NCBI GenBank assembly: GCA_963801665.1
Contig: CAWDFL010000003.1
Coordinates: 207,697 to 271,696, forward strand
Length of the DNA stretch: 64,000 bases
DNA from: an uncultured delta proteobacterium
GTDB lineage: Bacteria; Desulfobacterota; Binatia; Binatales; Binataceae
Reading direction: 5' to 3'
Shown here: positions 1 to 64,000 of the stretch, piece by piece
Layout: the number at the start of each line of letters is the position of its first letter
Numbering within the stretch: the first letter of the stretch is position 1
Position numbers and translations under genes: made by a program
The notes under the pieces: generated by a model
Databases searched by the model: none
Told to the model about the DNA's origin: nothing
Seen by the model: only the letters and a program-made list of their open reading frames with translations

Positions 1-449
1 GAGATCTCGGCCGAGAGTTTCGCGATTACTTTGGGCGGGCATCGCTTCGACGCCGACGTGCGCAAAGTCGGACCGGACTCCTTTTCGATCCTGATCGACG
101 GGCGTTCATTCGATCTTGACGTCGCGCGCGACGGCGACGCGATCGTGGTCGCATCGCGCACCGGCTCGACGCGCCTCACGCTGGTCGATACGGCCCGTCG
201 CGCATCTCGCGCGGCGAACAAACGCGAAGTCAGCGGCAGGATCGAGATCAAGGCCGGCATGCCGGGCCGCGTGGTTACGGTGCTGGTCGCGTCCGGAGAC
301 GAGGTCCAGTCGGGGCAGGGCGTTGTGACCGTCGAAGCGATGAAGATGGAAAATGAACTCAAGAGCCCAAGGCCGGAAAGGTGACCGAGGTGAAAGTGGT
401 GGCGGGCCAGACCGTGGAAAAGGGCGAGCTGCTCGTGGTGATCGAGTAG
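1..449 (+). CDS. Biotin carboxyl carrier subunit of an acyl-CoA carboxylase (5' partial, frameshift near 368)
   Basis: EAMKMENE biotinylation motif; after a missing C in agcccaag the frame continues [26 protein letters not shown] to TAG at 447-449. Confidence 0.85.
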
Positions 450-463
450 CCGGATTACCGACG

Positions 464-2139
<1,676 letters not shown>

Positions 2140-2283
2140 GGTAGCGCGCCGGGGCGCGATTGTATAAAAGGATTGCGATTTTCGTTCATGCGGCGCGCCC
2201 TCTCGTGATGCCGGTGCGCGCCGCGCGACATCGCTAAAACGAATACGCCGCGGCGCCGCGCGGTCTTGGGAGAATCAGAAGCG

Positions 2284-2847
2284 ATGGGGCCGGTCCCGAA
2301 GGGCGTGTTCTTGACCAAGGGCGTCGGAAAGCATCGCGAGAAGCTCACCTCCTTCGAGATGTCGCTGCGTTCCGCCGGTATCGCCGAATTCAACCTGGTC
2401 CGGGTCAAGTCGATTTTTCCGCCGCACTGCAAGATGCTGACTCAGCAGGAAGGACTCAAGTATCTGAGCTCGGGGCAGATCGTATTTGCGGTGATGAGCG
2501 AGAACGCGACCAACGAACCGCATCGCCTGATCGCGGCCTCGGTCGGCGTCGCGGTTCCGGCCAATCCCGATCAGTACGGCTATCTGTCGGAGCATCACAG
2601 CTTCGGCGAGACCGATCAGAAGGCGGGCGACTATGCCGAAGATCTGGCGGCACAGATGCTCGCGACGATCCTGGGGGTCGATTTCGATCCCAACGCGAGC
2701 TACGACGAGCGCAAGGACATCTGGCGCGTGTCCGACAAAATCGTGACGACGCGCAACGTCACCCAATCGGCGATCGGCGACCGCGACGGGCTGTGGTCCT
2801 CGGTCGTGGCCGCCGCGGTGTTTGTCGATCTGCCCAACGGCAAGTAG
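2284..2847 (+). CDS. pdaD: Pyruvoyl-dependent arginine decarboxylase
   Basis: SFEMSLRSAGIAEFNLVRVKSIFPP and GYLSEHHS motifs of the PvlArgDC/AaxB family. Confidence 0.8.
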   Translation: MGPVPKGVFLTKGVGKHREKLTSFEMSLRSAGIAEFNLVRVKSIFPPHCKMLTQQEGLKYLSSGQIVFAVMSENATNEPHRLIAASVGVAVPANPDQYGYLSEHHSFGETDQKAGDYAEDLAAQMLATILGVDFDPNASYDERKDIWRVSDKIVTTRNVTQSAIGDRDGLWSSVVAAAVFVDLPNGK

Positions 2848-2890
2848 CGGCCGAATTGAATTGGCGCGGCGCCGGGCTTACTCTTAAGCT

Positions 2891-3196
2891 ATGGCAACCG
2901 AAATTCTTTACTGCTCGGCCTGAGGCTATAAACCGCGCGCGGCCAGTCTGGCCGCGTCACTCATTGATCGATTCGGCGAAGACACCGTAATCAAAGCGGG
3001 CAAATCGGGTCAGTTCGACGTTATCGTCGACGGACGCATGATCTTCTCGAAGGCGCAGAGCGGACGCTTCCCGCTCGACGACGAAGTCGAGGAGACCTTC
3101 GAGGCGCTTCGCGACGGTCGCGCACTCCCAGCTCCGGAGAGCAAACCGCCGTCGGCGGGACTTGTAAATCGCGTCCTCAGCAAGCTGCGCAAATGA
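2891..3196 (+). CDS. SelW/SelT/SelH (Rdx family) selenoprotein with in-frame UGA at 2921-2923
   Basis: Hand translation MATEILYCSA(U)GYKPRAASLAASLIDRFGEDTVIKAGKSGQFDVIVDGRMIFSKAQSGRFPLDDEV..., with the Rdx CxxU, GxFxV and RFP motifs. Confidence 0.88.
2938..2956 (+). promoter_or_regulatory. Putative bacterial SECIS hairpin
   Basis: CGCGGCCA-GTC-TGGCCGCG perfect stem with a GU-containing loop about 22 nt after the UGA. Confidence 0.7.
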
Positions 3197-3314
3197 TTTC
3201 GGACGCACGGGTAGGGTGCTGCTCTGCGGCGGTGGCGGTTCGCGAGCCGCCCCTACGCAGACGTAGTTAATTCGAACAAAGTCCGTGCGCATGCGGTCGC
3301 GACCGGAACTCGCT

Positions 3315-4166
3315 TCAGGTCGCGAGAATATTTTCAATTTCGGCCGGCGCGATCCGGATTCCGACATAGAAGGGGCCGAACTTCGCGTACGCGGCACTCG
3401 CTTCGTCGAAGCGCATCTCGTAGACGAGCTTCTTGAACACCAGCGGGTCGTCGGCGAACAGATCGACGCCCCATTCCCAATCATCGAAACCGATCGATCC
3501 CGAAATCACCTGCGTGACTTCGCCCGCGAATCGCCGTCCGACCAGTCCATGCTCGTGCATCAGGCGGCGCCGATCGTCCATCGAGAGCCGATACCAGTTG
3601 TCGGCGCCTTCGCGCTTTTTATCCATCGGATAAAAACACAGGTAGCGGCGCGGCGGAATTTTCGGGAATAGACGCGCCGCGATTTTCTGCCGTTGCGCGG
3701 CGACTTCGGCTTCGACTTCGCGACTCCATTCGGGCGTTTTGGGGCGGATATTTTGCGCGGCGAGGCGAGCATGCAGCGCAACCGTCGCCTCGTAGAGTCC
3801 GATTTCGATCATCGATACGTACGAGGTCGTCGGCTCCAGGTAATCGCTGAGCCTGAGTTTGCCGATCGCGGTTTGCGCTTCGACGAGCTCATCAAAGCTG
3901 CGGCGGAAATGCACCAGGAGCAGGTCGCCTTTGTGCCCCAGGCCCGCGAACGGCGCCGACTCGCCATCCTCGCGCTCGCCCATCTGGCGGAGCGCGTCCG
4001 ACGCTTCCTGCGCGACACTGCTACGCTCCGGCGCGGAGAGCGCTCGCCACGGCGCGCGCCGGATTCGGAACATCTGGTGAAGGATGCTGAAACCTTCAAG
4101 CGTCAGCGGAGCGGCGGGCGGGTCCTCGCGATGGCTCGCCGGGCCGGATGGATTATCGGTCTTCAT
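3315..4166 (-). CDS. hemQ: Coproheme decarboxylase (chlorite dismutase-like family)
   Basis: FYPMDKKR, NWY, LMHEHG, SIGFDDWEWGVDLFADD, KKLVYEMRFDEASA motifs. Confidence 0.8.
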   Translation of the reverse strand: MKTDNPSGPASHREDPPAAPLTLEGFSILHQMFRIRRAPWRALSAPERSSVAQEASDALRQMGEREDGESAPFAGLGHKGDLLLVHFRRSFDELVEAQTAIGKLRLSDYLEPTTSYVSMIEIGLYEATVALHARLAAQNIRPKTPEWSREVEAEVAAQRQKIAARLFPKIPPRRYLCFYPMDKKREGADNWYRLSMDDRRRLMHEHGLVGRRFAGEVTQVISGSIGFDDWEWGVDLFADDPLVFKKLVYEMRFDEASAAYAKFGPFYVGIRIAPAEIENILAT

Positions 4167-4229
4167 GGATCGAATCCTAGATTTTTTTCAGCCGCGTGTC
4201 TTGATAGAGACGGTCCGCATCGCGAAAAG

Positions 4230-5210
4230 TCAGAGTTGAAGATCCAGGCGCGGCAGAACTTCATTCACCAATCGCTCGTACTGGCCCTTCTGATCCCATC
4301 CGGTGATGCGCAGCGTGATCGATTTTGCGCCGTCACCGGCAAGTTCGTGTAAGCTCGCCGCGCACTGCTGGGGCGTGCCGGCGGCGGTCCAGGCTTCGAC
4401 CATCTGCGGCGCGAACACTGGGCCGTAGTATTCGTCGAGGAAGCGTTTGGATTCCGCGAGCGCGGCCTCGCGATCGGAATTGATGTTGATGTTGTGATAC
4501 GCGATGTTCGGGTACGCGGCAGGATCTTTTCCCGCGTCCTTCAGATACTGCGCGAGCTTCGACCAGTTGGCGGCGAAGAGCTTGGGAAAGATATTCACCG
4601 TCATCCATCCGTCCGCGATTTGCGCGACGCGGCGCAACGGCTTCTCCGCCATCTGCGGCGGCGGATTCGCCGCGATCCAAATCGGACACGGGCGCTGCAC
4701 CGGGCGCGGGGTTATTGTCACACCCGAGAACGAGCGGTATTTGCCGGTGAAGCTGACATTGTCCTCGGTCCACAGACGCCGGCAGATTTCGATACTCTCG
4801 GCCATCCGGTTGCCGCGCTGGCCGTCGGTGATTCCCCACACTCCGCCTTCGCGCGCGCTCACGCCGCCGGCGACGATCCCGGTGCAGACCGCCAGCAGCA
4901 TCCGTCCTTGCGAGATCAGATCGAGCGTGGACCACTGATAGGCGAACAGGATCGGATCGCGAATCGGAAAACTCGCCATGCACCCGACGCCGAGCTTTGC
5001 GCGCCGCGTGGCCGAGGAGAGCGCGCCGAGCAGCGCGATCGATTCGGGCCGTGGCTTCGCCATCACGCTGTCGCCCACCCAGATCGAATCAAAGCGTGGA
5101 TTGCGATCCGCTTCGGCGGCGAGCGCGATCATCTCGGGCCAGGTTGAGATTCCAAAAAACACGCCCCGCTGCGGGACCGTGAAACCGATGCTCAATCGCT
5201 GTTGCGCCAT
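4230..5210 (-). CDS. LLM-class flavin-dependent oxidoreductase
   Basis: FDSIWVGDS, TLDLISQGR, PRPVQRPCPIWIAA luciferase-like motifs. Confidence 0.85.
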   Translation of the reverse strand: MAQQRLSIGFTVPQRGVFFGISTWPEMIALAAEADRNPRFDSIWVGDSVMAKPRPESIALLGALSSATRRAKLGVGCMASFPIRDPILFAYQWSTLDLISQGRMLLAVCTGIVAGGVSAREGGVWGITDGQRGNRMAESIEICRRLWTEDNVSFTGKYRSFSGVTITPRPVQRPCPIWIAANPPPQMAEKPLRRVAQIADGWMTVNIFPKLFAANWSKLAQYLKDAGKDPAAYPNIAYHNININSDREAALAESKRFLDEYYGPVFAPQMVEAWTAAGTPQQCAASLHELAGDGAKSITLRITGWDQKGQYERLVNEVLPRLDLQL

Positions 5211-5232
5211 CCTCGTGCATCCTTCGGTTGGA

Positions 5233-6003
5233 TTATTCGATCGTGAGCCGCGCGGAGCGCAGCAGTTCCGTACCGTTGAACTTTCCCGCGCCCGTATCTG
5301 CGCGCAAGGCCGCCGACCAGAGCGAAGGACCGCGCACCTTCAGCCACCGCGCGAGCGGGCTTTGCTCGCTGCGCGGCGCTATCAGCTCGACTTCATAAGC
5401 ACCGATCGCGAACGCCACGCCCGAGGCGTCCAGGTCGAGGCGCCGGCGCGGCGCGGCGGGCCGTCCCAGCACGCGCGCGTAGTATTTGCTGGTCGCGGCG
5501 GGATTCTCGACCGCGAGAGTGACGCGCGCGATTCCGCTCCTTCCGTTGCGATGCGATCGCTCGCGCGGCACCCGTTCGTCGCGCGCGGTTTCGTCCCGGA
5601 TCAGGAAGGGCAACTGCCCGTTGAAGGGAGGCTGCGGAATCGCGAGCACCCAGCTCAGGCGGAAGCCGTCGGGGCGGTCGCGCGTCATCGCCGCGGGATC
5701 GCCAATCGCGGCGCCTGCACGGCGCAACGCGGCGACGTCGGCCTCAAGGTCGTCGGTCCGCATGCAGAAGTCGGTCACACCGCCTCCGAGCTCGAGCGCC
5801 TTGAACCATGGATGACCGGGAACAGGATTGAGGAATGCGATCAACTCGATGTATGAACCGTCGGCGAATGCAATCAGCGCGTTGTGAGTGCCGATATTGT
5901 GCCTGCCGCCGCGTACGACGGTGAATCCGGCGTGAGCGTAGCTCGCGATGGCGGTCTCGAGATCAGCGACCGCGATAACGACATGATCGATTCCGGTGAA
6001 CAT
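5233..6003 (-). CDS. VOC/glyoxalase-like family protein
   Basis: IDHVVIAVADL, GGRH...GTHNALI...YIELIA. Confidence 0.8.
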   Translation of the reverse strand: MFTGIDHVVIAVADLETAIASYAHAGFTVVRGGRHNIGTHNALIAFADGSYIELIAFLNPVPGHPWFKALELGGGVTDFCMRTDDLEADVAALRRAGAAIGDPAAMTRDRPDGFRLSWVLAIPQPPFNGQLPFLIRDETARDERVPRERSHRNGRSGIARVTLAVENPAATSKYYARVLGRPAAPRRRLDLDASGVAFAIGAYEVELIAPRSEQSPLARWLKVRGPSLWSAALRADTGAGKFNGTELLRSARLTIE

Positions 6004-6084
6004 CGACGCCTCCGCGAGGCGCGCGCCTCGTGAGGCAGGGAATACTCGCACTCGCGCGCGGCGGCAAGCGCATCGGGGACGAGT

Positions 6085-6936
6085 TCAGGTGAAAGCGGGG
6101 CTGAGCGGCGCGACGTGAGCGCGGTGATTTTCCTGCGCGTAGCGCCCAGCGAGGTTAAACCATTCGAGTCCCGGCAGCTGCTGCGTCATCGTATCCACCG
6201 CGCCTAAGTCGCGCAGGCCACCGTCATCGGGAAATAGGAATCCGCATACTCGTCGCATCGAGGGATCTCCGCGCACCGACACTCCGACCGGAGTCCAGAA
6301 TCGTCGAAGCAGAAAGCTGGTTAGCTTTTGCGCGGCAGGTTCGCGCAGCCGTCGGCGTGCCTGGTTGTAGTAAAACGCGAAGTGACGGCGTTCGTCCTTG
6401 ATAATCTTTTCCAAAATGGTCGTGAGCAGCGACGGCTCGCGGCTGCGCGCAGAGTCGCCGCCGGTCTGGCGGATCAGAGCCTGATAGCCGGTCAGCGTCG
6501 AGTATTCATTGATGGCACCCAGGGTCATGTGGACGGCGGGGAAGTGGCGCGTCAGGCGCGAGACCAGCCGCGCGACCGGCACGATAGTCTTGTCGAGAAG
6601 GCTGCGGCTGCTGCGCAAGTCTGCGAAGCGGCGGTCGTCGAACTCGACGCCCTGCGCGGCAAGCAGCCGCCGAAGCAGCAGCGAATGAAAAAATTCTTCG
6701 TACGTCCAGCACGACAGAAACGAAGTGATCTCGTTCTCGCGAATAATCGCGGTCGAGAGCAGATCGCGCATATAGACGATCGTGTGCGACTCGATATCCA
6801 TCATATAGGCGAGGCAGAACAGCGCTTCTTCACCGAGACGCGGCTGCGGCGCGCTCCAATTGAAAGCTTCAGGTTTAGTCGCGCCGGAGACGCGCAGATA
6901 GCGGTCCAGATCGAAGTGAGAATTTGTCGACATCAC
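6085..6936 (-). CDS. Ferritin-like (diiron, acyl-ACP desaturase-like) protein
   Basis: DIE, WTYEEFFH, NE and KDERRH ExxH motifs. Confidence 0.75.
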   Translation of the reverse strand: MMSTNSHFDLDRYLRVSGATKPEAFNWSAPQPRLGEEALFCLAYMMDIESHTIVYMRDLLSTAIIRENEITSFLSCWTYEEFFHSLLLRRLLAAQGVEFDDRRFADLRSSRSLLDKTIVPVARLVSRLTRHFPAVHMTLGAINEYSTLTGYQALIRQTGGDSARSREPSLLTTILEKIIKDERRHFAFYYNQARRRLREPAAQKLTSFLLRRFWTPVGVSVRGDPSMRRVCGFLFPDDGGLRDLGAVDTMTQQLPGLEWFNLAGRYAQENHRAHVAPLSPAFT

Positions 6937-6985
6937 ACCAGATATACGCGGTGTGAGCGAATTTGGATTTTCGCGCGGCGGAAAT

Positions 6986-7879
6986 TTATCGGGGAAAATC
7001 GCCCTTCAGATACATCGAGCCGGTGGGCTTATCGGTGCCGCCTGCGGGTTCGAGCGTCACGGCGGACGCGAGAATCAGTTCGCCCGCGGGCGGCATCGTC
7101 AGATCAACGATACTACTTCCTTGTGCCGTGGGCATAAAAGTTCCGGCGCGCATCGGACCGGACTTCTTGCCGATCCACCATACTTCGTAAATCTTGCCAT
7201 TCGGCGGCATCGGCAGTCCGGCGACTTGCAGCAACGCGGTGTGGTTGCTCGGGCTGAGCGCGAGCATCGCGGCGGCCTTCGGCGACACGGGCATCGCCGC
7301 CAGATGCATGAGTTTGGTGTCGGGTGAAAACGCCGCGAGCGTCAGCGTAGTAGTGCTGTCGAGCCGCGACTTGAGCGCGGCGATCTGTTCGGATGCGGAT
7401 TCAATCCCATGTTGCAGCGCATCGATCCGCTGATGCATCGCGGCGATCTCGATATCGGTCGCAGCGCGCGTGGAGGCCAAGTGCGCGCCGAGCTCGAAGT
7501 TCGAATAACCGAGCGCGAGGATCAGCACCGCGGCAGCCGCGCCTATGAACGCCGATGCGCGTCGCATCCGGCGAAAGCGGCGGTCGATCGGATCAATCTC
7601 GAAGGCGGCAGGGCGAACCGCTTCGCTGTGCGGCGCAGCAGACGCGTCGCCGCCAAGCCGCTTGGAGAGAAGCTCCCAGACTCGGGCCGGATGCTCACGG
7701 TCTTCGCCCGCCGAGGCGAACGCAAACGCGGCCAGCGCCTCGCGCAACGAGGCCAGCTCGCGTTCACACTCGTCGCATCGTGCCGCCAGATGCTGCGCAA
7801 GCGCGCGCGCCTCTTCGCCCTCGAGCCGGTCGAGTGCGTACAGCGGCAGCAGAGCTTTCAGTTCGTCGTGCGTCATCAC
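6986..7879 (-). CDS. Anti-sigma factor, RskA-like, with N-terminal ZAS-type motif
   Basis: LLPLYAL...HLAARCDEC, one TM segment, C-terminal YEVWWI...AVTLEPAGG...PT. Confidence 0.85.
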   Translation of the reverse strand: MMTHDELKALLPLYALDRLEGEEARALAQHLAARCDECERELASLREALAAFAFASAGEDREHPARVWELLSKRLGGDASAAPHSEAVRPAAFEIDPIDRRFRRMRRASAFIGAAAAVLILALGYSNFELGAHLASTRAATDIEIAAMHQRIDALQHGIESASEQIAALKSRLDSTTTLTLAAFSPDTKLMHLAAMPVSPKAAAMLALSPSNHTALLQVAGLPMPPNGKIYEVWWIGKKSGPMRAGTFMPTAQGSSIVDLTMPPAGELILASAVTLEPAGGTDKPTGSMYLKGDFPR

Positions 7880-7881
7880 GC

Positions 7882-8442
7882 CTACTCGACGCGTCCCTTG
7901 AGCGCGTCGCGAAGTTTTATCATTGCCGCGCGCATTCTGCTTTTCACCGTTCCCAGTGCGATACCGGTGCGGCCCGCGATTTCCGACTGAGAGAGATCCG
8001 AGAAATAGGCAAGCTCAAGCAGCTCGCGCTCTTCGCTCTTGAGCGCGGCGAGCGCGTCACCGACCCGGCGCCGGCGCTGGGCGCTTTGAATCTCGAGCGT
8101 CGGATCGTCTGCCATCGCGTCAGCGGCCGGATCCTCATCGATACGTTCGCGCGACCTGCGCGCGCGCAGGCGATCGATCGCGCGGCTGCGCGCCAGCATC
8201 ATGACCCACGCAGCGACGGAACCTCGTCCGCGATCGAAGCGCGACGATTCGCGCCACACCTGCCACAGCACGTCGGCGGCAACCTCTTCGGCATCGGCCT
8301 GATTGCCTGTGATTCTGTGCGCAACGGCGGTCACCGCGAAACCATAACGTTGATGAAAAGCCCGCAGGGCATCTTGCCTGCCGGCCGCCATCTCGCCGAT
8401 CAATTCCTCGTCGGGTTTCCGGTTAGCAACGACGCTGGCCAC
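7882..8442 (-). CDS. ECF RNA polymerase sigma factor (SigK-like)
   Basis: DAEEV, ARSRAIDRLR, LSQSEIA...LGTVKSRMR; adjacent anti-sigma gene. Confidence 0.9.
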   Translation of the reverse strand: MASVVANRKPDEELIGEMAAGRQDALRAFHQRYGFAVTAVAHRITGNQADAEEVAADVLWQVWRESSRFDRGRGSVAAWVMMLARSRAIDRLRARRSRERIDEDPAADAMADDPTLEIQSAQRRRRVGDALAALKSEERELLELAYFSDLSQSEIAGRTGIALGTVKSRMRAAMIKLRDALKGRVE

Positions 8443-8674
8443 GTGTTTCTACCCTGATATACGTCGGCGACGTTGCGGTGGACTGCGCTGGTGATTGGCG
8501 CATCGTGCAAATCTCGCCGGCACCCGTCGATGCGGATGACGAAGACATCAGGCGGACCATAAGTCAGTTGGGGAGCGCGCGCAAGAAACTATCTTGGCAC
8601 GGAGCGCGGTTTGCCTCGCGATCAGACGGCATATACGAAGAAGAAAGGCGCAACCGCCGCCGCGTCCGTCTGAA

Positions 8675-9451
8675 ATGAGTACCCCGGAACAACTCAATAC
8701 CTGGCAGCCTGAATCATACGACCGCAACGCAAGGTTCGTGAGCGAACTTGGCGAGCCGGTGCTCGCGATGCTTCAGCCGGTTGCGGGTGAGCGGATCCTC
8801 GACCTCGGATGCGGCGACGGCGTGTTGACGGAAAAGGTTGCGGCGGCGGGCGCAAACGTCGTGGGCGTCGACGCGTCCGAGGCGATGGTCACGGCGGCTC
8901 GCGCGCGCGGGCTTGATGCGCGGGTCGTCAACGGACAGTCGCTGCGGTTCGAGTCCGAATTCGACGCGGTATTCTCGAACGCGGCGCTGCACTGGATGCG
9001 CGAGCCTGACGGCGTGCTGGCGGGAGTGTCGCGCGCGCTGAAGCCGGGCGGCAGATTCGTCGGCGAGTTCGGCGGCCACGGATGCGTAGCCGCGATAATC
9101 GTCGCGCTCGAAGCGGTGCTCGCGCGCCGCGGCATCAGCGGGTCGGCGCAGATTCCCTGGTATTTCCCGACCGCGGACGACTACCGCGAAAGATTGGAGC
9201 GCGCCGGCTTTGCCGTCGATTACCTCGCGATCATTCCGCGTCCTACTCCGCTGCCGACCGGGATCGAAGGATGGCTTGATACCTTCGCCGAGAATTTTCT
9301 CCGTCCGCTTCAGCCTGCCGATCGAAAAAAGGCGCTGGCTGAGGCGATCGAACTGTTGCGCCCGGTTTTGTGCGACGAGCGAGGCCGCTGGACCGCCGAT
9401 TACATCCGCCTGCGCTTCGCCGCGCACCTGATCGACAAAGCATCACGCTGA
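8675..9451 (+). CDS. Class I SAM-dependent methyltransferase
   Basis: ILDLGCGDG, FDAVFSNAALHW, LKPGGRFV. Confidence 0.9.
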   Translation: MSTPEQLNTWQPESYDRNARFVSELGEPVLAMLQPVAGERILDLGCGDGVLTEKVAAAGANVVGVDASEAMVTAARARGLDARVVNGQSLRFESEFDAVFSNAALHWMREPDGVLAGVSRALKPGGRFVGEFGGHGCVAAIIVALEAVLARRGISGSAQIPWYFPTADDYRERLERAGFAVDYLAIIPRPTPLPTGIEGWLDTFAENFLRPLQPADRKKALAEAIELLRPVLCDERGRWTADYIRLRFAAHLIDKASR

Positions 9452-9468
9452 AATTTCGCAGCGCGCGA

Positions 9469-11886
9469 TTACGCGCGTTCGATACGATGACGCCCCGCGC
9501 CAAGACGTGCGCTGCGCAGTGGAGCATCGTCGAAGCGGACGATCGCATCGACGCCATCGGGAAGCGTCACTTCGCCGCCACGATCGCGATCAAGCGCGAC
9601 CTCGATCGTTCCCTTGGGGGTAGGGACGGCGCCCTCGAGATGGCGCAGCGTGCCGAACAGCGGCGCGATTTCCGCCTCAACGTATCCGGGCTTTAACGGA
9701 CGCACGCCGAGCACGTGCGTGATCAAGTCGTAAGTGGGAGTCGCCGACCATGCGTGGCAGCGGCTGCCGGTTCCCGAACGCGCGTTCCAGTACTCCTCGA
9801 ACGCGGTGTTGCCGCGCTCGATCTGCGGCCACCACTTGAGGCATCGCTCGGCGAGCAGATCGCGCCGGCCTGCGCGCACGATCGCGTCGTGCACAATATG
9901 CGAGAAGAACGGCTGCGCGGCGACGACGTTTCTGTCCGGGCTGAATTCGCAGTACTCGGCAGGATCCATCCGCTGCGCGATATATGCGGCGTGATTGTCG
10001 GAGATGGTCGGAGTCACGACCAGGCGCGACTCGTCGAGGATGTAGTTGAGAATTCGCGGCCATCGCTTGCGCGGAGCGCATCCGCTCGCAATTGCGATCG
10101 CGTTGGTCTGCTGGCTCACGCGCTCGTGCCGGCCGTTGGTGTCGGCGGCATCGACGTACACGCCCCTGCGATCATCCCATAGCAGCTCGAAGGCGTTGCG
10201 GGTGCGAAGCGCGCGGGCGCGGGCGTTGGCCGTCGCGCGCGTATCGTCAAGGGCGGTCTCGGCGAGCATTGCGAAGTCTTCCAGTGCGGCGGCGTAGAGC
10301 GCGTCAATCGCGCCGGTGACCTCCGCCCGCTCGGTCATCGCCCAGTCGATGAACATCCATCCGGGCATCCCGCGTATCAGCCCGTCGTCCGCGCGATAGC
10401 GCTCGAACGCGGCGAGGGCTCCCAGAGCTGTCGGCGCAAGTTCGCGAATCAGATCGGAATCTCCCGAATATTCGAAATAGCGGGCCAGCGCGCGCACCCA
10501 ATGCAGCGAGTAATCGGGAATTGTGGTCGAGGCGGTTGCGAAATCGCCGGCCGCAACCATCGCGAGCAATCCGTCGGCGCGCGCCGAATGCGCGCAGATT
10601 CGCAGATGGCGCCGCACCAGCCGCCAGTCGGAATTCGTCACGAAGCTCAGCAGCGCATGAATGTAGGAATCACCGAGCCATGCACGTTGCTCGCGGCCGG
10701 GGCAGTCAACAAATGCATCGGAGGAGCACAGGTCGAGTGTACGTGCGCCGACTCTCCAGATTTTGTTCAGGCGCAGATCGTCGCATTCGAAGCGCGCGTC
10801 GCCGCTGCGCGGATAGCGCCGCTCGATCGCGCCCGCGGATTCAACCGTCGCACCGCCACGCGCGATCACGGTCAGGTAGCGGAAACCAACCGTCTCGAAT
10901 CCTTCGACGCGTTCCGAGTCGCGGCCGCCCAGGACATAGCGGCTCGCATAGAATCGCGGTGCGATTTCGGCGGTGCTGTCGGCCCGCAAATCCTCGCCCA
11001 CGTAAACATCGGCAATCGAGCCCGTCGGTCCGCGCACCACGAGCCATGGCGTCGCGAGCGTGATCGCGCCAGCGTCATAGGTGATCGCATCGGCGCCGGC
11101 GCCGGGTTGAGCGTCGGCGGCCGGATAGGCGGCCAGCGGATCGTCGCCCGCGTGAGCGGACAGAGTGCGGCGCGCGATTTCGGTGAACCCAACTGGAATC
11201 GCGGTGAGCGGCGCGATATCGGCGGATTCGGGCGCGGAGTAGGGCTCTATGGGAATCCGCAGGCGGTTGGGCGCGAAGGTCGCCGCCATCAACTCGGCCG
11301 CGTTATCCCACGACGAATCGTCAAAGTCCGCGCCGGTCCATCCCTGCGGAACCATCCGGCCGTCAAGAATTTCGAGTGGAGGCTGCGATAGCGCGGGCGG
11401 CGCAGGAACGTCCTGCCGATAAGGCGCGTCCGCGGCTTTCCATGTTCGATCGGAAATCAAATCGATCGAGGGCGCTTCGAAGGCGAACGAACCGAACCCG
11501 AGCGTGAAACTCGCGGGCGCGGGAATCCACCACGGGGTCGGCGCACCGTAAAATCTCACGAGCGCCGCGATCGTGTTGCGTCCGCGAACCAGCATCGGAG
11601 CTAGATCGATCTCCGTCCATGCCAGGCGCGCCGGAGCAGAGCGCGCGGGGCCGCGCGCCGCCTCGATTCCGTTGACGTACAGAATGAAACGCGAATCGGC
11701 GGTTACACGAGCTGGAACGGAAACCGGAACGCTTGCGAGCTCGATCGATTTGCGCAGGTAGCAGAAGCGATTCCACGTCTCGCGCGGGGGAATCGGATTC
11801 GAGGCGACTGCCGCGACGCGCCGCCGCTTTGACGGCGCCCAAATCCATCGCGCGTTCCACAAGATCGGCCATCGGCGATTCGCCAT
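9469..11886 (-). CDS. Alpha-L-rhamnosidase-like glycoside hydrolase (GH78)
   Basis: TADSRFILYVNG, DCPGREQRAWLGD, SRCHAWS, VPTPKGTI. Confidence 0.8.
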   Translation of the reverse strand: MANRRWPILWNARWIWAPSKRRRVAAVASNPIPPRETWNRFCYLRKSIELASVPVSVPARVTADSRFILYVNGIEAARGPARSAPARLAWTEIDLAPMLVRGRNTIAALVRFYGAPTPWWIPAPASFTLGFGSFAFEAPSIDLISDRTWKAADAPYRQDVPAPPALSQPPLEILDGRMVPQGWTGADFDDSSWDNAAELMAATFAPNRLRIPIEPYSAPESADIAPLTAIPVGFTEIARRTLSAHAGDDPLAAYPAADAQPGAGADAITYDAGAITLATPWLVVRGPTGSIADVYVGEDLRADSTAEIAPRFYASRYVLGGRDSERVEGFETVGFRYLTVIARGGATVESAGAIERRYPRSGDARFECDDLRLNKIWRVGARTLDLCSSDAFVDCPGREQRAWLGDSYIHALLSFVTNSDWRLVRRHLRICAHSARADGLLAMVAAGDFATASTTIPDYSLHWVRALARYFEYSGDSDLIRELAPTALGALAAFERYRADDGLIRGMPGWMFIDWAMTERAEVTGAIDALYAAALEDFAMLAETALDDTRATANARARALRTRNAFELLWDDRRGVYVDAADTNGRHERVSQQTNAIAIASGCAPRKRWPRILNYILDESRLVVTPTISDNHAAYIAQRMDPAEYCEFSPDRNVVAAQPFFSHIVHDAIVRAGRRDLLAERCLKWWPQIERGNTAFEEYWNARSGTGSRCHAWSATPTYDLITHVLGVRPLKPGYVEAEIAPLFGTLRHLEGAVPTPKGTIEVALDRDRGGEVTLPDGVDAIVRFDDAPLRSARLGAGRHRIERA

Positions 11887-11896
11887 CACCGGTTCC

Positions 11897-13051
11897 TCAA
11901 TACGGACGCGCCGCCTTGCCAATAATCTCGCGCGCCACCAGGAGTTTCATGATCTGCGCGGTGCCGTCGCCGATCTCGAGGCCGATCACGTCGCGCATGC
12001 GCTGCTGATGCGGCAGCTCGAGGCTGAAACCCATGTGCCCGTGCAGGAGCAGGCACTGATGCAGCACGCGCGCGCAGAGTTCCGGCGCAAGCCATTTGGC
12101 TCCGGCCGCGATCCATCCGTGCGGCTGCCCGCGGTCGCGAAGCCATAACGCCTCGTAACAGAGCAATCGAGCGGCGCGCAGCTCGACCGCGGCTTCGGCG
12201 AGCGGAAACGACACGCCTTCGAACCGCGCGAGGCTTCCGCCGAACGCGTCGCGTCCGGCAACGTACGCGCAAGTCTCCTCGACGCTTTGCTCAGCCGCGC
12301 CGATGCACATGAGGCCGATCATCGAGCGGCTGAAATCGAAGCCTTGCATCACCTGAACGAAGCCCGCGCCCTCCGCGCCAACGCGTGCTGCCGCCGGCAC
12401 GCGAACGGCGTCGAAGAAGATCGAGCCGCGGCCGATCGCGCGCGAGCCGAGATCGCGAAAGCGCGTGCGCGAGACTCCGGAGGAATTGAGATCGACGTAG
12501 AACGCGGTGACGCCGTGCGCGCCCTGCTCGAGCGTGCCGGTGCGCGCCATCACCAGAGCGGTTGCGGCCGACGAGGAAAATGAAATCGAAGTCTTCTCTC
12601 CGTCGAGGATGTAATGGTCGCCGTCGCGGCGCGCGGAAAGCTTAACGTGCGCCGCGTCGGAACCGCCCGAGGGTTCGGTCACGCCGAGCGCCGCGATCAC
12701 GTCGCCGCGGCAGATCGGCGGCAGATACTCGGATTGTTGGCGCTCGTCTCCGCTGCGCGCGATGATCGCGCCGACAAGTGCCGCGATCAGCAGAACGTAG
12801 GCCGCGTTGAAATCGCCGCGCGCGATTTCCTCGTGCGCGATCCCGAGCGAGACAAAGTCCAGCGCTGAGCCGCCGTGAGCCGCCGACACCATCGGCGCCA
12901 GCAGGCCCATCGCCCCGAGCTTGCTGACGAGAGCCGGCGGCAGGTCCGCGTCGCGGTCACGTGATTGATATTCGGGCAGCAACTCGCGCGTCGAGAATTC
13001 GCGTAACGTTGTCTGCAAAAGCTGCTGCTCGGGAGATAGTCCAAAGTCCAT
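11897..13051 (-). CDS. Acyl-CoA dehydrogenase (cyclohexanecarboxyl-CoA dehydrogenase-like)
   Basis: TEPSGGSD, GEKTSIS, HGHMG, EIGDGTAQIMK. Confidence 0.85.
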   Translation of the reverse strand: MDFGLSPEQQLLQTTLREFSTRELLPEYQSRDRDADLPPALVSKLGAMGLLAPMVSAAHGGSALDFVSLGIAHEEIARGDFNAAYVLLIAALVGAIIARSGDERQQSEYLPPICRGDVIAALGVTEPSGGSDAAHVKLSARRDGDHYILDGEKTSISFSSSAATALVMARTGTLEQGAHGVTAFYVDLNSSGVSRTRFRDLGSRAIGRGSIFFDAVRVPAAARVGAEGAGFVQVMQGFDFSRSMIGLMCIGAAEQSVEETCAYVAGRDAFGGSLARFEGVSFPLAEAAVELRAARLLCYEALWLRDRGQPHGWIAAGAKWLAPELCARVLHQCLLLHGHMGFSLELPHQQRMRDVIGLEIGDGTAQIMKLLVAREIIGKAARPY

Positions 13052-13062
13052 GGGCATCGCTC

Positions 13063-13491
13063 TCAGTTGGGCACGACGGACGGTGGCGCGGGCGGCGGTG
13101 AATTTTGCGGAGCCGCGATCGACGGCAGGTTCTGCAAGCCGGCTCCTCCGGCGGGCACAATTTGCGTCACGCCGCTGTCGCCCTCCTGCTCGGAACCGGC
13201 TTCGTCCTGATAATGCTGCATCACCTGCTTTTTGATTTCGTCCGGCGAGACTTGCGGCGAGACGCCTTCGCTGCGCGCCCATTTTGCTCGATCGTCGGGC
13301 GACATGTTGAGCCAGATCTGGCTGGCCTCGGCCGAATGGCCGTGATTGAGAGCGTCGAGGTACTGCTGTTGCGGAGTCGGTCCGCTATGGCCGAAGGGCC
13401 AGCATCCGGAAAGCGCGAAGGCGCACGCGAGCGCGGCGATCAGATTGAAGACCGCAGTGCCTACGTTCGACCGATTTCGAGACACATACAT
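13063..13491 (-). CDS. Hypothetical lipoprotein
   Basis: Signal peptide with lipobox ALSGC; fits between two co-oriented genes. Confidence 0.65.
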   Translation of the reverse strand: MYVSRNRSNVGTAVFNLIAALACAFALSGCWPFGHSGPTPQQQYLDALNHGHSAEASQIWLNMSPDDRAKWARSEGVSPQVSPDEIKKQVMQHYQDEAGSEQEGDSGVTQIVPAGGAGLQNLPSIAAPQNSPPPAPPSVVPN

Positions 13492-13498
13492 TGTCGGT

Positions 13499-14617
13499 TC
13501 AGAACGTCACGACGCTGCGAATCGACTTGCCTGCGTGCATCAGATCGAACGCGTCGTTGATTCGTTCGAGCGGCATCGTATGCGTAATCAGGTCATCGAT
13601 ATTGATGCGGCCTTCCATGTACCAATCGACGATCCTCGGAACATCGCGGCGGCCGCGCGCGCCGCCGAACGCGGTGCCTTTCCAGGTGCGGCCGGTGACG
13701 AGCTGGAACGGACGGGTTGAGATTTCCTCGCCCGCGCCGGCGACGCCGATAATCACGCACGTGCCCCATCCGCGATGACAGCATTCGAGCGCCTGGCGCA
13801 TCAGCTTTACGTTGCCGACGCACTCGAAGGCGTAGTCCGCGCCGCCGCGGGTCAGGTCGATCAGATGTGGAACCAACTCGCCCTTCACCTCGGCCGGGTT
13901 GACGAAGTCAGTCGCGCCGAACTTGCGCGCGATCGCCTCGCGCGCGGGGTTCAGATCGATCGCGGCGATCATCCGCGCGCCGGCAAGCCGCGCGCCCTGG
14001 ATTACGTTGAGTCCGATACCGCCGATTCCGAACACCACGACCCGATCGCCCGGTGCGACTTTCGCGGTGTTGATCACCGCGCCGATCCCCGTGGTCACGC
14101 CGCATCCGATGTAACAGATCTTGTCGAAAGACGCGTCGGAGCGAACTTTCGCCAGCGCGATTTCGGGCACGACGGTGTAGTTCGCGAAAGTCGAAGTGCC
14201 CATGTAGTGATGAATCATCCGGCCGCCGCGCGAGAAGCGGCTGGTGCCATCGGGCATGAGGCCTTTGCCCTGGGTCTCGCGAATCGCGATGCACAGGTTG
14301 GTCTTGCCGGACAGGCACGCCTCGCAGTTGCGGCATTCGGGGATATAGAGCGGGATCACGTGATCGCCGGGCGCCAGCGTGGAGACGCCCGCGCCGATCT
14401 CGACGACGACGCCCGCGCCCTCATGGCCCAGGATCGCGGGAAACAATCCTTCCGGGTCCTTGCCCGAGAGCGTGAATGCGTCGGTGTGGCAGATTCCGGT
14501 CGCTTTGATCTCGACCAGGACCTCGCCTGCCTTGGGACCTTCGAGATCGACTTCGGTGATTTCGAGCGGCGCGTCCGCCCGCGATGCGACTGCTGCTTTA
14601 ACTTTCACGATTCTCAC
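13499..14617 (-). CDS. frmA: S-(hydroxymethyl)glutathione dehydrogenase / class III alcohol dehydrogenase
   Basis: [48 protein letters not shown]. Confidence 0.92.
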
Positions 14618-14652
14618 TTCTATGTATGGGCATATGTAACGTCTATAGAGGT

Positions 14653-15810
14653 TCAGTTCGTGCCGAAATCACCCAGATCCAGATTCATAAACGTTTGCCG
14701 AGTCATCTCGTGAGTGGCGCCCAAAGTCATACTGACAGGATTTTCGCCCTTCATCTCCATGTGGTAATCGCGGCGGGTGAACTTGTTCAGCAAGAACGGC
14801 AAGCCCTCTCCGCCAAGGGCCATAGGCGAATCGGAAATCTGGAAATGAAGATGCGGCTCGCTTGAATTGCCGGAGTTCCCGAGAAGTCCGAGCACCTGTC
14901 CATCTTTGACCCGGTCGCCCGGCTTCACGCGGACAGAGCCCGGAATCATGTGCGCATAGAGCGCGTAGTGCCCGCCGCCCAGATCCTCGATCACCGAGTT
15001 TCCGGCGATGTTCGCAAGCGTGATCGTCACCGCCATCGTGGGTGAGTTCGGCACGTTCTCTGGAATACCGTCGAGTACGGAGACGACTCGGCCGTCGCCG
15101 ACGGCGTGAATCTCTGATCGGTAGGCGTAGTAATTGCGATTATCTTTCGGATCGCCGTGAAACGAATTGCCGTCGGACCCCAGCTTCACCCAATCGACCG
15201 CGTAGCGCTCTGGAATCACGACCGCCGGGCCGAGCGCGATGATCGTGCGGCGATGGATCGAGTCGTTCGCGGGGCCATTAGGCGTCCACCAGTTATCCCC
15301 GCGCAGCGGCGACGAGATAACGATCGGCGATGCGTGGCCGACGTCAACCACGGCGGGTGCGATTTCCTGCCGCGTCTCGGGCTTGCCGTCAACCTCGACC
15401 TCGAGCGTGTTGAAGACTTTGCTCCCTGGATCGCGATTGAGGAACACAAACAGCACTCCGCTAGCCGCCGGCTTCAGAACCGGATCCTGCGGGGTCAGCG
15501 CGTTCCCGGCGATCGAGCTGAACATGTGGCGCAGCGCGTCGCCGGAAAAACCTTGCGAAGCGTCGGCAGTATCCGCTTTCTCACTCGGCGAGAGCTTGAG
15601 CGCGTCGATCCGCACTGGCTGGCTATTGAAATTCGAGATGTACAGTTCGTATGCGACGTGCGGCTTGCCGTCGCCCTCGAACATTACCGTGGGCACAGGC
15701 CGGGCGATCACGGCGATTTTGAGCGGCAACCCTGTCGCGCCATACGCCACGGCGGCGCTTATCGCGACGATCGTAGCCGCCGCAAGAAATCGGTTGACGA
15801 AATTGATCAT
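14653..15810 (-). CDS. Secreted M23-family metallopeptidase-like protein
   Basis: Signal peptide; [21 protein letters not shown]. Confidence 0.8.
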
Positions 15811-16608
15811 CTATTGATGCGCCTTTACAAATTCGATCACCGGCGCGTTAAACTCCGCTGGATATTCGGTGAAGAACAGATGGCCGCCGGGAAGCTCGAC
15901 CAGTTTCGCGCCCGGGATTCGCGCCGCGATCAGTTTCGAGTTTTCAGGCGGCACCAGAATATCGTCGCGCCCCGTCATCACCATTGTGAGCACGCGAATC
16001 TCTCCGAGCCGTTTGCTCACGTCATATTTCATGACGGCCTCGATCTGGCGCTGATAGGCGAACGGCGGAATCAGGTACTGCATGCGGATGCGTTCGTGCT
16101 TGTCGATAATCTCGCGGCGATTCTCGATCGCGTTGTCGGTGAACGCCGAACGCTGCTGGACGCGCCGTTGCTCGGCGTTGGCCTTTTCGCCAGCGAGCAG
16201 CGCCTCCATCACCTCCGGAGCCGCGCGCACTGCTTCGGCGCCGCCGAAAGTGGTGCATCCCAAGATGAGGCAGGAGAGCTTGTCCTGATGCGCGAGCGCG
16301 AACTCCTGCGCGATCATCCCGCCCATCGAAATTCCAAGCAGTGCGGCGCGCCGGATGCCGAGCGCGTCCATCAGGCCGGCGGTGTCGTCGGCCATCTGGC
16401 GCAGAGAGTAGGGCGCGTCGGGCTTGTCGGTTCTTCCCGCGCCGCGATTGTCGAAGACCAAGACGCGAAAGTGGCGCGCGAATTCGGGAACCTGCTCGTA
16501 CCACGCGGTCAGGTTCGAGCCGAGTCCGCGGATCATCGCCAGGGTCTGCGGACCGTCGCCGTGAATCTCATAGTAGATTTCGATATCGCCGATTCGTTGT
16601 CTGGGCAT
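15811..16608 (-). CDS. Alpha/beta-fold hydrolase
   Basis: FDNRGAG, GISMGG nucleophile elbow, GGH. Confidence 0.85.
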   Translation of the reverse strand: MPRQRIGDIEIYYEIHGDGPQTLAMIRGLGSNLTAWYEQVPEFARHFRVLVFDNRGAGRTDKPDAPYSLRQMADDTAGLMDALGIRRAALLGISMGGMIAQEFALAHQDKLSCLILGCTTFGGAEAVRAAPEVMEALLAGEKANAEQRRVQQRSAFTDNAIENRREIIDKHERIRMQYLIPPFAYQRQIEAVMKYDVSKRLGEIRVLTMVMTGRDDILVPPENSKLIAARIPGAKLVELPGGHLFFTEYPAEFNAPVIEFVKAHQ

Positions 16609-17144
16609 GGCCGCGAATCTAGCGCCACGCGTGCGCGATGCCAATCGCGCTGCAGCTTGCGGGTACAAAAACAAAACACCAAGACACCAAGCGGCTACTA
16701 AGACATCAAGGCGCTAAGGAAGACTTTCCCGCAGGAAAGTCCTCTGCTGTGTGGGGTCTCGTCTTTGAGGCCGTCTGAATTACTAAAACGATGTTATAGC
16801 GGTGGGTTCGTTCAGTCGATTTTTTGATCGCGTCAATCAAAAATATCGAGATCATACAAGGGTTTCTTTCCAAACAAAGTGGGTTCGTTTAGATATCTTC
16901 GCTAAATTTTCGCTCTCTAGGGGTTGGCGGTCGCCAGAGCCGAGATTTTCGCGAAGCAGGGACTCTCGGCTGATTGCGGCCGTGAACGCCGAGAATGTGC
17001 GAGCCGATTTCCCGTACTGGTTCATCGCGTCGATTGTAGCAAAGAGAGGTGAGTCCGATAAGACTGGACTGCTCAGCCTTATAAAAATGTTCACAAGTAG
17101 TTTACGGCGCGATCGAGCATGCGCACGGCGGAGACGGCTGAAAG

Positions 17145-18722
17145 CTACGCCGGAGCGTCCACCGTCAGCGCGGGAGTGCGCGCGGGCGGCAGATTGTCGT
17201 AGAGGTCGGCAAGAAGATCGGACTTGATCTTTTGGTAGCCGGCGTCATCCCAGAGATTTTGCCATTGCAGTGGATCGTCGTTCAGGTTGTACAGCTCGCC
17301 CTCGGTTCCTTCGTAGCGGATATCAGGCACCGGGTTCGGCCTGCGCAATGCCTGGTACAGCAGCGCGAGGTTGAAGCCCGCGTCGCGCGTGGATTTCTCG
17401 TACGCGGTCAAAAGCCATCCGTCGCGATAGATCGATCGCAGATGCATCCCGATTTGCGCGAACTGGCTGTCCCATTCGGTGATGACGCGTTGCCGCGCCG
17501 ATCCGGATTGGACCGGCAGCGGCGCACCTTGCATCCAGTCGGCGCGTGGCACGCCGGCGATTTCGCAGAAGGTCGGCGCGAGATCGAGATGGCCCACGGG
17601 CTCCGTAATTTCCGCCGGTGCGACTCCCGCCGAGGGCGCCGGACGCCATATGAGCGGCACGCGCATCAGCGCGTCGACGTGGTACGGCCCTTTGAACATC
17701 AGGCCGAAGTCGCCTTGCAGCTCTCCGTGATCGGTGGTGAAGAAGATGTCGGTGTCGCGGGCCCATCCGCGCTCGGTGATTCGGTTGATCACGCGCGCGC
17801 AAGCTTCGTCGATCAATTCGTTCTTGACGTGGATGAGCGCGTTGATCTCGCGCACCTGGTCGTGAGTCATCTGGCACGGCACGAAGGTCATCGCGCCGCC
17901 TTCGTCGTTTCCAAAGCGTCCCTGGTACCAGTCGAGCCAGTGGCGCGGTTTTCCGGCGAGGATTTTTTCGATCTTTTCACGCGAGCCGGGATGCCCCGGC
18001 GGCAGATCGAGATCGCGCCAATTGATTCGCCGCGCTTCGCTGGCCGGCGGATCCCACGGATGGTGCGGATCTGGGAAGCTCATCCAGATGAACCAGTTCT
18101 CATCCTGCGCGAGCTGGTCGATATAAGCGATGGTGCGGTCCGCGACCCAGTCGGTGTGGTAATGTCCGCGCGGTATCGGATTGTACGCTACTTCCGGAGC
18201 GCCGGTGTCGCCGCCGCCCTTGTTACTCAGCATCGTGACGAATCCCGAGACTTCGCCGGGAAAGTTGTCGCGCAGCCACTTGGTGTAATGCCATCGCCCC
18301 ATCGGCCCGTGCATCGCGAGCTCCATGTGCTCGAAGCCGCGATACGGTCCGAAGCTTCCCTGGTCGGCCATATTGTTCTCGAACCAACGTCCGCTCGGAT
18401 CGAACAGCGGCTCGAAGTGCGCCTTGCCGATAAGCGTGGTCCGGTACCCTCCCTTGTCATGCAGCCATCGCGCGACGCTCGGAGCGTCGGCAGGCAGCGG
18501 CACGCCGTTGGAGAACACGCCATGGGTGCGCACGTATTGCCCGGTGATCATCGTCGAGCGCGCGGGCATGCAGACCGTGTTCTGATTGTGCGCGCGCCGG
18601 TAGTTGATTCCCTGCGCGGCGAGCCCGTCTGCGCAAGGAGTGCGCGCGATCTTTCCGCCGTTGCATCCGAGCGAATCGTAGCGCTGCTGATCGGTGGTGA
18701 TAAACAGGATCTTTCGGCCCAT
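17145..18722 (-). CDS. Sulfatase (formylglycine type)
   Basis: TTDQQR, CMPARST (CxPxR), GKAH, DHG. Confidence 0.88.
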   Translation of the reverse strand: MGRKILFITTDQQRYDSLGCNGGKIARTPCADGLAAQGINYRRAHNQNTVCMPARSTMITGQYVRTHGVFSNGVPLPADAPSVARWLHDKGGYRTTLIGKAHFEPLFDPSGRWFENNMADQGSFGPYRGFEHMELAMHGPMGRWHYTKWLRDNFPGEVSGFVTMLSNKGGGDTGAPEVAYNPIPRGHYHTDWVADRTIAYIDQLAQDENWFIWMSFPDPHHPWDPPASEARRINWRDLDLPPGHPGSREKIEKILAGKPRHWLDWYQGRFGNDEGGAMTFVPCQMTHDQVREINALIHVKNELIDEACARVINRITERGWARDTDIFFTTDHGELQGDFGLMFKGPYHVDALMRVPLIWRPAPSAGVAPAEITEPVGHLDLAPTFCEIAGVPRADWMQGAPLPVQSGSARQRVITEWDSQFAQIGMHLRSIYRDGWLLTAYEKSTRDAGFNLALLYQALRRPNPVPDIRYEGTEGELYNLNDDPLQWQNLWDDAGYQKIKSDLLADLYDNLPPARTPALTVDAPA

Positions 18723-18740
18723 GGCGGTTGCTCCAGACGG

Positions 18741-19139
18741 TCAGCGCGGGATGTCGGTCAGCGTGCGGCATGCGATTAGCGCGGTGCGCTCGAGCCCCGC
18801 CTCGCGATGCGCATGAATCCGCTGGTACTCCGCGCTGGTCACCATCTCGATAAATGCGCGCGGGCTCGGGTACTGGACAATCGCGACGGCGTCCCACTCG
18901 TCGGATGGCTCGCCAACCAGCAGATGCGCCGGCCTGCCCATCCATAGCACGCGGCCCCCTCGCGCTTCGACCAGCTTCGTCGCCGCGTCGCCGTAGCGGC
19001 GGTAGGCCTCAGCGCCGGTGCCGCTCGCGCCGTCGGCTACAGCCTTGAACTTCAGCAGGTTAAGCATCACGACCGGGCCCTGGTCGGGGTCGGCCATCAA
19101 CGCCTGAAACGCTTCAGCATTGGGAACAATAGAACTCAT
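18741..19139 (-). CDS. DUF1330-domain protein
   Basis: PVVMLNLLKF, WDAVAIVQYPS, HREAGL. Confidence 0.75.
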   Translation of the reverse strand: MSSIVPNAEAFQALMADPDQGPVVMLNLLKFKAVADGASGTGAEAYRRYGDAATKLVEARGGRVLWMGRPAHLLVGEPSDEWDAVAIVQYPSPRAFIEMVTSAEYQRIHAHREAGLERTALIACRTLTDIPR

Positions 19140-19312
19140 ATCGCGGGTTGCTCCTTGGAACTGTCAGTACGGCAGGCAACGATTATTACATTCGCGATGC
19201 AAATACAATGCGATCACCGGCGTCATCCCTCGGCCCTTCCGTGCGCTGGACGAATGCCGGGGGAACCTTGGTACAGTGAGAGCGCAATCGAGTTCACAAG
19301 GAGAGATTCCAA

Positions 19313-20398
19313 ATGCGTGCGGCAGTGATGCGTGACAAGAAGCTGGTGGTCGCCGATATTCCGGTTCCGGAGCCGGGCCCCGGCGAAGTAATCGTCAAAA
19401 CCCTCGCGTGCGGAATTTGCGGATCGGATCTCCACGCGCTGAAACATGCGGAGAAGATGGTCGAGAGCTCCAAACGCGCGGGCGCCGCGTTCGTGATGGA
19501 TTTGAAACGCGACATCGTGATGGGCCACGAGTTTTGCGCCGAGGTCGCGGACTTTGGACCCGGCACGCAAAAGCGCCTCAAGGCCGGAACCCGGGTCTGC
19601 TCCTTCCCGGTCCTGATTCGCTCCACCGGAGTCGAGACCGTCGGCTACTCGAACGAGAATCCGGGCGGCTACGGCGAGTTCATGCGCCTGACCGAGGCTC
19701 TGCTGCTCGAGGTTCCCAACGGCCTCTCGACCGAGCGCGCCGCGCTGACCGAGCCGATGGCGGTTGGATTTCACGCGGTGCAGAAAGCGCGCCTGACGCC
19801 GGACGACGCGCCACTGGTCATAGGATGCGGTCCCGTCGGACTGGCGGTGATCGCGGCCCTGAAGCTCAAGGGGCAGCATCCGATTGTCGCGGCTGATTTC
19901 TCGCCGCGCCGCCGCGAGCTCGCGCTCAAGATGGGCGCGGATGTCGTCGTCGATCCGAAAGAGAAATCCGCGTACGAAAGCTGGAAGCAGGCCGCGGCCT
20001 ATAGCGATCCGTCGAAGGCCCCGCCAGTGCAACCGTGGATGCCGGGGCCGGCGCTGCGTCCGTCGGTGATCTTCGAATGCGTTGGCGTGCCGGGCGTAAT
20101 TGAATCGATCATGTCGGGCGCGCAATCCGGCGCGCGGATCGTGGTCGTCGGCGTATGCATGGAACGTGATTCGTTCGAGCCGATGCTCGGCATCAGCAAA
20201 GAACTCAACGTGCAGTTCGTGCTCGGATATACGCCGGAGGAATTCGGCCAGACCTTGTTCAATATCGCAGAGGGAAAGACCACGGCCGACCCCCTGATCA
20301 CCGGCAAGGTCGGAGTCGAAGGCGTCGCGCAGGCGTTCGAGGATCTCGGCTCGCCCGAGCATCACGCGAAGATCCTGGTCGAGCCGTGGCGTAGCTGA
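19313..20398 (+). CDS. Zinc-binding (MDR) dehydrogenase
   Basis: CGICGSDLH, GHEF, GCGPVG. Confidence 0.88.
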   Translation: MRAAVMRDKKLVVADIPVPEPGPGEVIVKTLACGICGSDLHALKHAEKMVESSKRAGAAFVMDLKRDIVMGHEFCAEVADFGPGTQKRLKAGTRVCSFPVLIRSTGVETVGYSNENPGGYGEFMRLTEALLLEVPNGLSTERAALTEPMAVGFHAVQKARLTPDDAPLVIGCGPVGLAVIAALKLKGQHPIVAADFSPRRRELALKMGADVVVDPKEKSAYESWKQAAAYSDPSKAPPVQPWMPGPALRPSVIFECVGVPGVIESIMSGAQSGARIVVVGVCMERDSFEPMLGISKELNVQFVLGYTPEEFGQTLFNIAEGKTTADPLITGKVGVEGVAQAFEDLGSPEHHAKILVEPWRS

Positions 20399-20415
20399 GC
20401 AAGGGAGATCCCGCG

Positions 20416-21177
20416 ATGCCCACATTGGCTGGCAAGAGCACAATTATAACTGGCGGTGGTTCAGGAATCGGCCGCGCAACCGCGCTGATTGTGGCGCGTG
20501 AAGGAGCGCGCGTGATTATCGGCGACGTCTCCGAGCGCGACGGCGCCGAGACGGTGCGGATGGTTCGCGAGCACAGCGGCGAGGCCGAGTTCGTTCGCTG
20601 CGACGTGGCGCGCGCGTCCGATGCCGACGCGCTGGTGGCGGCCGCCGTGAAGAAATTCGGGCGGCTCGATTGCGCGTTCAACAACGCCGGAATCGCCGGT
20701 GCGCAGCGCAAGACCGCCGACTACGGCGAAGAGGAATGGGACCGGATCATGGCGGTGAATCTCAAAGGCGTATGGCTCTGCATGCGCGCCGAGATTCGCC
20801 AGTTCCTGGCGCAGAAGTCACCGGGCGCGATCGTGAACACCGCCTCGGCGGCTGGCTTGGTCGCGTCGCACTCGATGCCGGCGTACACGGCGGCCAAGCA
20901 CGGCGTCGTCGGCCTGACAAAATGCGCGGCAATCGAGTACGCGCGCGCCGCGATCCGTATCAACGACGTATGTCCTGGTGTGGTCGATACTCCGCTCGTG
21001 GCCGGCATGATCGCCCAGCAGCCCAAGCTTGCGGGACGGCTCGACCAGGTCGAGCCGGTAGGGCGAAAGGCGCGCGCCAGCGAGATCGGCGAAGCGGTAG
21101 CGTGGTTGCTCAGTGACGCAGCTTCGTTCGTGACCGGCGCGTCGATCTCGGTGGACGGTGGACTGACCGCGGTTTGA
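20416..21177 (+). CDS. Short-chain dehydrogenase/reductase
   Basis: TGGGSGIG, NNAG, YTAAK. Confidence 0.92.
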   Translation: MPTLAGKSTIITGGGSGIGRATALIVAREGARVIIGDVSERDGAETVRMVREHSGEAEFVRCDVARASDADALVAAAVKKFGRLDCAFNNAGIAGAQRKTADYGEEEWDRIMAVNLKGVWLCMRAEIRQFLAQKSPGAIVNTASAAGLVASHSMPAYTAAKHGVVGLTKCAAIEYARAAIRINDVCPGVVDTPLVAGMIAQQPKLAGRLDQVEPVGRKARASEIGEAVAWLLSDAASFVTGASISVDGGLTAV

Positions 21178-21183
21178 CCCGCG

Positions 21184-22596
21184 ATGCTTTCGCTCGATCC
21201 GTTTATCGAGGCCTCGGAGCTGCGCGATCTGATCCGCAAGGGTGAGTTGCGCCCGCGCGAGGTTGCGGAATTTTTCCTCGCCCGAATCGAGCGGCTGAAT
21301 CCTGATCTCGGCGCCTACATGATCGTCACCGCCGAGCGCGCACTCGCCGACGCCGCTCGAATTGAAGCCGAGCGAGATCGCGCGCGCGAGCTTCCGCTGT
21401 ATGGGATTCCCTATTCGCTGAAGGACCTGACGCCCACCCGGGAATTTCGAACCACGCTCGGATCGAAGAATTTCGCCGACTCGATTCCGCCCGAGGACGC
21501 GATTATCGCGACGCGGCTGCGCGAGGCTGGCGGGATTCTGCTCGGCAAGACCGCGACTCCCGAGTTTGGCGGACGGCCGACGACCGAGGGCGGACTGTGC
21601 GGAATCGCGCATAATCCGTGGAACGCGGAGTATAACGCCGGCGGATCAAGCGGCGGAGCGGCCGCGCAGATCGCCGCCGGCCTTGGCCCTCTGGCCGAGG
21701 GCAGCGACGGCGGCGGATCGATTCGCGGGCCCGCGTCGAACTGCGGCGTGGTCGGGATCAAGCCCTCGCGCGGGCGGCTGACCTACGCGCCGCATCGCGG
21801 CGAGGCGTGGGGCGGATTCGCGACGCGCGGACCGATCGCGCGTTCGGTGCGCGACGCGGCGCTGATGCTCGACGTGCTCGCGGGTCCCGTGGTCGGCGAT
21901 CCTTACTGGGCCGCGCCGCCTGCGCGCCCGTTCGCCGAGGCGCCGAGCGCAGCGCCGCGAAAGCTCCGGCTCGCCGCGATCACCGAGACCAAACTCGGGC
22001 CGGTCGATCCCGACGTAGCCGCCGCGTTCGATAGCGCGTGCGCCGCGATGCGCGAGCTGGGGCATCGCGTGGAGAGGGTCGCGCTCGATCCGGGCGCGAT
22101 GCTGCTCGAGTGTGCGCGCTCGCTCATCTGCGTCGGGATCGCGGCGATTCCGATCGCGGATCTCGGCCTGGTCGATCCGGTGGTTCGCGAGATGTATCAC
22201 CAGGGAAAAAAATTGTCGGCGGCCGAGTACGTGAACCTGGTCGCGGTGATGCACAATACGGCGCGCGCGATCGTGCAGGCGCTCGATCCGTTTGACGCGC
22301 TCCTGACGCCGACGATGACGATGCCGCCGATGCGCAATGGAACGTTCCCTTCGCGTCCCGATCGATATCTCGACGAGTTGTGGACCTGGATCGCGTTCGA
22401 ATATCCGGCTAACGCAACCGGGCAGCCGGCGATCACGCTACCGGCGGGATTTTCGCGCGATGGATTGCCAATAGGATTTCAGATCGTCGGCCGTCCTGCG
22501 GGCGAGTTCGATCTGATCGCGCTCGCAGCGCAATACGAAGCGGCGCGCCCATGGGCTCATCTGCGCCCGCTCGACTTCCGCGAATCCGGTCCGTGA
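21184..22596 (+). CDS. Amidase signature family enzyme
   Basis: KD, GGSSGG, GSDGGGSIR. Confidence 0.9.
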   Translation: MLSLDPFIEASELRDLIRKGELRPREVAEFFLARIERLNPDLGAYMIVTAERALADAARIEAERDRARELPLYGIPYSLKDLTPTREFRTTLGSKNFADSIPPEDAIIATRLREAGGILLGKTATPEFGGRPTTEGGLCGIAHNPWNAEYNAGGSSGGAAAQIAAGLGPLAEGSDGGGSIRGPASNCGVVGIKPSRGRLTYAPHRGEAWGGFATRGPIARSVRDAALMLDVLAGPVVGDPYWAAPPARPFAEAPSAAPRKLRLAAITETKLGPVDPDVAAAFDSACAAMRELGHRVERVALDPGAMLLECARSLICVGIAAIPIADLGLVDPVVREMYHQGKKLSAAEYVNLVAVMHNTARAIVQALDPFDALLTPTMTMPPMRNGTFPSRPDRYLDELWTWIAFEYPANATGQPAITLPAGFSRDGLPIGFQIVGRPAGEFDLIALAAQYEAARPWAHLRPLDFRESGP

Positions 22597-22709
22597 GCCG
22601 AGGCTACATCGATACGTCCGCGGCTCGTCTCCGGGTATCATCGTGGCGTACGGTTCCGGTAGACTTCTGCGGTCAAGCCCCCGTTGGCGCTCCGCGCGTT
22701 CGCTGAATA

Positions 22710-24498
22710 ATGGCAACTGAAAGTTCCGCGTTGAAAATTCCGGCCGAAGCGCCGGTCCTGGCGTCCGAGCATGTTTCGTGGCGGCTCAAGCTCCTCTATG
22801 GAGCGCCGAACTTCGCGGGCGCCGCGCTTGTAATTCCGATCCTCATCAACATGCCCAAGTTCTACGCCGACGTGGTCCTGGTGCCGCTCGGCTATCTTGC
22901 GATCGCGATCGCGCTGGCGCGTTCGCTCGACGCGATCAGCGATCCTGTCGTCGGATGGGTCTCGGATCGCACGCGCACCCGGCTCGGGCGTCGCCGACCG
23001 TACCTGATCGTCGGACCGCCGCTATGCGGAATCGCGTTCTACGCGATGATGAGTCCGCCGATCGGAATGACCGGCACGCAGTCCGCGTGGTGGTTCGGCG
23101 TCACGTTCATTCTTTATTTCATTTTTCACACCGTCTACGTTTTGCCGCATTACGCGCTCGGGCCGGAACTGACGCTGGACTACAACGAGCGCTCGAGCCT
23201 GTTCGGCGTGCGCGAGGCGTTCACGATCCTCGGGACGATCGTCGCCTCGGCGGCGCCGGGAATCCTGATGCACGTGATGGGCTGGAATGAGCGGCACGTC
23301 TATCACTTTCTGGGAATCGCATTCGCGCTGCTGCTGACAACGCTCTATTGGATGCTCGCGTATGGAGTGCGCGAGCGCCCCGGCTTCGCCAAGCGCGAAT
23401 CGAATCCGCTGGTTCCGGGAGTTCGCCGCGCGCTGCGCAATCGTCCATTCCGGATTCTGCTCGCGAGCTATATCGTCGGTTCGATCACCGGCGCGATCCC
23501 GGCGACGCTGCTTCCGTTCTTCAATGCATACGTGATCGAGCCGAAGAATCCCGCGCTGTGGCTGTCGATCGAGCTGCTCGGCTACTTCGGCGTGGGTTTC
23601 TTGTGCTTGCCGCTCTGGGTCTCGGCGGCGAAACGATTCGGCAAGCTGAACGCCTGGCTCGCGAGCTTCGTTATGGGAGTGTCGGGCGGCGCCGCGATGT
23701 ACTTCATCGGCAAGGGCGACACGACGACATTGTTCGTGTTGATTAGCTGGGCGGGAGCGAGTTTCGGCGCGGGATTGTTTCTGGGTCCGTCGATGCAAGC
23801 CGACGTGATCGATTACGACGAGTTCTATACCGGCCGGCGCAGCGAGGGCCAGTACACCGCGTTCTGGAGCATCCTGCCGAAATTTGTCGCGATTCCGAGC
23901 GCCGCGCTGCCGATCGCGGTGCTCGCTGAAATCGGATACGTGCCCAACGCAGTGCAGACGCCCGAAGTGATTTTCGCGATCAAGGCGATTTTCGCGCTGG
24001 CTCCCGCGCTCTGCGGAGCGCTGTCGTTCCTGATCGCGTGGCGATATCCGATCACGAGCGAGATTCATCATGAGATTCTGGCCGGGGTCGAGCTTCACAA
24101 CCAGGGCCTGCCAGGCGACTGATCCTCTTAGCGGCAGGGTCATCTCTCCGCCGAACGCGCGGGGAGTTGACGAGGCGACCGGCTGGTTCCTGGATTATTT
24201 CTCGCCGCGCGAGCTGCGCCGCTTCTTGAAGGAAGGTGCGCGCGCGCCAGTTCGCGACGTCGCGATCGTTGCTTTTTCGGCCTTGGCGGTTTCTGTCGCC
24301 GCCGCGATTCTCGCGATCGAGCGGATGGGCGGGGCGTCATCGGATCCGGGAGCGATCACCTCTCTCAGCGTCGTGACCGCCGGCTTCGCGTTGGCGATAT
24401 TCCTGTTTCACATGCTGCGGTTCGGCCCGGCGCGCAGGCTGGCTTCTGGAGCGATCTCGCCGGCGATGGTCCGCGCGCATCTGAACGACGCGCACTGA
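22710..24498 (+). CDS. MFS (GPH/melibiose-type) transporter, frameshift near 24113
   Basis: DAISDP...SDRTRTRLGRRRPY, ADVIDYDE; continues in the 24070..24498 frame (ATDPLSG...). Confidence 0.8.
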
Positions 24499-24529
24499 TC
24501 ACGCCACGCGTGTGCTCCGATGCGGCCGA

Positions 24530-26071
24530 TCAGGGTTCAGTGATGATCCTCCAGTGGCGGCCCTCGCGGGCGAGCAGATGGTCGGCCTCCTCCGGCCCCC
24601 AGCTTCCGGCTGCGTAGTTCGGAAATTCGCGCGGCGGCAATGCGTTCCACACGTCGAGCACCGGAGTGACGACGCGCCATCCGGCCTCGACCATGTCGTC
24701 GCGCTGGAACAGCGTCGGGTCGCCGATCATGCAATCGAGCAGCAGGGTCTCGTATCCGGTTGAAGGCGCGGCGCCGAAATAACTCGTGTACTTGAAGTTC
24801 ATATCGACCGAACCGATCTTGACCGACGGTCCGGGAATTTTCGCGCTGAAGCGCAGCGAGATGCCCTCGTCGGGCTGGATGTGCATGACCAGTTGATTGG
24901 TGGACATCTGCTCGACGCCGGTGTCTTTGAACAGCAGCAAGGGAGCGCGTTTGAAATTGATCGCGAGCTCGGTTACGCGTTCCGCGAGCCGCTTGCCGGT
25001 GCGGACGTAGAACGGCACTCCCGCCCAGCGCCAGTTGTCGATATGCAGTTCCAGCGCGGCGTAGGTTTCGACGTGCGACTCGGGATTGACCTGGTCCTCC
25101 TTGCGATACGCGCGAACCTTTTTGCCCAACTCGGTCCCGTCGCCGTACTGGCCGCGCACCGCCATCGTGATTACGTCCTCGGACGAGAGGATCTGAATCG
25201 CGTTCAGGAGTTTTGCCTTTTCGTCACGCACGGCCTCGGCGCCGAATGAGGTCGGCGGCTCCATCCCGATCATCGCGATGAGCTGCATCATGTGATTGGG
25301 CACCATGTCGCGCAGCGCGCCGGCGGTTTCGTAGTAGCCGCCGCGTTCCTCGACGCCCACCGTCTCCGCGGCGGTTATCTGCACCGAATCGATATAGCGC
25401 CGGTTCCAGATCGGCTCGAAAATTCCGTTACCGAAGCGGAACACCAGCATGTTCTGCACGGTCTCTTTGCCCAGGTAATGATCGATCCGGTAGATTTGGT
25501 CTTCCTTGAGCACTCCCTTGATTTCCTTGTTGAGCGCCTGCGCGGACTCGAGGTCGCGGCCGAACGGTTTTTCGATCACGACCCGGCGCCAGTTCCCGTC
25601 CTTCTCTTCCGCAAGGTCCGCTGCGCCGAGCTGGCGGACGATTTCTCCGAAAAATTGCGGCGCGACCGCAAGGTAGTAGAGACAATTTCCCGGAAGGTCC
25701 TGCTCCTTCGCGGTCTTCGCCAGAGTGTCCTTCAGAGCCGCGTAGAGTTTATGGTCGGTGAAATTTCCGGAAAGGTAATACACTTTCGAAACGAACGACT
25801 TCCACAGTTTTGGATCGACCTTTTCGGTGGCGTACTTTTTGATTTCCCCCGAGAGCTGATTTCGGAAAACCTGGTCGGTGTATTTCTCGATCGAGACGCC
25901 AACGATCGCAAATTTATCCGGCAGGAATTTGCCATGCAGCAAATTGTAGAGCGCGGGAAACAGCTTGCGCTTGGTCAGATCGCCGGCGGCGCCGAAAATC
26001 ACGATCGTGCATGGATCGCCCGGACGCGCCTGGGTGACGTTGTCGATATTTTCAACTTTTTCCTTCGCCAT
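24530..26071 (-). CDS. zwf: Glucose-6-phosphate 1-dehydrogenase
   Basis: [38 protein letters not shown]. Confidence 0.95.
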
Positions 26072-26112
26072 CGAGGTTCCTTTGCCGCCCTGATTCCGGT
26101 CGCGGCGCGTTC

Positions 26113-27133
26113 TCATTTGCCGGGCTTTTCGAGATGTCCGCCAAACTCATAGCGCATCGCGGACAAGAGCTTGTCGGCAAAGTCGGCCGAGCCGCGTGAA
26201 CTGAAGCGCTCGAACAACGCCAAAGTCAGGACATTCAGCCGGCACGCCCTCGTCGATCGCGGCGTCGATAGTCCATCGCCCTTCGCCCGAGTCCGATACG
26301 CGGCCCTCGAACTTCTTGAGCTCGGGGTCGCCCAGCAGCGCACTCGCGGTCAGATCGAGCAGCCACGACGAGATCACGCTGCCGCGCCGCCATACCTCGG
26401 TTATATCGGTGAGGTTCATGTCGTACTGATACAGCTCGGGATTGCGCAACGGGGTGGTCTCGGCGTCGGATGCGCCCTTGGTTTTGCCGATGTTGGCATG
26501 GCGCAGAATGTTCAGCCCCTCGGCGTATGCCGCCATGATTCCGTACTCGATCCCATTGTGCACCATCTTGACGAAATGCCCGGCGCCGTTCGCGCCGCAA
26601 TGCAGGTAGCCGTGCTCGGCGGTGCTGTTCTTTACCTTGTCGCGTCCTTCGGTGCGCGGTGCGCTGTCCATCGGCGGTGCGAGAGCCGCGAAAATCGGAT
26701 CGAGATGCTTTACCACACCAGCCTCGCCGCCGATCATCTGGCAGTAGCCGCGCTCGAAGCCCCACACGCCGCCGCTGGTTCCCGAATCGACGTAGTGTAT
26801 TCCCTTGGCGGCGAGGATCTTGGCCCGGCGAATGTCATCGACGTAGTACGAGTTGCCGCCGTCGACGATTATGTCGCCGCGCTCGAAGCGCTTGCTGAGC
26901 TCGTCGACGGTGCTTTCCACCACCGCCGCCGGCACCATCATCCAGGTCGCGCGCGGTTTGGCCAGTTTGGCGACGAAATCGTCCATCGACGTTGCGCCGG
27001 TCGCGCCTTCCTTCACCAGCGCCTTGACCGAGTCCTGGCTTACGTCGAACACCACGCATTGATGGCCCGCGCGAATCAGCCGTTTGACCATGTTCGCGCC
27101 CATTCTGCCCAGTCCGATCATTCCCACCTGCAT
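26113..27133 (-). CDS. gnd: 6-phosphogluconate dehydrogenase, decarboxylating (short type), frameshift near 26237
   Basis: [33 protein letters not shown]; C-terminus [10 protein letters not shown] in the adjacent frame. Confidence 0.92.
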
Positions 27134-27259
27134 TGGAAATTCTCCCTTCGTCGAGTAATCGCGCCTTGATTATAGTACGCGCGCCTGCGCGATGACGCCT
27201 GTTTATTTCGGCAGTTCGCACCGCCCGCGAACGACGCGGCTATTTCATGAGAACTTAAT

Positions 27260-29278
27260 TCAGCCCTTGGCTTTGCCGCCGCGATAGCGCTCGATCGCCC
27301 GCGCGAGTCCGGAGAACCGTTCGATACGCCGCGCCACCGCCTGTTCGAGCAGGTCTTCGCCGCCAAAGATCACGCATGACCGCCGGCTGCGGCTGACTGC
27401 GGTGTAGATCGTCTCGCGCGAGAGCAGCGGCATGTCGCGTTCGGGCAGAATCAGCGCGACGCAATCGTATTCCGAGCCTTGCGCCTTATGCACCGTCATC
27501 GCGTAGCACAGATCGATCGCGTCCGACAGCATTTCGATTCGGAACGCGGCAAGGCCCGACTCTCGCGCGAACACTGCCGCCAGCGAGCGGCGCCCACCGC
27601 GCTCGGCAAGATTCACCAGCACGCCCTGATCGCCGTTGAACAGCATATGATCGTAATCGTTGTGCAGGACGATAACCGGCTCGCCCGCGATCATCGCGCC
27701 TCGCTCTCGCGGTGTGACGCGGCCAAGCGCCGCGCGATGCATCCGCGTGTTGATCGCGTCGGCGCCGGAGCGGCCAATCCGCGTCACGCAAAGGATTCTG
27801 GCCCGCGCCAGATGCGCGAGCATCCTTGCCACGGTCGCCGAGTCCTCGGCGCTGAATGCACCATCTTCGAGCGAATAAGTCTTCTGCGCCATCGCGGCGT
27901 ACTCATCGGACTCGATTTGCGCGCGCGCGAAGTAGGATAGAAATTCCGGCAGCGACTCCGAGGCGCCGGTGACGAGCTCGACACCGGAAAACGCGATCTC
28001 GGCTGCGGTCGCCCGCTTGATTACCGGACTGTCAGCGGCCGAGATCAGATCGGTGCGTCCCTCGTTGATTTGCCGCGCCGCGAGCGCGATCGCCGCTCCT
28101 CCCGTGTCCTCGGCCTTGGCGCGATAGTTCTTACTTAGCGTCGCACTTGCCGCTGGTTCTGCTCCCGGCATCAGATCGCGCAGCACCGCGCCCGCGGCGA
28201 CCGACGGCAACTGATCCGCGTCACCGACAATCGCCAGGCGCGCCTGCGGCCGCAGCGCCGCCGTCAGATGATCCATCAACGTCAGATCAAGCATCGACGC
28301 TTCATCGACGATCACAACGGACGCGTCGAGCGGATTGCCGCGATGATGAACAAAAGATCTTCGGGTGCTCGAAAATCCGAGCAGGCGATGAATCGTGGAC
28401 GCGGCAGGAATCGCTGCGGCGAGCGTCGAATCTTCGGGCGCGGGATTCTCGATCGAGCTAATCGTGTTCCGGATCGACTCATTCATCCGGTACGCGGCCT
28501 TGCCGGTAGGCGCAGCCAGCGCGATCGCTGCCGGATCAATCCCGACCCGCACCAGCACGCGCAGGATCGCAGCGATAATTGAAGTCTTGCCAGTCCCCGG
28601 TCCTCCGGAAATTATCGCAAGTCGCGAGCCCGCTCCGATTTCCACCGCCCGGCGTTGTTCGTCAGAAAGCACGGCCGCGGCGCCGGCGATCATTGCCGGA
28701 CGAGCAACCAGATCCGCAAGCGACTCCGCGATAGCCTGCTCGCTCGGCGCACTGTCGATATCGATCATCGCCGCGAGGCGCTCGGCGACTCTCTGCTCGG
28801 CGCGGTAGATTCGCTCGTGGTAGAGATACGGCTTCAGATAAAGCAGCGGACGCCGCGCGTCGGGACTTCGTCCGATAACCGCGGGCGCGCTGCCAGCGTC
28901 GAGAATCTCCGCGATTTTTTGCGCGACGCGATCGCGCGCGGAATCGTCGAACGGCGGCGCCATCAGGGCGGAAAGCATCCGCTCCAGCGGTTCTTTTGAT
29001 TCATCGCCGCTCACCGGTAGCCGCGTGTTGCCCTCAGCGACGGCTGCCAGCGACAGGACAATCAGCGCTATCAGCGCGAACCTCGCGCTGTCGTCAAGCT
29101 CGGGCGCGAGCGCGGCGATTTCCGCCGCCAGATGCACCGCGCCAGGATCGAGATTAAGTTCGGCGACCGACGCGCGAAGATGCGCCATGTCGGTGTCGAA
29201 CTGTGTCGCGGCGCGATCCGCACGCGCGCTGCGCTGCCACGCCGTGTCCATTCCGAGCAGAGGGTAGAGGGGTTTCAT
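27260..29278 (-). CDS. recD: Exodeoxyribonuclease V alpha subunit
   Basis: GGPGTGKT, APTGKAA, TIHRLLG, VDEASM, GDADQL, TVHKAQGSE; ATGA overlap with recB. Confidence 0.92.
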   Translation of the reverse strand: MKPLYPLLGMDTAWQRSARADRAATQFDTDMAHLRASVAELNLDPGAVHLAAEIAALAPELDDSARFALIALIVLSLAAVAEGNTRLPVSGDESKEPLERMLSALMAPPFDDSARDRVAQKIAEILDAGSAPAVIGRSPDARRPLLYLKPYLYHERIYRAEQRVAERLAAMIDIDSAPSEQAIAESLADLVARPAMIAGAAAVLSDEQRRAVEIGAGSRLAIISGGPGTGKTSIIAAILRVLVRVGIDPAAIALAAPTGKAAYRMNESIRNTISSIENPAPEDSTLAAAIPAASTIHRLLGFSSTRRSFVHHRGNPLDASVVIVDEASMLDLTLMDHLTAALRPQARLAIVGDADQLPSVAAGAVLRDLMPGAEPAASATLSKNYRAKAEDTGGAAIALAARQINEGRTDLISAADSPVIKRATAAEIAFSGVELVTGASESLPEFLSYFARAQIESDEYAAMAQKTYSLEDGAFSAEDSATVARMLAHLARARILCVTRIGRSGADAINTRMHRAALGRVTPRERGAMIAGEPVIVLHNDYDHMLFNGDQGVLVNLAERGGRRSLAAVFARESGLAAFRIEMLSDAIDLCYAMTVHKAQGSEYDCVALILPERDMPLLSRETIYTAVSRSRRSCVIFGGEDLLEQAVARRIERFSGLARAIERYRGGKAKG

Positions 29279-32200
29279 CGATTGAGCCCCATCTCGAACG
29301 GCCGCATCAGCTCGCGTTCAGCGCGCACCACTTCGGCCCATGGCGGATGATAAAAGTAGACCCCGCGATTTCCGCCGTTGGGCGTGATGCCCCGAATGAA
29401 CAGGTAGAGCAAGCCGCCGAATGCGGCCTCGTATTCAGCCTCGCTGTGAATTCCAAGCAGACGGGTGACGCCGATAGTGTAGATCTTTGCCTGCAGGATG
29501 TAGTTATTCCGCGCGTGCTCCGCGACCGACTCGAGTTCGTACGAGTCCAACAGGTCGCTCTTCCAGTCGGCGAAGTAAACGCGAGCTTCGTGGCGAAAAA
29601 CGAAATCCACGAATCCAACATACACTCCCCGCTCGATTCGCCATCGCGCGGCGTCGTTCGCCGGTCCGGAATCGAGCAGGCGATGAGCCAGCTCGGGCAT
29701 CGGAAACGTGAACTCCATCTCGCGCGAGGACTCGCATCGAGCCAATGCGGGAATGGTTTTGGCTCCAACCGCGATTGGCGATCGCAACGTATTGAAGACA
29801 ATCTCGGGACCGCGAATCATCCAGCGCTCGCGTTCCGGCACCTGATGACGCCGCAGCACGGAATCGAACAGCTCGCGAACTTCAGGCAGCGCGCTCCAGG
29901 TAGTCAGATCGCTCGCAGCAGCCAGAGCGTTCAGATCGAGCTTTTCGATCACCTCGTGCAGAAAGATTCCGGCCGCGGCGCCGCCACCGGGCTCCGATGC
30001 GATCCCTGGAAGCTCGGCGGTGGGTTCGAGGTCGCTCTTGTATTCGCTCAGATCGAGTTCCGGTACGGCGCGCCGATGTAAAGACGTGTACGATAGTGTC
30101 GAAAGCGGGGCGCATCTGTGTGCGAGGGCCGCGAGCTCGCTTTCGAGTTTTGCGGCGCTCGGGTCCGCGAGCAGATTCGCCGGCGGCCTCCATCCGCTGA
30201 TCGAGTTCGCGTTCGCATCGGTCTCGCGCGGAGCCATTTCCAGGGCAACGGTCTCGAATAGAGGCTCCGCAAGCTGTCCGGCCGCGTCCATCGCGCGCAG
30301 GCGGTTGTTGAGCTGCTTGTATGGTCCGGATACGTCCCTTCCGAGTTTAGTCGGGATATACGGAAGATATAGTTTTGCGCGCGCGCGAGTGATCGCTACG
30401 TACAGCAGCCTTTGATCCTCCTCGGCCTCGTCTTGATCGATTTTCTTCTTTTCCTGGCGCTGCGCCTCGCTGCCAATCGCGAGCTGACGATCGCCCTCCC
30501 TGTCATGAAAAATCTTCACCGGACGCGGACTGGTGTTTGCGAAGAAACCGCCGAACACGAAAACGACTCGCGCTTCGAGTCCTTTGGCTTTGTGAATCGT
30601 CATGATCTGGACTGCCGCGCGTTCGCTTTCGAGCCGCATGAGATTCGGATCCTCGCCCGACGGCAGCCGGTACTCGCCGACGTAGGCGGCGAGACGATCG
30701 ACAATGTCCGCGATCGTCCATCCTTCCCTGAGCGATTCCGCGAGGAGCAACTCGAACAGGTGTTCGTAATTGGTAAGCTCGCGCAGATTCGGCGCTCCAA
30801 ACAGTTGACGCGCCGCGAGCCCGCTCTCTTCGAGCAGCGCGTCGAACAACTCGGCGAATTCTCCTTCCTTCGCGAGTCCGTGCCACTTCGCCAGCCGCGC
30901 CATCAGCGGATCGGACGGCTCCGGCTCGCCCAGCTTCGCGAGCTCGCGCATCGGGACGCCGAAAAACGGCGTTGCCCACGCCTTCAGGCGATGCGATCGA
31001 TTGTTAGGCGCGGCGACTGCTCGCAACACGTCGAGGACATCGCGCGCTTCATCGGTCTGAAACAATCCTTCGCGCTTGTAGAATGCGTACGGAACGCCTT
31101 CCGCGCGGAGATACTCGGCAAGTTTGATTCCTTCGGCGTTAGTGTTGGTCAGGATAAAGATATCTCCGTACGCGACCGCGGGTCCGGACTTCGCGCCGTC
31201 AGCGACGGTGATCGCCGAGGCAGGGTCATTCACGATCGCATTGATCGTCGCCGCGATTCGGCACGCGAGCATCCGTCTGAGGGCCGCCGCCTTGTATTTC
31301 GCGTCGTGTTTCGCCGCGATCAGCGTGATTGGGATCAGCTCTTTGCCAGCGGCTTTAGCACACAGATCTTCGCGCCCGCAGGAGACCGGGTTCTGATATT
31401 TGATCGTGCTGCTGAACAGCGGCGGATTCGCGTTCTGATCCAAAATCGCGTTGACGGCGGCGATCATCGGCGCGGTCGAGCGAAAGTTCCGGGTCAGCGC
31501 GATCGGATCATTCGGCGGCGCGGCAATTGTGCTCCGCGCCCGCAGGTAAGCGTGAACATCGGCGCCCCGAAACGAATAGATTGCCTGCTTGGGGTCGCCG
31601 ATAAGATACAAAGCGCTCCGCGTATCGCCCTCGACAAAAATTTTACGGAAGATCGCCCACTGGACTTCGTCGGTGTCCTGGAACTCGTCGATCAGCGCGA
31701 AGCGATAGCGGGCGCGCAGCGCCGCCGCCAGTCTGCCGTCGGCATCGTTCGCGAGCGCTTCGTGCACGCGCTCGAGCATGTCGTCATAGTCGATCACGCC
31801 GCGGCGGAATTTTTCCGCTCGCAGCCACTCGCGTATCGGCCGAACGAACCGGGAGGCCAGCCGAGATTCGATCGACGCCGCCGATGCGCCGCCTTCCGGC
31901 TCATAGTGATTGCTATTCACCTCGAAGAGCATCTTTTCGAGATCGTCAACCGACTTGCCCGAATCTTTAATCCATTTCTCCAGGGGCTCGGAGTATTCGG
32001 CGTCGGATATTTTTTTTTCGCGCAACACCGCGCGAAACGCCTCGTGGAACAACGCGCGTCCATCGGCGGCCTCGGTCCCGAACCTTGCGCCGGTATCGAA
32101 TGCGAGTTCAGTCAGGACTCGTTGGCAGAAGCTGTGAATCGTATGAATCGGCGCGCGCTCAAAGGAAAACAGCGCCGCCTCGAGCGGCGCGATCAGATCG

Positions 32201-32481
32201 ATGCCGGGGAACGCCGATTTGATCGCGTTATCGTCCGCATACGCCGCGCGCAGAGCGCGATCGATCGCGGCGCGAACGCGAGCGCGCAGCTCCGCGGTCG
32301 CACGCTGCGTGAAGGTGACGGCCAGGATTTGATCGAGCTTCGCTTCTCCGCGAATCAGCAACTCGACAATCAGATGCTCGAGCGTGAAGGTCTTGCCGGT
32401 GCCGGCACTGGCCTCGATCACGCGATGCGCGCCGAGTCCGATTTTGTCGATGACGGCGGGACGGATATAGGCGCCGTTCAT
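29275..32481 (-). CDS. recB: Exodeoxyribonuclease V beta subunit (helicase-nuclease)
   Basis: EASAGTGKT, DEFQDTD, GDPKQAIYSFRGAD, TIHKAKGLE, YVAITRA; nuclease GFVDFVF...ADWKS. Confidence 0.92.
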   Translation of the reverse strand: MNGAYIRPAVIDKIGLGAHRVIEASAGTGKTFTLEHLIVELLIRGEAKLDQILAVTFTQRATAELRARVRAAIDRALRAAYADDNAIKSAFPGIDLIAPLEAALFSFERAPIHTIHSFCQRVLTELAFDTGARFGTEAADGRALFHEAFRAVLREKKISDAEYSEPLEKWIKDSGKSVDDLEKMLFEVNSNHYEPEGGASAASIESRLASRFVRPIREWLRAEKFRRGVIDYDDMLERVHEALANDADGRLAAALRARYRFALIDEFQDTDEVQWAIFRKIFVEGDTRSALYLIGDPKQAIYSFRGADVHAYLRARSTIAAPPNDPIALTRNFRSTAPMIAAVNAILDQNANPPLFSSTIKYQNPVSCGREDLCAKAAGKELIPITLIAAKHDAKYKAAALRRMLACRIAATINAIVNDPASAITVADGAKSGPAVAYGDIFILTNTNAEGIKLAEYLRAEGVPYAFYKREGLFQTDEARDVLDVLRAVAAPNNRSHRLKAWATPFFGVPMRELAKLGEPEPSDPLMARLAKWHGLAKEGEFAELFDALLEESGLAARQLFGAPNLRELTNYEHLFELLLAESLREGWTIADIVDRLAAYVGEYRLPSGEDPNLMRLESERAAVQIMTIHKAKGLEARVVFVFGGFFANTSPRPVKIFHDREGDRQLAIGSEAQRQEKKKIDQDEAEEDQRLLYVAITRARAKLYLPYIPTKLGRDVSGPYKQLNNRLRAMDAAGQLAEPLFETVALEMAPRETDANANSISGWRPPANLLADPSAAKLESELAALAHRCAPLSTLSYTSLHRRAVPELDLSEYKSDLEPTAELPGIASEPGGGAAAGIFLHEVIEKLDLNALAAASDLTTWSALPEVRELFDSVLRRHQVPERERWMIRGPEIVFNTLRSPIAVGAKTIPALARCESSREMEFTFPMPELAHRLLDSGPANDAARWRIERGVYVGFVDFVFRHEARVYFADWKSDLLDSYELESVAEHARNNYILQAKIYTIGVTRLLGIHSEAEYEAAFGGLLYLFIRGITPNGGNRGVYFYHPPWAEVVRAERELMRPFEMGLNR

Positions 32482-35400
32482 TCGCCCCCGTCCTCATCGC
32501 CAAACAGTGATCTGATCGGCCCAAAGCGGCGATTCACCAGATCAAATATTTTCTCCGGGCTGGGCAGTTCGAGCTCGCGCCATCGGCGCAACGGACCGTA
32601 TGCCGAACTGGGCAAACCGAAATCGCCGTCCTGATCACGCATTTCTTCGAGCGCCGAGATCGCTTCCGCCGCGTCGCTGCCCTTTCGGGATAGCCTGACA
32701 ACTTTTTCCGCCGCTTCGATCGGAAGGAAATAGTCGTGCGGGTCGGAAAGCAGATCGCTGACAAGCCTGGTCAGATACTCGACCGCCTGATCCTTTTCCG
32801 GCGCGACGAGCGTTCCGATCCAGGGCGGCAGTTTTTTCTTTTCTGCCGCTGTACCCACAAGGATTGCTCTGAACTCTTTTGGGATTGGTTGACCCGCCGC
32901 CTTGAGCACAATCGCGTTCACGAACAGAGGCAGGAAATGCCGGACTTTGGCGTCCTTGCGTGCTACGCATTGCAACGCCGCGTCGAATCCGGGTGAGAAG
33001 GCTCCGACGCTTCCGTAGAGCCTGACTCGCCGCGAGATAATTTTGCCGGGCGCCGTCCGCACCGGCACTTCGAGTACCAGATAGGGCAGAATCTCTTGCG
33101 ACGATGACGCGTGCTCGTCGGCGCGGCCGATACGAAACTCTTTCCACTCCGACAAGTTGCCGGCCTTTGCCGCCTCTGCGTACTTGCTCCAGCCGCGGAT
33201 CAAATTCAGATCCTGATCGCGCAATGTATCCGCTATTGGACCGGCTGGTGCGCGTCCTTTCATCTGCGCCAGCGCCGCCGCGCGCAGGTATTCGGATTTA
33301 GCGGCGGTATCGCTCGTCGGCAGCTTCCAAAAGACCTCGCGCAAGAGCATCACCTGGTCGAGCCTGGTCATGCCGACCGGTTCGTCCGCGATATCTTCGT
33401 CGGCGTCCTCGTCTTCGCTCATGCCCAGCGCATAGCGGGCGGCTCCCTGCGCGGGACACTCGAGAAATTTTCGTAACGCGGCGACCGGCAGATACAAGTC
33501 GGCGTCGCGCTCGGTGACTTCGGCCGCTTCACTCGTTTTCGGAATTCGCAGATCGGGACGCAGAGCCTCGCGCGCTTCGGGCGAGAGCGCTGCCAAAAGC
33601 TCGCGTGCGTCGAGACGCGCGGCATCATCGGTGTAATGGTCCAGATCTTGGCGTAACGCCGTTATTCGCGCGCCTTGGCGCGCAGCGCTATCGACGCTGA
33701 GCCCGTTGAGCGGCGATACGCCGCCGCCAGGGTCTCCGAAGTAGCCGACATCATAACGGCTGACCGGATGGGCCAGGGTCAAAGCGTCGACCGCGGCTTC
33801 CTTGAGATACGAGCCGAGAATGAGTTGGAGTTCGCGAATGACCGTTGAGGGCTCGAGCGCGTCCCCGGTGTGCGGATCGCGTGCAACGTACGAGAACGCG
33901 ATCCGCTCGCGCGCGGCCAGAATCGATTCGAGGAACATGTACCGATCGCGATCGGTCGGACTCAAGTCGCCGGCATGGCGCCGGATCCCGCGAAGGTCGA
34001 GCGGGTCGCGAGGATCGCGCGCCGGAAAAAACGACTCGCCGAGACCCATCACGAAAATCGCGCGAAAGGGGATCGAGTGCAGCGTGCCCATCGCGCCCGC
34101 TGCTACTCCATGTCCCGCGAAGCGTACCTGGCGCGCGCCGAGCTCATCGATCAGCGCCGACGCCATCGCCTCCGCCACGGCGTAGGAAACCTCAGGGCTT
34201 TCGATTTCCTCCGTACGCATCGCGTCAATAGCAGCCAGGCATCGGTCGCGCATCTGCCGATCTTCGGGCTCGTCGACGATGACATACCGCTCGATCATCC
34301 GCATGAGCAGTTGTGCCCATCGCCTGAGGCTCATCCGCTCGCGCCTGATCGCGTTTGCGTCGGCCAGGAGCGCGCGCGTAGTGCTGACGAACGCCTGCGC
34401 CGCGGGGATTTCGCTCTCGTCGATCTCGAGCGGCAGCAACGCGCCAATTTCCGCCGACTCGAACAGCCGATCGTCGCCGCTGCGTTCGCCCGACATGAAT
34501 GCTCCCAGCGCGAGTCGTTTGAGCGCCTGGTCCCAATTGAAAAGATTGGCCGGAATATAGGTCGCGGCTGGATCGCCTCCATCGGCGCCGAAGAAAACTC
34601 CCAACTCCTCGCACCAGGCATCCCACAGTTCAACGTCGAGCGCCGGGTCGCCGCCATTGAGCGCACGATGCTTCAGCAGGCGCAGCAGATCGGCGCGCGT
34701 AAACCGGCCGAGCGGGAGTTTGAGCAGCAGACTGATCGCTTCGGCGACGCGACTTTGGCGTGCAACGCTGCGTCCACTGATCTCGACCGGGATGCCATGG
34801 ATTCGCGCGAAGACTGCTTCAATATGCGGCGCGTAAACTTCGCATTCGGAGTCTGGAATCAGCACGCCAATCTCATTAAAGCGAAGCGGATTCTTTCCGG
34901 ATGCGCTCCGCTGCAAGAGCCGCCAGATCTCGCTCGCGACAATCTCGACCTCGCGCTGGATTCCGGGGCATGCGAGAAATCGAATGCTCGCCGGCGAAGC
35001 AGCGTCCCGCAGTTCAGCGCCGCGCGAGCGATCCAGGATATCTTGCTGAACACGTGAAAGAAGTGACGCGTCTTTGCCGTCCGGCTGGTCGATGAAGTTC
35101 GATTCGAAATCACAATCGCTGAGCTCGTTGAGCAGGCGGATATATTCGCGGCCGGGCAGGCCCCATAACTCCAGCGCGCGATTGTCGGCGGCAGCAAGGC
35201 CGAATGGATCTTCACTCTTTTCAAGCTCCCCGTCGATCCGGCTTCCGCGATGAACCCAATTCGTCGTGGCATCGCGGCGCGAGGTATTCAGATCTTCCCA
35301 GAACTCGCGGCATGGATTGAGCGCGTAAATCGAAAGCGCGCCGCACTTTCCGAGCCGCGCGAAAATCTCCGCATAAGCTTGCCCCGGCGAGGCGAGTCCG

Positions 35401-36074
35401 AATACGTGGAGTCCGTCGCGCATCGCTTCGGTGAGGGCCGCATCGCTGATTCGCGCGAACGCGCCCGGCAAGAGCATCCAGTCGTGCGCCGCGTCGCCAG
35501 TCCATTGGGGATTTGCGGCGCCGCTTGCGTCGAAGATGATTCGCCATAGAGCTTGTTGCCATTTTTCATTCTCGGCGATTGCGGTGCCGGCTGCCGCCAC
35601 GCGGCCGCCACTCCACCGCGCAAGCATCGTGCAGCGGGAAATCGAGTACTCTTCAAACAGCTTTGCCACACGTCCCGACAACTCGAAGGCTCGCAGCTCC
35701 GCCTCGGGAGTATCGCGCCCGCCGCCCGCGTCGATGTATCGCCACGCGGGTGCAAGTTGCGAGTCAGCCCGATTTTTCAGGCTAATCAGACTGTTGAAGA
35801 TGACGAGCTGAAGTGCGCCCGCGGCGAGCACGCGCAGCCGGGGATTGGCGTTCTGAACAATGTTGGTCAGGTGCGTGCGCAGGAATGGAAAAGCGAGATT
35901 GGCGGCGACTCCCAGACGCTCGGCGGTCTGATACTTCACGAACTGCTCGACGGCCCGGCTCGGTACGACGATCGCGATCTTTCGCAACGGTTTGCGCCGC
36001 TGCTGCTCGGCGATCGAGTCTGCGAGCGGCTCGATCAATCCTTCGAGCCTGTTCGAGTAGTGAAGCTTGAGCAT
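32478..36074 (-). CDS. recC: Exodeoxyribonuclease V gamma subunit
   Basis: YSNRLE start, NPCREFWED, REVE, IPFRAIFVMGL...FP, DRYMFLE; ATGA overlap with recB. Confidence 0.9.
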   Translation of the reverse strand: MLKLHYSNRLEGLIEPLADSIAEQQRRKPLRKIAIVVPSRAVEQFVKYQTAERLGVAANLAFPFLRTHLTNIVQNANPRLRVLAAGALQLVIFNSLISLKNRADSQLAPAWRYIDAGGGRDTPEAELRAFELSGRVAKLFEEYSISRCTMLARWSGGRVAAAGTAIAENEKWQQALWRIIFDASGAANPQWTGDAAHDWMLLPGAFARISDAALTEAMRDGLHVFGLASPGQAYAEIFARLGKCGALSIYALNPCREFWEDLNTSRRDATTNWVHRGSRIDGELEKSEDPFGLAAADNRALELWGLPGREYIRLLNELSDCDFESNFIDQPDGKDASLLSRVQQDILDRSRGAELRDAASPASIRFLACPGIQREVEIVASEIWRLLQRSASGKNPLRFNEIGVLIPDSECEVYAPHIEAVFARIHGIPVEISGRSVARQSRVAEAISLLLKLPLGRFTRADLLRLLKHRALNGGDPALDVELWDAWCEELGVFFGADGGDPAATYIPANLFNWDQALKRLALGAFMSGERSGDDRLFESAEIGALLPLEIDESEIPAAQAFVSTTRALLADANAIRRERMSLRRWAQLLMRMIERYVIVDEPEDRQMRDRCLAAIDAMRTEEIESPEVSYAVAEAMASALIDELGARQVRFAGHGVAAGAMGTLHSIPFRAIFVMGLGESFFPARDPRDPLDLRGIRRHAGDLSPTDRDRYMFLESILAARERIAFSYVARDPHTGDALEPSTVIRELQLILGSYLKEAAVDALTLAHPVSRYDVGYFGDPGGGVSPLNGLSVDSAARQGARITALRQDLDHYTDDAARLDARELLAALSPEAREALRPDLRIPKTSEAAEVTERDADLYLPVAALRKFLECPAQGAARYALGMSEDEDADEDIADEPVGMTRLDQVMLLREVFWKLPTSDTAAKSEYLRAAALAQMKGRAPAGPIADTLRDQDLNLIRGWSKYAEAAKAGNLSEWKEFRIGRADEHASSSQEILPYLVLEVPVRTAPGKIISRRVRLYGSVGAFSPGFDAALQCVARKDAKVRHFLPLFVNAIVLKAAGQPIPKEFRAILVGTAAEKKKLPPWIGTLVAPEKDQAVEYLTRLVSDLLSDPHDYFLPIEAAEKVVRLSRKGSDAAEAISALEEMRDQDGDFGLPSSAYGPLRRWRELELPSPEKIFDLVNRRFGPIRSLFGDEDGGE

Positions 36075-36137
36075 CCCCTTTTTCTCCGCGCGTCAGGCTG
36101 ACGATATGAGTTTCGATCTGCCTCGTCCAACACGCTC

Positions 36138-36186
36138 ATTATATTCGCTTCAAAAGACAGCGGTTGTCTTGGCGAAACGCTATAAT
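36138..36186. promoter_or_regulatory. Symmetric bidirectional promoter/operator between recC and the WYL gene
   Basis: ATTATA(36138-43)-N10-AAGACA(36154-59)-N5-TGTCTT(36165-70)-N10-TATAAT(36181-86). Confidence 0.8.
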
Positions 36187-36213
36187 TGAGATGCTCTCAA
36201 GGAGGGCGCACTG

Positions 36214-37245
36214 ATGGCGGTCAAATCAAGAAAACCAACCTATGAGTCGGGAATCCGTTACGCGCGAATCGCAATGATGCTGACGGAAGAGCCGCTCGGA
36301 GTGCCGCTCCAGAGAATTCAGCGCGAGCTTGGGGTGAGCGGACGCACGGTGGATCGCTATGTGCGCGAGTTCGTGAGGATGCGCGGAAAGCTTGGGCAAG
36401 GAGTCGTCGAGGCGGTGGGCGCCGGACCGAGCCGCAAGCTGCGGTTGGTCGCGCGCCGGGGCGGGCCGAGCTCGAATGTCTACCAGGCGGCGGCGATGTA
36501 CTCGAGCCTGGCGCTGCTGAAATTTCTCGAGGGCACCGTGCTCAAGTCGGGAGTTGACGATATCTGGGAGCGGGTGCGGACCAACCTGCCGCCAGCGTGG
36601 CAGTTCAGGCTCCGCGACTTCAACCGCAAGTTCTACACCGTGCAATACGTTCCCAAGGATTATCGTCCGTACGAAGAGCAGATCGACGTGATTATGCGCG
36701 CGCTGCTCGACGAGAAGCGCCTGCGAATCCATTACGCGTCGATGAACCGAACCGACGGCAGCGATCGCACGCACGATTTCAATCCCTACACTCTGGTTCA
36801 ATATCGCGGCGGACTGTATCTGCTGGGCCGCAGTCATCGCGGCACCGGGATTATCTATTTGGCCGTCGAGCGGATGCGCTCGGTGGAATTCATCAAAGAC
36901 GAGTCCGGCACTGACGAAAGATTCCAGTTGCCCGCATCCTACAATCCGGCGGCCTTCGTGCAGGGAACATTCGGGATCGTCAGCGAGGATCGCGAGACGA
37001 TCGTAGTACTGAAAAGCCTCAGTCCGGAAACGGACGCTCGCCTTGGCGCGCGCACTATTCATCCTTCCCAGCAGCTTTCGGTGGCGCGCGACGGCCGGAC
37101 GCTCTTGCGGCTCAAGCTCAAAGGGACCGCGGAGCTTGCCAACTGGATCATGGCGATGAGCCCGTTTATCAAGGTGCTCGAACCCAAGACCCTCCGCGAC
37201 GAAATCAAAGCCCGGATTCGCGATACCTCCCGCGTCTATGCGTAG
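36214..37245 (+). CDS. wHTH-WYL-WCX transcriptional regulator
   Basis: N-terminal HTH (ELGVSGRTVDRY), WYL core (PYTLVQYRGGLYLLG...AVERM), WCX (ELANWIMAMSPFIKVLEPKTLR); RBS AAGGAGG. Confidence 0.88.
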   Translation: MAVKSRKPTYESGIRYARIAMMLTEEPLGVPLQRIQRELGVSGRTVDRYVREFVRMRGKLGQGVVEAVGAGPSRKLRLVARRGGPSSNVYQAAAMYSSLALLKFLEGTVLKSGVDDIWERVRTNLPPAWQFRLRDFNRKFYTVQYVPKDYRPYEEQIDVIMRALLDEKRLRIHYASMNRTDGSDRTHDFNPYTLVQYRGGLYLLGRSHRGTGIIYLAVERMRSVEFIKDESGTDERFQLPASYNPAAFVQGTFGIVSEDRETIVVLKSLSPETDARLGARTIHPSQQLSVARDGRTLLRLKLKGTAELANWIMAMSPFIKVLEPKTLRDEIKARIRDTSRVYA

Positions 37246-37364
37246 AGGGGTGGCGCGGAGGCTCAGTGATTTCTGATAACATCGCGAGCGCATTCGGGGC
37301 GGCGAGAGGGCGGTCCGTGGCGGCGGATTCACCACGCACTCGGGAGTTATTCAGGAGGGGCGAT

Positions 37365-38501
37365 TTGCACATACGCAATCTTTCGCTTGCGCTACTGATT
37401 GTAGCGGCAATTGCCGGGGAAGTCGGATGCGGTAATCACCCTAAACCCACCACCGAGCCGCCGATCGCGGTAACCGTACGCGCGGTCAGGGAAGCTACGC
37501 AGGCCCATCGCGGCGCATACACCGCGAATCTCCAGCCCTATCGCCAGGTTGGCCTGACGTTTCAGGTTAGCGGCTACGTCGAGACGATCAAGCAAGTTGC
37601 GGGAGCGGGAGGACGCACCCGCGATATCCAGGGCGGCGATCCTGTGAAAAATGGCGAGTTGCTCGCGACGATCCAGACCGGACCCTATCAGCAGCAGGTC
37701 AATCAGGCCGCCTCGGTGCTGGTCAATGCGGAAGCGACCTATGCGAAGGCAAAGGCCGACTACGATCGCAATAGCGCCCTGTTCAAGGAAAAGATCATCG
37801 CGCAACGCGACTATGACAATGCCGTTCAACAGTACCGATCTTCCGATGCGCAGGTGAAGCAGTCCGAGGCCTCGCTCAAGCAGGCGCAGATCAATCTCGG
37901 TTACTGCAAGCTGACCTCGCCGATGGACGCCGTGATGCTGAGCCGCGGAATCGAAATCGGCTCGCTGGTCGGCCCGAGTGTCGTCGCGTTTCAGATTGCC
38001 GACACGACCGAGATGAAGGCGATCTTCGCAGTCTCGGATATAGAAGTGGGCCAGTTGAAACAGGGGCAAGCACAGACCCTGCGCAGTGAAGCGCTGCCGG
38101 GTGTGCAGCTCGAAGGACAAATCACGCGGATTGCGCAAAGCGCCGACCCGAACACGCGTACCTTCGATGTCGAGCTCACGATCCCGAACAAGGACGGCCG
38201 CTTGCGCGTCGGGATGATCGCGTCGCTCAAGCTCGCCAATGGCGCGTCCGCGCCGGCCGCGACCGCAGCGACGGTTCCAATAAATGCAGTCGTGCGGCCG
38301 CCCGAGGATCAGAGCGGCTATGCCGTATTCGTCGCCAGCGAAGAGGGCGGCAAGACGGTCGCGCGGATGCGCAAGGTGCGGCTGGGCGATATCGTCGGCA
38401 ACGAAATCGCGGTTAACTCCGGAGTCGCGATTGGCGACCGCGTGATCGTGCGCGGCGCCACGATGGTTACCGACGGCCAGGAAATCCGGATCATCCCGTA
38501 A
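37365..38501 (+). CDS. RND efflux periplasmic adaptor subunit
   Basis: Lipoyl-hairpin pattern FQVSGYV...LTSPMDA, DPNTRTFDVE, LRVGM; TTG start after GGAGGGG. Confidence 0.88.
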   Translation: MHIRNLSLALLIVAAIAGEVGCGNHPKPTTEPPIAVTVRAVREATQAHRGAYTANLQPYRQVGLTFQVSGYVETIKQVAGAGGRTRDIQGGDPVKNGELLATIQTGPYQQQVNQAASVLVNAEATYAKAKADYDRNSALFKEKIIAQRDYDNAVQQYRSSDAQVKQSEASLKQAQINLGYCKLTSPMDAVMLSRGIEIGSLVGPSVVAFQIADTTEMKAIFAVSDIEVGQLKQGQAQTLRSEALPGVQLEGQITRIAQSADPNTRTFDVELTIPNKDGRLRVGMIASLKLANGASAPAATAATVPINAVVRPPEDQSGYAVFVASEEGGKTVARMRKVRLGDIVGNEIAVNSGVAIGDRVIVRGATMVTDGQEIRIIP

Positions 38502-41500
38502 TGGCACATCGCAGCGACGAAGAAATAATCCGCACGACCCATAACACCGCGCGGTTTTTTGTAGAGAATCGCGCAATCTCGTGGGTGCTGCTGGCCGCCG
38601 TGGTCGCGTGGGGCATTTACGGCTACCTGCACATGCCCAAGCGCAAGGATCCGGATATTCCCGTGCGCCAGGCGCTCGCCGTATGCCCGTGGCCGGGAGT
38701 CAGCGCCGAGAAAATCGAGCAGACGGTTACGCGCAAGATGGAGGAGAAGATCGCGACCAACTCTTACATCCATCCCGCCGGCGCCGGGACCGACTACGGA
38801 ATCAGGTCGCTGACGCTCGACGGGATCGCAATCGTTTATATTCAGCTCACTGAAAACGTCGGCGATACCGAAAAGCAATTCAACGACATCAATCTCAAGC
38901 TCGCCAGTATCCGCGATCTGCCCAGCGGCGCCGGCCCGATCCAGTTCCAGAGCGATTTCGGCGACACCGCGGCGTTGATGCTGACCGTCGCGAGCCCCAA
39001 GGTGAACGAGGTCGAGATCGCTCTGCGCGCGCGCGAGGTTCGCGCCGCTATCGAGAAAGCGCGCGCGAGCGCCGCGCCGGACTCGAAATCCAATCGTATC
39101 TCGCTAGTGACGATCTTTCCGCCGACGATGCCTGCCGAGTCGGTGACGCGGGTGCGCGACGCGCTGTCGCGTTATCTGGCGGAGCATCACGCGGCGGCCG
39201 ATATTCGCCCTCTCGACGGATCGGGTTTCTCGGGCCTCGACGCGGCACAGCCTGCGGGCGCCGACCTGGTGAAATCGGCGACTGCCTATATCAACTCCCA
39301 GGTCGGGACCTCGATGTTCGAGGCGTTTCATCCCGACGCGTGGCCGCCGGTGGCGATCGTGGATCCCGCCAAGACCGAGGCGATTCTCGAAGCCTCGGCG
39401 GGTGACAAGTACACCTACCGTGATCTCAAGCGCTACACCGATCTGATCTCGCGGGCTCTGGAAGCGGTTCCCGAACGTCGAGAAGATCTCGCGCACCGGC
39501 ATTCTGCCGGAATGGGTCAACCTGGTCTACTCGCAAGAGCGGCTTGCGTCCTATGGTTTCACGCCGAGCAAGCTCTCGCAGATTTTGTCGTCGCGCAACA
39601 TCACGCAGTCGGCCGGGATGATCAACGCGGCCGGCACCGACGTGACGCTGCATCCGAGCGGCGAATTTACCGACGCGCAGGAGATCGGCGACGTGATTCT
39701 CGGCAAGTCGGAATCCGGATCGCCGTTCTACCTGCGCGATCTGGCGGATATCTCGCGCGGGTACCAGGCGCCGCCGCGGCTCCTGAATTTCTATACCTGG
39801 AAGACTGCCGACGGGCACTGGAACCGCGGACGCGCGATCACGATCGCGGTATTTATGCGCTCGGGCGAGCAGATAAGCGCGTTCGGTGCGGCAGTCGACA
39901 AGGCGATTGCCGGGCTTAAGACCCGCCTGCCCGAGGACCTCGTCGTCGCGCGCACCTCGGATCAGCCGCTCCAGGTTCGCGAAAATGTGCACCTGTTCAT
40001 CGGTGCGCTGTACGAGGCGATCGCGCTGGTGGTCGTCATCGCGCTGATCGGCTTCTGGGATTGGCGCGCGGCGCTGCTGATCGCGCTATCGATTCCGCTC
40101 ACGCTCGCGATGACGTTCGGCATGATGTACATCCTCGGCATCGATCTCCAGCAGGTGTCGATCGCGACGTTGATCATCGCGCTCGGACTGTTGGTGGACG
40201 ATCCTGTGGTGGCGGGCGACGCGATTAAGCACGATCTGGGTCTTGGGCATCCGGCGGAAGTCGCGTCGTGGCTTGGGCCGACCAAGCTCGAACGCGCAAT
40301 CCTGTTCTCGACCATCACCAACATCGTTGCTTATTTGCCGTTTCTGTTGCTCTCGGGCGACACCGGGAACTTTCTCTACAGCCTGCCGATCGTGATGACC
40401 TGCGCACTGGTCGCGTCGCGGATCATCTCGATGACTTTTATTCCGCAACTCGGTTACTACCTGATGCGGCCCGGAAAACCGCTGCCGCCGATCGAGTATC
40501 GGCGCACCCACGGCGCCACCGGCGTGTACTACCGGATTGGGCACTACGCATTGGAGCATCGCAAGACCTTTGTCGCGTGCTCGATGCTGTTTCTGATCGC
40601 GGGGTTTCTGGTCGCGAAGCAATTGCGCAGCGCGTACTTTCCCGAAGACGTTCAGTACCTGTCGTATATCGACGTATGGCTTCCCAACGGCGCGGCGATT
40701 TCCGAGACCGACGCGACCGTGAAAAAAGTCGCGGCGGTGGTGCGAGGCGCGGCCGCTGAATACGGCAAGGAACATCCCGAGCACGGACATCCGCGCACGA
40801 TCCTGAAATCGATCACCAGCTTTGTCGGCGGTGGTGGGCCGCGCTTCTGGTTTTCCGTTTCACCGGAATCGCCGCAGGCAAACTACGCGCAGTTGATCCT
40901 CGAGATCGAAAATAAGGAAGACATGCCGAAGTTCGTCGGCCCGCTCCAGAATCTCATCTCGAAGGAAGTTCCCGGCGCGTACGTTGACGTGTGCCAGCTG
41001 CTGACCAATCCGGTGCGCTATCCAATCGAGGTGCACATCTTTGGCCAGGCCGATATCGATCCGGCGCGCGAACAGGCGGACATCGAGACGCTTCAGCAGA
41101 TCGCCAACCAGGCCGAGGCGGTGCTGCGCTCGGTTCCCGGCGCACGGCGCATCCGCACTGACTGGATGGCCGAGAGTCCGGTCATCAATCTGCCGATAAA
41201 TCCCGATCGCGCGAATCTGGCCGGCGTCACCAATCAGGACATCGCCAATTCCGCCGCCGCGGGCCTTTCCGGAGCGCAGGTGGGAACGCTGATCAGCGGC
41301 GACCTGCGCATCCCGATCGTCGCGCGCCTGCGGCAGGAGGAGCGCGCCCAGCTTTCAGATTTGGGAAGTCTTTACATCTACGCGTCGCAAGGAAACGGGC
41401 GGGTTCCGATCCAGGCGGTTGCGCCAATCGTGTTTCGATTGTCGCCCGAACGGATTGTCCGCCGCGATCACTTTCGCACGATCTCCGTGATCGCCTATCC

Positions 41501-42155
41501 AGCTCCCGGGGTGCTTCCGTCGGAAGTTATGAAGATCGCGACGCCGAAGCTCAAAGAGATCGCGAGCCATTTGCCGCCCGGCTACCGGCTCGAGATCGGC
41601 GGCGAGCAGGCCAAGCAGAGCGAAGGCTTTGGCGAGTTGGCGGTGGTGCTGTTGATCTCGGTCGTGCTGATCTTCGTCGCGCTGGTGGTGCAGTTCAACA
41701 ATCTCGTAAAGCCGTGGCTGGTGTTCGTGGCGGTGCCGTATGGCGCGGTCGGCGCGGTCGCCGCGCTTTGGATCATGGGCGCGCCGTTCGGCTTCATGGC
41801 ATTTTTGGGCATCGCGAGCCTGGTCGGCGTGATCGTCAGCCACGTAATCGTGCTGTTCGAGTTTATCGAAGAGCGCCGCGAGATGGGCGAGGAACTGATC
41901 CAGGGATTGCTCGACGCGGGAATCGAGCGCCTGCGTCCGGTGATGGTGACCGTGGGCGCGACTCTGCTGGCGTTGTTTCCGCTGGCGCTGCACGGCGGCC
42001 CGCTATGGCAGCCGCTGTGCTACGCGCAGATCGGCGGGCTCGCGCTCGCGACGGTGATCGAGCTGATCCTGGTCAAATCGTTCTATGCGATTTTCGTCGC
42101 CGATCTCGGAATCCTGAAATGGGCGCCGCACGCCGCCTCCAGCAAGGAACCTTAA
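38501..42155 (+). CDS. RND efflux permease (AcrB family), frameshift near 39471
   Basis: WPGVSAEKIEQ, ALGLLVDD, RLRPVMVT; split over ORFs 38501..39919 and 39585..42155. Confidence 0.88.
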
Positions 42156-42184
42156 ACGAGCTTCGGATCAAATTCTGCGTGCTC

Positions 42185-42221
42185 TTGACATAATTTGATA
42201 TTTCTATATAGATGGAAATAT
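42185..42221 (+). promoter_or_regulatory. ars promoter (-35 TTGACA) and ArsR operator dyad
   Basis: TTGACA at 42185-90; ATATTTC(42198-204)/GAAATAT(42215-21) inverted repeat overlapping the start codon. Confidence 0.65.
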
Positions 42222-42594
42222 GGAACGGACAGTCGCGATCGCGGCACTTGGCGCTCTCGCCCAGGAAACCCGCCTCGACATCTTTCGCTTGTTGGTGCAG
42301 CAGGGTCCCGGCGGGATGGCGGCCGGCCAAATCGGCGAGCGGCTGGGTCTTGCGCCACCGACGCTGTCGTTTCACTTAAACCAGCTCCGCTTCGCCGGGC
42401 TGGTGGCGCATCGGCGCGAGAGCCGATCGATCGTTTACCGCGCCAATTTCCAGGCGATGAACGAACTGCTCGGGTACTTGACCGAGAACTGCTGCGGAGG
42501 ACGGCCTGAAATCTGCGCCGCTGCCTCATGCGCGCCCGAGCGCCTATCAAAATCCAAAGCCTTAAAGTCCAAACGAAGGAGCAGGACTGTATGA
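42220..42594 (+). CDS. arsR: Arsenic-responsive ArsR repressor (C-terminal CC type)
   Basis: ALAQETRLDIFRLLV, TLSFHL, YLTENCCGG. Confidence 0.9.
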   Translation: MERTVAIAALGALAQETRLDIFRLLVQQGPGGMAAGQIGERLGLAPPTLSFHLNQLRFAGLVAHRRESRSIVYRANFQAMNELLGYLTENCCGGRPEICAAASCAPERLSKSKALKSKRRSRTV

Positions 42595-43091
42595 AGCGTT
42601 TTCATGTACATGTTGCAGTCGCTGATCTGGCGGACTCGATCCGCTTTTACTCGACGCTGTTCGGCAGCGGCCCAACGGTTCGCAAGGACGATTACGCGAA
42701 ATGGATGCTCGAAGATCCACGCGTCAACTTCGCGATATCAAAAACTGACAGCACCGCTGGTCTGGATCATCTGGGTATCCAGGTCGATTCGTCGCACGAC
42801 CTCGGCGAGATAGCGGAGCGGCTTGCCGATGCCGCGCGTCCTGTGCTCGAGCAGAAGAACGCCGCGTGCTGCTACGCGCGCTCGGATAAGGCGTGGGCGA
42901 CCGATCCGCAAGGGCTGTCGTGGGAGACGTTCTTCACGACCGGTGAACATACCACCTATGGAAAAGACATTCGCGCGACACGGATCGAGCCTGAAAGGAG
43001 TGCAGCGGCTTCGGGCGCATGCTGCTCAAGTCCGGCTGTCGAGACTGTGGCGACATCGGCGTGCGCCTGCTGCGCGAAACCCGCGGCCTGA
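42591..43091 (+). CDS. ArsI/CadI-family VOC metalloenzyme (putative C-As lyase)
   Basis: MKRFHVHVAV, YAKWMLEDPRVNFAIS, CCYARSDK; Cys-rich tail. Confidence 0.85.
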   Translation: MKRFHVHVAVADLADSIRFYSTLFGSGPTVRKDDYAKWMLEDPRVNFAISKTDSTAGLDHLGIQVDSSHDLGEIAERLADAARPVLEQKNAACCYARSDKAWATDPQGLSWETFFTTGEHTTYGKDIRATRIEPERSAAASGACCSSPAVETVATSACACCAKPAA

Positions 43092-43094
43092 GGC

Positions 43095-43598
43095 GTGGCG
43101 GATCGGATCTACAACGTCCTGTTTCTGTGCACCGGCAATTCCGCGCGCAGCGTAATGGCCGAGTGCGCGATGAACCGATGGGGCCGCGGACGGTTTGTTG
43201 CGCATAGTGCAGGGAGTCATCCGCGCGGCGAGATTCATCCGATAACGCTGGAATTGTTGCGCGGGCTTCAATACGACACGGTCGGACTGCGGAGCAAGAG
43301 CTGGGATGAGTTCGCGCTCCCCGGCAGTCCACGCTTCGATTTCGTCTTTACCGTGTGCGACCGTGCGCGCGGCGAGGTTTGCCCGCTATGGCCCGGGCAG
43401 CCGATCACCGCGCACTGGGGCGCGGCGGATCCTGCGGCGTTTTCAGGAGGCGCGGAGGAACAGCGGCGGTTCTTTTTGCGGATTTATAACGAGCTGGAAA
43501 GTCGCGTGAAAATTTTTGCCAGCCTGCCGCTCGATTCGATCGATCGATTCGCGCTCGAGCGGCGGCTCAATGAAATCGGGCAGCTTAAACCTTCGTGA
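43095..43598 (+). CDS. arsC: Arsenate reductase (LMW-PTP type)
   Basis: [27 protein letters not shown]. Confidence 0.9.
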
Positions 43599-44737
43599 CA
43601 ACCAGCATGATCCTCCCTGAATCGAGGCAAGCGTACCGGCGCCTTGGCTTCCTCGATCGATATCTTACCGGCTGGATTTTTTTGGCGATGATCGTGGGAG
43701 TGGTGACAGGGAACCTGTTTCCCGCAGTCAAAACGATCTTCGGCCGAATGAGTATAGGAACCACGTCGATTCCGATCGCGATCGGACTCATTGTGATGAT
43801 GTATCCGCCGCTGGCCAAGGTGAATTACGACGAACTTGGTCTGGTGTTTCGCGACCGGAAGATTCTGGGGCTCTCGCTGGTACAGAACTGGATCATTGGA
43901 CCGGTGCTGATGTTCGCGCTGGCGGTGATTTTCCTGTGCGATCGGCCGGAGTACATGGTCGGCCTGATTCTTATCGGTATTGCGCGCTGTATCGCGATGG
44001 TGATCGTGTGGAACGATCTGGCCGAGGGCGATCCCGATTACTGCGCCGGGCTGGTCGCCTTCAATTCGATCTTCCAGGTATTGTTTTACTCTGCGTATGC
44101 GTTCGTGTTCGTGACGATCGTGCCGCGACGGTTCGGGCTGCATACGATCGCGGTGCATGTGACGATGGCGGATATCGCTGCCAGTGTCGGCATCTATTTG
44201 GGAATCCCATTCGTGGCGGGGTTTGCGAGCTGGAAAATCCTGGCCGGCCGCATGGGTCAGACCTGGTACCGCGAATGCTTCGTGCCACGGATAAGCCCGC
44301 TTACGCTCGTGTTCCTGCTGTTTACGATCGTCGTAATGTTCTCGATCAAGGGCGCCGCGATCATGCGGCTTCCGCTCGACGTCACCCGGATCGCGGTTCC
44401 TCTGCTGCTGTACTTTGTGATCATGTTCGCGACGTCATTTGCGCTGAGCCGGTTTGCAGGCGCGAGCTATCCGCAAACCGTGACCCTGTCATTCACCGCC
44501 GCGTCCAACAATTTCGAGCTGGCGATCGCGGTGGCGGTCGCGACTTTCGGAATCGAAAGCGGAGCCGCCTTCGCCGCTGTGATCGGACCGCTGATCGAAG
44601 TACCGGTGATGATCGGCCTCGTGGACGTCGCGCGATGGGCGCGCGCTAGATATTTTCCAGAATCTGAGGCGCGTCTGGGATCGGTAGAATGTTGCTCGGT
44701 GATCCCAGAGTCCACGACGATCAAGAATCGCGCGTAG
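43595..44737 (+). CDS. acr3: Acr3-family arsenite efflux permease
   Basis: [38 protein letters not shown]. Confidence 0.92.
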
Positions 44738-44788
44738 GTCTCAGCTCCCCGACGGACAAATCCGTCGTCGTCGGCCGGGCGCCGTTCT

Positions 44789-45196
44789 TTAATGGCCGCC
44801 GGGGTTGAACGCGAATTCGAGTTTGAGGCCGTCTGGGTCGGCGAAGAAAACCGCGTAGTAGTTCGGTGGGTAGTACAGCGCCGGCGGGTCGAGAATCACG
44901 GCTCCCATTTCTTGGAGCAAGACGTAAAGACCGTCAACCTCTGCACGACTATTTGCCCTGAATGCCAGGTGATGCAGACCCGCTGAATAGCGATCATGCT
45001 TTTTTCGAGCGCTTTGCGGTCGCGCCGCATGAAGCATGATCCCGGTGGCGTCGTCGCCGGCCGGAGCAAATCCCAAGTCCTGCGCGCTGTCTTTACTCAT
45101 CCGGTAACCGAGATATTCCATCACCGGTTGATAGAAGCGCTTCGTCGCCGCGAGGTCAGTTGCCGTTAAATCGATGTGATGGATCGTCCGCGCCAT
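44789..45196 (-). CDS. VOC family protein
   Basis: IHHIDLT, GLHHLAFRA, YYAVFFADPDGLKLE. Confidence 0.8.
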   Translation of the reverse strand: MARTIHHIDLTATDLAATKRFYQPVMEYLGYRMSKDSAQDLGFAPAGDDATGIMLHAARPQSARKKHDRYSAGLHHLAFRANSRAEVDGLYVLLQEMGAVILDPPALYYPPNYYAVFFADPDGLKLEFAFNPGGH

Positions 45197-45849
45197 TCTG
45201 TTCTCACGCAGCTGACGCCGGCTGACGTTCTTGGCGTGGGCAGTGATGCGATCTTCGACGCGATTTCCTGCGCGAGATCGCCCAAAGCTGTGCTCATCGC
45301 GGCTACGACGGCAGTGGTGCCGGGCGAGGCGGCGGTCGCGGTGAAGGTCGAGTCCGTCACGTAGAGCATCTTGCCGAGGTGATCGAGGATCTGCCAATGC
45401 GCGGTCAGCGTGACGGTGCCGGAGCCGTCGCTCTCGAAGCGGTAAACGTCGAGCTGTACCTGGTAATCGATCGTCGCGGTCTGGTACCACGGAAAAAATA
45501 CGATGCGTTGAGTGCCGAGCGTCGCACCCAGGTCCTGCGCGAACACCTGGGTAAAGTTGCCGTCGAGTCCCTCCGCCCAGCGATCGGTGCCGGACAGAAC
45601 CATCCGGTTCGGAGCGACTCGGGTTACGATTTCCTGGCGCTCGAGATAATCGGGCAGCTTGATCGGACCGACTCCGATCACCATCGCGCTGCTACCCGCC
45701 GAGGGTGCTGAAGGTGCGGCGGCGATCGGCGAGAGCACGAAGAATTTCGAATCGTCGGGCCGCGGCTGAAGGCCGAGCGAGCAGCCGCCGGCCGCGGCAC
45801 CCGTGATGGCCAGAATTGCGATCGCGGCGAATTGCGCGGCGCGCTTCAT
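45166..45849 (-). CDS. PqiC-family ABC auxiliary lipoprotein
   Basis: Lipobox AGGC; GPIKLPDYLER, RWAEGL. Confidence 0.8.
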   Translation of the reverse strand: MKRAAQFAAIAILAITGAAAGGCSLGLQPRPDDSKFFVLSPIAAAPSAPSAGSSAMVIGVGPIKLPDYLERQEIVTRVAPNRMVLSGTDRWAEGLDGNFTQVFAQDLGATLGTQRIVFFPWYQTATIDYQVQLDVYRFESDGSGTVTLTAHWQILDHLGKMLYVTDSTFTATAASPGTTAVVAAMSTALGDLAQEIASKIASLPTPRTSAGVSCVRTEWRGRSITSI

Positions 45850-46835
45850 TTCAAAACCCCCTTCGATTCTTCCGGTTGCGCGCGTCCGCGTAACACCGAG
45901 CTCGGGTTACGTTGCAGGTAGTCGGTCAATTGCTTGAGTGAGCGCGCGGCCTGCGCGGTGTCCTGGAGCGTCTGCGTCAGCTCGTAATTGACCGGCGAGC
46001 CCGGCCCTACCGACGCCTGCACGGCAGCCAGCGTGTCCTGAGTCTGCCTGAGAGTCTGGCGCGCCTGATCGGTTGTCGCGACCAGGCTCTTCGAGATCGG
46101 ATCAACCTTCCGGTTGAGCGTATCGGACAAGCGCTGGATGCTTTGTGCGCTGGAACTGAGGCTGTTGGCCGTGCGATTGAGCGCGTCGATTGAGGCGTTG
46201 AGCTTGGGTGAAGTCACGAGATTGGTCACCGCCTCCATGGTTTTGGTCACTTCCTTGACCAACTTGTTGAAATCGATTTGCTCGAGTGCGGTCAGAACCT
46301 TGGTGATCGCGATCTGCGCCTGTTCGAAGGTGGTGGGCAGCGTCGGAATTTCGGGATAGGGAGAATTCTTGCCGAGAAAGAACTTGGCCGGATCCTGCGG
46401 ATGCATATCGAGGTCGACATATTGCAGGCCGGTCAGGATGCTCTCGGTCGCGAGCTGTCCGCGCAGGCCCATCGCGATCGCCTGCTGCATCTCTTCCGGA
46501 TCTTCCAGGTTGACCTCCGCGCCGTGGCTTATCAGCTTGGCCGAGTCGAGCTCGATCACGACCGGGATTCTGATCTGGGAATTGGTCTGCGTAAGGCTGC
46601 CTTCCATTCCCGGCACGCTCAGCATCACCGCGACCACCGAGCCGATCTCGACGCCGCGAAACTTGACCGGTGCGCCGACGCGCAGGCCGTTAACGTCGCT
46701 GCTGAAGTACAGCACGAAGCGATGCGAGCGGCGAAAAATATTGCCGCCGCCGATCACGATTATTCCGATAACCACCAGAGCCAGGGCGCCCAGAACGAAC
46801 ACGCCCACCATGGTTGGATTGACTTTCTTGCCCAT
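45846..46835 (-). CDS. MCE/MlaD-family protein
   Basis: N-terminal TM, GLRVGAPVKFRGVEIGSV, helical tail ending RNPSSVLRG. Confidence 0.85.
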   Translation of the reverse strand: MGKKVNPTMVGVFVLGALALVVIGIIVIGGGNIFRRSHRFVLYFSSDVNGLRVGAPVKFRGVEIGSVVAVMLSVPGMEGSLTQTNSQIRIPVVIELDSAKLISHGAEVNLEDPEEMQQAIAMGLRGQLATESILTGLQYVDLDMHPQDPAKFFLGKNSPYPEIPTLPTTFEQAQIAITKVLTALEQIDFNKLVKEVTKTMEAVTNLVTSPKLNASIDALNRTANSLSSSAQSIQRLSDTLNRKVDPISKSLVATTDQARQTLRQTQDTLAAVQASVGPGSPVNYELTQTLQDTAQAARSLKQLTDYLQRNPSSVLRGRAQPEESKGVLK

Positions 46836-46838
46836 CGA

Positions 46839-47687
46839 TTATTTTCCCGCCTTGCCGCCCTCCGCCGCTTCAGGTTCGCCTTCGGCGCCGCGGGTGAGAA
46901 AACGGCGCACACGAGGATCGGTCGAGTGTTCGAGCAACTCGCGAGGATTGCCGTGGGCAATCGCGGTATGGCTGTCGGCGTCGAGGAAGATACTGTCGTC
47001 GCCGATCGCGAAGATGCTCGCGAGCTCGTGCGACACCACCACGACCGTGGCGCCGAGCGAGTCGCGGATTTCAAGGATCAATTCATCGAGCAGGCGCGAA
47101 CTGATCGGGTCGAGCCCGGCCGACGGTTCGTCGAAGAACAGGATTTCCGGATCGAGCGCGATCGCGCGCGCGAGGCCTGCGCGCTTCTGCATCCCGCCGC
47201 TGATCTGGCTCGGGTAGTAGTCCTCGAAACCCTTTAGCCCGACCAGCGATAATTTGAGCGACGCGACTTCGCGAATTTCCGCGCCCGAAAGATCCGTGAA
47301 CTCTTCGAGCGGAAGCCCGATGTTCTCGGCCAGCGTCATCGAGCTCCACAGCGCTCCGCCTTGGTAAAGCACACCGAAGCGCCGGAGCTGTTGCTCGCGG
47401 GCCTCGGGTCCGGCACGGGTGAAGTTCAGGTCGCCGTAAAAGATTTCTCCTGTGGCCGGCTCCCTGAGACCGATTAGATGGTTTAAGAGTGTGCTTTTGC
47501 CGCATCCGCTGCCGCCCATGATAATAAATACGGCGCTGCGCTTGACCTCGAAATTAAGATTGCGCATCAGGACGAAATCGCCGTACGCCATCGTGAGGTT
47601 GCGCACGACGATGTCAGGCTCGGCGGACTTTGTGCGCGGGCGCGCGGTCTGGATGCTCTGGGTCTCGCTCAAACGTTTCTCCGCCAA
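46839..47687 (-). CDS. MlaF-like ABC ATPase
   Basis: GGSGCGKS, ISGGMQKR, FDEPSAGLDP. Confidence 0.9.
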   Translation of the reverse strand: MAEKRLSETQSIQTARPRTKSAEPDIVVRNLTMAYGDFVLMRNLNFEVKRSAVFIIMGGSGCGKSTLLNHLIGLREPATGEIFYGDLNFTRAGPEAREQQLRRFGVLYQGGALWSSMTLAENIGLPLEEFTDLSGAEIREVASLKLSLVGLKGFEDYYPSQISGGMQKRAGLARAIALDPEILFFDEPSAGLDPISSRLLDELILEIRDSLGATVVVVSHELASIFAIGDDSIFLDADSHTAIAHGNPRELLEHSTDPRVRRFLTRGAEGEPEAAEGGKAGK

Positions 47688-48839
47688 TCAGATTCCAAGA
47701 ATGTTGAACAGTACCGCAAAAACTCCGCATGCCACGACGACATAAACGATTCCGGTGACCACTGCGCTGGTAGCCGCGTCGCCGACCGCCGAGCTGCTGT
47801 TGCCGCACTGGAATCCGCGCAGGCATCCGGCGGTCCCGATAATTGCGCCATACACTGTCGCCTTGAAAATTCCGCCGAACACTCCGCCCAGCTCGATTGC
47901 CGCGATAGTTTCGCGCATGTAGCTGCCGAGAGAAATATTAAGCATCCCGGCTCCCACCGCGGCTCCGCCGAGAATTCCCAGCATGTCCGAGTAAACGCAC
48001 AAAAGCGGCATCATCAGGATCAGCGCGAGCACGCGCGGCACTACCAGGAACTCCATCGGCGCAAGGCCCATCGTGGTCAGCGCGTCGATCTCTTGGGTGA
48101 CCTTCATCGAGCCGAGTTGCGCGGCAAACGCGGCGCCGGTGCGTCCCGCCATGATGATCGCGGTCATCATCGCGCCCATGTCCCGCACCATGCCGATCGC
48201 GACCAGGTCGGCGACGTAGATCGAGGCGCCGAACTGCTGCAACTGCACCGCGCCCATGAAGGCCAGAATCACGCCGACCAGGAAGCTGATCAGCGTGACG
48301 ATTCCGAACGCGCGCGCGCCGCAATCCTGGATTTCGATCATCAGATCGACGCGCCGGAATCTCGCTTTGCCGCTGATCAAACGGCCAAACGCGATCGCGA
48401 GCGCGCCCAGGAACGCGACGAACTCGTCGAGACCCTGTGCGTACTTGATGGTCGCGCGGCCGACCCGCTCGACGAACGGGCCCGTCTCAACTTTGGTCTC
48501 CGCGTCCTTGTTTTCAGGGACCGCCTCGGCCAGGTCGATCAGCCGCTTGACCCCGGCGGGCAGGCCGGAGACGTCAGTGTCTATTTTGCGCGTCTTGCAG
48601 GTGTCGATCGCGCGAGTGACGAAGATCAGCAGGCCCGAATCCCAATCCCCAAGGTCGCTCGCCTCGAACACGACGCGCCGGACGTCGCCCGAGCGCATCA
48701 GTTCCCGGTTCAGCAGATCTCCCGTCGGCAGCCCGTGGCGCATCCGCCACGAGCCCGAAAGATGAATGGTAAGCGAGGAGCCGGAGCCCCGCTCGAAGGT
48801 GACGGAGCCGGTGTCGGCGGCCTTGCGCTCAGCCGGCAT
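47688..48839 (-). CDS. MlaE-family ABC permease with N-terminal STAS-like domain
   Basis: WDSG, AGRTGAAFAAQLGSMK...EIDAL, VGDAATSAVV. Confidence 0.88.
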   Translation of the reverse strand: MPAERKAADTGSVTFERGSGSSLTIHLSGSWRMRHGLPTGDLLNRELMRSGDVRRVVFEASDLGDWDSGLLIFVTRAIDTCKTRKIDTDVSGLPAGVKRLIDLAEAVPENKDAETKVETGPFVERVGRATIKYAQGLDEFVAFLGALAIAFGRLISGKARFRRVDLMIEIQDCGARAFGIVTLISFLVGVILAFMGAVQLQQFGASIYVADLVAIGMVRDMGAMMTAIIMAGRTGAAFAAQLGSMKVTQEIDALTTMGLAPMEFLVVPRVLALILMMPLLCVYSDMLGILGGAAVGAGMLNISLGSYMRETIAAIELGGVFGGIFKATVYGAIIGTAGCLRGFQCGNSSSAVGDAATSAVVTGIVYVVVACGVFAVLFNILGI

Positions 48840-48950
48840 AGGGCGGCTCGGTCTGTGAAGGGACGGGTAGCATCACTCCCGCGATCTTACCGAATATCGC
48901 AAGGCAATGCGCCTATGTCTTATGCGCGCGATGGCAGCGAGCAACGCAGG

Positions 48951-49739
48951 CTAGCGCGGAGCAAATGACCAGGTTCGGGCGATGGCCCGGCTAAGGAATT
49001 TGCTTACCGCCGCGTTGAAAGCCTCTGGTTGGTCGATATTAGCGGCATGTCCGGCGCCGGCGAGGACAACCTTTTCTGCGCCGGGAATTTTCGCCGCCAT
49101 GTAGTCGGCGGAGGGCAAAAACCGCTCGTCCGATGCGCCGACCAGGACCAGGGTCGGCACGCGAATGGCCGGCAGCGACTCGATCGCGCTGCCGTCGCGC
49201 TGCGCCAGCATCCCTCGGGCTGCGTGTGCGAGTCCTTGCGCGCTGCGATGTTGCGCTACGCGCGTCTCTGGGCTGCCCGTCGTCGCGTCAATTCCGTTTC
49301 GCTCGAAATTGCGCGCCGTCGCGTCGGTCATGCGGTTCCACTCCTGGCGTGGGCCGTCTTTCTTGTAACCGGGCCCGGTGTCGAAGAGCATCAGCGCGAT
49401 AGTGCGTTCTGGATGAGCCAGATGAAACGCTAGCGACATGAATCCGCCCAGCGAAAGGCCCGCGATAACTGCGCGCTCGGCGCCGCACGCGTCGAGCACG
49501 GCCGCCATATCGGCGACAGTCGCCTCATGCGAATACAGCGCGGGATCATCCGGCGAGTCCGAACGATCGTGACCGCGCATATCCCACGCGATCATGTGAT
49601 AGCGATCCGACAGCGCGTCCATCTGCCCGCGCCACATCCGCGCGCTCGCGCTGTACCCGTGCGAGAGCAGCACGGCGGGTCCGGCGCCGCGCTCTTCGTA
49701 ATAGATTTTCACTCCGTGATCGCGTTCGAGATATGGCAT
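48951..49739 (-). CDS. Alpha/beta-fold hydrolase
   Basis: SHG, DMRGH, GLSLGG, AGH. Confidence 0.85.
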   Translation of the reverse strand: MPYLERDHGVKIYYEERGAGPAVLLSHGYSASARMWRGQMDALSDRYHMIAWDMRGHDRSDSPDDPALYSHEATVADMAAVLDACGAERAVIAGLSLGGFMSLAFHLAHPERTIALMLFDTGPGYKKDGPRQEWNRMTDATARNFERNGIDATTGSPETRVAQHRSAQGLAHAARGMLAQRDGSAIESLPAIRVPTLVLVGASDERFLPSADYMAAKIPGAEKVVLAGAGHAANIDQPEAFNAAVSKFLSRAIARTWSFAPR

Positions 49740-49829
49740 CGATGCATCATCCTCGCGTCGTTGGTCGGTGCAAGGTTACTGATTAGTCGGTAGTCGAATC
49801 ACGCCGCGCTTGCAACGGTCGATGCGTTG

Positions 49830-51347
49830 TCAGGAATCCCAGTCGAGACCGACGAGCGCGGCGATTCGGCGTATGTCTACATGTGCTTCCAGCATATCGG
49901 CCAGCCGATCGAAAGCCGCGCTATGATCGGGCGTGGAAGCGGAGCGCTCGGACTCCGCCAGCGGATCGAGTCCCTTCGACTTGCGAACCGCGTCGACAAA
50001 CGAGCGCCGGAAATCGGGTGCGTCAAAAATTCCGTGGATTGAGGTTCCGATAACTCTTCCGTCAGCCGATTGCGCGCCGTCGAAATCCTGCACAGCGCTG
50101 TGGCCGCGGCTGCCGATCCTGAAGAGAGCGCTCGCGGCTGTTACGCCCGTGATCCGTCCGGAGTGGATTTCATATCCTTCGATCGAGAGGCCCGTAGGCA
50201 GGTGAACTGCGGTCACGCGATCGGTGATCTTTTCGGGCGCGAAGATCGTTTCGATTTCGAGCAGTCCAAGGCCAACGGTCTCCGCCTCACTGCTCTCGAC
50301 GTGGTCGCGATCGACGATGCGCCGGCCGAGCATCTGGTAGCCCCCGCAGATTCCGAGCACAAAGCCTCCACGCCGCAGGCAGCGCACCAGATAATCTTCC
50401 CATCCCGCGCCGCGTAGCCACTTGAGGTCGGCGACGGTGGTCTTTGATCCGGGCAGAATCAGGACGTCAGCTTCGGGAGCAGACACGGGATCGCTCAGAT
50501 AGCGAACCGCGACGTCCGGCTCGCTCTCGAGCGGCTCGAAGTCGGTATAGTTGGATATCTCCGGCAAGCGCACGACTCCGATTTGCACTGCCGCTTCGGT
50601 GGGCGCCGGTGCGCGCGTTTCGAGCGAAGCCGAATCCTCCTGCGGGATGCCGAGGTTCCGCTCGTAAGGGATCACTCCCAACACTGAGATTCCGGTGCGC
50701 TCCGCAAGGAAGCTGGGACCGGGGTCGAGCAGGGTGCGATCGCCGCGAAATTTGTTGATCAGCAGTCCCTTAACGAGCCGCCGCTCGGACGCGCTGAGCA
50801 GCTCGACGGTTCCGACGAGCGATGCGAATACGCCGCCCTTATCGATATCGCCAACTATCAGGACCGCTGCATTCGCGAGATCCGCGACCTCCCAATTGGC
50901 CAGGTCGCGATGGCGCAGATTGATCTCCGCCGCGCCGCCCGCGCCCTCGACGATGATCAGGTCGAAGCTTTCCGCGAGCGAATTGTAGCTGCGCACGATT
51001 TCCGGCCACGCGTTCTCGCGATATCGATCGTGCTCCTGCCAGGCGTTGATGCGAAAGCGCGCCCCGCCGCCGATAACCACCTGGCATCCGGAAGCGCTCT
51101 CCGGTTTGAGCAAGACCGGATTCATCTCGACCGACGGCTCAAGCCCGCAGGCCATCGCTTGTACCCATTGCGCACGGCCAATCTCGCCGCCGCCGGCGCA
51201 TACCGCGGCGTTGTTCGACATGTTCTGCGATTTGAATGGCGCAACGCGGATACCGCGGCGCGCGAATGCGCGGCACAAGCCAGTCACGATGACGCTTTTG
51301 CCGACATCCGATGCCGTTCCCATCACCATAAGGCTTCGCGCGCGCAT
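49830..51347 (-). CDS. cobQ: Cobyric acid synthase
   Basis: GTASDVGKS, PFKSQNMS, EGAG, SNYTDF, GICGGYQMLG, GYEIH. Confidence 0.93.
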   Translation of the reverse strand: MRARSLMVMGTASDVGKSVIVTGLCRAFARRGIRVAPFKSQNMSNNAAVCAGGGEIGRAQWVQAMACGLEPSVEMNPVLLKPESASGCQVVIGGGARFRINAWQEHDRYRENAWPEIVRSYNSLAESFDLIIVEGAGGAAEINLRHRDLANWEVADLANAAVLIVGDIDKGGVFASLVGTVELLSASERRLVKGLLINKFRGDRTLLDPGPSFLAERTGISVLGVIPYERNLGIPQEDSASLETRAPAPTEAAVQIGVVRLPEISNYTDFEPLESEPDVAVRYLSDPVSAPEADVLILPGSKTTVADLKWLRGAGWEDYLVRCLRRGGFVLGICGGYQMLGRRIVDRDHVESSEAETVGLGLLEIETIFAPEKITDRVTAVHLPTGLSIEGYEIHSGRITGVTAASALFRIGSRGHSAVQDFDGAQSADGRVIGTSIHGIFDAPDFRRSFVDAVRKSKGLDPLAESERSASTPDHSAAFDRLADMLEAHVDIRRIAALVGLDWDS

Positions 51348-51353
51348 CGGCGA

Positions 51354-53216
51354 TCACGCGCTCGCTGGCCGAGATTGTTCGTACTGTTTGATTCTTTCGA
51401 GCAGACGGGCGCCGAAATCGGCGAGCTTCCGTTCGCCCATCCCGCGAATCGCGCGCAACTGCTCGATGGTCGAGGGACGCGCACGTGCGAGATCGCGCAG
51501 CGTCGAATCATGCAGAATCACGAAGGCTGCGACCGAGCGCTCGACCGCGATCTCGCGGCGCAACTCGCGCAGGCTTTCGTATAGGGCTTCATCCACGTCG
51601 CGCCAACTGGTTTCCTCCAGGCGCGTGCGCGCGGCCCTTGGCTTCTTCGCCTGGAGCAGCTTGACCGAACGCTTGCCGCGCAGAACCGCCCACGAATCGG
51701 CATTGAGCTTAAGGATCGGACGATCGCCGCCGGTGCGCTCGAGAAGTGATGCGTCCACGAGTTGATAGATCAGATTGGTGATCGTCTTGCGCGGAAGATC
51801 CTTCAGCAGTCCGTACGTGGAAAGCTGCTCATGACGCCATCGGCGCACCCGCTCGCTATCGGCCCCGATCAGCACGTCGACCACCTGTTCGACGCCGAAG
51901 CGCTGCTCGACCCGGGCGACGCAGGAGAGCACCTTCTGCGCGAGAATAGTCGCGTCCGCCACGCCTTCCACTTCGCCCAAACATTGGTCGCACGCGCCGC
52001 AATTCGGATTGGTGTACTGCTCGCCGAAATAGCCGGACAGCGCGGCGTGGCGGCATCCGACGACCGTGGCGTAGCGGCGGATCTGTTCGAGCAGCTCGTT
52101 TGCGCTTTCGAGCACCTGCGCGGGAAACTCCGCTTCGGCGGCGCTGCGTTCGAGCAGCCCCTGCCAGCGCATCGCGTCCGCCGCGGAGTAGAACAGGACG
52201 CACTCCGCCGGCAGACCGTCGCGTCCGGCGCGGCCAGTCTCTTGCTGATAGTGTTCGATCGATTTCGGCAGCGCCGCGTGGATCACGCAGCGGATATCGC
52301 TGCGGTCGATACCCATCCCAAAGGCGACTGTCGCCACGACGACGTCGATCTCCTCGGCGGCGAAGCGGTCCTGCGCGCGGCGGCGCTCGTCGGCTTCCAT
52401 GCCGGCGTGATAGTGCGCGGCGCGAAAGCCCGCATCCGCCAGGTACGCCGCCATCGTCTCGGTGTCCTTTCGCGAGATGCAGTAAACGATCACCGCCTCG
52501 CCCGCGTGGCGGCGCACGACCTCCGCGACCTGCGCCTTGACGGAATTTTTCGGAATTACGCGGTAGAGAAGGTTCGGCCGATCGAAAGAGCCGACCAGCA
52601 CTGCCGGATCCTTGAGCCCAAGTTGCTTGACGATATCGTGGCGCACGCGCTCGGTCGCCGTCGCCGTGTATGCGTGCAGGCTCGCGTTTGCGAACCGGGT
52701 CTTCAATTCCGCGAGCTGGCGATACTCAGGCCGAAAATCATGGCCCCACTGGCTGATGCAGTGAGCCTCGTCGATCGCGAAGGTGCCGACGCCGATTCGC
52801 TGCGCCAGCTCGCTAAACCGCGGCGTGAGCATCCGCTCCGGCGCGACGAAGATAAGATGCGGACGGTTCGTCGCAATCTCGCGCTCGGCGTCGCGAATCT
52901 GCGCGAAATCCATTCCACTATGCAGCGCGATCGCCGGATAGCCGCATGCGCGCAACGCGTCCACCTGATCCTTCATCAGAGCGATGAGCGGCGAGACGAC
53001 GATATCGGTGCGTCCCGCGACCGCAGGCGGCACCTGGTAGCACAGCGACTTGCCGCCTCCCGTCGGCATCACGACCAGCGAATCGCGGCGATCAAGGCCG
53101 GCCTTGATCGCCTCTGCCTGCAGCGCGCGCAGGCTCTCAAAGCCCCAGAAGCGGCGCACGGTGGCGAGAACCGCGTCCGACGCGCGATGCGCCGAAGGCG
53201 TAACGTCAAGCGTCAC
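51354..53216 (-). CDS. recQ: ATP-dependent DNA helicase RecQ
   Basis: MPTGGGKSLCYQ, DEAHCISQWGHDFRPEY, QETGRAGRDG, RQC cysteines, HRDC domain. Confidence 0.95.
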   Translation of the reverse strand: MTLDVTPSAHRASDAVLATVRRFWGFESLRALQAEAIKAGLDRRDSLVVMPTGGGKSLCYQVPPAVAGRTDIVVSPLIALMKDQVDALRACGYPAIALHSGMDFAQIRDAEREIATNRPHLIFVAPERMLTPRFSELAQRIGVGTFAIDEAHCISQWGHDFRPEYRQLAELKTRFANASLHAYTATATERVRHDIVKQLGLKDPAVLVGSFDRPNLLYRVIPKNSVKAQVAEVVRRHAGEAVIVYCISRKDTETMAAYLADAGFRAAHYHAGMEADERRRAQDRFAAEEIDVVVATVAFGMGIDRSDIRCVIHAALPKSIEHYQQETGRAGRDGLPAECVLFYSAADAMRWQGLLERSAAEAEFPAQVLESANELLEQIRRYATVVGCRHAALSGYFGEQYTNPNCGACDQCLGEVEGVADATILAQKVLSCVARVEQRFGVEQVVDVLIGADSERVRRWRHEQLSTYGLLKDLPRKTITNLIYQLVDASLLERTGGDRPILKLNADSWAVLRGKRSVKLLQAKKPRAARTRLEETSWRDVDEALYESLRELRREIAVERSVAAFVILHDSTLRDLARARPSTIEQLRAIRGMGERKLADFGARLLERIKQYEQSRPASA

Positions 53217-53285
53217 TGGGGCGCCTTCGTCGTAAGGTTGTCATCGTAGCGATGTTATTTAACTACCGGACGCGTTCGGCGACGA

Positions 53286-54363
53286 TCAAGCCCGCCGATA
53301 TTTCTTCCAATCTTTTTCAATCACTCCGGCCATCTCTTTTCCGGCGGCGCGCAGCCACTCCGGTTTTCTGCGATGCAGGTTCTTCAGGATATTTTTGACC
53401 TGGCGCCTGCTGCCCAGATGGACATTGGCCGCTTCGGATCCCATCGCGTGAAGCAAGATATGTTCGTCGCGCTTTTTCGGCAGGCTGGCGATATCGACAG
53501 GATTGGAATCCGGCGAGAGTCGGCGAATCAGCCACTCGCCCGCGACTATCTGAAACGGATCGCGCGCGCGAACCGCGGATAAGATCGCCTGCTGGTAGTA
53601 GGAATTGTGATCGCCGGTATTTCCGTCGAGCCACGCGCATCCCGAGGGAACCATTGCCTTCGCTTCGCGCGCGATGCATCCTCCTTGCCACTGGGCGATC
53701 GCTACGAAGCGCTGTTGCCCGAGACTTCCCATCCCGGCCTTTCTGAGAACAACTTTGTAATCGAGATTAACGTCTGGGAGCGTTTTCTCCAGCGCCTTCT
53801 TAACCGTTTGGGGAAGTCCGCGGCGTACAGCGGGGAGCGCGTTCAGTTTCTTCCAGAAGTCTTCTGGAGGTTTGATCGCCTCGATACCGAGTTTCTCCAG
53901 AATCTTCTCGTGCTCGGCTAGCACCATCGGGCGGCCGCCACTTTTGAGCGTCGCCTCGTATCCTTCCAAAATAATTTCGCAGCCAGCCCTTACGCCGCTG
54001 GTCAGATGGCCCGAGTCGTTGACTATCTTGACGCTTGCCGCCAACCGGACCAGATCGTTGGTGTAGGGCAACGGATATGCTTCGTCGAAATCGTCGACTC
54101 CCCAGGCGAGCCCGGCCCTCCGAGTCGCGCCAGGTGCCGAAACTATTGACGTGCAGATCGCCGACCGCGATGACCTTGGGTGCGTCACGCAGATCGGCGG
54201 AGACCTCTGGCCATAGCTGGGCCCAGCGATAAAACGTGCCGCGAAAAAACATGAACAGATCATCTCTCATCTGTTCATGTTTCGACCGCAGATCTGATTG
54301 GACCACGGTCGTGCATGCGCGCATCCAGCTCTCATATTCTCGGGTCGCTCGCTGTATGTTCAT
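53286..54363 (-). CDS. DUF2252-family (kinase-like) protein, frameshift near 54112
   Basis: [20 protein letters not shown], then DDFDEA and AGMGSLG in the adjacent frame. Confidence 0.75.
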
Positions 54364-54399
54364 CGGCACGTGACTCCAGACACGTTCTGTCAACCAAGC

Positions 54400-54590
54400 G
54401 CAATTTTGCTGGCCGTCGGTGTCGAGCAATCCGAACTGACCGAGCCACGGAAAGCGCTCGAGGAAGCCGGCGCTCAGAGGGGAAACCGATTGCCGCGATC
54501 TGCCATGGTCCGTGGATGCTGGTCGAAGCGGACGTGCTTCGAGGGCATACGCTGACTTCATGGCCGTCGCTCAAGACCGATATTCGCAGC
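54400..54590 (+). pseudogene. PfpI/YhbO (DJ-1 family) remnant with internal deletion
   Basis: [25 protein letters not shown] joined out of frame to [36 protein letters not shown]; middle and ends missing. Confidence 0.75.
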
Positions 54591-54636
54591 CTGGAGAGTC
54601 CTTTGCGCCTCGGCTTTCTCGATGCTGGCGGCAAAA

Positions 54637-56292
54637 TCACGCCGCCTTGGCTTTGTTCAATCGTTTGATCGCCGCAGAAAGTGGCCGCTCGCCGCCGCAG
54701 TAGTCTTGCCACGCGGTGCTCCTGGCTATCAGACCCGGCACGGTCCGAATCGTGAAGCGTTTCGGATCGAGTCCCGCGCGAATCTGCGTCCATGAAAGCG
54801 GCATTGATACTGGAGCTCCGGCGCGAGCGCGTGGAGACAGCGGCGCGACGGCGGTCGCCATGCGATCGTTGCGCAGATAGTCGAGGAAGATTTTCCCAGG
54901 GCGATCTTTCTTGGCCATTTTGGTCAGATAAAGATCGGGACTATCCGCCGCCATCTGCAAACAAACTTCGCGCGCGAAAGCCTTAGCGGCGGCCCAGTCG
55001 ATTCGATCTTTTTTGGCCGGCGCAAGCGGCGTCACCACGTGCAAACCCTTGCCGCCGGTGGTTTTGCAGAAGCTCACGAGGCCGACTGCTTCCAGCCGAT
55101 CATGAATTTCACGCGCACCCGCGACAACGGCCGCGAAATCAACATCCTCAGCCGGATCGAGATCGAAAACGATGCGTCCCGGGACCTCAGGATCTCCCGG
55201 CTGGCAGTTCCATGGATGCAGTTCCAGCCCGGCCATTTGCGCAACCTCGGCCAGCGCTTCGACTCGATCTATCTGCAAGTACGGCTCGGCGATTCCCGCG
55301 ACTTTGACCATCGCGAATAACTTCGACGAGCCCGGCATCGCGTGCCGCTGAAAGAATTGTTGGCCGCCGAGCCCGTCCGGCGCTCGTACGATCGAGCACG
55401 GCCGTCCCTTCAGATGCTCGATCATCTGCGGGCCAGCCGCTTCGTAGTAGCGAGCCAGATCGAGCTTGGTAAATGGTCCGCTATCGCCGTCTGAGGGCCA
55501 GAGCACCTTGTCCGGCTTGGAGATCGTCACGCCCATTACGAGAGTCTCTCCGGCCGATTGTTTTCGCGGTTTGGAGGCTTTCGCCGCGTGGGTTCGTTTT
55601 GCCGCGCGGCTCGGTTCGGCCGCGTTGTTATGATTCGAGCTCCAAGTATCGTCCGCTTTCGCGATCTTTTTGCTTTTGAGAATGAATGGCTTCGGTCCGC
55701 GTCCGTTGCCTGCGGCGATCGCGGCCATCGGACGGCCCGATGCGACCGACCGGTCGTCAGCCAGCAGCGCGTCGCTATCGCCCTCATGCGCGAAGTCGTC
55801 GCGATGCTTTATCAACAGCCAGTTGGTTCGCTTGCCGCCGGTCCGGTCATACTTCATCCGCACCAGCACCCAGCTTCCATGCAGCCGTTCACCGTCGAGG
55901 TTGAACTTCAGATTGCCGGCTTTGAGCGCAGCCTGCGGAGTCGAGTTTTCTTCCGGCGTCCAATAGCCGCGATCCCACAATTGCACGGTGCCCCCGCCGT
56001 ATTGGCCTTGAGGAATCGTGCCTTCGAAATCGCCGTAGTCGAGCGGATGATCCTCAACCTCGACCGCGAGGCGTTTATCGTGCGGATCGATTGAAGGGCC
56101 GCGCGTGACTGCCCATGATTTCAGAACTCCGTCGAGCTCGAGCCTGAAATCATAATGTAGCCGCGAGGCCTCATGCTTCTGAATCACGTAGCGAAGGCGG
56201 TGCGCAGGCGTGATCGGGGTATCGCCGCTCGGCTCGGCGGTTTTGTTGAAGTCCCGCTTCGCCCGATACTTTGAAAGCTTTGCATTCGCCAC
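54637..56292 (-). CDS. ligD: LigD-like protein: 3'-phosphoesterase plus primase-polymerase domains, no ligase domain
   Basis: PE: [22 protein letters not shown]; POL: [33 protein letters not shown]. Confidence 0.85.
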
Positions 56293-56344
56293 GGGACGCC
56301 TGTGCCCGCAGATAACCTGCGCGAGCGATATCGATCAGAATCGA

Positions 56345-56788
56345 CTAAGATTTGGGTCCGCCGAATAGCCGCAGCACGTCTTCCTCTTTCGCTACGGCAG
56401 CGCGAATTTGCGCGAGCTGATGCTCGATCGTTTTGCGCAGATCCGGCGAGAGATTTTCACCTAATGCCTTCTGATATTCGCCGATGACTTTTTCATCGTC
56501 TTCGCGGCACCATTCGATAACCCCAGTATCACCCTTGCTCATGATGACGCTGAAATCCAGCGCCTCGCGATCCACGAAGCCGGCGACCGATCCCGATTTC
56601 TTTTCGTCGATTCCGAGACGGTAACGTTCAGCCTGGAGCGCCGAGGCCGCGTTTTTACGCGAATCCGCCTGCCGATTGAGAAATGCCTCCAGGTTCGCGC
56701 GTTCTACGTCTTTGGCTGCGTGGCGATATCGCTTCTCGCTGTCGACGCAGGTGGAAATCAAACTATGTAGTATTTCAGCGGTATCCAT
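56345..56788 (-). CDS. PA2169/DUF2383-family four-helix bundle protein
   Basis: LISTCVDSEKRY...AA, SGSVAG, EDDEKVIGEYQKAL, IEHQ. Confidence 0.65.
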   Translation of the reverse strand: MDTAEILHSLISTCVDSEKRYRHAAKDVERANLEAFLNRQADSRKNAASALQAERYRLGIDEKKSGSVAGFVDREALDFSVIMSKGDTGVIEWCREDDEKVIGEYQKALGENLSPDLRKTIEHQLAQIRAAVAKEEDVLRLFGGPKS

Positions 56789-56953
56789 ATAACGCCTCGC
56801 GTGGGAGAGCATCGGATATGCCATCGCCGCGGCTCGATAAAAGGCGTCTATTAAGCTCTAAATATAGGTACGCGGCAAATTTTACCGACCTGTAAACCAT
56901 ACCGGATGTGATCAAATCATAGTCGCGACGGAAACAATTTGTCTTATGCGAGT

Positions 56954-56969
56954 CGGCGTGTATCTTGCT
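56954..56969 (+). promoter_or_regulatory. Possible sigma-54 promoter
   Basis: CGGCGTGTATCTTGCT = GG-N10-GC with TTGC, about 35 nt upstream of the metallothionein ATG. Confidence 0.4.
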
Positions 56970-57004
56970 TTCCCTTGAACTATTCGCGCCGAGGGAGATC
57001 TGAA

Positions 57005-57172
57005 ATGAAATGCGGTCATCAGCGATGCAGTTGCGAAGCAACGGCCGGCCAGAAGTATTGCTCGAACGAATGCGCGTCGAGCGAGCGCGATGAAGGCGCG
57101 ACTGATTGTCACTGCGGCCACGAAGAATGCCGTGCATCGCACCAAAAGGATCGCGATAGCACGCGGGAGTGA
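57005..57172 (+). CDS. Bacterial metallothionein-like peptide (55 aa)
   Basis: MKCGHQRCSC...YCSNEC...CHCGHEEC; RBS GAGGGAG. Confidence 0.75.
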   Translation: MKCGHQRCSCEATAGQKYCSNECASSERDEGATDCHCGHEECRASHQKDRDSTRE

Positions 57173-57204
57173 CTCCAAGGGATATTTTCAGGGGGTAATT
57201 CATT

Positions 57205-57741
57205 ATGATCAAGAAAATCGTGCCGTTCGGAATCGGAATTCTACTGTTCGCGTTCGCCGGAATTGCCTCGGCGCAAGACTTGGGAGTGCTCCTTAACAAA
57301 GCCAACCAGATGAACTACGAGGAAGTTGCCACCGCCAAGATAGCCAAGGACAAAGCCGGCGATAACCAGCCAATGATCACCTATGCGGAAACGATCCGGG
57401 GCGATCACGAAGCCAATGAGCAGGCGGTCTCCGCACTTGCGCGCCAGCGCCACGTAAAGCTCGAGGACAGTGATGCCTCGAAAGCCGAAAAGAGCAAGCT
57501 CAACGATCTGAACGGCGGCGATTTCAACGCGGCGTATCTCGACGACCAGATCGCCGGGCATAAGGAAGCCATTAGCACCTTCAAGACCGCGCAGCGCGAT
57601 TTCAAGGGCGACCCTAACGTCGAGTTGTATATACAGCAGACGCTTCCAGTGCTTCAGGCGCATCTGGCATTGGCGCAGAATCTGAAATACCACCTCTCGA
57701 CCGACTCCGATCAGAATCCGGCGAACAACAAGACCAAGTAA
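57205..57741 (+). CDS. Secreted DUF4142-domain protein
   Basis: Signal peptide; NYEEV, DHEAN, FNAAYLDDQIAGH, TLPVLQAHL. Confidence 0.8.
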   Translation: MIKKIVPFGIGILLFAFAGIASAQDLGVLLNKANQMNYEEVATAKIAKDKAGDNQPMITYAETIRGDHEANEQAVSALARQRHVKLEDSDASKAEKSKLNDLNGGDFNAAYLDDQIAGHKEAISTFKTAQRDFKGDPNVELYIQQTLPVLQAHLALAQNLKYHLSTDSDQNPANNKTK

Positions 57742-57769
57742 GATCGGCAGTCATCGGTCCATTACGAGC

Positions 57770-57803
57770 AGACACTCGCCATCTGGCGGGTGTCTTTCCG
57801 TTT
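57770..57803 (+). terminator. Intrinsic terminator
   Basis: AGACACTCGCCA-TC-TGGCGGGTGTCT hairpin followed by a T-rich tail after the DUF4142 gene. Confidence 0.65.
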
Positions 57804-57839
57804 GTGGCCTACAGCGTTTTATTGTTTGTGATCAGCTAT

Positions 57840-57856
57840 ACTTGACGCTGTCAGGC
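57840..57856. promoter_or_regulatory. Putative TetR operator (upstream of tetR)
   Basis: ACTTGACGCTGTCAGG, a near copy of the 60357-60373 palindrome. Confidence 0.6.
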
Positions 57857-57886
57857 GGAGGCCGGACTCGTCATGGTTCAGAAGCA

Positions 57887-58549
57887 ATGAAGGCTGCGGA
57901 AGCCAAACGAAGACTGGTGGATGAGAGCGTCCGCCTGATTGACGAGCAAGGTCTTGGCGGACTGAGCTTTCGCGAGATGTCGCGGCGCGCCGGCGTGAGC
58001 CACCAGACCCCGTATCACCACTTTGCCAATCGCGAGGGAATACTGGCGGCGATCGCGCACGACGGATTCACGCGGCTCAACGCGCGGCTTGCGAAAGTCC
58101 GGGAAACCGACCGTCGCAAGCGTCCCGCGGAAATTCTCCGCAACGTGATTCGCGCCTACATGATCTTTGCGATTGAGAATCCTGTCCACTACGGGGTGAT
58201 GTTCCGGCCGGAGCTGGTTGATCTCAAACGCCATCCGGAAACCCGCGAGCAGATCAATCAGTCATTCCAGCGCCTGGTCGATTCGGTCGTAGCCTGCCAT
58301 CCCGGTATCGCGAACAACGAAAAGCGCCTGATGGAGGTCGCGAATGCTCTCTGGGCGGCCGCGCACGGCGTTGCGACGATCTGGCTCGACGGTCCGCTGC
58401 GCGCTAAATCTCCGGAGATCTCGATTATGTCCTTTATCGACATGACATCCGAGATGTTCAGCCAGGCCGGCGCGAAGGCGACGCGAGCCGTTCAAAAGAG
58501 AAGCGACAAATTGTCGGACGCCAGGACCACGTCGTCTAGGACGACGTAG
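57887..58549 (+). CDS. TetR/AcrR-family regulator
   Basis: LSFREMSRRAGVSHQTPYHHF HTH; LWAAAHGVA (WHG-type C-terminus). Confidence 0.88.
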   Translation: MKAAEAKRRLVDESVRLIDEQGLGGLSFREMSRRAGVSHQTPYHHFANREGILAAIAHDGFTRLNARLAKVRETDRRKRPAEILRNVIRAYMIFAIENPVHYGVMFRPELVDLKRHPETREQINQSFQRLVDSVVACHPGIANNEKRLMEVANALWAAAHGVATIWLDGPLRAKSPEISIMSFIDMTSEMFSQAGAKATRAVQKRSDKLSDARTTSSRTT

Positions 58550-60297
58550 CGCTCCTGCAGGCGAAAGTCGTCGCCTGCGGGGACGATCCGATCGCGCCGC
58601 TCCGCGGTGAAGAGCACGCGCTGCTCGCCGCGGACCTTGGCCAGAAACAGCGTGCTGACGACTGACATGCGGCCGTCCGCGTCGCTCTCGAGGATCATGA
58701 CGTTGCTGACCAGCCGCCGCGCCATCGACGGAGGCGTCTCCGCCCAGGCCATCCCGCTTTGCAGGCGTTCGATTCGAGAGCGAAGCCCGGACAAGTCATC
58801 GTCGATCAGCGCCAACGCATCGTCCGCTTCCAGTTCGCGATCTACCGACCAGGTGGAGAAGTCCTTCACGTGTCCCTGCCGGATATATGCGCGGCTGGGG
58901 ACGCGGTAGCGGATCTTTTCGTCCAGGAGCTCGAGCCACAGATCGAAGCGCCGGGAGTCGAGCAGTCGCGCCTCATGATATAGCCATTGCTGGACGCGCA
59001 GGAGCCGCGTGAAATCTTCGTTCATGCTCGGCGCTCCTTCGAACATGTCGCGCATCCATCGCAGGTAGAAACCGCGCTGATTGATCTCGCTCGCGGTGAG
59101 GCCGAGCTCGCCGGGGACGCGGTCAGAGCGCTCTTCATGCCCGGCTCCCATCTGGAGATTGAGGCGTTGCTTGCGCGCCTCGGCCCCGCGGCTCGAATAG
59201 GTGACCGCGGCCCAGTTGCCGGCGTCGTCCTGCTCGAAACTTCCGGCTGGTCCGAACGTGCGGGCCGATTGGCCGGATATCCACGCCTTCACTTCGGGCG
59301 GCGCGTCGCGATCGACCAGGCTATACGCCCACATCTCCACCTCGCCAATTCCGCGAGGCTGGATGACGCGCAGAGAATTGACAATCGGCACCATTCCGAA
59401 ATTCGGCCACACCGCGCCATGGATCAAGCCGATATGCGCTCGCTGTGAACCGAGCCGCTGTACGACCTCGTCCTGGATGCCGAGCAGATATTCCTCGACG
59501 TGCGGAGGATAGCCGCCGATGGTGAGCCTCAAGTATTCCTGCGGCGCCATTTCGTCCGGAAAGATGTTGACGCCAAGACCGTGGCCGAGTCCGGGACGAA
59601 CCTCGCGCCCATAAACCACCGGCGTGGCGCGATTTGCCCCCAAGTCGCGCGGAAGGGCCGAACCATGCGCGAAGCCGATATGATATTCGTCGCCGCAATG
59701 ATTCTCCGCAATGACTTTCCAATTGCTCGCGATACGCCATCGCTGGGGTCCGAGCAGCTCGGTCCCGCCCGCGCGGCGATCGAGAATGATATCGAGATAC
59801 CAGGCCATGTCGCCGAGGAATGCTTCGAGCGTGGGCGCATCGGGATCGAAATTGCCAAAGATCAATCCTTTGTAGGTCTCCACGCGAGCGACCGGCACGA
59901 GTCCCCACTCCCCCTTGTCGATCTCCTTGTAGTAGATCGATTCTTCTCCCGGCACGATCGCGAGGCTGCCGTCGCTCTCATAGGTCCAGCCGTGGTAGCG
60001 GCACTGAAACCGCTGGGCGGTTCCGCGATCTTCCTGGCAGACCTGATAGCCGCGATGCCGGCAGGCGTTGAGATGCGCATGAATCCGGCCGCTTCGGTCT
60101 CGGGTCACGAGCACGGATTCCTCGCCCATATAGGTTCGCAGGAACGAGCCCGGCTTCGGCAGTTGCGATACATGGCCGAGCAGGAGCCACGACCGGCCGA
60201 AAACGCGCTGCTTCTCGAGCTCGTAGAGGGCGGGGTCGGAGAAGATCTCCGGCCTGATCCACGAGCCGTCGGGGGCGACATACTCTGAAGGTTTCAT
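58492..60297 (-). CDS. Aromatic ring-hydroxylating dioxygenase alpha subunit (about 59026-60297) in frame with beta subunit (58492-59025)
   Basis: Rieske CRH...CRYH, ENHCGDEYH...H, EQDD; then beta-type WLYHEARLLD...WAETPPS. Confidence 0.88.
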   Translation of the reverse strand: MKPSEYVAPDGSWIRPEIFSDPALYELEKQRVFGRSWLLLGHVSQLPKPGSFLRTYMGEESVLVTRDRSGRIHAHLNACRHRGYQVCQEDRGTAQRFQCRYHGWTYESDGSLAIVPGEESIYYKEIDKGEWGLVPVARVETYKGLIFGNFDPDAPTLEAFLGDMAWYLDIILDRRAGGTELLGPQRWRIASNWKVIAENHCGDEYHIGFAHGSALPRDLGANRATPVVYGREVRPGLGHGLGVNIFPDEMAPQEYLRLTIGGYPPHVEEYLLGIQDEVVQRLGSQRAHIGLIHGAVWPNFGMVPIVNSLRVIQPRGIGEVEMWAYSLVDRDAPPEVKAWISGQSARTFGPAGSFEQDDAGNWAAVTYSSRGAEARKQRLNLQMGAGHEERSDRVPGELGLTASEINQRGFYLRWMRDMFEGAPSMNEDFTRLLRVQQWLYHEARLLDSRRFDLWLELLDEKIRYRVPSRAYIRQGHVKDFSTWSVDRELEADDALALIDDDLSGLRSRIERLQSGMAWAETPPSMARRLVSNVMILESDADGRMSVVSTLFLAKVRGEQRVLFTAERRDRIVPAGDDFRLQERYVVLDDVVLASDNLSLLF

Positions 60298-60356
60298 CCT
60301 CGGCGCTCCTCTTTTGGCGGCGACTCGCCGCGTCGAGGATCAGCATAAGCGCGAAG

Positions 60357-60373
60357 ACTTGACACTGTCAAGT
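60357..60373. promoter_or_regulatory. Perfect palindrome, putative TetR operator of the dioxygenase
   Basis: ACTTGACA-C-TGTCAAGT, 60 nt upstream of the dioxygenase start. Confidence 0.7.
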
Positions 60374-60408
60374 ACGAGACGGATAGACCGGTGATTCGAG
60401 AAAAAATA

Positions 60409-60542
60409 GCTTTTCCTTTCAAATTCAATCATAGAGAATTTGAGAGGAAAAGCATTATTTTTTAAGGCTTAATATAGATTAAAATCTCCCATGCATTTGA
60501 CTTTCCTTTCAAAATCAAGCTATGCTCTTTTTGATAGGAAAG
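60409..60542. repeat. Two related inverted repeats; the second overlaps a sigma-70-like promoter
   Basis: TTTCCTTTCAAA-N15-TTTGAGAGGAAA (60412-60450) and TTTCCTTTCAAA-N16-TTTGATAGGAAA (60502-60541); TTGACT(60497)-N18-TATGCT(60521). Confidence 0.7.
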
Positions 60543-60546
60543 ACTG

Positions 60547-61653
60547 TTGAAGGTGAAGGAACTTACTGCGGAACAGCGCAGGATAGCGGTAGATGCCGTC
60601 CAGCTCTATCAGCACTTCTTTGACCTTCGCGCGGAATACCATGAATTTCGTGGCGGGATTATCTGGAAAACCGTCGGAAAAAAACAATACCTCGTAAGAA
60701 CGCTAGACCGTAAAGGTCATCAAAAGTCACTGGGACCCCGATCCCGCAAAACCGAAAAACTGCTTCGGAAATTCACGGAACAAAAAAACGATCTCAGACG
60801 ACGGCTCGAATCGCTGCGGGAAGAGATCGCCAGACATGCGAAATTCTGCGTCGCCGCTGGAGTCAATCGCGTCCCGCGGATCGCCGCCGACATCGCGAGG
60901 AAGCTCGATTCCTTTGGGCTCCTCGGCACCCACTTGCTGATCATCGGCAGTCACGCGATTTATGCTTACGAGATGGCCGCTGGAGTACAGCTCAAAGCGG
61001 GACTTCTGCAGACCCACGACCTCGATACGTTGCTCGACAATAAGACCGGACTTGAAATCGCCGGTGACGTCCGAAGCGCCGGTTTGTTAGGGCTAATTCA
61101 AAAGATCGACAAAAGCTTCCGGCTCGTTCGGCAGCGTTCATTTCGCGCTGTGAACAGCAAGGGATTTATGGTCGATCTGATACGGGCGCCATTCTTCGAT
61201 CAAACCCGTCTTACAAGCCTCGGCGGTCGAGGAGATCTTGTCGCGGAGCCATTGCAAGGCTTGGACTGGTTGGCCGACGCTCCGAAGATGGCGCAGATCG
61301 TGATAGCTGAAAATGGCTATCCGGTACGATTCGTTGTTCCCGATCCCCGAGTCTTCGCGCTGCACAAAATCTGGCTCTCGTTACAGCCGACTCGTGATCC
61401 GATGAAGAGAAAACGCGACTTTCGCCAAGGCGAGGCCGTGGCATCCCTGGCCCTGGAATATCTCAATCTAAGCTTCGATGCGGCCGCGGTCGCGGAACTC
61501 CCCGTGGATTTGACCTCGATGAAGGCCGGCTTGGTCGAGCGTCTCAGAGCTCGCCGGTCGGCAGCGGAGAAAGATCGAGAGCCCTCTCTACCCGCAGGTT
61601 TCGACGGTATGGACGAGGAATCTCCCGAACTGCCTGAGGACAAATCGGGTTGA
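60547..61653 (+). CDS. GSU2403-family nucleotidyltransferase-fold protein
   Basis: KSLGPRS, IGSHAIYAYE, THDLD (G-S...DxD), VNSKGFMVDLI, VPDPRVFALHKIWLS. Confidence 0.75.
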   Translation: MKVKELTAEQRRIAVDAVQLYQHFFDLRAEYHEFRGGIIWKTVGKKQYLVRTLDRKGHQKSLGPRSRKTEKLLRKFTEQKNDLRRRLESLREEIARHAKFCVAAGVNRVPRIAADIARKLDSFGLLGTHLLIIGSHAIYAYEMAAGVQLKAGLLQTHDLDTLLDNKTGLEIAGDVRSAGLLGLIQKIDKSFRLVRQRSFRAVNSKGFMVDLIRAPFFDQTRLTSLGGRGDLVAEPLQGLDWLADAPKMAQIVIAENGYPVRFVVPDPRVFALHKIWLSLQPTRDPMKRKRDFRQGEAVASLALEYLNLSFDAAAVAELPVDLTSMKAGLVERLRARRSAAEKDREPSLPAGFDGMDEESPELPEDKSG

Positions 61654-61930
61654 ATTCTCTTGAGTTCGAGCGACGCCAACTATCTCAGTTTCGCTATCGC
61701 GAGTACTCGGTGCGTCTGTTTTGAGATGAGGCATGTCGAGCATCTTCCCTTCGTGCCGGCGCCCCGCACCGAGGACTAGAAAAAGCCCATAAACTTGACA
61801 CTTCATTTGGCATCGCAGGTATCGCCCGATTCTTCTCGGAGCCGATGCCACTCCGGAATGCTCTCGGCGAACACGGCGCACCGTAGGAACCTTTCCAAAT
61901 GAGGGGTCGTCTCAAAAATGGGAGATAGGA

Positions 61931-63028
61931 TCACGACCAGCGTGAGGTTCTTGGCTTTCCGCCGGGTCCGCTGTAGGTCGCGGTGTAGCCGGGTTCTTGG
62001 TCGAACTTTACTTGCGGCATCGCGTCGCACAGCGCCTTCCAGGCGGCGATGAGTTCGTCCTCGGCGCGGTAGTCGAACGGATCTTGAAGGATTTTTTCGC
62101 CAGGGCCGCCGGGCTCGAGCGGATGATCATGAAGCCATTTCGCCGTGATCGCCAAGCCCCGTTCGGGAGGCACTACGTCGGCGTAACCTAATTGTGTTTT
62201 GAGCTTCGTGAGATCGAGGACTCGGTGAGTGGTCCATGGTTGCGCGATCAGCGGCCGTGCGGAAACCGCGAACCGCCACGGCATCGAAACGATTTCGAGG
62301 TTGTGCCCGAGTGCCCCGGCGATCACTTCGATAGTCTGGCGCAGCGTGAGCAACCGCTCGTCTCCGCAATTGTAAATCTGGCCGTTCGCCGCGTCGGGAC
62401 GACCCACCGCGAGCAATACCGCGTGCGCGACATTCTCGACATAGCCGGAGTGGTTCAACGAGAGGCCATCTTCCGGAACTATGATCGAACCTCTGCTGTC
62501 GAGAATCCGGCGAACCACACACCACTCGCGTGGTGCGATTTGATACGGGCCATATAGGAACGGATAACGAAAGTGCGTGGCGTCCGGATGCCGATCAAAG
62601 ACCGCCTGCTCTGTCTGCGCAACGCGCCATCCCTTCGGGTCTTCGGCCTCGACGGGAACGATCGGGGCATCCTCGGCGGTGGATATCGGCATCCCCGCCG
62701 GGTGCAATACCGCCGGATTCATGTAGCCGCGATACGCGGGCGCGCCGCCGATCGAAATGAAGCGATCGGTCCGTCCCACCATGATTTCGGCAATCCGGCG
62801 CAGCCGCCCATACGCCGCGATCGTCAGGTCGAAACTGCGATTTCCAAGCGCATCGCGCAGCGCATCTTCCGAAAATGGATCGCTGTGAATGTGTTCGACC
62901 GTGGCCGGAATTTCCGCGAGCTCATGGCGGCCGGTATGCAAAATCGCTACGTGATATCCGCGCCGCAGCAGGCCGTTGACGATCAAATGGCCTGTTGGTC
63001 CGGTACCGCCAATGACAAGCGCTCTCAA
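61931..63028 (-). CDS. NAD-dependent epimerase/dehydratase family protein
   Basis: LVIGGTGPTG, FRYPFLYGP, YVENVAHAVLLA. Confidence 0.8.
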   Translation of the reverse strand: MRALVIGGTGPTGHLIVNGLLRRGYHVAILHTGRHELAEIPATVEHIHSDPFSEDALRDALGNRSFDLTIAAYGRLRRIAEIMVGRTDRFISIGGAPAYRGYMNPAVLHPAGMPISTAEDAPIVPVEAEDPKGWRVAQTEQAVFDRHPDATHFRYPFLYGPYQIAPREWCVVRRILDSRGSIIVPEDGLSLNHSGYVENVAHAVLLAVGRPDAANGQIYNCGDERLLTLRQTIEVIAGALGHNLEIVSMPWRFAVSARPLIAQPWTTHRVLDLTKLKTQLGYADVVPPERGLAITAKWLHDHPLEPGGPGEKILQDPFDYRAEDELIAAWKALCDAMPQVKFDQEPGYTATYSGPGGKPRTSRWS

Positions 63029-63084
63029 TATAGTGATTCCTTCACGCGGCCCTGCCGCGCATCGACAATCTCATCGAGGATGAA

Positions 63085-64000
63085 TCAGAAAGTAGGCAGA
63101 TGCTGAATCTCCTTATACTTGTAGTACCCCGCGCCAACACCATATTCCATGATTCCGAATCCGACATCGTTTCCGCAGCGCCATTCGATCAAATGATCGC
63201 TCAGCGTGCTGGCCTCGGCGAGCACCTTGGGATGGTTCAAATCCCAAACATCATGCTCGAAATAGTATTCGCCTTTGTCGTCGCCGTGGTACCATCCGCG
63301 ATATCCACCATATCCGCCACCTTTGAGATGCCATCGCGCGGGATGAGCCACGAATGATACTTGCCGGGTCTCGCCGTTGCTGAAATGAAGCTGGATGTCT
63401 CCGCCCTTAAGCGTCTGAACAGGACCGGACGCATCCCAACGAAATTCCTGCTCGGTTTTCTCCAGACGCCATCCGGGTTCGCCTTGTTCGCCGAATGGCC
63501 ATACCTTTTCGCCGCTCAGATAACTGTACTTGCCGGGACTGCGCTCGACGAAGCGCCAGTGAAGTGCATAGTCGCGGAATTGCACCACTGACCAACTGAA
63601 CAGGAACGGCGCGAAGGTTGTGCGCCTGGAGTCTGACGCGTCGGTGCGCAACACTCGCCGCGTTCCCCACGAACGGTCGCGATGTCCCCACCACGCATCT
63701 TCGCTGAGCGTGATTGTCTTGCCAGCGACCCCCAGGATGCCTTTGACCCGACCGACCTGATCGAAGCGCGAAATATCCTGCACGACCTTGCCGCCACTTT
63801 CGCGGAAGTCGTGTTCTTCTTCGTGCGGATTCATCGTCGCCGACCATTCAAGGTCGAGCCGCAGGCTCGACGGATTCTCGCCGAGCCGGATACGGAAGCG
63901 CCGCAATCCCTCGATCACTTCGACCGAGAGCGGACCGATCCTCACCTCGTCAATCTTCGGACGCAACGTTCGCGAGGCGCGAAAATTATACTGTTTCCCC
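63085..64000 (-). CDS. Hypothetical beta-rich protein (5' partial)
   Basis: Frame stays open to the window edge; GHRDRSWG motif recalls tocopherol-cyclase/AttH-like folds. Confidence 0.6.
   Translation of the reverse strand, partial: GKQYNFRASRTLRPKIDEVRIGPLSVEVIEGLRRFRIRLGENPSSLRLDLEWSATMNPHEEEHDFRESGGKVVQDISRFDQVGRVKGILGVAGKTITLSEDAWWGHRDRSWGTRRVLRTDASDSRRTTFAPFLFSWSVVQFRDYALHWRFVERSPGKYSYLSGEKVWPFGEQGEPGWRLEKTEQEFRWDASGPVQTLKGGDIQLHFSNGETRQVSFVAHPARWHLKGGGYGGYRGWYHGDDKGEYYFEHDVWDLNHPKVLAEASTLSDHLIEWRCGNDVGFGIMEYGVGAGYYKYKEIQHLPTF

What the first reader, a model, noticed from the sequence alone, without database searches (positions are those of the whole stretch)
27260..37245. WYL regulator divergently coupled to a recC-recB-recD operon: candidate inducible DNA-damage or anti-phage module
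Seen: a translationally coupled recCBD operon (ATGA overlaps) sits head-to-head with a wHTH-WYL-WCX gene 139 bp away, between unrelated metabolic and efflux genes. Known: WYL regulators sense nucleic acids; PafBC and DriD activate LexA-independent damage responses, BrxR and CapW control defence operons, and E. coli recBCD is not SOS-inducible. Inference: this WYL protein switches on its own RecBCD in response to ssDNA, and RecBCD products could feed back on the sensor. It may be an accessory resection or defence nuclease rather than the housekeeping one. I know of no characterised WYL-recBCD unit.
Basis: partly seen in the sequence, partly recalled or inferred. Interest (0 to 1): 0.85.

Follow-up and report, generated by a model that had tools for sequence, protein, structure and literature searches.

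The report
DriD-like WYL regulator beside inducible recCBD
In an uncultured soil bacterium (Binataceae) a DNA-damage-type WYL regulator sits back to back with the recC-recB-recD genes and shares with them one conserved binding site placed as in the known activators DriD and PafBC, so this is most likely an ordinary but neat new example of a damage-induced DNA-end-processing switch.

Summary
In detail: recC-recB-recD (ATGA overlaps) lie head to head, 139 bp apart, with a wHTH-WYL-WCX gene. The organism is a Candidatus Binataceae MAG. The arrangement recurs in 50 of 75 related loci, while the efflux genes downstream recur in only 7. Every shared intergenic region (51 of 51) carries one palindrome, GAC-N7-GTC (TGACAACSGTTGTCA). 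On the recC side a TANNNT -10 box lies exactly 12 nt after GTC in 46 of 51, and no -35 box was found. DriD's site has the same GAC-N7-GTC form, and the PafBC consensus and the didA promoter have the same GTC-N12 spacing. The base-reading arginines (R44, R48) are invariant, and DriD is the closest solved structure. The palindrome tracks the WYL gene: 96 sites in 30 WYL+ genomes against 26 in 51 WYL- genomes. It also lies upstream of addBA (9 of 21 WYL+, 0 of 20 WYL-) and of dnaB.

Verdict: most likely a DriD-type, ssDNA-sensing activator of a small double-strand-break regulon with recCBD as its linked target. AddAB is the near-universal resection enzyme and RecBCD is patchy. A defence role is not supported. 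PafBC already controls recBCD in mycobacteria, so this is a new member of a known kind.

The parts
27260..29278 (-). recD (exodeoxyribonuclease V alpha, 672 aa)
   Evidence: TIGR01447 recD 359 bits, above its cut-off of 310; AAA_19/AAA_30/UvrD_C_2; start overlaps the recB stop as ATGA
29275..32481 (-). recB (helicase-nuclease, 1068 aa)
   Evidence: TIGR00609 recB 546.6 bits, best hit but below its cut-off; E. coli RecB E 6e-85 with helicase motifs and the nuclease GFxD...DxK segment aligned; start overlaps the recC stop as ATGA
32478..36074 (-). recC (1198 aa), first gene of the operon
   Evidence: Exonuc_V_gamma 174 bits + RecC_C; TIGR01450 335 bits, best hit but below its cut-off
36138..36143 (-). 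predicted -10 box (TATAAT on the minus strand) of the recC promoter, 12 nt from the operator's GTC; no -35 box
   Evidence: read; TANNNT at this offset in 46 of 51 homologous intergenic regions and at 11 nt in 3 more; the sigma-70 scan found no -35/-10 pair
36156..36168 (.). operator palindrome GACAGCGGTTGTC (GAC-N7-GTC), predicted binding site of the WYL dimer, shared by both divergent promoters
   Evidence: present in 51 of 51 recC-WYL intergenic regions; copy number per genome follows the presence of the WYL gene
36181..36186 (+). predicted -10 box (TATAAT) of the WYL gene's own promoter, also 12 nt from GTC
   Evidence: this geometry on the WYL side is found in only 6 of 51 regions, those of the window's own genus
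36214..37245 (+). wHTH-3HB-WYL-WCX regulator (343 aa), DriD-like
   Evidence: Pfam WYL and WCX; PDB profile search: DriD E 9e-12 over the full length, PafBC 7e-5; Foldseek: DriD 8e-15, PafBC 3e-11, BrxR 1.5e-6, CapW 3.6e-6; R44 and R48 invariant; homodimer model ipSAE 0.56 against a best control of 0.00
37266..42155 (+). HlyD-type MFP (37266-38501) and AcrB-type RND pump (38501-42155, split by a frameshift), possibly read through from the WYL promoter in this genus only
   Evidence: Pfam; 20-bp gap and no terminator predicted there; adjacency found in only 7 of the 50 linked loci; the pump is one 1217-aa frame in 7 of 7 relatives

Best explanation
The 343-aa protein is a homodimeric DriD-type WYL transcription activator of an SOS-independent DNA-damage response in Binataceae. 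Its two wHTH domains read the GTC triplets of the palindrome GAC-N7-GTC at 36156-36168 through R44 and R48. The palindrome lies where a -35 box would be, exactly 12 nt upstream of a -10 box on each strand. A bound dimer can therefore recruit sigma-70 RNA polymerase leftwards to recC-recB-recD and rightwards to its own gene, and in this genus probably on into the MFP/RND pump genes. The three rec genes are translated from one mRNA through ATGA coupling. By analogy with DriD, PafBC and CapW, the trigger is single-stranded DNA bound between the WYL and WCX domains. Resection by the constitutive AddAB or by basal RecBCD would make that ssDNA, which gives a positive loop that ends when the ssDNA is consumed. 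The regulator is not private to recCBD, because the same operator also precedes addBA and dnaB in the genera that keep the WYL-recC linkage. Shown by sequence and comparison: gene content, operator, geometry and co-occurrence. Inferred: the ligand, activation rather than repression, and the transcription start sites.
For: Adjacency: recC-recB-recD lie divergent from the WYL gene in 50 of 75 loci found with the WYL alignment. That includes all 49 loci with at least 48% WYL identity. In a sample of 81 family genomes, 19 have both genes and 11 of these have them adjacent.

Operator: the palindrome is present in 51 of 51 intergenic regions. On the recC side TANNNT lies at 12 nt in 46 of 51 and at 11 nt in 3 more, and no other offset occurs more than once. 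No -35/-10 pair was found.

Same rules as known activators: the PafBC consensus is tGTCgg(N10)tA(N3)T and PafB R46/R50 read GTC (PMC8635444 passages). The DriD site is ATACGAC(N7)GTCGTAT, read by R37/R41 (PMC10853764 passages). DriD sites overlap the -35 position at a fixed distance from the -10 box in promoters without a -35 box. In the didA DNA printed in the Methods, GTC is followed by 12 nt and then the -10 hexamer, using the authors' optimised -35 as the register (PMC13004042). The profile alignment pairs R44-T45-x-D47-R48 with DriD R37-T38-x-E40-R41.

Closest solved proteins are activators: DriD, then PafBC, then BrxR and CapW.

The operator tracks the regulator: 96 sites in 30 WYL+ genomes (reversed-pattern control 7) against 26 in 51 WYL- genomes (control 14). 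Upstream of recC, 0 of 13 WYL- genomes have it. G033 has it although its WYL gene is on another contig. Upstream of addB it occurs in 9 of 21 WYL+ and 0 of 20 WYL- genomes.

The homodimer model passes (0.56 against a best of 3 controls of 0.00; runs share at least 41% of contacts; partner pLDDT at least 70). In the tool's calibration this mark was reached by 20 of 30 proteins solved as pairs of one chain and 1 of 23 solved as single chains, and these counts hold only roughly with my own alignment. The interface is the WCX domain plus helix 1. DriD dimers are solved, so the pass may reflect likeness to them.
Against: There is no expression or binding data. On the WYL side the N12 geometry is seen in only 6 of 51 regions; most have AGATGA at that offset. 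The addB and dnaB sites lack TANNNT at N12. Of 7 genomes with unlinked WYL and recC, only 1 has a clear operator upstream of recC, 2 have a 3-mismatch variant with the triplets everted, and 4 have none. Eleven genomes have the WYL gene but no RecC found, and 29 have RecC without it. In my reading of the HMM alignment only about 3 of 10 DriD ssDNA-contact residues are matched (Y168, R189, Y192), while R204, R207, Y240 and R288 are not. The AF2 model is mediocre (pLDDT 67.5) and the full-length TM scores are 0.35-0.40. The known WYL regulators that sit beside their targets at bidirectional promoters, CapW and BrxR, are repressors (PMC11662680 and PMC13004042 passages). Counts across related genomes are not independent.
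Confidence: 0.6

Rival explanations
1. The WYL protein is a CapW/BrxR-type repressor. Without a signal the dimer sits on the palindrome between the two -10 boxes and blocks both promoters, and ssDNA releases it. The outcome, damage-induced recCBD, is the same, but the logic is derepression.
For: The palindrome lies inside a compact bidirectional promoter, where a bound dimer could occlude polymerase. CapW controls a bidirectional promoter and is released by ssDNA made by RecBCD (PMC11662680 passages). BrxR and CapW appear among the fold matches. The addB sites do not have the activator spacing.
Against: Neither side has a -35 box or a consistent extended -10, so the promoters look too weak to work unaided. 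The GTC-N12-(-10) spacing equals that of PafBC and of the DriD didA promoter. DriD and PafBC match far better than BrxR and CapW by sequence profile and by fold. In my reading, the model's helices at about 87-139 correspond to the three-helix bundle that DriD uses to contact polymerase.
Confidence: 0.2
2. The WYL-recCBD unit is an anti-phage or anti-plasmid module. It would be an accessory RecBCD held off until foreign or damaged DNA appears and then made in quantity to degrade linear DNA.
For: RecBCD is the patchy, more divergent resection enzyme (RecC in 48 of 81 genomes, 36-83% identity). The AddB-like gene is found in 72 of 81 at 53-91% identity. WYL regulators often control defence systems (paper passages).
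Against: No defence genes lie nearby. PADLOC gives only generic UvrD/RecD helicase hits, and none for RecC. The locus sits in a conserved chromosomal context, with the 6PGD-like gene next to recD in close relatives. The same operator also precedes addBA and dnaB, which points to repair and replication.
Confidence: 0.1
3. The adjacency to recC is incidental. The WYL protein would only autoregulate, or would regulate the MFP/RND efflux genes that follow it 20 bp downstream.
For: The efflux genes follow on the same strand with no terminator predicted. Orthologues in other genera keep the palindrome upstream of themselves but sit next to unrelated genes: AAA ATPases, a DUF2779 protein, a metallophosphatase and selB.
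Against: The efflux genes follow the WYL gene in only 7 of the 50 linked loci, and not in L018 at 78% identity. The conserved promoter geometry is on the recC side (46 of 51), not on the WYL side (6 of 51). The operator is upstream of an unlinked recC in G033 and absent upstream of recC in 13 of 13 WYL- genomes.
Confidence: 0.05

Closest known systems
DriD of Caulobacter crescentus (homodimeric wHTH-3HB-WYL-WCX activator of an SOS-independent damage response)
   Same: It is the best sequence-profile and fold match. A homodimer is predicted. Both bind a palindromic GAC-N7-GTC site, and the arginine pair that reads GTC is conserved. The site overlaps the -35 position at a fixed distance from the -10 box in promoters without a -35 box (PMC10853764 and PMC13004042 passages). 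The regulon is small and concerns DNA metabolism (DriD: didA, bapE, recJ, dnaG).
   Different: Identity is about 20%. The outer flanks of the site differ (T/A here against ATAC/GTAT). The targets here are recCBD, addBA and dnaB. The regulator's gene shares one operator with its main target. The ssDNA-contact residues are only partly matched.
PafBC of mycobacteria (heterodimeric WYL activator, sigma adaptation)
   Same: The promoter rule is the same, tGTCgg(N10)tA(N3)T, which is GTC-N12-TANNNT, with no -35 box (PMC8635444). Its regulon includes both end-resection machines, RecBCD and AdnAB (review PMC8223512). ssDNA is its trigger (PMC11804915, abstract in the listing).
   Different: PafBC is a PafB/PafC heterodimer on a non-palindromic site, is encoded in the proteasome locus and controls about 150 genes. 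Here there is one gene, a palindromic site and a handful of sites per genome. The sequence match is weak (E 7e-5).
CapW and BrxR (WYL repressors of CBASS and BREX)
   Same: Both are wHTH-WYL-WCX dimers encoded next to the operon they control, at a bidirectional promoter. CapW senses ssDNA produced by RecBCD (PMC11662680 passages).
   Different: They are repressors of defence systems and are more distant by fold (E about 1e-6 against 1e-14 for DriD). No defence genes are found here.
SiwR of M. smegmatis (WYL activator of adjacent genes under genotoxic stress)
   Same: It is a local WYL activator that controls neighbouring genes (PMC10693628; only the start of the abstract was seen, in the listing).
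   Different: The target genes are different. I did not read the paper beyond the listing.
E. coli RecBCD; mycobacterial RecBCD beside AdnAB
   Same: The three subunits, the helicase motifs and the RecB nuclease segment are conserved. As in mycobacteria, a second resection machine is present in the same genome.
   Different: RecB is about 110 residues shorter than in E. coli. RecB and RecC score below the NCBIfam equivalog cut-offs. That E. coli recBCD is not damage-inducible is recalled, not checked here.

Membership tests
wHTH-WYL-WCX transcription factors | WYL domain followed by a WCX domain | tested here: met
   PF13280 47.6 bits (cut-off 21.8) and PF25583 43.3 bits (cut-off 23.9)
wHTH-WYL-WCX transcription factors | [quoted passage not shown] | tested here: met
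   HTH_23 is below its cut-off (19.9 against 24.6), but the full-length profile alignment to DriD starts at residue 13 and the AF2 model has helices 10-25, 32-39 and 43-54 followed by two strands
DriD-type homodimeric WYL activators | Homodimer through the WCX domain | tested here: met
   Prediction only: ipSAE 0.56 against a best of 3 controls of 0.00, interface at 310-342 and 13-25. The pass may reflect likeness to solved DriD dimers
DriD-type homodimeric WYL activators | Recognition-helix arginine pair (DriD R37, R41) that reads the GTC triplet | tested here: met
   R44 and R48 are invariant in 20 of 20 aligned homologues and pair with DriD R37 and R41 in the profile alignment (residue roles from PMC10853764)
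DriD-type homodimeric WYL activators | Palindromic GAC-N7-GTC target site | tested here: met
   GACAACSGTTGTC in 51 of 51 intergenic regions. Binding itself was not tested
DriD-type homodimeric WYL activators | Site overlaps the -35 position at a fixed distance from the -10 box, in a promoter without a -35 box | tested here: met
   recC side: TANNNT 12 nt after GTC in 46 of 51; no -35/-10 pair found. It is met on the WYL side in only 6 of 51, and not at the addB sites
DriD-type homodimeric WYL activators | ssDNA-binding pocket residues between the WYL and WCX domains | tested here: inconclusive
   In my reading of the HMM alignment, the equivalents of DriD Y168, R189 and Y192 are invariant (Y174, R198, Y202). 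R178 aligns with His, and R204, R207, Y240 and R288 are not matched. Residue list from PMC10853764
DriD-type homodimeric WYL activators | ssDNA-dependent activation of transcription | not testable with these tools
   Needs a biochemical or reporter assay. No RNA holder was listed
PafBC | PafB/PafC heterodimer (or natural fusion) on a non-palindromic site, encoded in the proteasome locus | tested here: not met
   It is a single 343-aa gene. The only other WYL gene in the genome is a 227-aa HTH_11+WYL protein elsewhere. The site is palindromic. PafBC matches at only E 7e-5. A proteasome locus was not looked for
RecBCD (exodeoxyribonuclease V) | RecC, RecB (SF1A helicase with a PD-(D/E)XK nuclease) and RecD (SF1B helicase) encoded together | tested here: met
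   recD is above its equivalog cut-off. recB and recC are best hits but below their cut-offs. The RecB nuclease segment aligns with that of E. coli. The genes are translationally coupled
Known anti-phage defence systems (PADLOC) | Specific match of the components to a defence-system model | tested here: not met
   Only generic GajB/UvrD and RecD helicase-domain hits and Cas-associated WYL models were found, and none for RecC

The most novel reading that the evidence does not exclude
One palindromic operator placed symmetrically between two -10 boxes makes a self-amplifying circuit. ssDNA made by end resection would switch on the resection enzymes themselves (RecBCD and AddAB), the replicative helicase, the sensor and, in this genus, an RND pump. 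In addition, the rule 'GTC, 12 nt, -10 box, no -35 box' is shared by WYL activators of three distant lineages (Actinobacteria, Alphaproteobacteria, Binatia). If that rule holds, damage regulons of uncultured bacteria could be read from sequence alone.
Probability: 0.25. Interest if true: 0.6.

Novelty: new member of a known kind. Interest (0 to 1): 0.4.

Why it matters
It extends SOS-independent, WYL-driven damage responses to an uncultured soil and peat lineage that also keeps LexA and RecA. It gives a regulator, an operator and a promoter in about 50 bp that can be tested in E. coli. It also suggests that the GTC-N12-(-10) promoter grammar of DriD and PafBC is general. Induction of both end-resection machines by their own product would be a clear example of feed-forward control in double-strand-break repair. 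It is not a new kind of system, and PafBC already sets the precedent for WYL control of recBCD.

Tried and rejected
A wider regulon in the window's own genome. Four exact GACARCSGYTGTC sites exist in G000. Besides the recC-WYL site, one lies inside aroA (EPSP synthase) with no fitting geometry and was rejected as chance or ancestry. One lies inside tilS and points to ftsH; it is kept as a lead. One lies upstream of dnaB and is kept.

Among 100 GAC-N7-GTC cores with up to 3 mismatches, only 4 have TANNNT at 11-12 nt, and only the recC-WYL site has it on both sides.

LexA box: comparing the lexA and recA upstream regions gave no shared motif of 9 nt or more, so I could not test for SOS control of recC.

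Expression: no RNA holder was listed for 34000-38000. Thirteen DNA runs were listed, from soil and peat, most with small shares.

Phylum-wide search: close WYL orthologues were found only within the class. One other genome, G223, has two copies, neither next to its RecC-like gene. The arrangement outside this class could not be surveyed with the tools at hand.

Literature: searches for 'WYL domain'+recBCD, WYL+recC/recB/recD, 'WYL domain'+neighbourhood terms and DriD+RecBCD listed no paper describing a WYL gene divergent from recCBD. The library lacks most subscription journals. Müller et al. 2018 (the PafBC regulon) was seen only through the review. Supplements were closed, and they may list PafBC or DriD targets that bear on this.

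The variant TGTCAACGGCTGACA upstream of recC in G045 and G062 has the triplets everted, so I do not count it as an operator.

Rows dropped. One search left out L080 and L082 because of a bit-score filter; they were added. L043 and L076 have too little upstream flank to judge. The match list was cut (94 matches not shown), so the cross-matches to dnaB are minimum counts. G059 is ambiguous, with WYL and a partial RecC on different small contigs.

The counts include the unpublished genomes G044, G059, G042, G017 and G072. G044 is one of the adjacent cases and one of the addB sites, and G042 is one addB site. These claims need the depositors' permission before publication.


Full report
OBSERVATION. 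The window holds four open frames exactly as described: recD 27260-29278, recB 29275-32481 and recC 32478-36074 on the minus strand, and a 343-aa gene at 36214-37245 on the plus strand. NCBIfam and Pfam identify RecD (above the equivalog cut-off), RecB and RecC (best hits, below their cut-offs) and a WYL + WCX protein. Both rec junctions read ATGA, and the divergent gap is 139 bp. RecB aligns with E. coli RecB through the helicase motifs and the nuclease GFxD...DxK segment. The flanks are a 6PGD-like gene and G6PD on one side, and an HlyD-type MFP and an AcrB-type pump on the other.

ORGANISM AND GENOME. Names attached to homologues and to related contigs place the window in Candidatus Binataceae MAGs. 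The genome held (4.63 Mb, 4 contigs, 93.5% complete) also encodes LexA and RecA. It has a second helicase-nuclease pair whose best NCBIfam hits are AddA and AddB, both below their cut-offs; the AddB-like protein has a PD-(D/E)XK domain. It has one further, shorter WYL protein elsewhere.

IS THE ADJACENCY CONSERVED? A search of one genome per species with an alignment of WYL homologues returned 75 loci. tblastn with the window's proteins found recC-recB-recD divergent from the WYL gene in 50 of them. That includes all 49 loci with at least 48% WYL identity, plus L055. The efflux genes follow the WYL gene in only 7 loci (80-97% identity), and not in L018 (78%).

In an even sample of 81 family genomes, the WYL orthologue was found in 30, RecC in 48 and both in 19. 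In 11 of those 19 the genes are adjacent: 10 divergent and 1 tandem, in four genera. In 7 they are unlinked, and 1 is ambiguous. The AddB-like gene was found in 72 of 81 genomes at higher identity. AddAB is therefore the core resection enzyme, and RecBCD is the patchy one.

THE OPERATOR. All intergenic regions between recC and the WYL gene (the window plus 50 loci) contain one palindrome, TGACAACSGTTGTCA. In the window it reads GACAGCGGTTGTC at 36156-36168. On the recC side a TANNNT hexamer lies exactly 12 nt after the GTC in 46 of 51 regions and at 11 nt in 3 more, and no other offset occurs more than once. On the WYL side this holds in only 6 of 51, all from the window's genus, where both sides read GTC-N12-TATAAT or a close variant (L013 TATACT, L015 TACAAT). 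No -35 box lies at a usable distance, and the consensus scan finds no sigma-70 pair. The promoter whose geometry is conserved is thus the recC one.

COMPARISON WITH KNOWN WYL REGULATORS.
- PafBC: the consensus is tGTCgg(N10)tA(N3)T, which is GTC-N12-TANNNT. PafB R46/R50 read the GTC, and the promoters lack a -35 box (PMC8635444 passages).
- DriD: it binds ATACGAC(N7)GTCGTAT, which is GAC-N7-GTC as here, and R37/R41 read the GTC (PMC10853764 passages). Its sites overlap the -35 position at one fixed distance from the -10 box in promoters without a -35 box. In the didA DNA printed in the Methods, GTC is followed by 12 nt and then the -10 hexamer, taking the authors' optimised -35 as the register (PMC13004042).
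- This protein: R44 and R48 are invariant in 20 of 20 homologues and pair with DriD R37 and R41 in a full-length profile alignment (DriD E 9e-12, PafBC 7e-5).
- Structure: an AF2 model of modest quality (pLDDT 67.5) matches DriD best (8e-15), then PafBC (3e-11), then BrxR and CapW (about 1e-6).
- Dimer: a homodimer model passes its controls (0.56 against 0.00), with the interface in the WCX domain and helix 1. Solved DriD dimers may explain that pass.
- ssDNA pocket: in my reading of the HMM alignment, only about 3 of 10 DriD ssDNA-contact residues are matched, so the ligand remains an inference.

DOES THE OPERATOR BELONG TO THIS PROTEIN, AND WHAT ELSE DOES IT CONTROL? The 13-mer GACARCSGYTGTC occurs 96 times in the 30 WYL+ genomes (reversed-pattern control 7) and 26 times in the 51 WYL- genomes (control 14).

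Upstream of recC, 0 of 13 WYL- genomes have it. Among 7 genomes with unlinked genes, G033 has it 97 bp upstream of recC, two have an everted variant that I do not count, and four have none.

Upstream of the addB-like gene, a site with up to 2 mismatches lies 86-104 bp from the start in all three genomes tested from the window's genus and all four from the other main linked genus. G014 and G042 also have one. That is 9 of 21 WYL+ genomes against 0 of 20 WYL- genomes.

A further site follows a rhomboid gene, 131-258 bp upstream of dnaB, in five genomes of the window's genus and one of the other.

A site inside tilS points to ftsH with TANNNT at N12 in three genomes of the genus.

More distant orthologues (40-46% identity) keep the palindrome upstream of themselves, next to other genes: AAA ATPases, a DUF2779 protein, a metallophosphatase and selB. 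Related genomes are not independent, so these counts show a pattern rather than a statistic.

MECHANISM. The best reading is a DriD-type activator. ssDNA from resected ends would free the wHTH domains. The dimer then binds the palindrome in the place of a -35 box and recruits polymerase to recC-recB-recD, to its own gene and, at other sites, to addBA and dnaB. The products make more ssDNA until repair removes it. CapW's dependence on RecB in E. coli shows that RecBCD products can feed a WYL sensor (PMC11662680 passages). I put 0.6 on this. I put 0.2 on the same circuit run by a repressor, 0.1 on a primarily anti-phage role and 0.05 on an incidental adjacency.

NOVELTY. A review states that the M. 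smegmatis PafBC regulon contains RecBCD and AdnAB (PMC8223512 passages), so WYL control of recBCD is not new. Four literature searches listed no description of a WYL gene divergently coupled to recCBD, nor of such a regulator in Binatia. The library is incomplete and supplements were closed. I file it as a new member of a known kind, with moderate interest: the compact symmetric promoter and the shared spacing rule are useful and easy to test.

LIMITS. The assembly has frameshifts (the RND pump and dnaB are each split), probably indel errors. Several counts include unpublished genomes (G044, G059, G042, G017, G072).

Noticed in passing
window 38501-42155: The AcrB-type RND pump gene is split into two overlapping frames (472 and 856 aa), whereas 7 of 7 close relatives have a single 1217-aa frame. 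dnaB elsewhere in this genome is split in the same way. This looks like assembly indels rather than pseudogenes.
   Followed up: partly
window 36181-38501: Only in the window's genus does the WYL-side promoter have the full GTC-N12-TATAAT form (or a close variant), and only there do the MFP/RND pump genes follow the WYL gene (20-120 bp). A DNA-damage-induced efflux pump is therefore possible.
   Followed up: partly
window 36091-36120: Inside the predicted recC 5' leader, a stretch (GCTGACGATATG...TTTC) is kept in all nine sequences of the genus group, and in the window it forms a short inverted repeat, CGTCAGGCTGACG. It could be a second control element or a leader structure.
   Followed up: no
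G000:C1:1082147-1082159 (outside the window): An operator-like site (2 mismatches) lies 86 bp upstream of the addB-like gene and is followed by a conserved GTTGTGGAWAC. It has the same position in the seven genomes tested from two genera and is absent in 20 of 20 genomes without the WYL gene.
   Followed up: yes
G000:C3:1231759-1231771 (outside the window): An exact operator lies between a rhomboid protease gene and dnaB. The same arrangement is seen in a second genus (L091).
   Followed up: partly
G000:C4:388950-388962 (outside the window): A perfect palindrome inside tilS, with TANNNT 12 nt away, points to ftsH. It is kept in G020 and G236 while the spacer between the motifs varies. It may be an internal damage-responsive ftsH promoter.
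   Followed up: partly
G014 and G057 (genus g15), genome-wide: These two genomes carry 15 and 13 exact palindromes, against 0-5 in the others. Either the regulon is much larger or a repeat element carries the site. G014 has no RecC by this search.
   Followed up: no
L150, L152, L155 and G000:C4:163510-163906: In three genomes of the genus, a palindrome followed 12 nt later by GAYAAT lies at the edge of a variable segment. It sits next to a repeat of about 165 bp that has several copies in G000.
   Followed up: no
G000:C3:880328-881011 (L089:3328-4011): A second, shorter WYL regulator (227 aa, HTH_11 + WYL, no WCX hit) lies divergent from a luciferase-like monooxygenase gene and upstream of a cupin gene.
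   Followed up: partly
L074:55-4208: In a contig labelled Myxococcales, a WYL orthologue (40% identity) with the palindrome upstream lies about 1 kb from a distant RecC-like frame (27% identity). This may be a second occurrence of the pairing.
   Followed up: no

What the first reader, a model, noticed from the sequence alone, without database searches (positions are those of the whole stretch)
36138..36186. Mirror-symmetric bidirectional promoter with PafBC-like -26/-10 spacing on both strands
Seen: both strands read TGTCTT-N10-TATAAT, built around one AAGACA-N5-TGTCTT dyad with extra TTCGC/GCGAA symmetry in the spacers; no consensus -35 sits at the normal distance. Known: the mycobacterial PafBC promoter is TGTCGG-N10-TA-N3-T, where the WYL activator redirects the housekeeping sigma to a -26 element (sigma adaptation). 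Inference: one WYL homodimer on the dyad could activate both recCBD and its own gene, extending sigma adaptation beyond Actinobacteria. Repression from the same site is the alternative.
Basis: partly seen in the sequence, partly recalled or inferred. Interest (0 to 1): 0.85.

Follow-up and report, generated by a model that had tools for sequence, protein, structure and literature searches.

The report
WYL-regulator box between recC and its regulator
A short symmetric DNA site between the recCBD DNA-repair genes and a neighbouring WYL-type regulator gene looks like the regulator's docking site, placed where it could switch recCBD on, much as known DNA-damage regulators of this type work.

Summary
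Positions 36138-36186 read ATTATA-N10-AAGACA-GCGGT-TGTCTT-N10-TATAAT. This arrangement occurs once in the 4.63-Mb genome, and neither strand has a usable -35.

The dyad core, GAC-N7-GTC, is the conserved operator of the adjacent wHTH-WYL-WCX protein. That protein's nearest solved relatives are the activators DriD and PafBC, not the repressors CapW and BrxR.

In 28 of 28 recC-linked orthologous loci, a TAnnnT hexamer lies 12 nt (24 loci) or 11 nt (4 loci) from the box on the recC side. The spacer sequences there are unrelated. On the regulator's own side the distance drifts from 9 to 15 nt, and it is 12 only in the window's closest relatives.

tRNA promoters in this genome carry normal -35 elements, so their absence here is meaningful.

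Best reading (about 0.6): a DriD-type, box-dependent promoter activates recCBD. The regulator's own promoter may also be activated.

PafBC-style sigma adaptation in the strict sense is unlikely, because both half-sites are conserved and the protein is predicted to form a homodimer. CapW-like repression remains the main rival.

WYL activators outside Actinobacteria are already in print (DriD, DdaA), as is WYL control of recC. This is therefore a new member of a known kind, with an unusual mirror-symmetric layout.

The parts
36156..36168 (.). WYL-regulator box GACAGCGGTTGTC. The core is GAC-N7-GTC. It sits inside the AAGACA-N5-TGTCTT dyad at 36154-36170.
   Evidence: Read directly. The family consensus GACAAC-N-GTTGTC is found with 2 or fewer mismatches upstream of the WYL gene in 69 of 110 loci (54 non-identical). 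This is the only site in the genome that pairs the box with a -10; 7 of the other 8 sites lie inside long ORFs, and the intergenic eighth has no -10 12 nt away.
36138..36143 (-). -10 hexamer TATAAT of the box-dependent recC promoter (P1), 12 nt from the box. The start is expected near 36131.
   Evidence: A TAnnnT lies 12 nt (24 loci) or 11 nt (4 loci) from the box in 28 of 28 recC-linked loci. No -35 is present.
36181..36186 (+). -10 hexamer TATAAT of the regulator's own promoter, 12 nt from the box. The start is expected near 36193, the Shine-Dalgarno sequence AGGAGGG is at 36200-36206, and the ATG is at 36214.
   Evidence: A -10-like hexamer is present on this side in 25 of 28 recC-linked loci. 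Its distance from the box is 12 nt (6 loci), 13 (13), 14 (4), 9 (1) or 15 (1).
36214..37245 (+). wHTH-WYL-WCX regulator gene (343 aa, P0001).
   Evidence: Pfam finds WYL, WCX and HTH_23. Best solved relative is DriD: E 5.5e-7 with the single sequence and 6e-16 with the family profile, full length; PafBC gives 8.6e-11; no CapW or BrxR chain at E<=10. Foldseek gives DriD 1.7e-16, PafBC 1.1e-12, CapW/BrxR about 3e-7. R44, T45 and R48 align with DriD R37, T38 and R41.
27260..36074 (-). recC (32478-36074), recB (29275-32481) and recD (27260-29278): the presumed target operon.
   Evidence: Pfam Exonuc_V_gamma and RecC_C; UvrD-helicase. NCBIfam best matches are recC, recB and recD; only recD is above its cut-off.
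36101..36130 (-). Second, recC-proximal promoter-like element (P2): TTGGAC (36130-36125), N18, TATCGT (36106-36101).
   Evidence: [TA]TGGA[CT]-N18-TAnnnT is kept in 12 of 13 loci examined: L001-L011 and L030, but not L038. It stays next to recC even where 100-430 nt are inserted between it and the box. It matches only 7 of 12 consensus positions and was not listed by the scan.

Best explanation
The 49-bp element is a back-to-back promoter pair built around one operator, GAC-N7-GTC at 36156-36168. The operator serves the adjacent wHTH-WYL-WCX protein, which binds it as a homodimer with one Arg-x3-Arg recognition helix on each GAC/GTC half-site.

On the recC side, the promoter has a -10 hexamer exactly 12 bp from the proximal half-site and no -35. 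RNA polymerase with the housekeeping sigma should therefore depend on the bound regulator, which occupies the -35 position. [quoted passage not shown] By analogy, the regulator would bind its box once its WYL domain has bound a nucleic-acid ligand, probably single-stranded DNA. recCBD transcription would then rise above the basal level supplied by a second, conventional-looking promoter nearer to recC.

In this species and its five closest relatives, the regulator's own promoter is a mirror image at the same spacing. The same dimer might drive either promoter, one polymerase at a time.

Shown here:
- the sequence layout;
- conservation of the box;
- the fixed spacing on the recC side;
- the lack of a -35;
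- kinship to DriD and PafBC.

Inferred:
- binding of the protein to the box;
- activation rather than repression;
- the identity of the ligand;
- activation of the regulator's own promoter.
For: 1. Operator. The box lies 19-57 nt upstream of the WYL start in most family members, down to about 40% identity. R44, T45 and R48 are at least 90% conserved or invariant. They align with DriD Arg37, Thr38 and Arg41, which read the guanines of the DriD site (PMC10853764, passages read).

2. Same box geometry as known activators. DriD binds ATACGAC-N7-GTCGTAT (PMC13004042). DdaA binds CGWCA-N5-TGWCG (PMC12392091, section 26).

3. Length constraint on the recC side. A TAnnnT lies 12 nt (24 loci) or 11 nt (4 loci) from the box in 28 of 28 recC-linked, non-identical loci. 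These come from at least four lineages, including an Acidobacteriota MAG (L038), and their spacer sequences are unrelated. In the same loci the own-side distance varies from 9 to 15 nt. Insertions and deletions therefore do happen on this time scale, and that serves as an internal control.

4. Same spacing as PafBC's tGTCgg(N10)tA(N3)T. By my own reading of the oligonucleotides printed in PMC13004042, it is about the same as at two DriD promoters: GTC-N12-CAATCT and GGC-N12-CAAGGT, give or take 1 nt.

5. No -35. The best match is 2 of 6 and the scan found 0 sites. Yet tRNA promoters in this genome have canonical -35 elements: TTGCCA-17-GATAAT, TTGACC-18-TACAAT, TTGACA-17-TAGGAT and TTGACT-17-TAAGTT.

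6. Closest solved relatives are activators.

7. Homodimer prediction: score 0.60 against a best control of 0.00. This mark was reached by 20 of 30 proteins solved as pairs and 1 of 23 solved as single chains. The runs agree in at least 81% of contacts, partner pLDDT is at least 74, and the interface runs through the WCX end. The pass may come from likeness to solved WYL dimers.
Against: - There are no expression or binding data. No RNA run was listed, so starts, direction and sign of regulation are all inferred.
- CapW represses from a palindrome in a bidirectional promoter (PMC11662680), so the layout alone does not give the sign.
- Other members of this same protein family have layouts typical of autorepression. 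The own -10 is only 9 nt from the box in L016, L101, L105 and L109. In L103, L106, L108 and L119 an own-strand TATAGT or TATAAT lies 10-11 nt upstream of the box (my reading of the listing).
- Two DriD ssDNA-contacting arginines, R204 and R207, align with I214 and the invariant A217. R178 aligns with the invariant H187. The ligand may therefore differ. That alignment rests on about 20% identity.
- The 28 loci are kin, from roughly 4-6 lineages, not 28 independent trials.
- Four loci have 11 nt rather than 12.
- The DriD spacing is my own reading of printed oligonucleotides. The figure that shows it was not visible.
Confidence: 0.6

Rival explanations
1. CapW/BrxR-like repression. The WYL dimer sits on the dyad without ligand and blocks both divergent promoters. 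Ligand binding releases it and derepresses recCBD and its own gene.
For: CapW is a wHTH-WYL-WCX homodimer that binds a palindrome in a bidirectional promoter and represses until ssDNA arrives (PMC11662680, passages read). The box covers the -35 region of both promoters. Other members of this family have operator positions typical of autorepression. RecBCD also has an anti-phage role, which fits the kind of genes these repressors usually control (established knowledge, not tested here).
Against: Without a -35 or an extended -10, the two promoters should be weak once derepressed, in an organism whose tRNA promoters use a -35. A repressor does not need a spacer fixed at 12 nt while the spacer sequence diverges freely. 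No CapW or BrxR chain matches the family profile at E<=10, whereas DriD scores 6e-16. Foldseek ranks the repressors about nine orders of magnitude below DriD.
Confidence: 0.22
2. PafBC-type sigma adaptation in the strict sense. One HTH reads the -26 half-site, and the other HTH holds sigma region 4 instead of DNA. This is what the first reader proposed.
For: TGTC-N12-TATAAT equals the PafBC consensus spacing, and there is no -35. PafBC is the second-closest solved relative.
Against: Both half-sites are conserved across the family, which implies that both HTHs are on DNA. One gene encodes a predicted homodimer. The genome's only other WYL gene lies about 636 kb away. DriD is the closest relative and has the same palindrome type, yet it makes almost no sigma contact and uses the beta subunit and the alpha-CTD (PMC13004042).
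Confidence: 0.08
3. Split sign. The dimer activates recCBD but represses, or does not affect, its own promoter, so the mirror symmetry in this species has no function of its own.
For: Own-side spacing is 12 nt in only 6 of 28 recC-linked loci, and 13, 14, 9 or 15 nt or absent in the rest. The two promoters overlap completely, with their -10 hexamers 37 bp apart, so a polymerase on one excludes the other (inference). DriD activates only the operon divergent from driD, and DriD levels do not change on damage (PMC13004042). ddaA transcription is also unchanged after UV (PMC12392091, section 30).
Against: In the window and five relatives, both hexamers are near-perfect and sit exactly 12 nt away. 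The own-side hexamer is kept within 12-14 nt in 23 of 28 loci. That is tighter than expected for an unconstrained promoter.
Confidence: 0.3

Closest known systems
DriD of Caulobacter crescentus and its promoters (PMC13004042, PMC10853764, PMC9186387)
   Same: Same wHTH, three-helix bundle, WYL and WCX order, aligned over the full length. Same Arg-x3-Arg base readers. Same palindrome core, GAC-N7-GTC. The box overlaps the -35 position, there is no -35, and the distance to the -10 is fixed. The regulator gene sits in a bidirectional promoter.
   Different: Only about 20% identity. The outer half-site bases differ (AAGACA against ATACGAC). DriD's centre is AT-rich, whereas here it is GCGGT. DriD has several targets (didA, bapE, recJ, dnaG), whereas here only this intergenic site pairs the box with a -10. 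The driD side has no matching promoter and is not activated, whereas here the own side mirrors the target side. Some ssDNA-contact residues are not kept.
PafBC of mycobacteria and the -26 element (sigma adaptation) (PMC8635444, PMC11804915)
   Same: TGTC-N12-TAnnnT spacing, no -35, a WYL-family activator of DNA-repair genes, and a GTC triplet read by two arginines.
   Different: PafBC is a heterodimer whose element is not palindromic, and PafC's HTH holds sigma region 4. Here the site is a two-half-site palindrome with a predicted homodimer. PafBC controls about 150 genes, whereas here there is one locus.
DdaA of Moraxellaceae (PMC12392091)
   Same: A homodimeric WYL activator. Its motif CGWCA-N5-TGWCG shares the GWCA-N5-TGWC core with AAGACA-N5-TGTCTT. 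The paper states that DdaA regulates recC, among other genes, in some lineages.
   Different: The DdaA motif is reported about 50 bp upstream of the start, whereas here the box centre would be near -31. Whether P0001 falls in the DdaA cluster could not be tested, because no DdaA sequence was reachable with these tools.
SiwR of Mycobacterium smegmatis (PMC10693628)
   Same: A homodimeric WYL activator of an adjacent gene pair. It has a 19-bp imperfect palindrome between the -35 and -10 regions, and the -26 region is required.
   Different: The triplet is different (GGA), the host is an actinobacterium, and the targets are DinB-like genes. A mirror promoter was not described in the passages I read.
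CapW / BrxR repressors (PMC11662680)
   Same: wHTH-WYL-WCX homodimers with a palindrome in a bidirectional promoter. They are ssDNA-responsive, and RecBCD products act as the signal.
   Different: They are repressors of defence operons. There is no sequence match to the family profile at E<=10, and their fold rank is lower.

Membership tests
DriD-type WYL activator with its box promoter | Domain order: wHTH, three-helix bundle, WYL, WCX | tested here: met
   Pfam finds HTH_23, WYL and WCX. The alignment to DriD is full-length: 10-342 against 23-344, and profile E 6e-16. The model shows helices 86-107, 114-124 and 127-132 between the HTH and the WYL domain. DriD chains take Foldseek ranks 1-7.
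DriD-type WYL activator with its box promoter | Two arginines of the recognition helix read the guanines of each half-site (DriD R37 and R41) | tested here: met
   R44 and R48 align with R37 and R41. R48 is invariant and R44 and T45 are at least 90% conserved in 19 family members. The alignment is at about 20% identity.
DriD-type WYL activator with its box promoter | Palindromic site with a GAC-N7-GTC core upstream of the regulator gene | tested here: met
   36156-36168. The consensus GACAAC-N-GTTGTC is found with 2 or fewer mismatches in 69 of 110 loci.
DriD-type WYL activator with its box promoter | Box over the -35 position, no -35 hexamer, fixed distance to the -10 | tested here: met
   On the recC side the distance is 12 nt (24 loci) or 11 nt (4 loci) in 28 of 28 loci. 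The best -35 match is 2 of 6.
DriD-type WYL activator with its box promoter | Homodimer | tested here: met
   Prediction only: score 0.60, best control 0.00. This mark was reached by 20 of 30 proteins solved as pairs and 1 of 23 solved as single chains. At least 81% of contacts are shared between runs and partner pLDDT is at least 74. The pass may reflect memory of solved WYL dimers.
DriD-type WYL activator with its box promoter | ssDNA-binding residues of the WYL pocket | tested here: inconclusive
   Y174, R198 and Y202 align with DriD Y168, R189 and Y192 and are conserved. DriD R178, R204 and R207 align with H187 (invariant), I214 and A217 (invariant).
DriD-type WYL activator with its box promoter | Ligand-dependent activation of transcription | not testable with these tools
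   This needs binding and transcription assays. No RNA run was listed.
PafBC sigma adaptation | Heterodimer of two WYL proteins (PafB and PafC) | tested here: not met
   There is one WYL gene at the locus. The only other WYL match in the genome is at C3:880742. A homodimer is predicted.
PafBC sigma adaptation | Non-palindromic -26 element, tGTCgg-N10-tAnnnT, with no -35 | tested here: inconclusive
   The spacing and the lack of a -35 are met. However, the element is one half of a conserved palindrome.
PafBC sigma adaptation | The second HTH contacts sigma region 4, and there is no DNA binding without polymerase | not testable with these tools
   This needs a structure or biochemistry.
CapW/BrxR WYL repressors | Membership of the CapW/BrxR sequence cluster | tested here: not met
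   No CapW or BrxR chain is found at E<=10 with the family profile. Foldseek E values are 2.9e-7 to 3.5e-6, against 1.7e-16 for DriD.
CapW/BrxR WYL repressors | The operator overlaps a self-sufficient promoter of a defence operon | tested here: inconclusive
   The promoters lack a -35. In the PADLOC library, RecC has no match and RecB and RecD give only generic helicase matches.
DdaA cluster | Motif CGWCA-N5-TGWCG | tested here: inconclusive
   The core GACA-N5-TGTC matches. The outer C and G are A and T here.
DdaA cluster | Motif about 50 bp upstream of the start | tested here: not met
   The box centre at 36162 lies about 31 nt from either expected start (PMC12392091, section 30).
DdaA cluster | Placement with DdaA in a protein tree | not tested
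   No DdaA sequence could be obtained through the tools.

The most novel reading that the evidence does not exclude
One symmetric WYL dimer site stands in for the -35 of two back-to-back promoters, so a single bound dimer can load polymerase in either direction. That would make it a true two-way activator site, which DriD's own bidirectional promoter is not. It would also wire recCBD into a positive loop, in which RecBCD makes ssDNA, the WYL sensor binds it, and more RecBCD and more sensor are made.

Behind this would stand a common promoter rule for WYL activators, GTC-N12-TAnnnT. The rule would be shared by PafBC, DriD, this family, and a second, more distant WYL subfamily in the same phylum (5 of 7 loci).
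Probability: 0.25. Interest if true: 0.6.

Novelty: new member of a known kind. Interest (0 to 1): 0.45.

Why it matters
In E. coli, recBCD is not known to be damage-inducible (recalled, not checked here). This locus suggests that an uncultured soil lineage, Binataceae, and at least one Acidobacteriota MAG place the double-strand-break resection and anti-phage nuclease under a dedicated nucleic-acid-sensing regulator. A normal LexA gene is also present in the genome.

The fixed 12-nt rule gives a sequence-only way to tell likely activated targets of WYL regulators from mere operator sites in genomes that cannot be cultured.

The exactly mirrored version in this species is a natural test of whether a symmetric WYL dimer can activate in both directions.

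None of this overturns current views. It extends the DriD, DdaA and PafBC picture to a new family and phylum.

Tried and rejected
**Regulon search.** TGTC-N12-TAnnnT has 92 hits genome-wide with no sign of enrichment. GAC-N7-GTC followed by N11, N12 or N13 and TAnnnT has 16, 15 and 11 hits. Nine sites match GACAAC-N-GTTGTC with 1 or fewer mismatches, including the window's. Of the other eight, seven lie inside long ORFs and the intergenic one (C1:1394104) has no -10 12 nt away. The regulator therefore looks local, and no regulon was found.

**Expression.** No RNA holder was listed for 35400-37300.

**Canonical promoter.** The scan found none in 35700-36600.

**AAGACA as a -35.** It lies 21 nt from the opposite -10, which is too far, so this was rejected by inspection.

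**The TATAAT pair as part of a longer protein-binding palindrome.** Rejected, because distant loci carry varied TAnnnT hexamers (TATGTT, TAGGTT, TATGAT, TACACT, TATTAT, TAACTT) and the spacers are not symmetric in register.

**The conserved CGTCAG-G-CTGACG near recC as a protein site.** Only its right half is conserved.

**DdaA membership.** No DdaA sequence was available, so this was not tested.

**Exact DriD box-to-(-10) distance.** The figure and supplements were not visible. My figure of 12 (plus or minus 1) comes from the printed oligonucleotides and from where the authors put an optimal -35. Supplementary figures of PMC13004042 and PMC12392091 may settle this. Supplements were closed.

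**Rows left out of the spacing count.** Of 144 loci, 34 had no N-terminal WYL match or too little upstream DNA. Of the remaining 110, 41 had a best box with 3 or more mismatches and were dropped. The remaining 69 collapsed to 54 non-identical loci.

**Unpublished genomes.** G010 is flagged unpublished. It supplies L008 and L079, one of the four 11-nt loci. The same sequence is also held as L036 from a named public record. G494, also flagged unpublished, was not fetched.

Full report
**What is there**

One search shows ATTATA (36138-36143), a 10-nt spacer, AAGACA (36154-36159), GCGGT, TGTCTT (36165-36170), a 10-nt spacer and TATAAT (36181-36186). Both strands therefore read TGTCTT-N10-TATAAT.

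This pair is unique in the 4.63-Mb, 61.5% G+C genome. TGTCTT-N10-TATAAT occurs only at these 2 places, the dyad occurs only here, and TATAAT occurs only 329 times on both strands.

Neither strand has a -35. Hexamers 16-19 nt upstream match TTGACA in at most 2 of 6 positions, and the sigma-70 scan found nothing in 35700-36600.

The 'extra TTCGC/GCGAA symmetry' is out of register by 4 nt, so it is not part of the dyad symmetry.

To the left, on the minus strand, lie recC, recB and recD. To the right lies a 343-aa protein with HTH, WYL and WCX domains. Close relatives of the genome are named Candidatus Binataceae MAGs.

**The dyad is the regulator's operator**

I fetched homologues of the WYL protein (P0001) from relatives, from the class and from the phylum (144 loci in all). 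The family is found in 85 of 301 genomes sampled from the class at E<=1e-70.

Of the 110 loci that hold the protein's N-terminus and enough upstream DNA, 69 have a site with 2 or fewer mismatches to GACAAC-N-GTTGTC within 320 nt upstream. Thirty of these match exactly. The site is kept with homologues of only about 40% identity and with quite different neighbours.

The core is GAC-N7-GTC, here at 36156-36168.

**Kinship**

- The best solved relative is the Caulobacter activator DriD, aligned over the full length. E is 5.5e-7 with the single sequence and 6e-16 with a 19-member family profile.
- PafBC follows at 8.6e-11.
- No CapW or BrxR chain appears even at E<=10.
- A predicted model (mean pLDDT 75) gives the same order by Foldseek: DriD 1.7e-16, PafBC 1.1e-12, CapW/BrxR about 3e-7. 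TM-scores are modest (0.44-0.50) because the domain arrangement differs.

DriD binds ATACGAC-N7-GTCGTAT, and its Arg37 and Arg41 read the guanines (PMC13004042 and PMC10853764, passages read). In the alignment these residues correspond to R44 and R48, which are conserved in the family.

DdaA of Moraxellaceae binds CGWCA-N5-TGWCG, the same GWCA-N5-TGWC core (PMC12392091, section 26).

A homodimer is predicted, with score 0.60 against a best control of 0.00. This mark was reached by 20 of 30 proteins solved as pairs and 1 of 23 solved as single chains. The runs share at least 81% of contacts and partner pLDDT is at least 74. The pass may reflect likeness to solved WYL dimers.

**The spacing test**

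For the 54 non-identical loci with a recognisable box, I listed every TAnnnT hexamer 4-21 nt from the box on both sides.

| Side | Offset from the box (nt): number of loci |
|---|---|
| Away from the WYL gene | 12: 26; 11: 4; 8, 13, 15 and 20: 1 each |
| WYL gene's own side | 9: 5; 10: 3; 12: 6; 13: 1; 14: 5 |

- Split by neighbour, all 28 loci in which recC is the divergent gene have the hexamer at 12 nt (24 loci) or 11 nt (4 loci).
- Of the 26 loci with other neighbours, two have it at 12 nt, one each at 8, 13 and 20 nt, and 21 have none.
- The 28 loci come from the window's genus, a second genus (14 loci), a third (L113) and an Acidobacteriota MAG (L038).
- Their 12-nt spacers share no sequence.
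- With a looser -10 definition, the own side of those 28 loci has a hexamer at 12 nt (6 loci: the window and its five closest relatives), 13 (13), 14 (4), 9 or 15 (1 each) or none (3).

The recC-side spacer is therefore constrained in length while the own-side spacer in the same loci is not. That is the mark of a protein which must face polymerase in a fixed way. These loci are kin, so they represent perhaps 4-6 independent lineages, not 28 trials.

**Comparison with known activators**

PafBC's in vivo motif is tGTCgg(N10)tA(N3)T. PafB's HTH is on the -26 element and PafC's HTH is on sigma region 4 (PMC8635444). That is the same GTC-N12-TAnnnT spacing.

[quoted passage not shown] From the printed oligonucleotides, and from where the authors inserted an optimal -35, I read GTC-N12-CAATCT and GGC-N12-CAAGGT. 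This is my reading, good to about 1 nt.

DriD contacts the beta subunit and the alpha-CTD and makes almost no sigma contact.

A site with two conserved half-sites, bound by a homodimer closest to DriD, therefore fits the DriD mode better than sigma adaptation in the strict sense.

**Why the lack of a -35 means something**

Upstream of tRNA genes in this genome I find ordinary promoters close to the gene: TTGCCA-17-GATAAT, TTGACC-18-TACAAT, TTGACA-17-TAGGAT, TTGACT-17-TAAGTT and others. This organism's housekeeping polymerase uses a -35, so the two box-flanking promoters should be weak by themselves.

**A second recC promoter**

Between the box promoter and recC lies a block conserved in the genus. 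Read on the recC strand, it is TTGGAC-N18-TATCGT (36130-36125 and 36106-36101).

It is kept in 12 of 13 loci examined. It stays next to recC even where 100-430 nt, in some species a small ORF, are inserted between it and the box. It matches only 7 of 12 consensus positions.

I read it as a weak constitutive promoter, so recCBD would have a basal promoter and a regulated one. In the second genus there is no room for it, because the box lies 51-54 nt from the recC start.

**Scope of the regulator**

Only the window's site combines the box with a -10. Of the other eight near-matches, seven lie inside long ORFs and the intergenic one has no -10 12 nt away. The genome has a LexA gene and one other WYL gene. 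This looks like a local regulator, not a global damage regulon.

**What speaks against activation**

- There are no binding or expression data.
- CapW represses from a palindrome in a bidirectional promoter.
- Other family members have layouts that look like autorepression. The own -10 is 9 nt from the box in four loci. In L103, L106, L108 and L119 an own-strand -10 lies 10-11 nt upstream of the box.
- Three DriD residues that touch ssDNA align with H187, I214 and A217, so the ligand is uncertain.

**Verdict**

It is too specific about the mechanism, and it has been overtaken on the claim that this would be the first case outside Actinobacteria. WYL control of recC is already mentioned for DdaA homologues. 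A search for 'Binatota' together with 'RecBCD' found no paper, and the search turned up only the DdaA work (paper and its preprint) linking a WYL regulator with recC.

I rate the element a new member of a known kind, with a mirror-symmetric layout that is worth a bench test.

Noticed in passing
36101-36130 (-): A conserved recC-proximal promoter-like element, TTGGAC-N18-TATCGT, is kept in 12 of 13 loci examined. It stays attached to recC when insertions separate it from the box.
   Followed up: partly
L007, L011, L030 and L038, between the box and recC: Some relatives carry a small ORF between the box promoter and recC. In L038 it is about 68 aa with two Cys pairs (zinc-ribbon-like) and its own Shine-Dalgarno sequence. 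In L007 it is about 66 aa. The window lacks such an ORF.
   Followed up: no
38501-39919 and 39585-42155 (+): The AcrB-type RND transporter downstream of the WYL and HlyD genes is split into two ORFs that overlap by 335 nt in different frames. This points to a frameshift, a pseudogene or an assembly error.
   Followed up: no
37266-38501 (+): An HlyD-family gene starts 20 nt after the WYL stop codon. It follows the WYL gene in L001-L008 but in none of the other 20 recC-linked loci. In this subclade the regulator's promoter may therefore also drive an efflux operon.
   Followed up: partly
L057, L058, L060, L061, L066 (also L047, L062): A more distant WYL subfamily in the phylum (25-35% identity) has its own box, TTTGAC-N7-GTCAAA. 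A TAnnnT lies exactly 12 nt away on the divergent side in 5 of 7 loci. Its neighbours include ARPP-1 domain proteins.
   Followed up: partly
L016, L101, L105, L109; and L103, L106, L108, L119: Family members not linked to recC show other operator layouts. In the first group the own -10 (TACAAT) is 9 nt from the box. In the second group an own-strand TATAGT or TATAAT lies 10-11 nt upstream of the box. Both look like autorepression.
   Followed up: partly
L013, L014, L017, L018, L019, L021: Divergent neighbours of family members that are not next to recC include DUF5925-AAA ATPases, a ClpP-like SDH protease, a PIN-domain protein, an SbcD-like phosphoesterase and an HWE histidine kinase.
   Followed up: no
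P0001 residues 187, 214 and 217: The family has an invariant His187 and an invariant Ala217 where DriD has the ssDNA-contacting Arg178 and Arg207. The sensed ligand may therefore differ from DriD's.
   Followed up: no
G000 C3:880742-880933 and C1:315735-316337: The genome holds a second WYL-domain gene and a LexA gene that scores above the family cut-off.
   Followed up: no
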